From Gemmatales bacterium (GTDB lineage: Bacteria > Planctomycetota > Planctomycetia > Gemmatales > Gemmataceae), in NCBI GenBank assembly GCA_038227745.1, contig JBBRPS010000015.1, forward strand, positions 501-32,500: a stretch of DNA of 32,000 nt, in the 5' to 3' direction. The notes beneath the pieces were generated by a model. That model ran no database searches. It worked only from the letters and a program-made list of their open reading frames with translations, and had not been told where the DNA came from. The stretch's first letter is position 1; each line of letters begins with the position of its first letter. Shown piece after piece: positions 1 through 32,000 of the stretch. The position numbers and the translations under genes are program-made.

Positions 1-228
1 GCGGATGACTTCCATGAGAGGTTCAGACGGGCGGAACCACTCGCCGCGGATTCGGTCATCGCCGAAGCGAGTGTGTATCTGTCTTTCTTCCCGTCCATCT
101 CCTGGCATGACAGCGATGATCTCCAACAGAGCCTCGTTTCCAGTTTGGAGTGCGGATCGGCGCTTCTCTGGTTCGCCACGACCAATCTTTATATTGCCGG
201 TGCAGTTGTTGCGGATGAAGTAGATCAT
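1..228 (-). CDS. GIY-YIG / T5orf172-type nuclease-domain protein, first 76 codons only (gene runs off the left edge)
   Basis: Not in the ORF track because there is no stop in the window. Reverse-strand ATG at 228-226 is preceded by GAGGGTG. Translation MIYFIRNNCTGNIKIGRGEPEKRRSALQTGNEALLEIIAVMPGDGREERQIHTRFGDDRIRGEWFRPSEPLMEVIR fits the YFI..IKIG..R..LQTG..E..IH..F..R..GEWF pattern of T5orf172/GIY-YIG proteins. Many A/T-ending codons (AAT, ATA, ATT, CAA, ACT, AGA), unlike the rest of the window. Confidence 0.6.
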   Translation of the reverse strand, partial: MIYFIRNNCTGNIKIGRGEPEKRRSALQTGNEALLEIIAVMPGDGREERQIHTRFGDDRIRGEWFRPSEPLMEVIR

Positions 229-668
229 ACGAACACCCTCGAATCCAAATCGCATCCAACGCTTATGGCGGCGAACGCCCCAGGATCAGCTGCAGGCCGC
301 GCTGCAGCACAGAATCCCTCGCGGAGGCAGGGTGGCGCGGCCTGTCAGCTGTATCGGCTGGTTCGGCTTGGCCACCTGCTACCGGCAGACCGATCCGAGG
401 TGTTCCAGCGCTACCGGACGGAGGGATCGACCGTGCGGCGGCGGTGGCCCACTTGGACTCGGGGGAGCCACGGTCCCGCTTGTGCCGCGTCGGGGGCCGG
501 ATGGTAACGACTGGCCCACCGTCCGCGTCCCGCAGGGTGAACTACGCGCCTTCAAGGGGCGCGTGACACCTCTCGGAATCGGCTGCCGCAAGCAAGGCGG
601 TCAACCGTGAGACGAACCGCCACGCGCCTTTTAGCGATATTGGCGATCCGCCAAGCCGAACTGGTGAG

Positions 669-806
669 TATGCTGACCGGCCGGTCAGCATATGACGCCC
701 TGGTCAGCATATCCTAGTCCCGGTCAGCCTATCCCGGTGCCGGTCAGCCTATTCCGGCCGTGCCGGTGAGCCGACCACCGCCCCGGTCAGCCTATCCCGG
801 GTCAGG
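669..806. repeat. Iteron-like array: perfect 24-bp palindrome followed by 5-6 direct copies of GGTCAGC(C/A)TAT(C/T)C at about 20-bp spacing
   Basis: TATGCTGACCGGCCGGTCAGCATA (669-692) is its own reverse complement. GGTCAGC cores start at 683, 702, 722, 742 and 785, with degenerate copies at 765 (GGTGAGC) and 800. Spacings are 19, 20, 20, 23, 20 and 15 bp. The region is non-coding. Confidence 0.75.
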
Positions 807-968
807 GTCCGGCAGTCGGCCACTGCGGTCGGCCACGCTGCCTCTCACTCCCATTGAACACTGCCTCCCCCTCTCTGACAAGGACCGTTGCACCCTTTTG
901 CTTTTTTTCTTGACGCGTTACCAGCTTAGCGCTTATGAGAGGTAAGCCGCAAGCGGCCAGATAGCGCC

Positions 969-2420
969 TCAGTTCCGCACCGCTAACTCCCGGAAGGCGC
1001 CGCACACCAGCGGCGCCGTCTCCGGGCCGAGGCTGTTGCCCTCGCCGTACTGCGCCTTCTTGCGGCCGTAGCAGAACGGCGGCCGCTCGTCCCACTGGCG
1101 CTTCGGAATGATGTACCCGATCTCGTCGTTGGCCAGCCCGATCAACATGCGGTGCGGGCCGCGCAGCTGCTTGTAGACCGCCGGCTCGACGGGCGCCTTG
1201 GGGAAGTCGGCGCCGGCGTTCGGCGGATCCTGCACTTTGTCGAGCACCAGTTCGGGATAGATCTCACCCGGGATCGCCGCCACGTCCAGTTCGCCGAGCC
1301 GCAGCAACGCCACCTCACTGCGGATGCACAGCCGCGCCTTGGCGTCCGTCTTCGCGTCGGCCGGTTCCGCCTTGTTAGAGTCCCCGCGCCACAGGAACGT
1401 CTGCCGCTTCAGGACGCCGACCCGCGCGGCGATCTGGTACTGCTTGTTATCGACCGGCAGGAACAGCAGCCGCGAACGCACCTCCACCGGCGTCAGGCGC
1501 AGCGGCTTCGCGCCCGCCAGCGCCCTGTCCGCCAGTTCGCCGACGAGCCGCCCGTAGCGCTCGGTCTTCTCGAACGTGCCGTCCGCCAGCTTGTTCCCCT
1601 TCTCGTCCTTGACTTCCAGGTGGAGTGATGTCATCAGGCCGCCCACCGTGCCCGACAGGTACACCACGGGGCAGTGGTGCTTCCGCTCCAGGTGGCCGAC
1701 GGTGTAGCCGACGAAGTCGGCGCTGACCTCGGTGTTCTTGCTGTCGAGCGTCTCGGGGTGGCAGTTCCACTGGACCACCAGGCCGACGTTCTTCTCACCG
1801 CCCGGCTCGTGCAGCCGCAGCGCCACCAGCTCGTCGTGCTTGACGTAAGGCTCGCGGCCGTCGTGCAGCAACTCCGGCGCCCGCGCCGTCCCCAGCCGCG
1901 CCACCGCCGGCCGCAGCGCCGCCTCCGCCGCCTTGACCGCCTTGACCGCCGCCTCCTCCACGCGCTTCAGGTAAGCCTCGTCCAGGCCGTCGTCGAACGG
2001 GCTCCACAGGCCGAGAGTATCCGGCCCTTCATGGTTGTGCGTGCAGGAGACGAGAACGTAAGTGAAGCCCGGCAGCTGGCGCCGGATGCGCTCGGTCGGT
2101 TCGTGGAACAGACCGACCAGGTCGAGCGAGACGAGGGCGACCTTGCGGTCGGCGTGGCGCAGCACGACGGCGCGGGCCTTGAGCGGGTCGTGGACCTTCG
2201 TGGCCTTGCGGTTGCGGCCGAAGCCGGCGAGGTAGACGGGTTTGTCGCCGACGGCGGGCGTGATGTCGGCCTCGCCGAAGCCGGCGTCGAGGTCGGCCTT
2301 CACCTTCTGAGGAGTGGTGCGAAGCCCCACGGCACAGACATCGATGAGCACAATCCCAAAAGACAGGAAGACGTAGGCCAGGAAGAAGAACGCCGTGAAC
2401 CGATTCCTCGCTGCCCTCAT
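969..2420 (-). CDS. Membrane-anchored neutral/alkaline ceramidase-like hydrolase (N-terminal-domain family)
   Basis: 483-aa ORF with GC-rich third positions and an N-terminal TM/signal anchor (FTAFFFLAYVFLSFGIVLIDV). GFGEADITP...YLAGFG...HDPLKARAVVL...VSLDLVG...CTHNHEGPD resembles the ceramidase N-terminal-domain family common in planctomycete annotations. The family call is from memory of the motifs. Confidence 0.6.
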   Translation of the reverse strand: MRAARNRFTAFFFLAYVFLSFGIVLIDVCAVGLRTTPQKVKADLDAGFGEADITPAVGDKPVYLAGFGRNRKATKVHDPLKARAVVLRHADRKVALVSLDLVGLFHEPTERIRRQLPGFTYVLVSCTHNHEGPDTLGLWSPFDDGLDEAYLKRVEEAAVKAVKAAEAALRPAVARLGTARAPELLHDGREPYVKHDELVALRLHEPGGEKNVGLVVQWNCHPETLDSKNTEVSADFVGYTVGHLERKHHCPVVYLSGTVGGLMTSLHLEVKDEKGNKLADGTFEKTERYGRLVGELADRALAGAKPLRLTPVEVRSRLLFLPVDNKQYQIAARVGVLKRQTFLWRGDSNKAEPADAKTDAKARLCIRSEVALLRLGELDVAAIPGEIYPELVLDKVQDPPNAGADFPKAPVEPAVYKQLRGPHRMLIGLANDEIGYIIPKRQWDERPPFCYGRKKAQYGEGNSLGPETAPLVCGAFRELAVRN

Positions 2421-2732
2421 GACAGACTCCCTCCGCGCCCACTCCTCGATACCCTACGCCGGCACCAGGCCGGTAGGATCCTATGCCCACGCCGTCGCGC
2501 ACGCAACCCTGGCCTGGCCCGCCGTGTTCTCCTCAACGCGGGAGTCTGACCCAGGCGCGACGCGCCAGCAAGGGGCAGTCCTGTCTCCCATCCCCTTCAA
2601 GAGGCTGACTTACAGAGTGCAGCGTGGGCAAGGTTCCAGCGCGCCGCCGGGCTGGTCCCGGCGGTCACGTCTCTCAGCGAGGGGTTCGAGGACATGAACG
2701 CCGCGGCTTGTTACAGGGCCGTGCGGCGGGGC

Positions 2733-2777
2733 GAGAAAGGAAACGACCGCCGTGAGGGCATCGCCCCCACGGCGGTC
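2733..2777 (-). terminator. Candidate intrinsic terminator after the DUF164 gene
   Basis: Perfect 10-bp stem GACCGCCGTG (2745-2754) / CACGGCGGTC (2768-2777) with a 13-nt loop, 36 nt past the stop. On the minus strand it is followed by GTTTCCTTTCTC. Confidence 0.5.
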
Positions 2778-2812
2778 GCGCGCGCCAGACGCCGGAGACA
2801 TCGCCCGCCGCG

Positions 2813-3517
2813 TCACGGCCCCGGCACGTACAGGATGCGGCCGCAGCTCTTGCACTCGACGAACTTCTCGTCCAGCAGCTCGTTGTAGTTCTGCGAGGTC
2901 ACTTCCGTGTAGCACGACGAGCAGACGCGGCCCTCGATGGCGGCCAGGGCGTCCTCGCCGCGTTTTTTCGAGACGCGGTCGTACATCTCGCGGATCTCGG
3001 CCGGCACGTTTGCCTCCACCTCGGCGAGCTGCCCCAGCACCTTCCGCCACTCCTCCGCCAGCGCTGCCAGCCGCGGCACGCTCTCGCTCTCGTATTGCGC
3101 CGCGTCCGCCTTCGCCTCCTGCACCGCCTTCTCCAGCGCCGGCAGCAGGTTCGTCTGGTCCTCGACCGCGCCCATCGCCTCGAGCATCTCGTCCTCGATG
3201 TGCGACACCTCCTTGCGGGCGTTCTCGATCTCCAGCTTGAGAGCGTCGTACTCTTTCTTGGTGGACGCGGTCTTGAATTGGTCCTGGTACTTGGCGGCCT
3301 GCTGATTCTTCGTCTTGAGCGTGACCTCTTCCGCGTGGACCTTCACCTTCGCCTTCTTCAGGGCCTCCTGCGCCTGCCGCAGCGCTTCCTCGTGGTTGGC
3401 GATGCGGGCCTGCTGCGCCTTCGACTGGCGCGGGCCTTGCTCGACGCGAGTCTGCAGGTCCTTGGCGTGGCGTCGCAGTCGGTGAATCTCGCGCAGGATC
3501 GCGGCGGGGCCGGCCAT
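2813..3517 (-). CDS. Coiled-coil / C4 zinc-ribbon protein (COG1579, DUF164 family)
   Basis: Start moved to the ATG at 3517, 8 nt downstream of GAGGAGG. Long heptad-like K/E/A/Q-rich region, then CSSCYTEV...ECKSCGRILY zinc ribbon at the C-terminus. The ORF-track N-terminal extension (to 3583) has no RBS. Confidence 0.85.
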   Translation of the reverse strand: MAGPAAILREIHRLRRHAKDLQTRVEQGPRQSKAQQARIANHEEALRQAQEALKKAKVKVHAEEVTLKTKNQQAAKYQDQFKTASTKKEYDALKLEIENARKEVSHIEDEMLEAMGAVEDQTNLLPALEKAVQEAKADAAQYESESVPRLAALAEEWRKVLGQLAEVEANVPAEIREMYDRVSKKRGEDALAAIEGRVCSSCYTEVTSQNYNELLDEKFVECKSCGRILYVPGP

Positions 3518-3549
3518 CGTTGTGGCCTCCTCGCAGTGAGGCCGCGGGG

Positions 3550-3577
3550 AAGCCCACGGGTGGCAACCCGTGGGCTT
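3550..3577 (-). promoter_or_regulatory. Perfect 12-bp hairpin in the leader of the DUF164 gene
   Basis: AAGCCCACGGGT (3550-3561), loop GGCA, ACCCGTGGGCTT (3566-3577). It lies 32 nt upstream of the 3517 start and just downstream of the rpoD terminator. Confidence 0.35.
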
Positions 3578-3603
3578 TGGCATTCCCAGGGGACCGGGAA
3601 ACG

Positions 3604-3637
3604 AAAAAAGGCCGCCGTCCCTTGCGGGGCGGCGGCC
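3604..3637 (-). terminator. Intrinsic terminator downstream of rpoD
   Basis: Minus strand reads GGCCGCCGCCCC-GCAA-GGGACGGCGGCC: a 12-bp stem with one mismatch and a GNRA tetraloop. It is followed directly by TTTTTTCGTTTCC and starts 6 nt after the rpoD stop. Confidence 0.7.
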
Positions 3638-3642
3638 TGGTG

Positions 3643-5298
3643 TTACCGCTTCACCGAGCCATCGAGGAAGCCCTCGAGCTGTCGGCTGCGGACCGGGTGT
3701 TGCAGCTTGCGGACCGCCTTGGCCTCGATCTGCCGCACCCGCTCGCGCGTCACCTTGAAGATCCGGCCCACCTCCTCCAGCGTGTAGGTGTAGCCGTCCC
3801 CCAGGCCGTATCTCAATTTTATGATCTCGCGCTCGCGGTACGTCAGCGTCTTGAGCACCTGTTCAATCTTGTCCTTGAGCATCTCCTGGGTGGCGGCGCT
3901 GACCGGCGACTCGGCGCCGTCGTCCTCGATGAAGTCGCCGAAGTAGCTGTCCTCGCTCTCGCCGACCGGCCGGTCGAGGCTGATCGGGTGGCGGCTGATC
4001 TTCAGCACCCGCCGCGTCTCCTCCACGCTGATGCCCGCCGCCTTGGCCGTCTCCTCGATCGACGGCTCGCGGCCCATCTCCTGCAGCAGCTTCTTCGAGA
4101 CGTTGCGCAGCTTGCTCATCGTCTCGATCATGTGGACCGGGATGCGGATCGTGCGCGCCTGGTCGGCGATGGCCCGCGTGATCGCCTGGCGGATCCACCA
4201 CGTCGCGTAGGTGCTGAACTTGTAGCCGCGGCGGTACTCGTACTTGTCCACCGCCCGCATCAGGCCCGTGTTCCCCTCCTGGATCAGGTCCAGGAACGAC
4301 AGGCCGCGGTTGCGGTACTTCTTGGCGATCGACACCACCAGCCGCAGGTTGCCGCCCGACAGCGCCCGCTTCGCCTCCTCGTACTCCTGGAAACGCTTCT
4401 TCATGATCTCGACGCGCTTGCGGAGCGTGGCGGGATCTTCCAGCGTGATGAGCATGAGGTCGCGCAGCTCTTTCTCGAGGTTGGCGCGGTCCTCCTTGGC
4501 ACTGCGGACGCCGTCCAGCTCGGTGACCTGCCGTTCGAGTTCGTCCATGCGCACCGAGATCTGCTCCAGCTTCTTCATGAGCGGCTGGACCTTCTGGGTG
4601 CGGATCGACAGCTCCTCGACGAGGGTGACGGCCTTGCGGCGGCGGATGCGCAGGCTGCGGCGCAGCTTGCGGCGGTCCTCGTCGGTGGTGCGCGGGTCGA
4701 GGCTGAGGGTGAAGTCCTCGACATTCTGCTCCAGGAGGTGCTCGAGCGTCTTGAGGTTGTGCGGCATCCGCTGGAGGATCTTGTCCTTCTCGAGGTTCTC
4801 CGTCAGCGAGACCTTGACGGTGCGGTCGAACGGCAGATCGCCGGAGTGGACGCGCTTGAGGGTCTCGACGACGTTGCTGAGGGCGTAGTCGCACTCGAGG
4901 ACTTTACGGCGGAAGCGCTTGCGGGTGACCTCGATCTTCTTGGCGAGGGAGATCTCCTCGTCGCGCTTGAGGAGGGGGATCTCGCCCATCTGAGTGAGGT
5001 ACATGCGCACCGGGTCGTCGATGCGTCGGCTGTCCTCCTCGTCCATGAAGCTGAGGTCGAGTTCGGCGCGGTCCTCCTCGGGAGCGTTGGGGTCGGGGGC
5101 AGCCTCGCGCTCCTCGGCTTCGGATTCGTCGATCAGCTCGATGCCGTGTTCTTCCAGAACCAGGAGGAGCTGGTCGAGTTTCTCGGGGTTGACGGCGTCG
5201 TCAGGCAGGTAATCGTTGACCTGGCTGTACGTCAGATAGCCCTTGTCCTTGCCCGATTCGAGCAAAGTCTTCAGGCCCTCGTCGAGTTTTATGTCCAT
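3643..5298 (-). CDS. rpoD: RNA polymerase primary sigma factor (sigma-70)
   Basis: Region 2 [24 protein letters not shown], region 3 and region 4.2 [27 protein letters not shown]. Acidic N-terminal region 1. Start placed at the ATG at 5298 ([13 protein letters not shown]) behind GAGGAGG rather than the ORF-track start at 5349. Confidence 0.95.
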
Positions 5299-5308
5299 CA
5301 AAACCTCC

Positions 5309-7120
5309 TCAGCCACCTGTTCGGTTCTGTAGTTGCCTGAGCAGCTCAAGGGCCTTGGCGTGGTCGTCGGCCGCCTGCAACTGGTTTCGGAGTTCTTGTT
5401 TCTCGGGCAAGCTGCGTTGGCGGCGGAAGCCCGCGAGGATGTCCGCCAGCCACTTCGCCCGATCCGGATTCATCTGGCCTTCCTCTTGCAGCTCCAGCGC
5501 CTTGGCGGTCAGGGCCGCGTTCTCGAGGCGCGGCCGCAGCCGGTCGAGTTCCGGCGCGACCCCCTCGGCCACCAGGCGGTAGAGCCCCTCGAGCAGTTGC
5601 CGTAGGCCCGGGTGGGCGACCTCCTTCGCCGGCACTTCCGCGGCCGCGCCGGCCACCAGGGCCGGGTCGGCCAGCAGAACCGCCAGCAGGTCGCGCTCGA
5701 GCCTGCTCGCCGGGGCGGAGCGGGGCGCCGCGCCGGGGCCCCGCGGGGCCTCCCGGTCGGGGCCGCGCTTCGCCCCCCGCAACTCCTTCAGCCGCGCCCA
5801 CACGGTCTCCTCCTTTAGACCCAGGCGCTGTGCGATCCGGGTGACCATCAGCTCCTGCTTGACCGCCCCCGCCTGTCCCGGCAGGGGCGGGGCGAGGGCG
5901 ATGACGCCGAGGACGGCGTCGACGGCCCTTCGCCTCCCCTCCACTCCGTTCGCTGCTTCCGTTGCAAACACGCGGTTCAACTTGAATTCCAGCACGTCCA
6001 CGGCTTTTGTCAAGGCCGCCCTGAACGGTTCCGGCCCCTGCTGTACGAGCAAGTCGCACGGGTCGAGGCCCTCGGGCAGCTCGGCGATCTTGAGATCGAC
6101 ATCGAGGCCGACGAAGATCTCCAGGGCGCGATCGACGCCGGTGCTGCCGCCGGCGTCCGCGTCGAAGAGGAGGATGACCTGCGGCGCGTGGCGCCTGAGC
6201 TGCTTGACGTGTCGCGCGTTGAGCGCGGTGCCCATGGTGGCCACCACGGAGGTGACGCCGTGCTGGTGCGCCATGAGCACGTCGGTGTAGCCCTCGACGA
6301 CGGCCAGGTAGCCGTCCTTGACGGCGGTGTGCCGGGCGAGGTCGAGGCCGTAAATCTGGTCGCTCTTGCTGAACAGCGGCGTTTCGCTGGAGTTATAGTA
6401 TTTCGCCGCCCCCGAGAGAGGGGAAGAAGGCAGGACGCGCCCGCCGAAGCCCACCGTTTGACCACGGACGTCCCGGATCGGAAACATGACACGATCGCGA
6501 AAGCGGTCGTAAGAGCCGTTGCCCTCGCTGCGCCGGGCGGTCAGGCCGACCTTCTCGAGCAGCTCGGCGGGCACGCCCGCCGCGGCGGCCCGCTGCACCA
6601 GCCACTGCCCCGTGAGGGGCGCGTAGCCGACGCCGAACTTGCGGACCGTCTCGCCCGTCAGGTGGCGCTCGCCCAGGTACAGGCGGGCGGCCTCGGCCTC
6701 CGGCGCGTCGAGCAGGCAGAGCTGGAACTGCTCGGCCGCCCACCGCATCACGTCAAGCATACGGGCGCGGCCCTGATTGTGCTGATCGCCGGCCGTTTTT
6801 TCTAAAGAGATTCCGGCGCGCCGCGCCAGCAGTTCGAGCGCTTCGCGAAAATCGACGCGCTCGTGCTCTTGAACAAACGAGATGACGTCCCCGTATTTAC
6901 CACAGGACCAGCACCGGTAGCGCTGCCGGCGCGGATCGACATCGAAGGACGGGCGGTGGTCGTCGTGGAAGGGGCAGAGGGCCTTGAAGGTGGGGCCGAC
7001 CGGGCGCAGGGCGATGTAGCCGCCGACGACGTCCACGATGTCGTTGGCCTGCTTCACCCGCTGGACCAAGGTTTCCCGAGTCTCCGCCACAGGGGCACTC
7101 CAGGGCAGGGGAACCGTCAA
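5309..7120 (-). CDS. dnaG: DNA primase
   Basis: CHC2 zinc finger [40 protein letters not shown] motifs [15 protein letters not shown] and [10 protein letters not shown]. Stop lies 10 nt before the rpoD start (dnaG-rpoD operon). The start is uncertain: TTG at 7120 or GTG at 7090. Confidence 0.92.
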
Positions 7121-7401
7121 CAGGTCAGGGCGCCGAGGGGTACAGGCCCTCGCGCCGTCGCCGGGTTGTTGCTGTGGTCGAGTCTGCGGAAGACCAGCAC
7201 GTCCTGGAAGGAAGGTCGGGTGGGCGACTACCCACGTCGTCGCCGTCCCCGAAATTGCAAGCTGCGGTCAGGAAAACACTTGCAAAAGCCGCTCGGCGAA
7301 TTCCCTCTCTGCCGGACGTTCGGCCTCTCACTGCCAGTCCGTCGTCGCAAGTTTAAATGGTTAAACTGCTTAAACCAACAGCACATCCATGCGCCCGGGG
7401 A

Positions 7402-7430
7402 ATTATAGCCGTCGCTCGAAAAAGAGTCAA
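7402..7430 (-). promoter_or_regulatory. Near-consensus sigma-70-type promoter facing dnaG
   Basis: Minus strand reads TTGACT (7430-7425), 17 nt, TATAAT (7407-7402). It sits in an AT-richer block about 275-305 nt upstream of the dnaG start. This assumes the E. coli-type consensus applies to this phylum. Confidence 0.5.
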
Positions 7431-7744
7431 GCTGGGCAAGGCCCGGAGCGGGGACGAACGCCGCGTCCGATCCTGTTGCCGGTGTGATGGTTAATACAAC
7501 GCCTCTACGCCGACGAGGCGGTCTGCGCGGCGTCCGCTGGAGAATCGGTGCAGCTGCCCAGGGGGCAGGGCGCCCGGGCGTTGCCGGGGCCGCGCACTTT
7601 CCGCGGACTGCGCGCGCCGCAGAGTGGCCCCGTCGGAGGCGGCCGCGGCGTGTGTTTTTTGCCGTGGCCCCTGGGACCGCTGCCGCCGCGGGACTAAGGT
7701 GGACAGGAGGTGCCGAACGCGCGACCCTTACGAGGAGTGACACC

Positions 7745-8350
7745 ATGATGGAGCAAGAGTGGCTCGCCTGGTGGGCGGCCCCGACGCGGATGCTGGAGCA
7801 CCTGCGCGGCAAGGCGAGTGACCGCAAGCTGCGCCTGTTCGCCGTCGCCTGCTGCCGCGGCCACCGGGGCCGGCTGCACGACGAGCGCAGTCGGCGGGCG
7901 GTGCTGGTGGCAGAGCGCTTCGCCGACCGGACGGCGTCGCTGGCGGAGCTGAAGGCGGCGCGGGTCGAGGCGTGGGAGGCCGCGCGCGAACTGCGTACGC
8001 CGGAGACGTGGGCCGCCGCGGAGGCCGCCGACCTGGACGCCCGCTTTGCCGCTCACACCGCGGCCGGGCAAACGGGGTGGGCCCGGCAACGGCACCTCCT
8101 GCACGACCTGTTCGGTAACCCCTTCCGCCCTTCGCGCCTGGCGCCACTCTGGCTGCGCTGGAACGGCGGCACCGTTGTGGCAATGGCGCGCGGCATCTAC
8201 GAGGGGCACGCCTTCGAGGATCTGCCGTTCCTCGCGGACGCGCTGGAAGAGGCGGGCTGCACCGATGAACGCATCCTCGCTCACTGCCGGTCCAGGCGGG
8301 AGCACGTGCGCGGTTGTTGGGTACTCGACCTCCTCCGCGGCAAGGGGTAA
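7745..8350 (+). CDS. Conserved hypothetical protein (C-terminal LADALEEAGC...HCR...HVRGCWVLDLL module)
   Basis: Start placed at ATG 7745 (MMEQEWLAWW) behind GAGGAG. The part of the ORF upstream of it is Arg/Ala/Gly low-complexity. The C-terminal motif is one I recall recurring in Gemmata and myxobacterial paralog families; the function is unknown. Confidence 0.7.
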   Translation: MMEQEWLAWWAAPTRMLEHLRGKASDRKLRLFAVACCRGHRGRLHDERSRRAVLVAERFADRTASLAELKAARVEAWEAARELRTPETWAAAEAADLDARFAAHTAAGQTGWARQRHLLHDLFGNPFRPSRLAPLWLRWNGGTVVAMARGIYEGHAFEDLPFLADALEEAGCTDERILAHCRSRREHVRGCWVLDLLRGKG

Positions 8351-8386
8351 CCCCCTGGCGGATGCGGGAGCGACTGAAGGGCAGCC

Positions 8387-9127
8387 TCACCCTTCCGGGG
8401 CAGGACCGGCAGGAGATCCAGGCGCCGCCTCACCTCCGGCTTGCGGTGCGGCGGTACGCGGTTGCGAGGGCCGCCCCCGCGCGTCTGCCGGCAACGGCGC
8501 ATCCCCGGGTGGCGTCAATCCCCCAGTTTCAACGCCTTCGCACAGGAGCTGCAAGTCGTACTGGTAGCGGCGGCGGGCCGAATGCCAGTCCGGATAGATA
8601 AAGGCGCTCAAGCGCCGCGCGCGGCCGCAGTGCGCCAGCGCGGCGACCGTTGCCATCGTGTCCCGGTGGTGGACGCACACCACCGACGGCACGCCCTCGT
8701 CCCGGCAGCAGTAGAATTGCCGCTCACGCTGGCGGGCAACAAACGCCTGAGACACCCGCCCCCGGAGAAACTCCGCGGGGTTCCTCGCCTCCCACCTGCG
8801 GACTTCGTTATCGAAGCGATCGAAGTAAGGGGCGTCCACCATGACCAGATCCAGATCGGATTCCTCCGACATGATGGTCCAGACCTTCTCCCTCGGAGCG
8901 ATACTGAAGCCGATTTGGCAACTCCCCCGCAGGTAGAGGTTCTTCGGGTGGACGCCGGTCCGCTCCGCCACGGCCTCAAGGAAGTCACCGTAGCGCCCGT
9001 GTTCCGCGAACGCCCACGGCGTCCCGCTCATCAAGTAGCAGTCCACGAGCCGGCGGGAGTTCGCCAGCGCCATCTGGTACAATTCCTTCGGCGTCCAGAC
9101 GATGTGCCCTTGCTCGTCGAACTTCAT
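8387..9127 (-). CDS. Hypothetical protein with a Pol-beta-type nucleotidyltransferase-like G-S ... D-x-D signature
   Basis: 246-aa ORF. LRGSCQIGFSIAPREKVWTIMSEESDLDLVMVD has the Gly-Ser then acidic D-L-D-h pattern of minimal nucleotidyltransferases, although the spacer is longer than usual. A further acidic cluster is CCRDEG. The start is 6 nt after the stop of the upstream zinc-ribbon gene. The low-complexity P/A/G tail uses atypical codons. Confidence 0.6.
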   Translation of the reverse strand: MKFDEQGHIVWTPKELYQMALANSRRLVDCYLMSGTPWAFAEHGRYGDFLEAVAERTGVHPKNLYLRGSCQIGFSIAPREKVWTIMSEESDLDLVMVDAPYFDRFDNEVRRWEARNPAEFLRGRVSQAFVARQRERQFYCCRDEGVPSVVCVHHRDTMATVAALAHCGRARRLSAFIYPDWHSARRRYQYDLQLLCEGVETGGLTPPGDAPLPADARGRPSQPRTAAPQAGGEAAPGSPAGPAPEG

Positions 9128-9133
9128 GGCGAA

Positions 9134-9646
9134 CTAGACCTCCTCCGTCACGATCAGGGGTTGGTTGAAAGTGCCTTCGGAGATGAACATCGGCTCGTTG
9201 AAGCGGAAGCGCACGGGGTTCCGGCAGTCCGGGCAGCGGAACAGATCCCCCCGGACCGGGGTGTAATGTTCGCGCGGGACCTCGTGATGACAGACCGGGC
9301 AGGGCGAGATGTCCCGGAACCCGCAGTTCGGGCAGAGCGGCGGTAAATTAGGTCCGGTGACATTGCCGCAGTTCTGGCAAGCCGGCCCTGGGGGCGCCGG
9401 GTTTTCCTTCACCTCGACGCGGCCGGCGTAGCCGTACTTGTCCAGCACTCCGACGACATCCTCCGTAGACGGCGTCACGAATTCAACGTACGCCCTCCCC
9501 GTCTCGTCGCGGTGCGTGCCGTGCAAAGGGTGTTCCCGGTCGGTCTCGATGGGGGCATGCTCCCAGAGGACGCGCCGAAGGTCGGCCGCGACCACCAGGT
9601 CTTCCCTCCGGCCCCCTGTAGGCTTCACGGTGATCCTGATCCTCAT
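9134..9646 (-). CDS. Double zinc-ribbon protein with a novel N-terminal ~80-aa domain
   Basis: Start placed at ATG 9646 (MRIRITVKPTGG) behind GGTAGGAGA. Four CxxC pairs: CQNC, CPNC, CPVC and CPDC. Several rare codons for this window (AGG x4, TTA, AAT, CAT, TGT). Confidence 0.7.
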   Translation of the reverse strand: MRIRITVKPTGGRREDLVVAADLRRVLWEHAPIETDREHPLHGTHRDETGRAYVEFVTPSTEDVVGVLDKYGYAGRVEVKENPAPPGPACQNCGNVTGPNLPPLCPNCGFRDISPCPVCHHEVPREHYTPVRGDLFRCPDCRNPVRFRFNEPMFISEGTFNQPLIVTEEV

Positions 9647-9692
9647 GGCATCTCCTACCCTGCTTGTTGGCTCTCTCGTGTACTCTGTGGAC

Positions 9693-9721
9693 ATTGTACC
9701 CGCCTCTCGGGGGCTGCTCAA
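9693..9721 (-). promoter_or_regulatory. Candidate sigma-70-type promoter for the zinc-ribbon / NTase-like operon
   Basis: Minus strand reads TTGAGC (9721-9716), 17 nt, TACAAT (9698-9693). It lies about 45 nt upstream of the 9646 start. Confidence 0.45.
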
Positions 9722-9810
9722 CGACAGCGAGCCGGGCGTGGGCAAACCCCGCGCCGGTCGCTATACCCTCGTTGGACGGCACGCATCGAGCTGACACCGA
9801 AGGCACAGCG

Positions 9811-10080
9811 ATGTACGGACAGAGTGGCACGGCGCGCGGCGGCGCGCTCCTCACCTTTCTGGCACTCCTCCTGACCTCCTCTCCAGCCGCCGCGGCGGAC
9901 CTGGGCGAGGGCACCGACCTGGAGATTGGCGGCCCGGAAGAATTGACGCCTTCCTCGAACGCTCGCCTTTTGACCCCTTTCCGCAGGAGGTATGTCCGAT
10001 GGTACGTCTGCGCTGCGCCCTCTGTTCAGGCCTCGGCCGTCGCCGGGGCGCTCCTCGTCCAGGCCGGCGGCCGCTTGTAG
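9811..10080 (+). CDS. Possible small secreted protein (89 aa)
   Basis: Internal ATG of ORF 9664..10080. MYGQSGTARGGALLTFLALLLTSSPAAAADL looks like a signal peptide. Codon bias is good only in the first half and the RBS is weak. Confidence 0.25.
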   Translation: MYGQSGTARGGALLTFLALLLTSSPAAAADLGEGTDLEIGGPEELTPSSNARLLTPFRRRYVRWYVCAAPSVQASAVAGALLVQAGGRL

Positions 10081-10107
10081 AATGGGAGAAAGGAAAGGAG
10101 TGTCGTC

Positions 10108-10422
10108 ATGTCCGCCGTCCCCATCACCGAGCAGACGATCACGGCAGCGCTGCGCCGCTTGCCGCCCGAGAGCTGGCCCCAGGTGCTGGCGTTCATCGAG
10201 TCCCTGTCGCCAACGGCGGCCGCACCCAGTCCGGGCGCCCCGGCCAGGCGCTGGACGGCGGCGGAGTTGCGTAAACTGGCTCCCGCCGAGCGCGATGCGA
10301 TCCTCGCGGAGCAGGCGGCGGCCCTCGCGGACGAGTACCGCAACGACCGCGAACTGACCGCCTTCGAGGCTTTCGGCGACGAGGACCTGTATGTCGATAG
10401 CTCCGACTCCGAAACGCGGTGA
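10108..10422 (+). CDS. Putative antitoxin of the adjacent MazF/PemK-type toxin
   Basis: 104-aa ORF behind AAGGAG (8-nt spacing). Acidic C-terminus (FGDEDLYVDSSDSE). It overlaps the toxin start by 32 nt, a typical type II TA layout. It is not an AbrB-type MazE by eye. Confidence 0.65.
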   Translation: MSAVPITEQTITAALRRLPPESWPQVLAFIESLSPTAAAPSPGAPARRWTAAELRKLAPAERDAILAEQAAALADEYRNDRELTAFEAFGDEDLYVDSSDSETR

Positions 10423-10749
10423 CGTCTGGCTGGTCAACTTCAACCCCACCGTCGGGGCCGAGATCCGTAAGGTCCGCCCCGCCGTCGTGGTCACGGTCGC
10501 GGGCATCGGCCGGCTGCCTCTCCAGATCGTCGTTCCCCTGACCGACTGGAAACCACACTACGCCAACGCCTCCTGGCTCGTCCCTGTCCCCGCCTCCGCG
10601 ACGAACGGACTGAGAAGGATTCGGGGGCCGACGCCTTTCAGGTGAAATCGGTGTCCGAGAACCGTTTCGTGAAGCGCCTGGGTGAGGTGACGAGTCAGCA
10701 ACTCGATGACATCGCCGCCGCCATTGCCCTCTGCGTGGGTGCGCCCTGA
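10391..10749 (+). pseudogene. mazF: MazF/PemK-family endoribonuclease toxin interrupted by a 1-nt deletion
   Basis: Frame 1 gives MSIAPTPKRGDVWLVNFNPTVGAEIRKVRPAVVVT...PASATNGL, then nonsense and a stop at 10645. From about 10612 the -1 frame reads EKDSGADAFQVKSVSENRFVKRLGEVTSQQLDDIAAAIALCVGAP*, the expected MazF C-terminus. Total length is 359 nt, i.e. 360 minus 1. Confidence 0.8.
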
Positions 10750-10821
10750 TTCCTCGACCTCACCCGCGCTTCTTCGTGGTGGAGGAGCGGCGGAGCGAGT
10801 TGACCACGATCCCAGCCGTGC

Positions 10822-11721
10822 TCAGCGCACCTTCTGTGCCTTCGCGACGGCCGGCACCGGCGACAGGGTGCCGTTCTTCTCGGCCTCGCCGTTGACGGCC
10901 TCGGGCCGGACGCGCACCTCCGGACTGCCGAGCCAATACATGCCACCCACGAAGAAGGCGCCGCCGACGATGTTCCCCAGCGTCGTCACGCCCAGGTTGT
11001 ACCAATACAGGTTGAGGGTCACGTCGGGGCCGTGGTTCGGCGCCAGCAGGCCCAGCATCAGGCCGCACATGTTCGCGATGCTGTGCTCGTAGCCGCTGGT
11101 GATGAACGTGAACATGCACCAGAAGATCAGCAGGATGCGCGCCGACTCGCTCTTGACGCGCGCCGCCATCCACACGCCCAGGCACACGATCCAGTTCGCC
11201 AGCACCGCCCGCCAGAACAACTCCTCCACCCCCGGCGTCGTCTTGGCCTTGAAGACGGCGACGACGAACGAGTTGATCGACGCGAACGCCCTGTCGTCCA
11301 GCAGGCCGGCGCGAAACACGATGAACGCGAGCAGCACGCTCCCCGCCAGGTTGCCGAGCCACGTCCACACCCAGTTGCTCGCCAGGTCCTTGACGGTCGC
11401 CTTGCGCTGCAAGACGCCGACCGTCAGCACCAGGTTGCTGCCGGTGAACAGTTCCGAGCCGGCGAAGATCACGAGCGTCAGCGCGCCGCCGAAGCACACG
11501 CCCATAAGCAGGCGGCGGAACTGCACCGACTCGCCGGCCAGCGAGCCGCCGATGGTGAAGATCAGCACGATGGAGGCGCCGACGTACATGCCGGCCAGCA
11601 TCGAGCGAACGAAGTGGCCCAGCAACGAGCGCCGCTGCGCCTCCAGCTTGGCGGCGGCCTGGTCGCCCAGGGCTACGAGGGTCTCGGCGTACATGAAAGG
11701 ATTCTCCGATCTGTGGCTCAC
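10822..11721 (-). CDS. nirC: Formate/nitrite transporter family channel, probably a nitrite channel
   Basis: Six hydrophobic segments. FNT signatures FAGSELFTGSN and SGYEHSIANM. Lies 42 nt downstream of the nitrite reductase gene. Confidence 0.88.
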   Translation of the reverse strand: MSHRSENPFMYAETLVALGDQAAAKLEAQRRSLLGHFVRSMLAGMYVGASIVLIFTIGGSLAGESVQFRRLLMGVCFGGALTLVIFAGSELFTGSNLVLTVGVLQRKATVKDLASNWVWTWLGNLAGSVLLAFIVFRAGLLDDRAFASINSFVVAVFKAKTTPGVEELFWRAVLANWIVCLGVWMAARVKSESARILLIFWCMFTFITSGYEHSIANMCGLMLGLLAPNHGPDVTLNLYWYNLGVTTLGNIVGGAFFVGGMYWLGSPEVRVRPEAVNGEAEKNGTLSPVPAVAKAQKVR

Positions 11722-11763
11722 GCAAGCCTACCCGGTACACGGGTGGGCTTTGGAGTGGGGGGT

Positions 11764-14763
11764 TCAACCGCGGGGCAGGTAATTGATCAGCGGCTCCAGC
11801 GCGTCAGCGAGCTTGTCGCACGGCACGTCGTACATCAGGTCCGTCGCGACGACCGGGTTCGGCCCCGTCTGGCCCTTCACACAAACGTGGGCCGCGTCCA
11901 CGACCTCGCCGTTGACGCGCGAGCGACAGCCTTGCAGGCCGATCGTCGAGACCTGGTGCATGCCACAGCCCGCCGCACAGCCCGACCAGTGAATCGTCAG
12001 CGGCAGCAGCTTCCGCCCCGCGGTCCGCCGCTCCAGCTCGCGCGCCACCTGCAGCGCGTAGCCCTTCGTTTCGATCAGCGCCAGGCCGCAGTAATCGCTG
12101 CCCGTGCAGGACACCAGGCCGCGCAGGATCGGCGACGGGTCGTACGGCAGCTCCTGCAGCAGCGGCTCCTCCGTCAGCGCACCGAGGCGGTGCTCCGGTA
12201 CGTTGCACAGCACGACGTTCTGCCCGACCGTCACGCGCACGTCGCCGTTGCCGTAGCGCTCGGCGAGGTCCGCCACGCCGCGCAGCTGCGCCGTCGTGAT
12301 CCGCCCGACCGGCACCAGCAGGCCGACGTGGTACAGTGCCGGCCCCTCGTCGCTCGCCCCCTGCCGCTTCTGCGGGTGGATGCCGAGGTGATCGACGTGG
12401 TGCTTCTTGCGCATGTCCGTGCCGGCGTTCAGCAACGGCCGGCCCCAGCGCCGCTGCAGCTCCGAGCGGAACCACGCCACGCCCCGGTCCTCGATCACGA
12501 ACGCCAGCCGGGCGCGGACGCGCGTCGTCCGGGAGCCGGTCTCGTTGAAGATGCGCGTGATCTCCGCACACAGCTTCGCCGCGTCCTCGGGCCGGACGAA
12601 CACGTCGAGCGGCGCCGCCGGCCGGTAGCCGCCCGAGCCCTGCTTACCGCCGACCAGCACGTTGAAGCCGTTCACCTGCGCCCCGTCCAGCTCGCGGTAC
12701 GCCGGCACCAGGCCGATGTCCTGCGTCTCGGGGTGGCAGCAGTTCTCCAGGCAGCCGGTGATCGTGACGTTGAACTTCCGCGGCAGGTTCGTGAACTCCT
12801 TGTTGCCGAGGATGATCTCGTTGAACTCGCGGATCACCGGCGCGGCGTCGAGCAGCTCGTGCGGGCTGAGGCCGGACACCGGGCAGCCGCACACGCCACG
12901 GATGTTGTCCATGCCGGTCTGCTTGCTGTGCAGCCCGACCTCCTCCAAACGCCGCCAGATGTCCGGCACGTCGCCCAGCGTGAACCAGCGCATCTGGAGC
13001 TGCTGCCGTGTCGTCAGGTCGCAGAAGCCCTTGCCGTACTCGTCGGACAGGTCGGCGATCACCCGGAGCTGGCGGGCGTTCGTCCTGCCGCCTTCCAGGC
13101 GCAGCCGCAGCATGAAGTTGCCGGGCGTCGGCTTGCGGAAGAACAGGCCGTACCACTTGGCCCGGTTCTTGTCGTCCTCGCTCATCTCCGCCCAGTTGTT
13201 CGTCGCGGCCAGGCGCACGATGTCCGGCATGCAGTCGAGGCCGTCCTTCGCCTTCTTCATCTGCTCGACCTTGGTCAGCTCCTGCTTCTTCGCCGAGGCC
13301 GGCGCGTAGGCGTCGAGGAGCCGGCCCAGCAGCGGCTGGCAGGTGCCGCAGCCCGTCCCCGCCCGCGTGCAATCGCCGAGCTTGCCGACCGAGCAGTTGC
13401 CCGCCGCGATGGCGGCGACGATGCGCCCCTTGGAGACCGTGTTGCAGTTGCAGATCTGCGTGTCGTCGGGCAACGCCGTCAGCCCGGCGTCGTCGCCCTG
13501 CGACAGCAGCGCGTCGCGGGCGTTGTCGCCGGCGAGCAGGTCGGTGGCGGGGTCGGACAGCGGCTGCCCGTCCTTGAAGAGGCGCGTGAGCTTGCCCGTC
13601 GGGTCCGCCGCGCCGAGCAGGATGGCGCCGACCAGCCGGCCGTCGCGCAGCACGAGCTTCTTGTAGACGCCCGCGGCGGGGTCGGTGTGGGAAAGCACCT
13701 CGCAGTCGGGACCGGGGGCCGTCACCTCGCCCATTGAGATCAGGTCCACGCCCATGACCTTGAGCGTCGTGGCGAGGCGCGAGCCGGCGTAGGAGGCGTT
13801 GGCGTTGGCCTCGGTGAGCACGTCGGCCAGGACGCGGGCCTGCTCGTAGATCGGATCGACCAGGCCGTACAGCTTGCCGCGGTGCTGGGCGCACTCGCCG
13901 ACCGCGAAGACGCTGGGGTCGGTGGTGCGGAGCTGGTCGTCCACGACGATGGCGCGCTCGACGGCGAGGCCCGCCGCCTGGGCGACCTCGACGTTCGGGC
14001 GGATGCCGCAGCTGATGACGACCATGTCCGTGTCGAGCGTGCTGCCGTCCTTGAAGCGCAGGCCCGTGACCGTGCCGTCGCCGCCGAGCAACTCCGTGGT
14101 TTGCGTGTTCAGCAGGACGCGGACGCCCATGTCTTCCAGCTTGGTCCGGAGCAGGGCGGCGCCGGCGGGGTCGAGTTGCTGCACCATCAGGTGCGGCGCG
14201 ACCTCGACGACGGTCACCTCCAGGCCGTGGCTGAGCAGGCCGCGCGCCGCCTCCAGGCCGAGCAGACCGCCGCCGAGCACGACGACCCGGTCGCACTCCT
14301 GGGCGTAGGCGCCGATGGCGGCGCAGTCCTCGAGGGTGCGGAAGACGAAGACGCCACGCTGGCGCGTCCCCTCCATCGGCGGGACGAACGGCCGCGAGCC
14401 GGTCGCCAGGACGAGGTAGTCGTACGGCTCCTCGACCTTGCCGCCGGCGCCGACGACGACGCGGCGCTCGCGGTCGAGGGTGTCGGCCTTGACGCCGTTG
14501 TGTACGAAGACGCTGCGCTGCTCGTACCACTCCAGAGGGTTGAGCCAGAGTTGCTGTGGGTCCTGGAAACCGCCGAGGACGCTCGACAGGAGGATGCGGT
14601 TGTAGGTGCCGTGCGGCTCGGCGCCGAACATGCGGATGTGGAAGCGCTCGGGCTGGCGGGCGAGGACTTCCTCGACGACCTTGGCGCCGACCATGCCGGT
14701 GCCGACGACGACGAGCGTCGGCCGGTGTACAGCTCGAATCATGGGGAGAGGCTCCGAAGGCAC
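11764..14763 (-). CDS. nirB: NAD(P)H-dependent assimilatory nitrite reductase, NirB-type flavoprotein fused to a two-half NirA-type siroheme/4Fe-4S core
   Basis: VVVGTGMVGAKV and VVVLGGGLLGLEAA Rossmann motifs. BFD-like 2Fe-2S (CNCNTVSKG...CTRAGTGCGTC). Two nitrite/sulfite-reductase halves with SCTGSDYCGLA and WSGCAAGCG cysteines. An alternative start at ATG 14742 (MIRAVHRPTLVVV) has a GGAG 9 nt upstream. Confidence 0.92.
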   Translation of the reverse strand: MPSEPLPMIRAVHRPTLVVVGTGMVGAKVVEEVLARQPERFHIRMFGAEPHGTYNRILLSSVLGGFQDPQQLWLNPLEWYEQRSVFVHNGVKADTLDRERRVVVGAGGKVEEPYDYLVLATGSRPFVPPMEGTRQRGVFVFRTLEDCAAIGAYAQECDRVVVLGGGLLGLEAARGLLSHGLEVTVVEVAPHLMVQQLDPAGAALLRTKLEDMGVRVLLNTQTTELLGGDGTVTGLRFKDGSTLDTDMVVISCGIRPNVEVAQAAGLAVERAIVVDDQLRTTDPSVFAVGECAQHRGKLYGLVDPIYEQARVLADVLTEANANASYAGSRLATTLKVMGVDLISMGEVTAPGPDCEVLSHTDPAAGVYKKLVLRDGRLVGAILLGAADPTGKLTRLFKDGQPLSDPATDLLAGDNARDALLSQGDDAGLTALPDDTQICNCNTVSKGRIVAAIAAGNCSVGKLGDCTRAGTGCGTCQPLLGRLLDAYAPASAKKQELTKVEQMKKAKDGLDCMPDIVRLAATNNWAEMSEDDKNRAKWYGLFFRKPTPGNFMLRLRLEGGRTNARQLRVIADLSDEYGKGFCDLTTRQQLQMRWFTLGDVPDIWRRLEEVGLHSKQTGMDNIRGVCGCPVSGLSPHELLDAAPVIREFNEIILGNKEFTNLPRKFNVTITGCLENCCHPETQDIGLVPAYRELDGAQVNGFNVLVGGKQGSGGYRPAAPLDVFVRPEDAAKLCAEITRIFNETGSRTTRVRARLAFVIEDRGVAWFRSELQRRWGRPLLNAGTDMRKKHHVDHLGIHPQKRQGASDEGPALYHVGLLVPVGRITTAQLRGVADLAERYGNGDVRVTVGQNVVLCNVPEHRLGALTEEPLLQELPYDPSPILRGLVSCTGSDYCGLALIETKGYALQVARELERRTAGRKLLPLTIHWSGCAAGCGMHQVSTIGLQGCRSRVNGEVVDAAHVCVKGQTGPNPVVATDLMYDVPCDKLADALEPLINYLPRG

Positions 14764-15620
14764 AGGACTCAGTTCCGGTGGACGGCCGGCCGATAGCGCG
14801 CAGAGCGAACGGCGTCACCGGCTGTCGCTGGCCGGAGAACGAGTGCGCGATCGGGATGGAATTCGGTCAAGGTCCCGCCCAGCCCGAGGAGAGGAGGAAC
14901 AGGCTGGAGAACACAAGGGGCGGGATTGGGAGAGGTCCGCCTTACGATACCATGTCAGGCCCTCATCGAGGAACGCACAACGCCGGTCGCCCCCTTTGAT
15001 GCAATCGCGGTGCCAAGGCGCTGACCGCGGCTGCGCGGAGTCCGGGCCATCGCTGCAACTTCCTTGGTTGCCACGGGGTTCCAGCGAGGGGGGTGGTGCG
15101 CGATACGCGGCGCGGGGCTGGGGGGCATGCACAAAGTCCAGGCAAAGACTGCGTGCGGAATGAACGTCACTCTCGGGCCGGAGCAGGTCGGAACGCTCCT
15201 GCAGCCAGCCGTTCCGGAATAACCGGCAGCGACGGAGCTTCTTACAATCCCGCGGTGCTTTCTACAACGGTGGACAGGAAGACGCCACGGGGGTCAGGAA
15301 ATGCGGTCGAGGCGTAAGCGTTGTATGAGTCATGGCTTGAGCGAATCTTGTCGGTCGCGTCGCGCCTCCGGCACGCTCCTTGCGTTAGTAAGCCATCGAC
15401 TCCGATCAACACCCGGGAAGAGGACACCAGAGGTCTTCCACACGCGGCCGTTCCCCCCACGGCCGTCCGCGGTTTCCCCCGACCGCGGAACGAGCCGGGC
15501 CGTCGCCGGAGGTTCCCCGACCTCCCGACCCTCGACGGTCCGGCGCCTGGCGTGTGCGCGACCCGGTATCCCTTCCTCCCATCTATCTCCCGCCGCAGAC
15601 CCTACCCCCGATCCCCCTTT

Positions 15621-15656
15621 GGCCACCCGCTCCCCCCAGCGGGTGGCCCTCTTTTT
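15621..15656 (+). terminator. Orphan intrinsic terminator in a 1.1-kb gene-free interval
   Basis: GGCCACCCGCT (15621-15631), loop CCCCCC, AGCGGGTGGCC (15638-15648): a perfect 11-bp stem followed by CTCTTTTTG. No stop codon occurs in any plus frame for more than 70 nt before it. Confidence 0.55.
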
Positions 15657-15886
15657 GCGCCGCGCCGCCGACGCCTCGCCAGAGGGCCGCGAAGGGAAAA
15701 CGAGGGAGAGCGATCCAGTATGCGCTGGACGCCGCCTTGCGCGGGGCGGTATGATCGGCAGGACGGCCGGTCGCGGTCGGCGGGGGCCGTGGCGGCCCTC
15801 GACCGCCTTGCGACCGAGCCCGCCCGCACCCGGCCTCACCGCGGAACCCAGTCGTTCCCTCGCAGCCCCACCCGGCGAAAGGTCTG

Positions 15887-16131
15887 ATGAGCAACTTGCC
15901 CAGCCCCCCCGACCGCACCAAGGCCGACTCGCCTTCGCCCCCCGACCCGGCCACCCGGCTGCTGCGCCTGTGGGAGGAGGGCGCGAGCCCCGACGTCCGC
16001 GAGGTGGTCGCCCAGTCCGGCCCCCTCGGGCCGGGGCAACTCCTCGCGGTCGTCCGCACCGACCAGCGCCAGCGCTGGCGGCGCCGCGAACCCGTCCTGG
16101 CCGAGACGTACCTGCAATGGTATCCCCCCCC
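15887..16131 (+). pseudogene. Detached N-terminal segment of the Ser/Thr kinase gene, out of frame because of an extra C
   Basis: MSNLPSPPDRTKADSPSPPDPATRLLRLWEEGASPDVREVVAQSGPLGPGQLLAVVRTDQRQRWRRREPVLAETYLQWYPP continues sensibly as LLDDPEQAVEVIQQEFLARQEL... only if the C8 run (16124-16131) is read as C7. 15887..20579 is 4693 nt, i.e. 3n+1. Confidence 0.65.
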
Positions 16132-16160
16132 TCCTGGACGACCCCGAGCAGGCGGTCGAG

Positions 16161-20579
<4,419 letters not shown>

Positions 20580-20648
20580 GGCTGTCCGCAGCCCCGCGCC
20601 CTCGGCCGTTCGCCATGAAGGCGCTGCACTACTGAGGGCAGCACGGTC

Positions 20649-20744
20649 AAAGCGCGCTCGTTTAGCCGCGAGCGGTGAGCCAGATCCCGCTACGCGGGGG
20701 CGAGCGCGCGGTCGCCACCACGCGCGGCTAAACGAGCGCGCTTT
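20649..20744. repeat. Perfect 22-bp inverted repeat with a 52-nt structured spacer
   Basis: AAAGCGCGCTCGTTTAGCCGCG (20649-20670) and CGCGGCTAAACGAGCGCGCTTT (20723-20744). The spacer contains AGCGG/CCGCT and GGCGA/TCGCC mini-stems. It lies between the kinase stop and the next gene. Confidence 0.8.
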
Positions 20745-20843
20745 AGGATAAACGAGACCATGCGGCCACCCGCTGAAGGAACGCTTTTCCCCTTCGCCGC
20801 GTCCAAGAAGAAGTCATTGGTCGCACACGAGAGAGGGCCTGCC

Positions 20844-22286
20844 ATGCGTTCGGTTCGCGCTGTCCTTGCCCTGGCGGCCCTGGCCGCGAGCGTGTCGTCG
20901 TCCGCGGCGGGCAAGGGCGGGGACGCGACCGCCGAGCGCCTGGTCGGGCAACTCGGCAGCAAGAAGTACGCCGAGCGTGAGACGGCGGCCCGCAAACTCG
21001 ACACGCTCGGCGCGCGGGCGCTCCCCGCACTGCGCGACGCCGTCCGCAACGCCGACCTCGAGGTCCGCCGCCGGGCCCAGCAGATCCTCGCGCGCCTCGA
21101 GAGGCGCCTCGACGCCGTCCGCTTCCTGGCCCCGACCCGCCTCTGCCTTACCTGGAAGGGCACGCCCCTCCCCCAGGCAGTCCGTGAACTGGCCGCCCGG
21201 ACCGGGCTCGACGTCCGCCTCGACGGCGACGACGCCGGACTGGCGAGCCGCAAGCTCACCCTCGACACCGGGGACGCAACGCTGTGGGAGGCCCTCGACC
21301 GCTTCTGCCGGGCGGCCGGCCTGTCGGAGGCCCCGCCCGGCGACAGCGTGAACCCGACCGCGGACCAGGCGGCCGACTCCGCCCTCGTTCTCACCGGCGC
21401 CCGCACCCGCCGCCCGCCGACGCACCTGGCCGGCTCCGTCCGCCTGCGGGCGCTGCCGGCCGGGGCCGTCATTCCCAGCGCCCGCCGTCCCCATCCCGGC
21501 CCAGACCTGATCTTCCTCCTGGAAGCGCGGCCCGAACCGAAGGTGGCGTGGCAAGGCATCAGTCGAGTGCGCGTCCTCCGCGCCGTGGACGAGCACGGAC
21601 AGTCCCTGGTGCAGCCCGAGCCGTTCCTGGCCGTCGATCCCATTTCGGCGGTCGATGAGGAACGGCCGCTGCGCTGGGACGCGATGTGGGGCACGCCGGT
21701 AGCGGCGCTGCCGGGGCGGACGGTGCCGGTGCGCGTGGCGGCCGGCAAGAAGGCTGCGGCACGCCTGAAGGAGGTCGAGGGCGTCCTCACCGCACGGATC
21801 CTGGCGGCCGGGCCGCTCGTCACGGTGGACAACGTGCTGAAGGCCGAGGGGCGGACGGTGATAGGCCCAGGAGGCGAGATGATGAAATTGACGCGGGCCC
21901 GCCGCGACGGCCCAACGCTGACGCTGCACGTCGAGGCGCGGCCGTCGGCGTCGAGCGGGGCCGCACCCTTCCACGTGGTCCGGAGCCCCAAGGGGGTGCT
22001 GTTGATGCAAGGCGGCGTGCAGACCGCGAAATCCAGCCTCGACCTGCTGGACGCCGCCGGCACCCCCCTGAAGCCGGTGAGCAGGGAGCGGCGCCTGAAT
22101 CCCGACCCGCGCGGCGGACTGGTACTCGAATTCACCCTCGTTTATACGCTACGCCCCGGTCAGCCGCCGCCGAGCCACCTGGTGTGGACCGGGCCGCGCG
22201 TCCTGCCCGTGGACATCCCGTTCCTGCTGCGCGACGTCCCGGTGATGGTTCAGAAGCCGCGTGCCTCCATCGCCCCAGTCCCGTGA
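20844..22286 (+). CDS. Secreted hypothetical protein with an N-terminal HEAT-like module
   Basis: Start placed at ATG 20844 (MRSVRAVLALAALAASVSSSAAG signal peptide). KKYAERETAARKLDTLGARALPALRDAVRNADLEVRRRAQQIL is typical of planctomycete exported proteins. Confidence 0.7.
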   Translation: MRSVRAVLALAALAASVSSSAAGKGGDATAERLVGQLGSKKYAERETAARKLDTLGARALPALRDAVRNADLEVRRRAQQILARLERRLDAVRFLAPTRLCLTWKGTPLPQAVRELAARTGLDVRLDGDDAGLASRKLTLDTGDATLWEALDRFCRAAGLSEAPPGDSVNPTADQAADSALVLTGARTRRPPTHLAGSVRLRALPAGAVIPSARRPHPGPDLIFLLEARPEPKVAWQGISRVRVLRAVDEHGQSLVQPEPFLAVDPISAVDEERPLRWDAMWGTPVAALPGRTVPVRVAAGKKAAARLKEVEGVLTARILAAGPLVTVDNVLKAEGRTVIGPGGEMMKLTRARRDGPTLTLHVEARPSASSGAAPFHVVRSPKGVLLMQGGVQTAKSSLDLLDAAGTPLKPVSRERRLNPDPRGGLVLEFTLVYTLRPGQPPPSHLVWTGPRVLPVDIPFLLRDVPVMVQKPRASIAPVP

Positions 22287-22298
22287 CTCCCCGACGAG

Positions 22299-23315
22299 TC
22301 AGGAGCCGCCGTACGCAGGGACGGCGTCCAGGTCCAGAGCCGCCCACTGCCCGAGCCGCCACTTCTCGATGGCGACGGCGGCCATCGCCGCGTTGTCGGT
22401 GCAGAGCCCCAGCGGTGGGATGAACAGTTCGGCCCCCTCCTCGGCGGTCATGCGCTCCAGCGCCGCGCGGAGCGGGCGGTTGGCCGCCACACCGCCCCCG
22501 ACCGCCAGCCGCTTCAGGCTCGTGCGCCGCAGCCCCTGCCGCGCCTTTTCCGTCAGCACGTCCACGACCGCCTGCTGGAAGCTGGCCGCCACGTCGGCGC
22601 GCAGCGGGCCGGGGCCCGGCGGCTCGCCGCGCGCCACCCCCTGGCCGTGGACCGTGTAGAGGACCGCCGTCTTCAGGCCGCTGAAGCTGAAGTCGAGCCG
22701 CTCCTCGTGGAGGAACGAGCGCGGGAAGCGATGGGCTTGCGGGTTGCCGGACTCCGCCTCGCGCTCGACGGCCGGGCCGCCGGGGAAGCCGAGGCCGAGG
22801 ATGCTCGCCACCTTGTCGAACGCCTCGCCGGCCGCGTCGTCCAGCGTGGCGCCGAGCAACTCGAAGTTCAAAGCGGTCCGGCAGTGGAACAGGCTCGTGT
22901 GACCGCCGCTGACGACCAGGCCGACGCACGGAAAGATGTCGCGGCCCGCGGCGAGGCGGCAGGCGTAGACGTGCGCCTCGATGTGGTTGGCGCTGATGAG
23001 CGGCACCTCCAGGGCCAGCGCCAGCATCTTCGCGGCGCTGACGCCGACCAGCAGCGCCCCGACCAGCCCCGGCGTGTTGAGTACCGCCACGCAGCCGACC
23101 TGTTCGAGCCGCACGCCGGCGCGGCGCAGGGCCTCGTCGATGACGGGCAGGAGGCGCTGGAGGTGGGCGCGCGCCGCCACCTCGGGCACGACGCCGCCGA
23201 AGCGCTGGTGCAGTTCGGTCTGCGAGGCGACGACGTTCGCCAGCAGGCGCGGCTCTTCGGTGAACACCGCGGCGGCGGTCTCGTCGCAGCTCGTCTCGAT
23301 CGCGAGGAAGAACAT
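22299..23315 (-). CDS. tsaD: tRNA N6-adenosine threonylcarbamoyltransferase
   Basis: MFFLAIETSCDETAAAVF, NHIEAHVYA metal site, VSGGHTSL and GGVAAN motifs of Kae1/TsaD. Confidence 0.93.
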   Translation of the reverse strand: MFFLAIETSCDETAAAVFTEEPRLLANVVASQTELHQRFGGVVPEVAARAHLQRLLPVIDEALRRAGVRLEQVGCVAVLNTPGLVGALLVGVSAAKMLALALEVPLISANHIEAHVYACRLAAGRDIFPCVGLVVSGGHTSLFHCRTALNFELLGATLDDAAGEAFDKVASILGLGFPGGPAVEREAESGNPQAHRFPRSFLHEERLDFSFSGLKTAVLYTVHGQGVARGEPPGPGPLRADVAASFQQAVVDVLTEKARQGLRRTSLKRLAVGGGVAANRPLRAALERMTAEEGAELFIPPLGLCTDNAAMAAVAIEKWRLGQWAALDLDAVPAYGGS

Positions 23316-23431
23316 GGGGAAACGGGCCCGTTCCGGCTAAACGAGTGGTTGACTTCAGCGCTGCAGCATGAGCAGGGTGACGTCGTTTCCAATTCATAAC
23401 ACCCGAAAGTTGGGTGTCGGCAGAGGCTGTT

Positions 23432-23588
23432 CTAGGCCCATATTCCGCACCCTAACGGATGTACACTGTGTTTTCCTTGGAGATATCAGCCGCCATCACG
23501 GGGTGAAATAATTTCCTCCCTCCGAGGAGGCTTATATCTCTATGAGAAATATGGTGCACATCCGTTAGGGTGCGGAATATGGGTCTAG
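23432..23588. repeat. 157-bp nested palindromic, MITE-like element with a low-GC core
   Basis: 35-nt terminal arms CTAGGCCCATATTCCGCACCCTAACGGATGTACAC (23432-23466) and GTGCACATCCGTTAGGGTGCGGAATATGGGTCTAG (23554-23588) match as reverse complements at 33 of 35 positions. Inner inverted repeat GGAGATATCAGCC / GGCTTATATCTC and a central CCTCC...GGAGG. Confidence 0.7.
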
Positions 23589-23646
23589 GGGCGAGGTCAG
23601 GCAACGGCACGCTGAGCCGATGAGTTCGCGGAGGTCCGCGGGGCGG

Positions 23647-24012
23647 TCAGCGGCCGAGGGCCTTGCGGAGGCGGTCGAGGGGGGTGGGTGTCGCGGCTGG
23701 GTCGAACCGGGCGCCCAGGACGGTGGCGCTTCCCCGGGCCGCTCTGGGATCGTCAAATAGCACATAGGCTTCGCCTTCCAGGCCGGTCCAGTGAAAGACC
23801 GAGGTATCTCTGCAACCCTCGGTAACGATGACTTGGCAGCGACCCCATCCGCCCAGGATGGACTCCACTTCCGCAAGGGGCATCCCACGCCGGATGCGCC
23901 TGACGTTCGCCTCGGTCACGCCAGGCGCCGGCCCCAGCACCGCGTACGTCGCCATGAACGCCAGCGCCACCAGCAGCATTCCGACGCCCAGCAGAAAGAC
24001 CCAGCGCGGCAT
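23647..24012 (-). CDS. Small N-terminally anchored hypothetical protein
   Basis: 121 aa behind GGGAGGG. TM segment WVFLLGVGMLLVALAFMATYAVL. Good third-position GC bias. Confidence 0.7.
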   Translation of the reverse strand: MPRWVFLLGVGMLLVALAFMATYAVLGPAPGVTEANVRRIRRGMPLAEVESILGGWGRCQVIVTEGCRDTSVFHWTGLEGEAYVLFDDPRAARGSATVLGARFDPAATPTPLDRLRKALGR

Positions 24013-24027
24013 GGCAACGCCCTCCCG

Positions 24028-24210
24028 TCAGTCCTTGCGTTCGTCCGCGTCCCGGCCTTTCTCGGCTGGGGAACCCTGCCCGCACGCCTCCCTGGCGGCA
24101 TCGAGCGTCAGCAAGGCCATCCCGGCGACGGAGAACACGATAAGGGTCAGGCCCAGCCCTTCCACCCCACACACAGTGGGCAAGTCGGTGATGGCGGGCG
24201 TGCCGACCAC
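24028..24210 (-). CDS. Possible 60-aa single-TM protein
   Basis: GLGLTLIVFSVAGMALLTL hydrophobic segment and coding-like codon bias. Ends 15 nt before the next gene. Confidence 0.4.
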   Translation of the reverse strand: MVGTPAITDLPTVCGVEGLGLTLIVFSVAGMALLTLDAAREACGQGSPAEKGRDADERKD

Positions 24211-24226
24211 TGCACGCCGTCATCGG

Positions 24227-24388
24227 TCAAGCAATCGGGTTCAGGCCCGCTCTCTCAAGGAGTGAGCGGGGCACGGCCTCGACCACATCCAGCTGCGACA
24301 GCGAAAAGAAAGCGTTCGTCGTGAACAAGTCGCACACCCTCGCCAACTCCTGGAACATCTCGTTGATGCAGGGCTGCGCCAGCTCCAC
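24227..24388 (-). CDS. Possible 53-codon ORF or gene remnant (GTG start)
   Basis: Not in the ORF track. The frame reads VELAQPCINEMFQELARVCDLFTTNAFFSLSQLDVVEAVPRSLLERAGLNPIA* with GC-rich third positions. No recognisable family. Confidence 0.2.
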   Translation of the reverse strand: MELAQPCINEMFQELARVCDLFTTNAFFSLSQLDVVEAVPRSLLERAGLNPIA

Positions 24389-24483
24389 CGGCGCCTGCCC
24401 CCAGCGCGCCGGCGTAGGCGCACGCCAACACCGTCTGGTCTTTCGGGGCCGATTGGTTTAGCCGGCGCGGGATCCGCCGACTC

Positions 24484-26964
24484 TCAGGCTTTTCCCGCCT
24501 TCCGGCGGCGCAACCCGATCCCGAACTGCCGCAGCAGCCCCGGGAGCTGGCGGACGAGGTTATAGTCGTACCTCTTCTCCTCCGCCGACAACTCCTGCCA
24601 CGCCTTGAGATTCGGATGACGCCGCTTGCCCTCGGCGCGCGGCCCCGGCGTCCAACCGTCCAGCAACCGCTCCACGTTCCAGCGGCCGTGCTCCATCTCC
24701 GCCAGCGTCCCCTCCTCTTCTGGCGTGAACGTAAAGGGCTCGCCCGCCCGCAGGTCGCCCGCGGGGAACGCCTCGATCCCCAGGTAGCGCAGCTTCACTG
24801 CGATGTGATCGACCAGCTGCAGACTCGACTCCTTGTACAGCGGCGGCAGTTCCTCCCACTCCGCCAGCGAAATGTTTTCGGCCTTCTTCGCACGCCGGTG
24901 CTCGTCGTGCAGACAGCGCGCCAGTTCCTCCCGCCGTTGGGCGACATCCGCGAAAGGCGGGAATGGCGCCTCGACGAAGTTCCACAGCGTCATCGCGTCC
25001 ACCGGCAGCCGCACCAGCCCCTTGATCGACCACCACTCCGCGTCCGCCGCCAGCTTGTTCGCCTCGCGGCCGCTGTCGTCTACCACACCCACCCGGGCCC
25101 CCAACGCCAGCGCCAGCCGGTACTCGAACGCCGCGATCCGCCCGCCGTTGATCCCGAGCAACTTCACGTCGGTCGCCCGGACGCCCGCCGCGAGCAGGTC
25201 GATCCAGTTCTGCAGCGGCTGCAGTGGCGTGAAGTCCCTGGCACCGGCCGTGTAGCACTCGTAGGCGGGGTGCGGTGCGACGCCCGCGGGCAGCGCCTCG
25301 GGGAGGTAGGCCACCGCACGGATCCGGCCACCGGACTCCGCCGCCAGCTCGCCGACCAGGCCGCTGATCCCCGCCGAGGTGCCGCCGGAGAGGATCGTGC
25401 CCGTGAACGTGGCGAACGTCGACCGCAGCAGCGTCCCGTACGCCTGCATCCGGGCCTCGACGCTCTCGTCACAGCCGCCCGCCACGATCACGACCCGCCC
25501 CCCGAAGTCCGGACCGTCCTGCGAACGGAGGCCTGCCAGGTGTGCCGGCGCCCCGGCGTCGGCCCGGACGGCCTTCCCCAGCAGGAGCAGCCGTCGGACC
25601 CAGTCCGCCCCCTCCGGCAGGCCGCTCGCCCCGTCCAGCTGATCCACGACCGCCAGGGCGGCGTCGAACATGAACTCGGCCCCGGAGCGCACCGCCCGCG
25701 CGTAGGCCGCCAGACTCTCGTACGGCTGGCCCCGCAGCAGGTGCAGTTCGCCGAGCTGGAAGTACGCCCAGGGCAGGTTCACCTCCGCCTCGATCTGGTC
25801 GCGGCAACGGCGGATGGCTGCGTCCAGGGTCGGCTGCAGCAGAGCCAGGAACGAGGCGCTCTTCGTCTGGCCGATCCGGCCGCGCACGCACCCCACCAGC
25901 ACACGCGGGTTGGCAGGGTCCTTCTCGAAAGCCCTCTCGTACCACTGCCGGGCCGCGCTCGCGCCCCCCTCCCCCGCGCCGGCCAGTGCGTCCGCCAGGG
26001 CCATGAGCCCCTCGACGTCCTCGGGGTCGGCGCGGACGGCATCCTCGAGGAAAGCCCTTCCCTCCCGGTGGCCCGGACCGCCCGGGTCTCCCTTGTGCTG
26101 CTCGCACAGGGCGATCCCGGCGCACAGGCGGAGGCGGTGGGGCGGTCGCCGCGCGAAATCCTTCACGAGCGCCGTCACCCGGTCCCACTTCCCCAGGCGC
26201 AGCGCCAGGCGGGCGATCTGGTGGGCCAGGCCCGCGTTGCCGGGATCCTTGCTAAACACCAACTCCAGCACTTCCAGCTCGTGCTCCGCCTCGGCCGAAC
26301 TCTTGTCCCCGGCGACGCCGGTCTGGTAGGCGGTGACGGCGTCCGCGATCCGCGTACAGGCCTCGTCGACCGCCTCCAGCAGGGCGGCCATCTGGGCGTA
26401 CTCGCGCTCCAACCGGGCCGGCACCAGGAAGCCGCTCTTGTACAGGCGGTCGTGGCCGACGTCCGCCCAGCAGTGCTCGGCAATGGTGCGCACCTGGACC
26501 TCCGCCCGCAGGTCCCGGCGCAGGGCCCCGGGCTCGACCGGGACGTCCTCGGTGGGGAAGATCCCGTTCCGGAACTGCACGACGTGGTGGACCGAGCGAT
26601 ACCAGAATTCCCGCGCGCGCAGGTGCTTGGCCGGGTCGTGCTCGGCCACCTCCTCGACCCGGAAGTGCTTCTTGATCCAGGCGCTGAAGGCGTGCGCCTC
26701 GGCCCGCGTGTGAACGATGACCCGGGCGCCGCACAGGTCGATCATCTGCACCAGCGGCTCGCGGTAGCCCTTGCGCAGGATCTTCTCCGCGAAGCTCACG
26801 ATGCTCTTCGTCCGGCTCTGCACCAGGGCGTGGGGGGCGACCACCAGGGCGGCGTGTTTCAAAATCCGCTCGAGGCTTTGGGTGTACGCCTCGCACTCGG
26901 GGCGGATGGCCTCGAAGAGGCAGACCTGCCCCTCAAACCATTGCCGATCAACCGTTCCGCTCAT
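24484..26964 (-). CDS. Multidomain RelA/SpoT-like nucleotide pyrophosphokinase - TPR - SLOG (TRPM/LSDAT-type) - RyR-domain protein
   Basis: Start placed at ATG 26964 (MSGTVDRQWF) behind GGGAGAG. RelA/SpoT blocks: SRTKSIVSFAEKILRK, DLCGARVIV, FWYRSVHHVV, AEVQVRTIAEHCWADVGHDRLYK. Helical repeats at about aa 220-488. SLOG-like VVIVAGG...GTILSGGTSAGISGLVGE...LLGINGGRIAAFEY...VVDDSGREANKLA at about aa 489-670. Two RyR-like units: LHDEHRR...WEELPPLYKESSLQLVDHI and EMEHGRWNVERLLDGWTPGP...KRRHPNLKAWQELSAEEKRYDYNLV. Confidence 0.85.
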   Translation of the reverse strand: MSGTVDRQWFEGQVCLFEAIRPECEAYTQSLERILKHAALVVAPHALVQSRTKSIVSFAEKILRKGYREPLVQMIDLCGARVIVHTRAEAHAFSAWIKKHFRVEEVAEHDPAKHLRAREFWYRSVHHVVQFRNGIFPTEDVPVEPGALRRDLRAEVQVRTIAEHCWADVGHDRLYKSGFLVPARLEREYAQMAALLEAVDEACTRIADAVTAYQTGVAGDKSSAEAEHELEVLELVFSKDPGNAGLAHQIARLALRLGKWDRVTALVKDFARRPPHRLRLCAGIALCEQHKGDPGGPGHREGRAFLEDAVRADPEDVEGLMALADALAGAGEGGASAARQWYERAFEKDPANPRVLVGCVRGRIGQTKSASFLALLQPTLDAAIRRCRDQIEAEVNLPWAYFQLGELHLLRGQPYESLAAYARAVRSGAEFMFDAALAVVDQLDGASGLPEGADWVRRLLLLGKAVRADAGAPAHLAGLRSQDGPDFGGRVVIVAGGCDESVEARMQAYGTLLRSTFATFTGTILSGGTSAGISGLVGELAAESGGRIRAVAYLPEALPAGVAPHPAYECYTAGARDFTPLQPLQNWIDLLAAGVRATDVKLLGINGGRIAAFEYRLALALGARVGVVDDSGREANKLAADAEWWSIKGLVRLPVDAMTLWNFVEAPFPPFADVAQRREELARCLHDEHRRAKKAENISLAEWEELPPLYKESSLQLVDHIAVKLRYLGIEAFPAGDLRAGEPFTFTPEEEGTLAEMEHGRWNVERLLDGWTPGPRAEGKRRHPNLKAWQELSAEEKRYDYNLVRQLPGLLRQFGIGLRRRKAGKA

Positions 26965-26978
26965 GACACTCTCCCGAG

Positions 26979-27043
26979 GCTGCAGGTCAGGATTTTCAAC
27001 CTGACGGAGTTGACTTGTTGGGCTGGGAATCCTGACCTGCAGC
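26979..27043 (-). promoter_or_regulatory. Perfect 16-bp inverted repeat abutting the RBS of the RelA/SpoT-SLOG gene
   Basis: GCTGCAGGTCAGGATT (26979-26994) and AATCCTGACCTGCAGC (27028-27043). A competing 6-bp pairing exists between GTCAGG (26986-26991) and CCTGAC (27000-27005). On the mRNA strand the stem ends 3 nt before GGGAGAG-N7-ATG, and no U-tract follows. Confidence 0.5.
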
Positions 27044-27062
27044 AAATCGAGGGCACGCTGCG

Positions 27063-28310
27063 TCAGAGCAACCCGCCGTACCGAATACTGGACAGGACGT
27101 GCATCAGGACGAGGGCCAGCAGGGCCCAGGCCGCGGGGGCATGCACCAGCAGCCAGCCCCGCGTCAGTCGCCGGAACCAGTATTCCAGGTCCATCTGCCG
27201 CCGCTCCTCGACCCAGAGCCACAGCTGGTCCACCCGGCCGACTTCCCCGGGGGGCGCCAGCTCGCGCGCACGCAGGTAGTGGTTGCGCGGCACCGGCTCC
27301 AGCGCCTCGGCGCTCAACAGCCAGCCCCAGGAAGGGAACCCGGAGCGCAGGTAGCCGCTCACCTCTTCGGCGAAGAAGCGCTTGACGGTCTCGGGCGGCC
27401 GGTCACTCCGGCGGACCAGGTCAGGGCAGGCCGCCTCCAGGAAGAGGCGGTTGCGCCGCTCCGTCTGTGCCACGGAGAGGTCCTTGGCCCGCAGCGCCAG
27501 TAATTCTCGCCCCTCCGCCGTGAGCGGGAACCCGGCGGGGTCTTGCCCCTGCCAGAAGTTCTGCGACGTGAGCAGCTCATTCAGTGCGGCCAGGATCAGG
27601 CGCCGGTCATCCTCCGACCCCGGGGCGGCGTCGGCCACACGCCGGATCGCCGTCCGCGGGTTGGCGCCGAGCGGCTTCGCGTTCCAGACCACCCGGTGGA
27701 GCGGGCCGCCCGACTGGAGGATGGCCTTGCAGAATTCGCCCCAGGCGAGGACGTCCGAGTCGAGCACCATGGAGTAATTCTCCATCAACTCGGTGGAGCG
27801 GGCGATCAGGGCCAGCCGCTCGAACGCCAGCCGCTCGCCGGCCAGCTCGCGGTCGAGCAGCAGGGCCAGCAGGCGGAAGACAAGGCGCTGCAGCGCCATC
27901 CCGACCATGCCCGACAACAGGACCAGGGCGAACACGATGACCACCCACAGCGTCAGGCCGCCGCGGAAGAGGTGGCCGCGACCATGGAGGATCACCAGGC
28001 CGAAGGCGAGGTAGGCGGCGCCGATGTGCCAGCGCAGCCAGCGCGTCATGTTGCCGCGGGGCCGCTGCAGCGACAGGCGCCGCCAGGGGTACAGGTACGG
28101 GATCAACAGGGCGACCAGGGCGGGGTAGCCGAGGAAGCGGCATGCCCGGCGGAACGCCGGCGCCTCGACGTCCACGAAAGGGAGGCAGGCGAGGGTGAGC
28201 CAGGCGGCGGCGGGCATCACCGCCCAGAGGAAGAGGGCGTAGGGGTGCGGGGTGCCGGGGTTGGCGCGAGGGGGGGACATTGCTCGGCTCCAGGGGTGCG
28301 GCGCCTTCAT
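27063..28310 (-). CDS. Five-TM membrane protein with paired histidines in TM helices (possible b-type cytochrome-like anchor) and a large soluble insert
   Basis: Start placed at ATG 28310, which overlaps the upstream stop as ATGA. TM segments YALFLWAVMPAAAWLTLACLPFV, FLGYPALVALLIPYLYPW, WHIGAAYLAFGLVILHG, LTLWVVIVFALVLLSGMVGMAL and C-terminal WLLVHAPAAWALLALVLMHVL. The ORF-track extension to 28790 is an Arg-rich overlap with the upstream gene. Confidence 0.78.
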   Translation of the reverse strand: MKAPHPWSRAMSPPRANPGTPHPYALFLWAVMPAAAWLTLACLPFVDVEAPAFRRACRFLGYPALVALLIPYLYPWRRLSLQRPRGNMTRWLRWHIGAAYLAFGLVILHGRGHLFRGGLTLWVVIVFALVLLSGMVGMALQRLVFRLLALLLDRELAGERLAFERLALIARSTELMENYSMVLDSDVLAWGEFCKAILQSGGPLHRVVWNAKPLGANPRTAIRRVADAAPGSEDDRRLILAALNELLTSQNFWQGQDPAGFPLTAEGRELLALRAKDLSVAQTERRNRLFLEAACPDLVRRSDRPPETVKRFFAEEVSGYLRSGFPSWGWLLSAEALEPVPRNHYLRARELAPPGEVGRVDQLWLWVEERRQMDLEYWFRRLTRGWLLVHAPAAWALLALVLMHVLSSIRYGGLL

Positions 28311-30616
28311 GGACGGTCCCCGAGGGGGAGGGACCAGTTCTTGATGCCCGGGAACAGGTCGCGCGGCGCGCCGCGCGCGGCGGCGCCGTAGGGGCAGCTG
28401 GCGACGCAGGGCGGCTCCGCGCGGTCCGTCAGGCAGAGGTCGCACTTGGTCGCGACCAGCGCGAGCCCGGTCCGCTTTTTGAAGCTGTTGGTGGGGGCGG
28501 CGTCGCGGGCGGTGGGCGGCGGCTCCATGTGGATCACGTCGAAGGGGCAGGCCGGCACGCACTTCTCGCAGCCGATGCAGCGGTGCATGTGGATCTGCAC
28601 GATGCGCTTCTCCACGAAGCTGATGGCCCCCACGGGACAGGCGTCCTGGCAGGGGGCGTCGCTGCAGTGGACGCAGGCGGCGGCCACCGTCCACTTGCCG
28701 AAGTGCAGGTCGGGGTTGGAACGCTGGAACCGGGGCATGCCGTCGTGCGCCTCGGCACAGGCCTGCACGCACTGGTCGCAGCGCGTACACAGGTCCATGT
28801 CGATCCGCAGCAAGTTCGTGGCCGCCAGCAGCTTGGACGCGACCTCTTGCGGCGGGTCGCGAGGCGGCAGCAGTTCCAGGCTGTCCAGGCGCCGGTCGCG
28901 GGTGCGGTTGCGGTCCTGTTCGTTCTGCAATTTGCGGGCGACGAAGGGGTGTGCCCGCAGCAGCACCGTCAGGGCGGCACGGTTCAGGCGGACCAGGTGG
29001 GTCGGCGTGACGGCACGCACCGTCGCGGTATGGGCCGCCCCCTCGGCGGCACTGGAGACACCCAGGAAGCCGTGGCGGTCGTACTGGTTGACGAGGATCT
29101 CACCGCCGGCCGCCCGGCGCGTCGCGCGCACGGTGCCGCTGATCAGGAAGCCGAGGTGCTCCGACGGCTCGCCTTCCTGGGAAATCACCTGGTCCTTGCC
29201 GTGGTGCAGCAACTCGACGCCCCCGAAGACCGCGCGGAGTTGCCCCACCAGTTCCCGCAGTTCGGCGACGGTCAGCGGCGGCGGCGGCCCGGCGGGCCGC
29301 AGGCAGTCCGGCAGCGCCGCCGCGAGGAGCAGGTGGTTCAGGCGGATCGTCTCGTTCACCGTCAGCGCCGCGGGGCCGCGCTGCCGCAAGCCGCGCACCT
29401 CCTCGGTCGGCCCCCCCTCCGGCCAGGTGTCCCCGGAGGAAAGGTCGGCGTCCTTCAACAACTCGTTGAGTGCGCCCAGGAGGCGGTGGCGCAGCCCCCG
29501 GTCCTCGGCGGCCGCAGTGGCGGCCATGAGCCTGCGCAGGCCCGGGTCGAGCCGGCGCCGCACGAGGCCCGCGACGCCGTGCCGCGCTCCCTTCAGCCGC
29601 CCGAGGAAAGCGGGCCAATCCGTGACGTCGCTCTCGTACAGAGTGTCGCGGAACAGGCGGTTGTCGGTGAGGAGGGTCGGCAGCACGAGGTCGAGGAAGT
29701 CGTCATCGAACCTCCGCGCCACTTCCGGTGCGTTGGCGGCGATTTCGGCGAGCACCTCACGGCGGATCAGCAGGACCTCGCAGGGCGGTGTCGCGGCGTC
29801 GGGGTCCGCCTGGAGGGTGACGGCGCGCGGCGTGTTCCACAGCGCGCCGGGGACGCCCTGAAGTCGATCGAGGACGGGGCAGAGCAGGCCGGCGTCATCC
29901 ACGGAGGGCACGGCGCGCAGTTCCTGCCCGCGGGCTTCCGCCGAGGCGGGACCCAGTTCGAGAGGGTTCGCCAGCCAGCGCTCGTGGGGGCGGCGGCCGA
30001 GCCAGCGGCAGAAGGTCCGTGCGACCCACCCCTGGAAGTGCTGCCACGGCGAGCGCCGGGCGCCCGGACGGGTGACGTCGCCGACCCAGTCCTCCAGGGC
30101 GCCGAGCATGCCTCGCACGCGCCGCGCGAGGAGGCGAATGACGCGGGTCGGCCAGCGGGGCGGGGGCGCGTCCGGCCGCAGTCGGTCGGTGTGCTCGAGG
30201 GCCCAGCCCTCCAGGCGGTGCAGGGGCAGGCGCGGGCGATTCCAGCACTCGGCGAGGTCGTCGGTCCGGCCGGCCGCGACGGGCGGGCCTTCCGTGGGGC
30301 CGTGTCGGCGGTAGACGCGCATGCGGCCCTGGAGCAGCAGGGCGGCGTAGCCGCTGTAGCCCCCTTCGGGCATGATGACTTCGCCGGGGGCGAACCGGAT
30401 GAGGAAGAAATAGGTCTCCAGGTCGTATGGGGCCAGCTTCTTGCGCAGCGTGGCCAGCAGGGCAGGCGCTGGGGTGATCTTGCAGGCCGTGTCGGTAGGA
30501 TGGCAGAGGTGCTCCAGGACGGCTTCGGCTGACAGGGGCAGGGTTTCCACGGGCGTGACTTTCTCGGTTGGCGTCTCTTGGGTGGCGCGGCACAGGGGCC
30601 CGCCGCAGTCTAGCAT
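28307..30616 (-). CDS. Protein with two cyclic-nucleotide-binding-like domains and a C-terminal multi-cluster 4Fe-4S ferredoxin module
   Basis: CAP-effector-like stretches FFLIRFAPGEVIMPEGGYSGYAALLLQGRMRVY and LLHHGKDQVISQEGEPSEHLGFLISGTVRA...GFLGVSSAAEGAAHTATVRAVTPTHLVRL. Cys motifs CTRCDQCVQAC, CVHCSDAPCQDACP, CIGCEKCVPACP and CDLC...CVASCP. The start is uncertain: ATG 30616 is chosen to avoid a 5-prime overlap with the divergent gene, but in-frame ATGs exist up to 30835. Confidence 0.82.
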   Translation of the reverse strand: MLDCGGPLCRATQETPTEKVTPVETLPLSAEAVLEHLCHPTDTACKITPAPALLATLRKKLAPYDLETYFFLIRFAPGEVIMPEGGYSGYAALLLQGRMRVYRRHGPTEGPPVAAGRTDDLAECWNRPRLPLHRLEGWALEHTDRLRPDAPPPRWPTRVIRLLARRVRGMLGALEDWVGDVTRPGARRSPWQHFQGWVARTFCRWLGRRPHERWLANPLELGPASAEARGQELRAVPSVDDAGLLCPVLDRLQGVPGALWNTPRAVTLQADPDAATPPCEVLLIRREVLAEIAANAPEVARRFDDDFLDLVLPTLLTDNRLFRDTLYESDVTDWPAFLGRLKGARHGVAGLVRRRLDPGLRRLMAATAAAEDRGLRHRLLGALNELLKDADLSSGDTWPEGGPTEEVRGLRQRGPAALTVNETIRLNHLLLAAALPDCLRPAGPPPPLTVAELRELVGQLRAVFGGVELLHHGKDQVISQEGEPSEHLGFLISGTVRATRRAAGGEILVNQYDRHGFLGVSSAAEGAAHTATVRAVTPTHLVRLNRAALTVLLRAHPFVARKLQNEQDRNRTRDRRLDSLELLPPRDPPQEVASKLLAATNLLRIDMDLCTRCDQCVQACAEAHDGMPRFQRSNPDLHFGKWTVAAACVHCSDAPCQDACPVGAISFVEKRIVQIHMHRCIGCEKCVPACPFDVIHMEPPPTARDAAPTNSFKKRTGLALVATKCDLCLTDRAEPPCVASCPYGAAARGAPRDLFPGIKNWSLPLGDRP

Positions 30617-30695
30617 GCCAGGGGGGCCGGCACGCCGCAAGTATTTTTTCAGGCCAGCCGGTGACACCGGCAACACCGTGGCGGACAGATAATCC

Positions 30696-30724
30696 TTGCA
30701 AACGGTGTCCTTCTTCTCGATACT
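30696..30724 (+). promoter_or_regulatory. Weak candidate promoter for the divergent TPR-SLOG-like gene
   Basis: TTGCAA (30696-30701), 17 nt, GATACT (30719-30724), in the AT-richer divergent intergenic region. Each hexamer matches the consensus at 4 of 6 positions. Confidence 0.3.
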
Positions 30725-30788
30725 CAGCGGAGCCCCAGCCGCCCCTGGCGGTATCCCATGACCCTTCCCCCTTCCGGCGAGAGCCCGC

Positions 30789-32000
30789 ATGGCCACCAGC
30801 ATCGAACGCCTGTTAGACCGGCTGAAGACGCACAAGGCCGACGTCCTGGATCTCCTTCAGGCCCACCGGACCCGGGCGGACGAACCGCACTGGCGGCAAG
30901 ACCCCCGCCTCTACCGGGCCTTCGCCAAGAAGCTCATCAGCGCCGGCCACCCGACCCGGGCGGTCGAGCTACTCCGCGAGGCCCTGGAGTACCACCGGGC
31001 CGACCTCGACCTGAAGTACCTGCTCGCGCTGGCGTTCGCGCGCGGCGGCAACATCGTCCAGGCCAAACCCTATCTCGATGAGCTCCTGAAGGTGCCGGAC
31101 CTCGAGCCCCGCCTCCAGGTCGAGGTGTTCAGCCTCGAGGGCCGCTCCCTGAAGGACCGCTACGCGCGCACCGCCGACCCCGCCGTCCGGACCGAGCTCG
31201 CCAGGAAGTCGGCCGCGTGCTACCTCCGCGCCGCCCGGGTGTCGGACGACCTGGTCCCGCTGATCAACGCCGCGACCATGTCCCTGCTCGGCGACGACGC
31301 CGAGCAGGCCCGCGCCCTGGCGAGCAAGATCGTCCGGCGGGCGAAAGCCGAGCTCAAGGAGCCGGGCAAGGACCAGGACTACTGGCTCCTGGCGACGCTG
31401 GCCGAGGCCTCCCTGATCCTGGGGGACCTGAAACGGGTGAAGGACTGGATACTGCGGGCAGTCCAGGTGGCCGGCGACGACGTCGGCGACGTCGCCTCGA
31501 CGCGCCGCAACCTCCTCCTCCTCAAGGACAAGATCGAGGTCGGCGAGACGATCTGGGGGCTGTTCAACATCGGCACCGTTGTGGCCTTCTCCGGCCACAT
31601 GCTCGACCACCCGCGGCGGACGACCCGGGCGGCGCGTGCTGCCCGCTTCCCGCCTGACGCGGCCCTGGAGCGGCGCGTGGGCGAGGCGATCCGCGAGCGG
31701 CTCGCGAATCTCAACGCCACGGTCGGGTACTGCTCGGCCGCCTGCGGCTCGGACATCCTGTTCGCCGAGTGCATGCTGGAGCGGAAGAACGCCGAACTCC
31801 ACGTCATCCTGCCCTTCCACAAAGAGGACTTCTATCACACCAGCGTCGATTTCGGCCTCACGGAGATGGCTTCCTGGCGGGCGCGCTGCGACGCCGTCCT
31901 GGCGCGCGCCAAGCAGGTCCACTACGCCACGGCCGAGCATTACTTCGAGACTTTAGCAAGGTTAGTGCAGTCGCCCGACCTTCCGTTGCGCATAAGATGA
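30789..32000 (+). CDS. TPR / DUF4071-like helical-repeat protein with a C-terminal SLOG-like Rossmannoid domain, apparently truncated at the window edge
   Basis: MATSIERLLDRL start. Helical repeats with PLINAATMSLL. Then VVAFSGHMLDHP...RFPPDAALERRVGEAIRERL...VGYCSAACGSDILFAECMLERKNAELHVILPF, resembling YpsA/MoCo-carrier-type SLOG modules. The last 16 codons switch to rare codons (ACT TTA GCA AGG TTA ... ATA AGA) before a TGA at 31998-32000. Confidence 0.75.
   Translation: MATSIERLLDRLKTHKADVLDLLQAHRTRADEPHWRQDPRLYRAFAKKLISAGHPTRAVELLREALEYHRADLDLKYLLALAFARGGNIVQAKPYLDELLKVPDLEPRLQVEVFSLEGRSLKDRYARTADPAVRTELARKSAACYLRAARVSDDLVPLINAATMSLLGDDAEQARALASKIVRRAKAELKEPGKDQDYWLLATLAEASLILGDLKRVKDWILRAVQVAGDDVGDVASTRRNLLLLKDKIEVGETIWGLFNIGTVVAFSGHMLDHPRRTTRAARAARFPPDAALERRVGEAIRERLANLNATVGYCSAACGSDILFAECMLERKNAELHVILPFHKEDFYHTSVDFGLTEMASWRARCDAVLARAKQVHYATAEHYFETLARLVQSPDLPLRIR

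Follow-up and report, generated by a model that had tools for sequence, protein, structure and literature searches.

The SAS-TPR-SLOG-RyR gene

The minus strand of the window (the whole 32-kb stretch of DNA analysed here) carries a complete open reading frame that runs from an ATG at 26964 to a stop codon at 24484-24486 and encodes 826 amino acids. A preliminary description, made from the sequence, had proposed that a single polypeptide here joins a RelA/SpoT-type synthetase to TPRs, a TRPM-type SLOG domain and RyR repeats. The single polypeptide was borne out, and each of the four domain assignments was retrieved by a profile search, a structure search or the two together. The features discussed below are:

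24484..26964, minus strand: SAS-TPR-SLOG-RyR gene, complete ORF of 826 aa plus stop (translation, exact public product P0001, AlphaFold2 model)
26320..26964, minus strand: RelA/SpoT synthetase (small alarmone synthetase, SAS) domain, aa 1-215, catalytic motifs intact (Pfam, PDB profile, Foldseek, conservation)
25534..26298, minus strand: 13 helices forming ~6.5 TPR-like repeats, aa 223-477 (Pfam, model helices, PDB matches)
24961..25503, minus strand: TRPM-type SLOG (LSDAT_prok) domain, aa 488-668, with conserved Gly-rich loops, W587, D589 and E614 (Pfam, domain model, Foldseek, conservation)
24760..24951, minus strand: degenerate first RyR repeat without beta-hairpin, aa ~672-735 (hhalign against unit 2, homolog segments, conservation)
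24505..24723, minus strand: canonical RyR repeat, aa 748-820, with E758, H759, R761, W762, R766, G770, W771, P784 and W789 (Pfam, family profile, conservation)
26969..26975, minus strand: Shine-Dalgarno-like GGGAGAG, 5 nt before ATG 26964 (sequence)
26979..27043, no strand assigned: inverted repeat in the 98-nt gap upstream of the SAS gene
27063..28280, minus strand: 405-aa membrane protein, at least three strong TM segments, unmatched in Pfam (neighbour conserved in the subclade of the window)
28307..30616, minus strand: cNMP-binding and 4Fe-4S dicluster protein, 769 aa as called, ORF open to 30835 (Pfam, gene call)

Every peptide block quoted in the preliminary description was found in the translation: SRTKSIVSFAEKILRK (aa 50-65), DLCGARVIV (76-84), FWYRSVHHVV (120-129) and AEVQVRT..YK (154-176) in the N-terminal part, and VVIVAGG (491-497), ILSGGTSAGISGLVGE (524-539), LLGINGGRIAAFEY (602-615) and EMEHGRWNVERLLDGW (756-771) in the SLOG and RyR part. 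We take ATG 26964 as the start because of the ribosome-binding site GGGAGAG, the gene call of the identical 826-aa product already present in public data (P0001), and the length of the homologs, about 820-870 aa; the same three grounds led us to drop a longer reading frame that would begin at GTG 27222 or still farther upstream. AlphaFold2 modelled the whole protein with a pLDDT of 87.3 and a pTM of 0.77. The inverted repeat upstream has 23-nt arms (87% complementary, with a perfect 15/15 core) around a 19-nt spacer; it occurs once in the window, where 0.02 matches are expected by chance, and may serve as an operator or form an RNA hairpin.

The synthetase domain

The catalytic residues had been said to look intact, and this judgement is now strengthened. 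RelA_SpoT (PF04607) scores 55.9 bits (cut-off 27) in a Pfam scan of the 826-aa protein, a PDB search with the family profile matches RelP and RelQ at E values of 1e-19 to 1e-12, and the best Foldseek matches are RelP (6ewz) and RelQ (5dec), with target-normalised TM values of 0.65-0.80. Fifteen motif residues (R51, K53, S57, K61, K65, D76, R81, Y122, H126, E155, Q157, T160, H171, Y175 and K176) show no variation across 43 homologs whose identity is only 36-48%, and the catalytic and ATP-binding residues align with those of RelP and RelQ. As judged from alignment and model, the N-terminal domain combines the RelP/RelQ fold with every residue needed for pyrophosphate transfer from ATP, and is apparently an active RelA/SpoT-type nucleotide pyrophosphokinase.

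With RelP and RelQ, its best matches in both sequence and structure, the domain shares the SYNTH fold and the motifs R-x-K...S...K, D-x-x-G-x-R, G-Y-R-S-x-H and E-x-Q-x-R-T...H-x-W-A...Y-K, although identity in the structural alignments is only ~20-24%. RelP and RelQ are ~210-aa single-domain homotetramers, whereas the 826-aa protein adds ~610 residues of TPR, SLOG and RyR. Orthology to RelQ/YjbM was rejected, the NCBIfam model NF053588 (YjbM) giving 37.1 bits where the equivalog cut-off is 320.

The SAS motifs do not discriminate between GTP, ATP and tRNA as the acceptor. One alternative is a toxSAS-type translation inhibitor that would pyrophosphorylate the tRNA 3'-CCA end, like CapRel, FaRel2 and PhRel2, with TPR-SLOG-RyR as a fused autoinhibitory sensor that frees the toxin on infection. 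The N-terminal domain scores 52 bits against PDC-S33, a candidate-defence model of PADLOC, Foldseek also matches CapRel (9erv, E 1e-4), and both tRNA-targeting toxSAS enzymes and fused sensor designs are already established (PMC11559606, PMC9712102). The nearest relatives by sequence and structure are nevertheless the nucleotide-making RelP and RelQ, not CapRel or FaRel2, and we consider a tRNA-modifying toxin unlikely; the neighbouring genes, described below, also bear on this alternative.

The TPR region

The helical repeats that follow the synthetase had been claimed as TPRs, correctly so: TPR_17 and TPR_19 exceed their Pfam cut-offs, designed and consensus TPR proteins are matched in the PDB profile search, and the helix list taken from the AlphaFold2 model gives the ~6.5 repeats.

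The SLOG domain

LSDAT_prok scores 19.4 bits in the full-length scan and 25.6 bits on the isolated domain (cut-off 25.4), and is the sole family matched by all 20 of 20 homologous SLOG segments (best E 1e-9); by Pfam profile the call is marginal for the window protein on its own and firm across the family. When the segment was searched against the PDB as a sequence profile, nothing significant emerged (TRPM2 6co7 at E 1.4), and the assignment therefore required Pfam together with a structure search. In the whole-protein Foldseek search SAS and TPR/OGT-like matches dominated and the SLOG domain was not revealed, but it was revealed by a SLOG-only AlphaFold model (pLDDT 91), for which the N-terminal domains of TRPM2, TRPM4, TRPM3 and TRPM8 came first (E 3e-6 to 1e-4). 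The leading entries are TRPM2 structures with bound ADP-ribose and TRPM4 structures with ATP; for the SLOG proteins 1rcu and 2iz5 the TM values are 0.70-0.76. The TRPM-type SLOG assignment of the preliminary description thus holds, the modelled fold being Rossmann-like and closest to TRPM MHR1/2. G496, G522, W587, D589 and G604 are invariant, and G497, G527, G528, T529, G607, G608 and E614 are conserved at 90% or more.

The near-invariant E614 lies in a motif, N-G-G-x-I-A-A-x-E, that we take to resemble the PGGxGTxxE of LOG proteins, and LOG-like TM1055 (1rcu) ranks among the best structural matches. Both points could speak for a catalytic SLOG domain, a LOG-like nucleotide N-glycosidase or phosphoribohydrolase that would process the substrate or product of the synthetase in a two-enzyme pathway. 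We regard this as very improbable, as the best structural matches are mostly non-catalytic, ligand-binding TRPM N-terminal domains and no Pfam family other than LSDAT_prok is matched.

The RyR repeats

Two RyR-like units had been proposed. The second is clear, with 35.8 bits to RyR (PF02026, cut-off 27.4), and the family profile matches the repeats of RyR1/2/3 at E 2e-30. The first stands by profile-profile comparison, but as a degenerate unit that lacks the beta-hairpin: in the window protein it has no Pfam match of its own, and only unit 2 reaches Pfam unaided. The two units are homologous by hhalign (probability 97.2%, E 3.6e-11), 12 of 18 homologous unit 1 segments match Pfam RyR, and the helix-helix-strand pattern is present twice in this region of the AlphaFold2 model. 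In unit 2, H759, R761, W762 and R766 are conserved in the family. The window protein differs from the consensus of the family at Y689H, N714S, Q717L and R801Y, position 689 being Tyr in the family by per-column conservation and His here.

The family shares with RY12 of ryanodine receptors and with the bacterial 'putative ryanodine receptor' proteins 3NRT and 6UAG both the repeat pair and the motif H-x-x-W...R...G-W...P; it differs in that its first repeat is truncated and has Tyr (His in the window) instead of Trp. Putative ligand-contacting residues of SLOG and RyR are conserved across phyla. We know of no prokaryotic RyR domain with a demonstrated ligand. In RyR1, RY12 binds ADP/ATP stacked on the Trp of H-E-L-W and held by an Arg four residues on, and prokaryotic RY12 domains have been proposed as nucleotide sensors (PMC13642953). 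The window's H759-G-R-W762...R766 occupies the positions aligned to RyR1 H-E-L-W...Arg, where the mapping to W882/R886 is by motif alignment.

Family and neighbouring genes

The 826-aa protein is a member of a very large, uncharacterised prokaryotic family, usually found beside a NUDIX hydrolase. Its SLOG and RyR domains are putative nucleotide sensors of kinds otherwise familiar from the TRPM channels and ryanodine receptors of animals. A survey of the architecture and its phyletic spread, as the preliminary description had suggested, found SAS-TPR-SLOG-RyR in no fewer than 554 GTDB species, bacterial and archaeal and represented almost entirely by MAGs, and ~5,000 cluster representatives match the family profile at E<=1e-30. 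That description knew of no characterised protein with such an architecture; our full-text literature searches likewise found no paper describing one, an earlier in-silico mention being possible. The spread is patchy, over very distant phyla plus archaea, which suggests horizontal transfer, and the presence of the family in archaea without classical stringent-response machinery favours a self-contained system. To our knowledge these archaeal hosts have no known (p)ppGpp targets.

Of 84 related loci, 57 (~70%) have a NUDIX gene, which in most cases lies directly upstream in the same orientation and in some is fused N-terminally; it is MutT/NudI/NudG-like and not of the ADP-ribose pyrophosphatase type. 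At least 21 loci (~25%) have nearby a channel-like TrkA_N-RyR protein with two predicted TM segments, which bears the same RyR module as the SAS protein. Further recurrent neighbours are ClpB-like AAA+/YbjN, TIR, SLATT-like and STAND(-NTPase) genes; the candidate effectors TrkA_N-RyR, SLATT-like and TIR each occur in 12-25% of related loci. At one locus (L087), a TIR-TPR takes the place of SAS-TPR beside a stand-alone SLOG-RyR protein. A recurrent cluster of ~130-aa ORFs with no Pfam match ('cluster 8') proved to be an artefact of antisense ORFs within the TrkA_N-RyR gene, and neighbouring ABC-transporter cluster and sigma-54 activator genes were judged incidental.

For the tRNA-modifying toxin, this context adds that many relatives adjoin conflict genes (TIR, STAND, SLATT-like). 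Against it, the partner that predominates, a MutT-like NUDIX for small molecules, is better suited to a soluble nucleotide than to a modified end of tRNA, and the two putative nucleotide-sensor domains, together with a RyR module common to the channel-like neighbour, point to a diffusible ligand. As to the NUDIX as a candidate eraser, Thermus has a Nudix enzyme known to degrade ppGpp (PMC3153485), and toxSAS antitoxins include hydrolases that degrade the toxSAS product (PMC7229694).

The neighbourhood in the window

None of the NUDIX, TrkA_N-RyR, SLATT-like, TIR and AAA+/YbjN partners was found anywhere in the 32-kb window, so that a scheme of writer, reader and eraser is incomplete there. The constant partners of the window's subclade are instead the 405-aa membrane protein and the cNMP-binding/4Fe-4S protein, which may be a local input or effector. 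A homolog of the membrane protein adjoins the SAS gene in locus L088 (E 5e-110), with same-sized partners in the P0003 and P0010 loci; the cNMP-binding/4Fe-4S protein also has a homolog in L088 (E 3.5e-170), and the same domain pair occurs in the P0003, P0010 and P0004 loci. The surroundings are chromosomal and partly housekeeping by Pfam (TsaD, the nitrite reductase NirB and an FNT transporter), with no obvious defence island.

A possible objection is that the protein is simply a housekeeping stress or energy sensor, in which a regulated SAS makes (p)ppGpp for growth control, RyR reads the ADP/ATP ratio, SLOG reads a metabolite and NUDIX is a turnover enzyme. The window's surroundings and the redox-type character of the subclade's cNMP-binding/4Fe-4S partner, accompanied by a membrane protein, agree with this, as do the proposal of RY12 as an ATP:ADP ratio sensor (PMC13642953) and the fact that RelP and RelQ, the closest relatives to have been characterised, are housekeeping SAS without toxicity (PMC7229694). 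However, a patchy distribution suggestive of horizontal transfer, the frequent adjacency of TIR, STAND-NTPase and SLATT-like genes, and the interchange of SAS with TIR before the same sensor module at L087 all speak against it. So does the occurrence in archaeal hosts that have no known (p)ppGpp targets, and we think a housekeeping role improbable.

A proposed nucleotide-signalling module

We propose, with about even confidence for and against, that the protein is a small alarmone synthetase gated by ligands and acts as the 'writer' in a nucleotide-signalling module complete in itself. The SAS domain would make a 3'-pyrophosphorylated purine nucleotide of the (p)ppGpp or (p)ppApp type, and SLOG and RyR would bind nucleotide-type ligands (ADP/ATP, an ADP-ribose-like molecule or the synthetase product itself are candidates) and switch the synthetase on or off. 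We infer this interdomain regulation from the domain fusion. The TPRs may mediate assembly or trigger recognition. The NUDIX would degrade the product, thereby setting a threshold and ending the signal, like a type IV antitoxin or 'eraser', and the output might be growth arrest or activation of membrane effectors (the RyR-bearing channel, SLATT-like proteins) in a stress or anti-invader response. That a writer and its readers share one chain, as the preliminary description had suggested, is still something we infer, now with support from ADP/ATP binding by RY12, the ligands of TRPM SLOG domains, the NUDIX neighbour and the RyR module on the channel-like protein.

A more far-reaching version, possible but in our view doubtful, is that the product of this RSH-family synthetase is a dedicated second messenger, read by RyR and TRPM-type SLOG both on the synthetase (as feedback) and on neighbouring effectors, channel-like (2TM-TrkA_N-RyR) or pore-forming (SLATT-like), and erased by the NUDIX. 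If true, it would amount to a new class of nucleotide signalling or immunity, spread over both Bacteria and Archaea, and the ligand-sensing modules of the animal TRPM and ryanodine-receptor Ca2+ channels would descend from such a system.

The family would add a large pan-prokaryotic branch of alarmone enzymes in which control is exerted by small-molecule sensor domains instead of ribosomes or protein antitoxins, and would offer a tractable soluble system for finding the ligands of prokaryotic RyR and TRPM-type SLOG domains. Such ligands bear on the origin of ADP-ribose and adenine-nucleotide sensing by TRPM2 and RyR channels. The conserved NUDIX and the RyR-bearing channel-like neighbour give concrete predictions of eraser and effector, and the archaeal members bear on the question of (p)ppGpp-like signalling in archaea.

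Comparison with known systems

CapRelSJ46-type fused toxSAS enzymes likewise join an RSH synthetase domain to a C-terminal regulatory or sensor region. That region in CapRelSJ46, however, is a pseudo-zinc-finger, unrelated to TPR-SLOG-RyR, that senses a phage capsid protein, and the enzyme modifies tRNA, whereas the window family has putative sensors of nucleotide-binding type and a NUDIX partner. TRPM2 has the same SLOG subtype (it is the top Foldseek match) and there, too, SLOG occurs together with a Nudix domain (NUDT9-H); but TRPM2 is a eukaryotic cation channel whose Nudix is of the ADP-ribose pyrophosphatase type, while the partner in the family is MutT/NudI-like and the polypeptide has no channel.

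Burroughs et al. 2015 reportedly predicted 'nucleotide-centric' systems with SLOG and SLATT. Second-messenger defence of the Thoeris or CBASS type has a logic of generator, sensor and effector comparable to the one proposed here, and SLATT-like and TIR neighbours occur in relatives of the window protein; the SLOG domain of ThsA is activated by cADPR isomers (PMC11204291). The generator of Thoeris and CBASS is a TIR or CD-NTase, whereas in the SAS family it would be an RSH pyrophosphokinase, with generator and sensors on one chain.

A synthetase joined to TPR, SLOG and RyR domains

We describe here a small alarmone synthetase (SAS) whose array of sensor domains is new and which has a conserved set of partners, known from sequence, models and gene context. 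Translation yields the single uninterrupted ORF of the preliminary description (window 24484-26964, minus strand, 826 codons), and all of the peptide blocks quoted there lie where it had placed them. Codon-position GC marks the coding frame (GC3 0.85, in 70% GC sequence). The open frame continues upstream as far as 27402, but the start codon is ATG 26964, because GGGAGAG precedes it at 5-nt spacing, because the public protein P0001, called as a gene on a Logan contig of 8.2 kb, is an identical 826-aa product, and because full-length relatives measure 820-870 aa. The 98-nt gap between the stop of the upstream gene and the SAS start holds a near-perfect inverted repeat (26979-27043; 23-nt arms, 15/15 core CTGCAGGTCAGGATT, 19-nt spacer) that occurs once in the window and runs almost up to the Shine-Dalgarno sequence; possible roles are those of an operator, a T-less terminator or a hairpin acting on translation.

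Domains of the SAS protein (residues, assignment, basis)
aa 1-215, synthetase domain: Pfam RelA_SpoT, PDB profile, Foldseek
aa 223-477, TPR region: thirteen helices in the model; TPR_17/TPR_19 above cut-off, upholding the original TPR assignment
aa 488-668, SLOG domain: LSDAT_prok; domain-only model compared with TRPM structures
aa 672-820, RyR repeats: Pfam RyR, family profile, alignment of the profiles of the two units

The SAS protein belongs to the RSH superfamily. Its first 215 residues score 55.9 bits against Pfam RelA_SpoT (cut-off 27), and a profile of 43 homologs matches RelP and RelQ structures at E 1e-19 to 1e-12; the window sequence by itself also matches RelP/RelQ, and no other RSH, in a PDB search. 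The synthetase domain of the full-length AlphaFold2 model (pLDDT 87.3, pTM 0.77) can be overlaid on RelP (6ewz) and RelQ (5dec/5ded), with TM values, normalised to the target, of 0.65-0.80. The protein shares the superfamily of RelP and RelQ but is not an ortholog; RelQ orthology is ruled out by NCBIfam YjbM (37 bits, cut-off 320). Residues R51, K53, S57, K61, K65, D76, R81, Y122 and H126, together with E155, Q157, T160, H171, Y175 and K176, are invariant in the 43 sequences, whose mutual identity is only 36-48%, which places the active site under purifying selection. Judged from these motif residues, the active site is intact, as had been proposed for the RelA/SpoT catalytic blocks. CapRel is a far weaker structural match to the synthetase domain than RelP/RelQ are, and although fused toxSAS enzymes of the CapRel type are alike in design, the regulatory region of our protein is unrelated to theirs; we regard it as unlikely that the protein is a toxSAS that modifies tRNA and carries a fused sensor.

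The proposal of a TRPM-type SLOG domain is borne out by both profiles and structure. LSDAT_prok scored 19.4 bits, below threshold, in the full-length scan and 25.6 bits (cut-off 25.4) when the domain was scanned in isolation, and it was the sole family matched by all 20 homologous SLOG segments (best E 1e-9). Searching the PDB with the SLOG sequence profile gave no significant match. For the domain-only model (pLDDT 91, pTM 0.90), the top structural match was TRPM2, including ADP-ribose-bound entries and a human MHR1/2 local refinement, followed by TRPM4 (including ATP-bound states), TRPM3, TRPM8, TRPM5 and TRPM7; the small SLOG proteins TM1055 and Moco carrier protein were also matched. The Gly-rich loops G496-G497, G527-G528-T529 and N606-G607-G608 are invariant or nearly so, as are W587, D589 and E614. 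A catalytic role for this domain seems very improbable to us; its counterparts TRPM2 and TRPM4 have been solved with ADP-ribose and ATP as ligands.

Two RyR-like units had been described at the C-terminus; both are indeed homologous repeats, but they are unequal, unit 1 being degenerate. Unit 2 has the canonical form: it scores 35.8 bits against Pfam RyR, and the family profile finds the RyR1/2/3 repeats at E 2e-30. In unit 1, which is shorter, the beta-hairpin is missing. Pfam does not match the window copy of unit 1, but 12 of 18 homologous first units match RyR, and when the profiles of the two units are aligned with each other the probability is 97.2% (E 3.6e-11). H759-G-R-W762 and R766 align with the nucleotide-stacking motif of RyR1 RY12, in which bound ADP/ATP stacks on the Trp of H-E-L-W, an Arg following four residues later (PMC13642953). 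The SAS protein has the repeat clamp in common with ryanodine receptors, and the TRPM-type SLOG domain and a link to Nudix in common with TRPM2.

Family size, spread and variants

A survey of the SAS-TPR-SLOG-RyR architecture reveals a large family rather than a one-off fusion. A word-indexed search gave 195 matches at 34-48% identity (120 listed, mostly full-length), and 4,984 of the 1.84 billion cluster representatives that were scanned exhaustively with a profile matched at E<=1e-30; each of the top 150 scores above 800 bits, and nearly all of these are full-length. At least 554 GTDB species encode a relative (one genome scanned per species); the best 80 of these are all MAGs, spanning more than 20 bacterial phyla and also including Bathyarchaeia, Methanobacterium, Methanoregulaceae, Halobacteriota and Thermoplasmatota. 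Among the variants, some carry a NUDIX fusion that lengthens the N-terminus by ~155 residues (PF00293 is matched in P0091, P0095, P0108, P0110 and P0119), others, of ~670-700 aa, lack RyR, and P0073 is fused to KaiC. The only public labels of members are 'RyR domain-containing protein', 'hypothetical protein' and 'ppGpp synthetase/RelA/SpoT-type nucleotidyltransferase'. The literature that we searched, which did not extend to the 2015 paper defining SLOG/LSDAT, contained no description of the architecture and no experiment on it. The family is very large and wholly uncharacterised; through it, the ligands that prokaryotic RyR and TRPM-type SLOG domains bind could be sought directly by experiment.

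Neighbouring genes in related loci

We called ORFs in 84 loci carrying relatives of the SAS gene and searched them with an HMM of small Nudix-box proteins. The dominant partner is a specific NUDIX protein of ~135-170 aa, found in 57 of the 84 loci, mostly directly upstream on the same strand and at times downstream or fused. It is MutT/NudI/NudG-like (Pfam NUDIX 85 bits), of a hydrolase class known to degrade (p)ppGpp (PMC3153485).

At least 21 loci, about a quarter, encode a TrkA_N-RyR protein of ~600 aa (L089 698-2494; also L005, L012, L023, L029, L037, L051 and ~15 others), with two predicted TM segments before the Rossmann domain and with TrkA_N (RCK) domains. Its C-terminal RyR pair is close to that of the synthetase and has the same degenerate first unit, so that a RyR module is common to the synthetase and a neighbouring channel-like protein; we consider these 2TM-TrkA_N-RyR proteins candidate nucleotide-gated channels. 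About 12 loci encode a SLATT-like protein of ~560 aa that matches DUF4231/SLATT_1 weakly; SLATT proteins are predicted to be 2TM pore effectors that respond to nucleotides (PMC7159879). At least 12 loci encode TIR-domain proteins, several of them immediately downstream. Some 20 loci (for example L002 10857-13719), mostly from actinobacterial, Chloroflexota and Gemmatimonadota MAGs, have a ClpB-like double-AAA+ protein (~750 aa), in many cases accompanied by a YbjN protein. Tiny stand-alone RyR-repeat proteins (~90-150 aa) lie beside the NUDIX or TrkA_N-RyR gene in some loci (L088 8253-8537; L061 4583-5035; L042 5971-6255).

Stand-alone SLOG-RyR proteins also exist. At L087 (2522-7542) a TIR_2-TPR protein of 1164 aa precedes and overlaps one of 513 aa, indicating that TIR can replace SAS ahead of the same sensor module, and at L085 (5050-7566) SAS and TPR-SLOG-RyR are encoded by two genes side by side. 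Such arrangements are evidence that the sensor module can pass from one generator to another.

Proposed mechanism

These observations suggest a regulated writer/reader/eraser system, a model to which, as a whole, we give an even chance. The product of the SAS domain would be a purine nucleotide pyrophosphorylated at its 3' position; the enzyme may be gated by SLOG and RyR, through activation by a trigger ligand, product feedback or both; and NUDIX would remove the product, in the manner of SAH proteins, the type IV antitoxins of toxSAS systems (PMC7229694). RyR-bearing channels or SLATT-like proteins, where present, would be the effectors. That the family occurs in archaea speaks for a signal read by the module itself and not by classical stringent-response targets. 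A housekeeping (p)ppGpp synthetase responding to energy or redox state appears unlikely to us; among the alternatives it best fits the context of the window copy. That copy is without most of the partners on which the appeal of the family-level model rests.

The window's own neighbourhood

Within the 32-kb window, from a contig only ~0.6 kb longer, we found none of the NUDIX, AAA+/YbjN, SLATT-like, TIR or TrkA_N-RyR partners; any eraser would therefore be encoded elsewhere. Two other genes lie upstream of the SAS gene on the same strand.

27063-28280 (-): membrane protein, 405 aa
28307-30616 (-): cNMP-binding/4Fe-4S protein

The same pair adjoins the SAS gene, differently oriented, at three of the closest relatives of the window protein, P0003 (46% identity), P0004 (46%) and P0010 (44%), where a NUDIX gene lies 4-5 kb off, beyond the Fe-S gene. 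The pair at the related locus L088 (4442-8018) is homologous to that of the window (E 5e-110 and 3.5e-170), and the ~400-aa membrane protein has conserved His residues. None of these neighbours occurs at the locus of a fourth close relative, P0009. The association is no accident: the pair has been kept at three relatives despite rearrangement, so that the window belongs to a subclade whose conserved partners are its own. The cNMP-binding domain may serve as a further reader of nucleotides.

A TPR-S ('sensor' TPR)/MAP3K_TRAF_bd ORF (30789-32000, plus strand), cut by the window end, diverges from the Fe-S gene, and a TCAD9/TPR-S/MAP3K_TRAF_bd protein lies near the SAS gene at the P0003 locus; these TPR-S proteins hint at a further conflict-system link. 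Elsewhere, the window encodes a very large Ser/Thr protein kinase with several WD40 beta-propellers (16161-20579, plus strand, at least 1472 aa) and a 508-aa ORF (20760-22286, plus strand) in which nothing was recognised beyond a sub-threshold match to the second domain of a phage baseplate hub gp44-like protein (25.4 bits, cut-off 27). A NirB-type assimilatory nitrite reductase of ~1016 aa, followed by a formate/nitrite transporter (10822-14814, minus strand), represents ordinary chromosomal metabolism, which shows that we are not dealing with a mobile element here.

Follow-up and report, generated by a model that had tools for sequence, protein, structure and literature searches.

Genes and features of the locus

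The window, that is, the whole 32,000-nt stretch of DNA that was analysed, contains three minus-strand genes, here denoted A, B and C, that run from 30616 to 24484, and a fourth gene, D, that is transcribed divergently. The following features were delineated:

28307..30616, minus strand: gene A, 769 aa (probably 747 aa, from GTG 30550), cytoplasmic protein (Pfam, NCBIfam, hhalign, alignment)
29717..30424, minus strand: first CAP-like domain of A, ~aa 65-300, its halves split by a ~130-aa insert (hhalign)
29225..29542, minus strand: helical module of A, ~100 aa (aa 359-464; tblastn)
28907..29254, minus strand: second CAP-like domain of A, ~aa 455-570, with the phosphate-binding cassette GFLGVSS...HTATVRA (PF00027)
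28365..28819, minus strand: four-cluster [4Fe-4S] ferredoxin module of A (Pfam Fer4, NCBIfam, PDB, alignment)
27063..28310, minus strand: gene B, 415-aa (or 405-aa) protein with five predicted transmembrane (TM) segments and a ~200-aa helical cytoplasmic insert (AlphaFold, alignment)
26965..27062, minus strand: B-C spacer, 98 nt, with hairpin arms at 27028-27043 and 26979-26994 and a 33-nt loop
24484..26964, minus strand: gene C, 826 aa, RelA/SpoT - TPR-S - SLOG (LSDAT type) - RyR/R12 (Pfam, family alignment)
26305..26838, minus strand: RelA/SpoT synthetase domain of C, ~aa 43-220 (PF04607)
25561..26244, minus strand: TPR array of C, ~aa 241-468, homologous to the TPR-S module of D (hhalign)
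24985..25512, minus strand: SLOG/LSDAT-type Rossmannoid domain of C, ~aa 485-660 (PF18171, Gly motifs)
24505..24927, minus strand: RyR/R12 domain of C, ~aa 680-820, with H759-x2-W762 and D800 (PF02026)
30789..32000, plus strand: gene D, 403 aa, stop codon 31998-32000 (Pfam TPR-S, alignment, tblastn)

The same-strand order of A, B and C is as described in the initial annotation, as are the ATGA overlap at the A/B junction and the 98-nt spacer with its perfect hairpin, and the domain assignments made there are borne out by Pfam, hhalign and the alignments of homologues. Genes called independently on a Logan contig include the same C (826 aa) and A (769 aa). The alignment of homologues favours GTG 30550 over 30616 as the probable start of A; for B, a start at ATG 28280 is likewise compatible with the gene callers and with the homologue alignment.

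The inverted repeat in the B-C spacer is perfect over the 16 bp of each arm, and the arms occur only once in the window; the spacer is predicted to fold with an energy of -60.3 kcal/mol (z = -5.5) and does not match any Rfam family. The hairpin may divide B and C into separate transcription units. It lacks a U-tract, and terminator prediction made no call; a Shine-Dalgarno-like GGGAGAG lies 3' of the hairpin, directly ahead of the start codon of C.

Proteins A and B form one conserved unit

In protein A, the split CAP-like domain comes first, then the helical module, the second CAP-like domain and finally the four-cluster ferredoxin, and no signal or Tat motif was seen on direct reading of its N-terminal sequence. 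The presence of two CAP-effector-like domains and a multi-cluster ferredoxin, as originally proposed, is supported by Pfam, hhalign and 16 cysteines. The first CAP-like domain is overlooked by Pfam, but both of its halves align to cNMP domains in hhalign searches, the N-terminal one at probabilities of 86-91% and the one that contains the cassette-like stretch GALWNTPRAVTLQA at 64-90%; this stretch retains Arg264, in an invariant column of the alignment. The second domain is readily recognized as cNMP_binding (PF00027, aa 473-555, E 1.6e-17; hhalign probability of 99.9% against canonical cNMP domains). Its cassette was correctly read in the initial annotation, and the replacements of the canonical Glu by Val and Arg by His are conserved in the clade. 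The closest clade of A shares the form G[VIL]...H[STA]A, and FGE...R[ST]A is found in distant relatives; the cassette is in a derived state throughout the clade of the window protein. This second domain also weakly matches the cNMP domain of PycTIR (E 3e-5).

Multiple Fer4 families match A between aa 600 and 750, and the 16 invariant cysteines (C610/613/616/620, C648/651/656/660, C680/683/686/690, C725/728/737/741) make up four CxxCxxCxxxC(P)-type motifs. The NCBIfam matches are HydN, AegA, DmsB, NrfC and HybA-type subunits, and those in the PDB are HycB3 and HycB4 (1.8e-15). Relatives of A have electron-input modules of NuoG-like, TrxR-like and FNR-like type joined to the core in one protein, and multihaem cytochrome c genes adjoin A-B in locus L019 and in a JGI contig. 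Together, the invariant cysteines, the electron-input fusions of the relatives and the neighbouring cytochrome genes suggest that A carries electrons.

Protein B is rare, with only about 17 homologues found, and matches nothing in Pfam, NCBIfam or PADLOC. It was initially described as a His-rich protein with five TM segments; the five predicted segments stand, and their topology agrees with the positive-inside rule, but with nine histidines (2.2%) the protein is not His-rich. The AlphaFold model (pLDDT 72, with low confidence in the TM region) contains helices 23-41, 51-80, 88-109, 118-151 and 357-411 and has no Foldseek match in the PDB. Five histidines are invariant, and four of these form two H-x13-H pairs, H95/H109 in TM3 and H390/H404 in TM5, a pattern suggestive of a di-haem b arrangement; neither HMM nor fold comparison links B to a known cytochrome family.

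Wherever the upstream sequence suffices, an A-type gene precedes B in the same orientation, except in L086 and L092, and P0326 unites B and an A-like protein in a single chain, with another A-B fusion in P0308. Furthermore, the helical module of A is homologous to part of the cytoplasmic insert of B (aa 221-325, window 27336-27650; 38.5% identity over 109 aa, E 4e-7 in tblastn), and many A-like proteins are hit by the B HMM in their linker regions. Because of this adjacency, the fusions and the common ~100-aa helical module, A and B are one conserved unit.

Protein C belongs to a widespread multidomain family

The architecture RelA/SpoT-TPR-SLOG-RyR originally assigned to C is upheld. At least 195 full-length homologues, at 37-47% identity, are spread over many bacterial and archaeal phyla, and the catalytic and ligand motifs are invariant in the family alignment. 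Among 29 members searched against Pfam, RelA_SpoT and RyR were each detected in 29, LSDAT_prok in 26 and TPR-S (PF20308) in nine.

The synthetase domain reaches 56.1 bits (cut-off 27), and its motifs are intact (R51xK53xxxS57xxxK61, D76xxG79xR81, Y122RSxH126, E155xQ157xxT160 and H171xxxY175K176), with invariant columns in the 29 homologues. Its only relatives in the PDB are the small alarmone synthetases RelP and RelQ (E 1.6e-8 with the single sequence as query, 4e-19 with the profile), and C contains no HD hydrolase domain. By sequence, C is predicted to be a RelQ/RelP-like synthetase with intact catalytic motifs. In a comparison of the two families with hhalign, the TPR array of C (241-468) aligns with positions 38-269 of D (probability 92.9%, E 3.8e-7).

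The LSDAT_prok (PF18171) match is weak in the C protein of the window (19.8 bits, under the cut-off of 25.4) and reaches E 2.2e-8 among the homologues; the Gly-rich motifs G496G497, G527G528T529 and G607G608...E614 are in place, with invariant or nearly invariant Gly columns. The RyR domain passes its cut-off (36.1 against 27.4 bits), and the family profile matches RyR Repeat12 structures (E 5e-28) as well as bacterial RyR-like proteins. The RyR/R12 domain of RyDEP binds and cleaves cADPR, with H75, W78 and D117 as the ligand and catalytic residues (PMC13232231), and an RyR/R12 domain has been reported to bind ADP/AMP-PCP (PMC12627627). The spacing of the RyDEP residues matches that of H759, W762 and D800 of C, which would be their counterparts; in the family alignment, H759 is invariant, with W762 and D800 conserved to at least 90%.

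Genomic neighbourhoods of C and the linkage to A-B

Neighbours of C were counted at 80 species-representative loci. A MutT-like NUDIX gene is adjacent or fused to C at 50 of these, WD40 giants are present at 31 and TrkA_N-RyR proteins, with a pore-loop-like N-terminus, at 20 (also in one A-B-C context); these, rather than A, B or D, are the usual partners of the family. The window itself contains no NUDIX gene. The C-associated NUDIX proteins resemble MutT, NudG and NudI rather than ADPR-ases, which fits an NTP-like or alarmone-like substrate.

When the neighbourhoods of relatives of the 826-aa protein are compared, as the initial annotation suggested, A-B and C stay together in the closest relatives, but not across the family. 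Six independent contexts contain both A-B and C, with gene order and orientation shuffled among tandem, divergent and convergent layouts, at 36-52% protein identity and 60-70% GC, and all four closest homologues of C are among the A-B-linked contexts. A-B is present at only one of the 80 loci, and the coupling is therefore lineage-specific rather than a general system: it is real but restricted to one lineage. The PVC-dominated subclade of C that includes the linked genes also contains loci without A-B (L006, L015, L021 and L065), and A-B occurs without C within 10 kb in L083, L087/88, L082 and a 34.8-kb JGI contig. The remodelled cassette is already present in the C-less copies of L083 and L082, so the correlation between the cassette and linkage is imperfect; L019 is linked to C, yet retains the cassette Glu.

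Gene D, which was initially included in the cluster, is not a conserved partner: D is found at none of the 80 C loci and in no other A-B context. Its divergent direction and TPR repeats (Pfam TPR-S, E 1.2e-8) are as first described, but the match to DUF4071/MAP3K_TRAF_bd is weak and the Rossmannoid middle domain, described as SLOG-like, has LOG as its best whole-domain Foldseek match from the modelled structure, without significance. The approximately 180 homologues of D (~655 aa) combine TPR-S, a Rossmannoid (SLOG-like) domain and a class III cyclase, nearly all with a C-terminal PF00211. Homology of the window D stops at ~31949 (~codon 384), after 'AEHY', in the alignment and in tblastn with P0143; the last ~17 codons are unrelated and AT-richer (GC 53%, compared with 64% before). 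The gene in the window is truncated and lacks the cyclase domain; it is probably non-functional as a cyclase and is best read as a decayed neighbour from this related family.

A possible nucleotide-controlled electron conduit

We rate the locus among nucleotide-centred signalling or conflict systems. More specifically, it might be a lineage-specific composite signalling unit with a core of A-B and C, in which A reads the nucleotide of C and gates B, a tentative reading that is slightly more apt to be wrong than right. Under this scheme, ligand binding by the SLOG and RyR/R12 domains, which are of kinds that bind adenine or ADP-ribose-type nucleotides elsewhere, possibly together with a protein signal received by the TPR-S array, would switch on the synthetase of C; this enzyme would 3'-pyrophosphorylate a purine nucleotide to give an alarmone-like product, to be cleared, in most genomes, by the adjoining NUDIX hydrolase. 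A, which combines a pair of CAP-type ligand-binding domains with a 4x[4Fe-4S] wire, would dock on B, where the two His pairs may bind two b-type haems in a stack that spans the membrane, and A-B would conduct electrons through the membrane under ligand control. In the planctomycete clade, where the cassette is remodelled (Glu to Val/Ile/Leu, Arg to His) and A-B is genetically tied to C, the remodelled CAP domain of A may read the nucleotide that C makes or senses and gate electron flow through B, so that membrane energetics would respond to a signal of stress or infection. CAP domains are not known to recognize (p)ppNpp-type ligands, which speaks against this scheme. What the sequences show directly is the identity of the genes, the intactness of their motifs, the pairing of A with B and the linkage of this pair to C; the ligands, the product of C, the haems, the signalling direction and the biological role are inferences from these.

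The initial annotation envisaged the opposite direction, with redox or membrane-state sensing feeding into alarmone synthesis. This is possible; we mildly favour a nucleotide that acts on the redox module. The recurrent A-B/C linkage in related genomes suggests an unstudied route between nucleotide messengers and electron flow in the membrane, and a membrane-effector parallel to A-B is seen in other phyla, where 2TM-RCK-RyR channel-like proteins are encoded beside C.

Gene order and chromosomal setting

The locus consists of three genes on the minus strand and a fourth gene that is divergent from the first of these:

28307–30616, minus strand: gene A, 769 aa, two CAP-like domains and a ferredoxin part
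27063–28310, minus strand: gene B, 415 aa, membrane protein with five transmembrane (TM) helices
24484–26964, minus strand: gene C, 826 aa, RelA/SpoT, TPR-S, predicted SLOG (LSDAT type) and RyR (R12) domains
30789–32000, plus strand: gene D, 403 aa, TPR-S and a Rossmannoid domain

The window has a GC content of 63–76% and harbors ordinary chromosomal genes, namely those for an rpoD-type sigma factor, dnaG, a NirB-like nitrite reductase, tsaD and a Ser/Thr-kinase-WD40 protein, and neither a compositional break nor mobile-element genes were seen in the 24–32 kb region. This gene content is consistent with a Gemmataceae-like planctomycete, and the nearest species-level C locus is that of a Gemmataceae metagenome-assembled genome (MAG). 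Full-length homologs of C were not found in phage and plasmid collections; given this result and the absence of a compositional anomaly in the window, a mobile-element origin of the locus was rejected.

The initial annotation described the A–C genes as linked by an ATGA start/stop overlap and by a 98-nt spacer with a 16-bp hairpin, and this organization is confirmed, with minor corrections of the starts. The ATGA at the A/B junction is present in the sequence, but in the homologs, there is a short gap between A and B instead of an overlap, so that the start of B at ATG 28280 is equally likely. A Logan contig of the same organism, with an independent gene call, gives identical A and C, and B starting at ATG 28280 (405 aa), the start picked by the gene callers. 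For A, the alignment of homologs suggests that translation actually starts at GTG 30550 (METLPLS..., 747 aa). These two starts suit the homologs better than those used originally.

Within the 98-nt spacer between B and C, the two perfect 16-bp arms of an inverted repeat enclose a loop of 33 nt, and the predicted fold of the spacer is unusually stable compared with shuffled sequence (z = −5.5). The hairpin is not followed by a U-tract, has no second copy within the window and matches no Rfam family above chance. The tandem B–C arrangement is seen in the window only and in no other genome.

An alarmone synthetase-like family with SLOG and RyR domains

In Pfam searches, the C protein matches RelA_SpoT, RyR and TPR families and, weakly, LSDAT_prok. 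The synthetase domain (PF04607, 56.1 bits, cut-off 27) is present in 29 of 29 homologs, and the motifs RxKxxxSxxxK, DxxGxR, YRSxH, ExQxRT and HxxxYK are invariant in the 29 aligned members (columns R51, K53, S57, K61, K65, D76, G79, R81, Y122, H126, E155, Q157, T160, H171, Y175 and K176), whereas no HD hydrolase domain was matched in Pfam. In the PDB, this domain has relatives only among the small alarmone synthetases (RelP and RelQ), with no match to toxSAS or Tas1 structures at E<1. The RelQ/RelP group (YjbM, YwaC) resembles C in having all catalytic motifs and lacking the HD domain, but contains no TPR-S, SLOG or RyR domains; C is an 826-aa protein with a patchy rather than lineage-wide distribution.

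The LSDAT_prok (PF18171) match of C itself, at 19.8 bits, is below the 25.4 cut-off; among the homologs, 26 of 29 match at E<=0.01 (best 2.2e-8), and the Gly motifs of this SLOG-type region are invariant or nearly so. TPR-S was found in 9 of the 29. The RyR domain (PF02026) scores 36.1 bits against a cut-off of 27.4, and its profile matches RyR Repeat12 structures with E 5e-28. Within it, His759 is invariant, and Trp762 and Asp800 are at least 90% conserved, with a spacing like that in RyDEP (H75, W78, D117), the equivalent of RyDEP H100 not being conserved; H759, W762 and D800 may correspond to the ligand and catalytic residues of RyDEP. According to a 2026 preprint, PF02026 domains form a nucleotide pocket that binds 2'/3'cADPR via His, Trp, His and Asp, with cleavage in one case (PMC13232231), and RyR Repeat12 binds ADP and AMP-PCP (PMC12627627). 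The SLOG domain is an ADPR/cADPR sensor in ThsA (PMC11204291).

The RyDEP glycosidase, the phage sponges and the RyR Repeat12 pocket share with C the above-threshold PF02026 domain and the His-x2-Trp motif with a downstream Asp at the RyDEP spacing, but the RyR domain of C sits at the C-terminal end of a cellular enzyme with several domains and is not a stand-alone viral protein. Compared with ThsA of Thoeris and with TRPM2 (LSDAT/SLOG MHR1/2 plus the NUDT9-H NUDIX domain), C has a predicted LSDAT-type SLOG domain, of the family named after TRPM channels, and SLOG and NUDIX meet in the gene neighborhoods of the C family; the predicted output of C, however, is a pyrophosphokinase, not a SIR2 NADase or an ion channel, and the NUDIX protein is MutT-like, not NUDT9-like.

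The search for C homologs yielded 195 proteins, and the best 120 listed are nearly all full length, with 34–47% identity and the same architecture; among the sources named are Anaerolineae, Bacteroidota, Proteobacteria, Acidobacteria and Methanobacterium. Fusion to a NUDIX or KaiC domain is seen in a few variants. The domain types in C are themselves already catalogued. Neither an experimental study of the RelA/SpoT-TPR-S-SLOG-RyR family nor a paper describing this architecture or the combination of TCAD9 and TPR-S was found in the searchable literature.

Genomic neighbors of the C family

A scan of one genome per GTDB species (185,579 species genomes) detected 411 stretches matching C. The best 80 of the 411, all near full length, were taken with 10-kb flanks, and the flanking ORFs were clustered and searched with HMMs. 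These 80 loci come from Chloroflexota, Planctomycetota, Bacteroidota, Gemmatimonadota, Actinomycetota, Nitrospirota, Verrucomicrobiota and several archaeal lineages; the family spans many bacterial and archaeal phyla.

Genes found around C homologs (number of the 80 loci)
Specific NUDIX gene, about 140 aa: 50, usually adjacent and on the same strand, in a few loci further off or fused to C
Giant WD40 proteins: 31
TrkA_N-RyR proteins, about 600 aa: 20
ClpB-like AAA+: 16
YbjN: 12
A and B: 1 (L019, the Gemmataceae MAG)
D-type genes: 0

The nearest relatives of the NUDIX partner are nucleoside-triphosphate hydrolases (MutT, NudG and NudI) rather than ADP-ribose pyrophosphatases; the window encodes no NUDIX protein in any frame. 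The C family unites an alarmone-type synthetase with two domains known to recognize immune ADP-ribose signals, usually along with a dedicated NUDIX hydrolase.

In the TrkA_N-RyR proteins (L001:4674-6470 and those in 19 other C loci), two N-terminal hydrophobic helices can be recognized by eye around a pore-loop-like 'FYLALQLFTLESGS' segment, and these may be RCK/RyR-regulated channel-like proteins. Stand-alone RyR genes of about 95 aa also occur, one directly upstream of a D homolog (L085:9684-9971) and one next to a NUDIX gene in a locus that combines A, B and C (L093:8253-8537). RyR recurs as a common currency of these systems.

The A–B pair as a putative electron conduit

B is a member of a rare family, with about 17 homologs at 34–52% identity among 5.8 billion clusters and no Pfam or NCBIfam match. 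Wherever the upstream sequence suffices, an A-type gene precedes B on the same strand, the exception being the distant copies in L086 and L092. The connection between the two proteins is also apparent from fusions: P0326 (771 aa) combines two cNMP domains, a four-cluster ferredoxin and a B-like membrane domain in one protein, and in P0308, an A-type C-terminus is joined to a B-like domain. In addition, a helical module of about 100 aa is common to the linker of A (aa 359–464, 29225–29542) and the cytoplasmic insert of B (aa 221–325, 27336–27650), with 38.5% identity (E 4e-7) and the motif LNxLL...WP...RLNxLLxEAALP. Two or three copies of this module are present in relatives (P0280 and the A protein of L019), and in the latter, the second CAP domain is interrupted by one of them.

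The second CAP domain of A is readily identified (PF00027, E 1.6e-17), and the replacement of the canonical Glu and Arg in its phosphate-binding cassette, noted in the initial annotation, holds up: the cassette has GV...HT in place of the GE...RS of CRP-type proteins. Because the G[VIL]...H[STA]A state is common to the closest clade of A proteins and FGE...R[ST]A is kept by more distant members, the change is derived and conserved, which suggests an altered ligand. The first CAP-like domain was missed by Pfam; hhalign comparison to cNMP domains gives probabilities of 86–91% for the N-terminal strands and 64–90% for the cassette half, with an insert of about 130 aa in between. Its cassette is GA...RA, with the Arg kept and the Glu lost, so that the canonical FGE...R[ST]A is absent in both domains. 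No HTH family matches the C-terminus of A, where the four-cluster ferredoxin is located.

The ferredoxin part contains 16 invariant Cys in four motifs for the ligation of 4x[4Fe-4S]. Its PDB match is HycB3 (E 1.8e-15), it is recognized by the HydN, DmsB and NrfC models, all far below the equivalog cut-offs, and it is similar to the Fe-S domain of LdpA, a redox sensor. The core consisting of two cNMP domains and a four-cluster ferredoxin has 1,031 representatives at E<1e-10, the distant members being fused to NuoG-like, pyridine-nucleotide-disulfide-oxidoreductase (TrxR-like), FNR-like or FHA modules, and these fusions argue that the core does transfer electrons under ligand control. Proteins of this kind would make up a large family, so far unstudied, in which electron transfer is regulated by ligands. 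With more than 1,000 members (E<1e-10), fused to NAD(P)H-flavoprotein, NuoG-like or membrane modules, the family hints at ligand-gated electron transfer as a common but overlooked process.

B was initially described as His-rich, but His accounts for only 2.2% of its residues. What is conserved is the position of these residues: an alignment of 14 sequences contains five invariant His, four of which form two H-x13-H pairs, H95/H109 and H390/H404, in the predicted TM3 and TM5 (helices 88–109 and 357–411). With the insert and A on the cytoplasmic side, these could hold one heme near each membrane face. It is the conserved His residues that carry the cytochrome b reading of B, because the AlphaFold model (pLDDT 72) has no Foldseek match in the PDB at E<1; likewise, neither HMM nor fold comparison shows homology to a known cytochrome b family.

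The A–B pair is reminiscent of FdnH-FdnI, NarH-NarI, HybA, HycB and DmsB in the 16-Cys four-cluster pattern of A and the two TM helices of B, each with a His pair. It differs from complexes of the FdnH-FdnI/NarH-NarI type in having CAP-type domains instead of a molybdo- or hydrogenase subunit; no catalytic subunit (Mo-bisPGD, hydrogenase or similar) was found in the window or in any A–B context examined. Unlike NarI and FdnI, B has a helical cytoplasmic insert of about 200 aa, and it shows no sequence or fold similarity to these proteins or to any PDB chain. Multihaem cytochrome c genes flank A–B in L019 (816–3790) and in a 34.8-kb contig of JGI 3300047160, whereas the window contains no ORF with two or more CxxCH motifs.

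Fragmented copies were observed at two loci. At L082:7753-9917, the A homolog is recovered in three tblastn pieces, with the gene caller giving a 358-aa product, and may be a pseudogene or reflect sequencing errors; in L094, a B remnant is broken into several pieces.

Association of A–B with C

Altogether, A–B is linked to C in six contexts, which include all four closest C homologs (46–47% identity).

Contexts in which A–B and C are linked
Window: A>B>C, tandem
L019 (Gemmataceae MAG): A–B divergent from C
JGI 3300047160, 19.5-kb contig: A>B> <C; TrkA_N-RyR upstream; beyond C, a 391-aa gene, a TCAD9+TPR-S gene, a 170-aa gene and a NUDIX gene
JGI 3300047160, 6.8-kb contig: A>B> <C
L093: C> <B<A, then divergent RyR-only and NUDIX genes
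L094: C> <B; B frameshifted and cut by the contig end

Because the proteins across these contexts are only 36–52% identical and the GC content varies between 60 and 70%, the adjacency has outlasted considerable divergence and at least three rearrangements. The association holds within a narrow group. A–B occurs without C within 10 kb in L083, L087/88, L082 and the 34.8-kb JGI contig, and B-like genes stand alone in L086 and L092. In a rough neighbor-joining tree, the linked C genes fall within a PVC-dominated subclade (22 of 88 tips) that also holds unlinked members, and they do not form a clean monophyletic group. The conclusion is that A–B is an independent module that was recruited to C in one lineage.

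The original proposal of a co-located cluster is retained in part: the A–B–C association is real and conserved but lineage-restricted, the truncated D is a bystander, and across its family, C has other genes as partners. The same applies to the neighborhood around homologs of the 826-aa protein, where A–B accompanies C in the six contexts but in only one of the 80 species-level C loci.

Possible functions of the A–B–C system

A three-part model appears to be the best supported. C would be a ligand-regulated alarmone-type synthetase, normally countered by the MutT-like NUDIX hydrolase; A and B would form a ligand-controlled electron conduit across the membrane; and in this lineage, the remodeled CAP domain of A would read the nucleotide of the C system and gate the electron flow, a role analogous to that of the channel-like TrkA_N-RyR proteins encoded beside C elsewhere. 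In its most specific form, the model holds that A–B would be a nucleotide-gated transmembrane electron conduit, composed of CAP domains, a 4x[4Fe-4S] wire and a new di-heme membrane protein, and the dedicated receptor or effector of a non-canonical alarmone from a SLOG/RyR-controlled RelA/SpoT enzyme, such that an ADP-ribose-type cue would be turned into a pyrophosphorylated nucleotide and the latter into a change of respiratory electron flow, with the same enzyme family driving RyR-domain ion-channel-like proteins in other phyla; as a complete chain, this is tentative and rather improbable.

Should the model be valid, it would extend alarmone chemistry into SLOG/TIR/RyR signaling, and A–B would be a kind of effector or sensor without precedent in nucleotide signaling, an Fe-S and heme conduit under CAP-domain control; the chain from cue to electron flow would be a previously unknown second-messenger pathway, and the RyR-domain proteins driven in other phyla would parallel, in prokaryotes, the RyR and TRPM2 channels that are gated by nucleotides. 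The targets for point mutations are at hand, namely the V/H of the cassette in A, the four TM His of B, and H759/D800 of C.

The patchy spread of the C family across phyla and domains, which implies horizontal transfer, is also what could be expected of a conflict system. C could be a self-contained sensor-effector of abortive infection, similar to CapRel and toxSAS, in which SLOG or RyR binds an infection-derived ADPR-type signal and triggers (pp)pApp synthesis or tRNA pyrophosphorylation, resulting in growth arrest, with NUDIX as the antidote and A–B as an accessory effector that collapses membrane energetics. The variable neighbors of C (NUDIX, WD40 or STAND-like giants, ClpB-like AAA+ with YbjN, and NACHT or TIR near relatives) and the NUDIX-fused variants fit such a role, and SLOG and RyR both recognize Thoeris-type cADPR signals in other proteins (PMC11204291, PMC13232231). 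PADLOC gave weak candidate-system matches for the synthetase domain (PDC-S33) and NUDIX (PDC-S07), at the domain level only, and no match to a known defense system; moreover, full-length homologs are missing from the phage and plasmid collections, the synthetase is nearest to housekeeping RelP/RelQ rather than to toxSAS structures, and the window locus sits among core genes, without mobile-element genes and without the NUDIX 'antidote'. The parallel with toxSAS/CapRel (PMC7229694, PMC9712102) is that a RelA/SpoT-type enzyme would be held in check and a neighboring gene could undo its product, the NUDIX partner of the C relatives being comparable to the SAH antitoxin of FaRel; unlike these systems, C, with its four domain types, is no small toxin whose gene overlaps that of an antitoxin, and no antitoxin-like neighbor (NUDIX, SAH or other) is present in the window. 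In short, a conflict role is favored by the patchy cross-domain distribution, the variable neighborhoods and the SLOG/RyR/NUDIX vocabulary, and a physiological role by the core-genome setting, the RelP/RelQ similarity and the absence from mobile elements; the defense scenario as formulated is conceivable but somewhat unlikely.

The housekeeping setting (rpoD, dnaG, tsaD, nirB-like, no compositional anomaly) is compatible with information flowing in the opposite direction, as initially proposed. Under that scheme, A–B would sense the redox state of the quinone pool or a periplasmic carrier via heme and Fe-S and would signal to C by protein contact, for instance via TPR-S or the helical module that A and B have in common, the alarmone being a respiratory-stress response. 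The LdpA-like Fe-S module of A, the multiheme cytochromes beside A–B in two genomes and the long TPR array of C, which suits protein partners, all point this way. This scheme, however, leaves the two conserved CAP-type ligand-binding domains of A without a role in the pathway, the contact surface between A–B and C is hypothetical, and most C homologs lack A–B, so that C needs no such input; a reversed flow is considered unlikely.

Finally, A–B (as a cNMP-regulated respiratory accessory), C (as a stand-alone alarmone synthetase) and D (as a pseudogene) might be mere neighbors that owe their adjacency to shared ancestry in one lineage. A–B and C each occur alone in many genomes, are convergent in most linked contexts, so that they do not form one operon, and are separated by the strong hairpin in the window, and the truncated D is unique to this context. 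Nevertheless, the adjacency is kept through at least three rearrangements at 36–52% identity and 60–70% GC, and because the B and C families are both rare (about 17 homologs in 5.8 billion clusters, and 411 stretches in 185,579 species genomes, respectively), chance juxtaposition is negligible and passive synteny is unlikely, which makes the absence of any coupling quite improbable.

Gene D, a truncated member of a cyclase family

The D ORF encodes TPR-S, with a weak DUF4071 match. Its homologs number about 180, most of about 655 aa, and share an N-terminal TPR-S, a middle domain with GHxxD, RFP, GxxSxAxGxD and GGT motifs, and, in nearly all, a C-terminal class III adenylate/guanylate cyclase domain (PF00211); in P0180, an N-terminal RyR domain takes the place of the cyclase. 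D is 65% identical to the homolog P0143 up to residue about 389 (position 31949), a stretch that comprises TPR-S and roughly 130 residues from the start of the middle domain. From 31950 on, the sequence is unrelated and AT-richer, with GC dropping from 64% to 53%, and the stop codon at 31998–32000, at the window edge, follows about 17 codons later, so that the protein lacks the entire cyclase as well as part of the middle domain. The tail has no match among the sequences compared and looks like a junction with foreign sequence, such as would result from a deletion, the end of an IS or a chimeric assembly; the sole other contig with this locus (Logan, 8.2 kb) ends inside D.

The middle domain had been proposed to be a second, different SLOG-like Rossmannoid domain. 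The Rossmannoid fold is indeed modeled with confidence (six strands, pLDDT 87), and the G-x-x-S-x-A-x-G-x-D loop after strand 2 and the GGT loop after strand 5 are in the same places as in LOG/SLOG proteins, but there is no significant structural match to these: Foldseek finds nothing below 1e-3, the best whole-domain match being LOG 5its_D (probability 0.85, TM 0.41, E 0.04), and a profile search of PDB sequences yielded nothing. A SLOG-like identity of this domain is plausible. The TPR region of C is homologous to TPR-S of D (92.9% probability) and is directly followed by a Rossmannoid domain in both proteins, C and D thus being parallel designs with different nucleotide-generating ends.

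No D-type genes were detected near other A–B pairs or near C homologs. The TCAD9+TPR-S proteins encoded beside A–B in L082 and a JGI contig were considered as D orthologs and rejected, given that they share TPR-S only, in a different domain order. Elsewhere, two D homologs adjoin an RyR-only gene and a kinase-TIR gene, and none of those looked at is next to cNMP-binding genes.

A Pycsar-like scheme, in which the D cyclase would make a cyclic (pyrimidine) nucleotide read by the atypical CAP domain of A, with B as the membrane effector and C incidental, draws on the cyclase ending of the D family, the divergent arrangement of D and A around a shared region of 172–238 bp, and weak resemblances of the A CAP domain to PycTIR (E 3e-5, only over the cNMP domain) and of the D-family cyclase to PycC (only E 5.5e-3), but is highly improbable considering that D in the window has no cyclase domain, that the TPR-S proteins at other A–B contexts are not D-type, and that D homologs elsewhere are not beside cNMP-binding genes. 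More generally, the likeness to Pycsar and CRP/FNR comes down to the CAP-type receiver domain of A and a class III cyclase family member next door; A has no HTH, TIR or 2-TM effector, the cyclase half of D is missing, and the D–A pairing is found in this genome only. Assignment of the locus to Pycsar, toxSAS toxin-antitoxin, CRP/FNR or molybdoenzyme-type complexes was rejected on the respective defining features: D without a cyclase, C multidomain and without an antitoxin gene, A without HTH, and no catalytic subunit.

Two further observations concern the region beyond C. A 1,472-aa Ser/Thr-kinase and WD40 protein is encoded at 16161–20579, about 4 kb from C. Its presence near C, like that of the giant WD40 proteins in 31 of the 80 loci, may be a coincidence, such proteins being common in planctomycetes. 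The 1,579-aa ORF antisense to it (15330–20069, minus strand) is a high-GC artifact rather than a gene.
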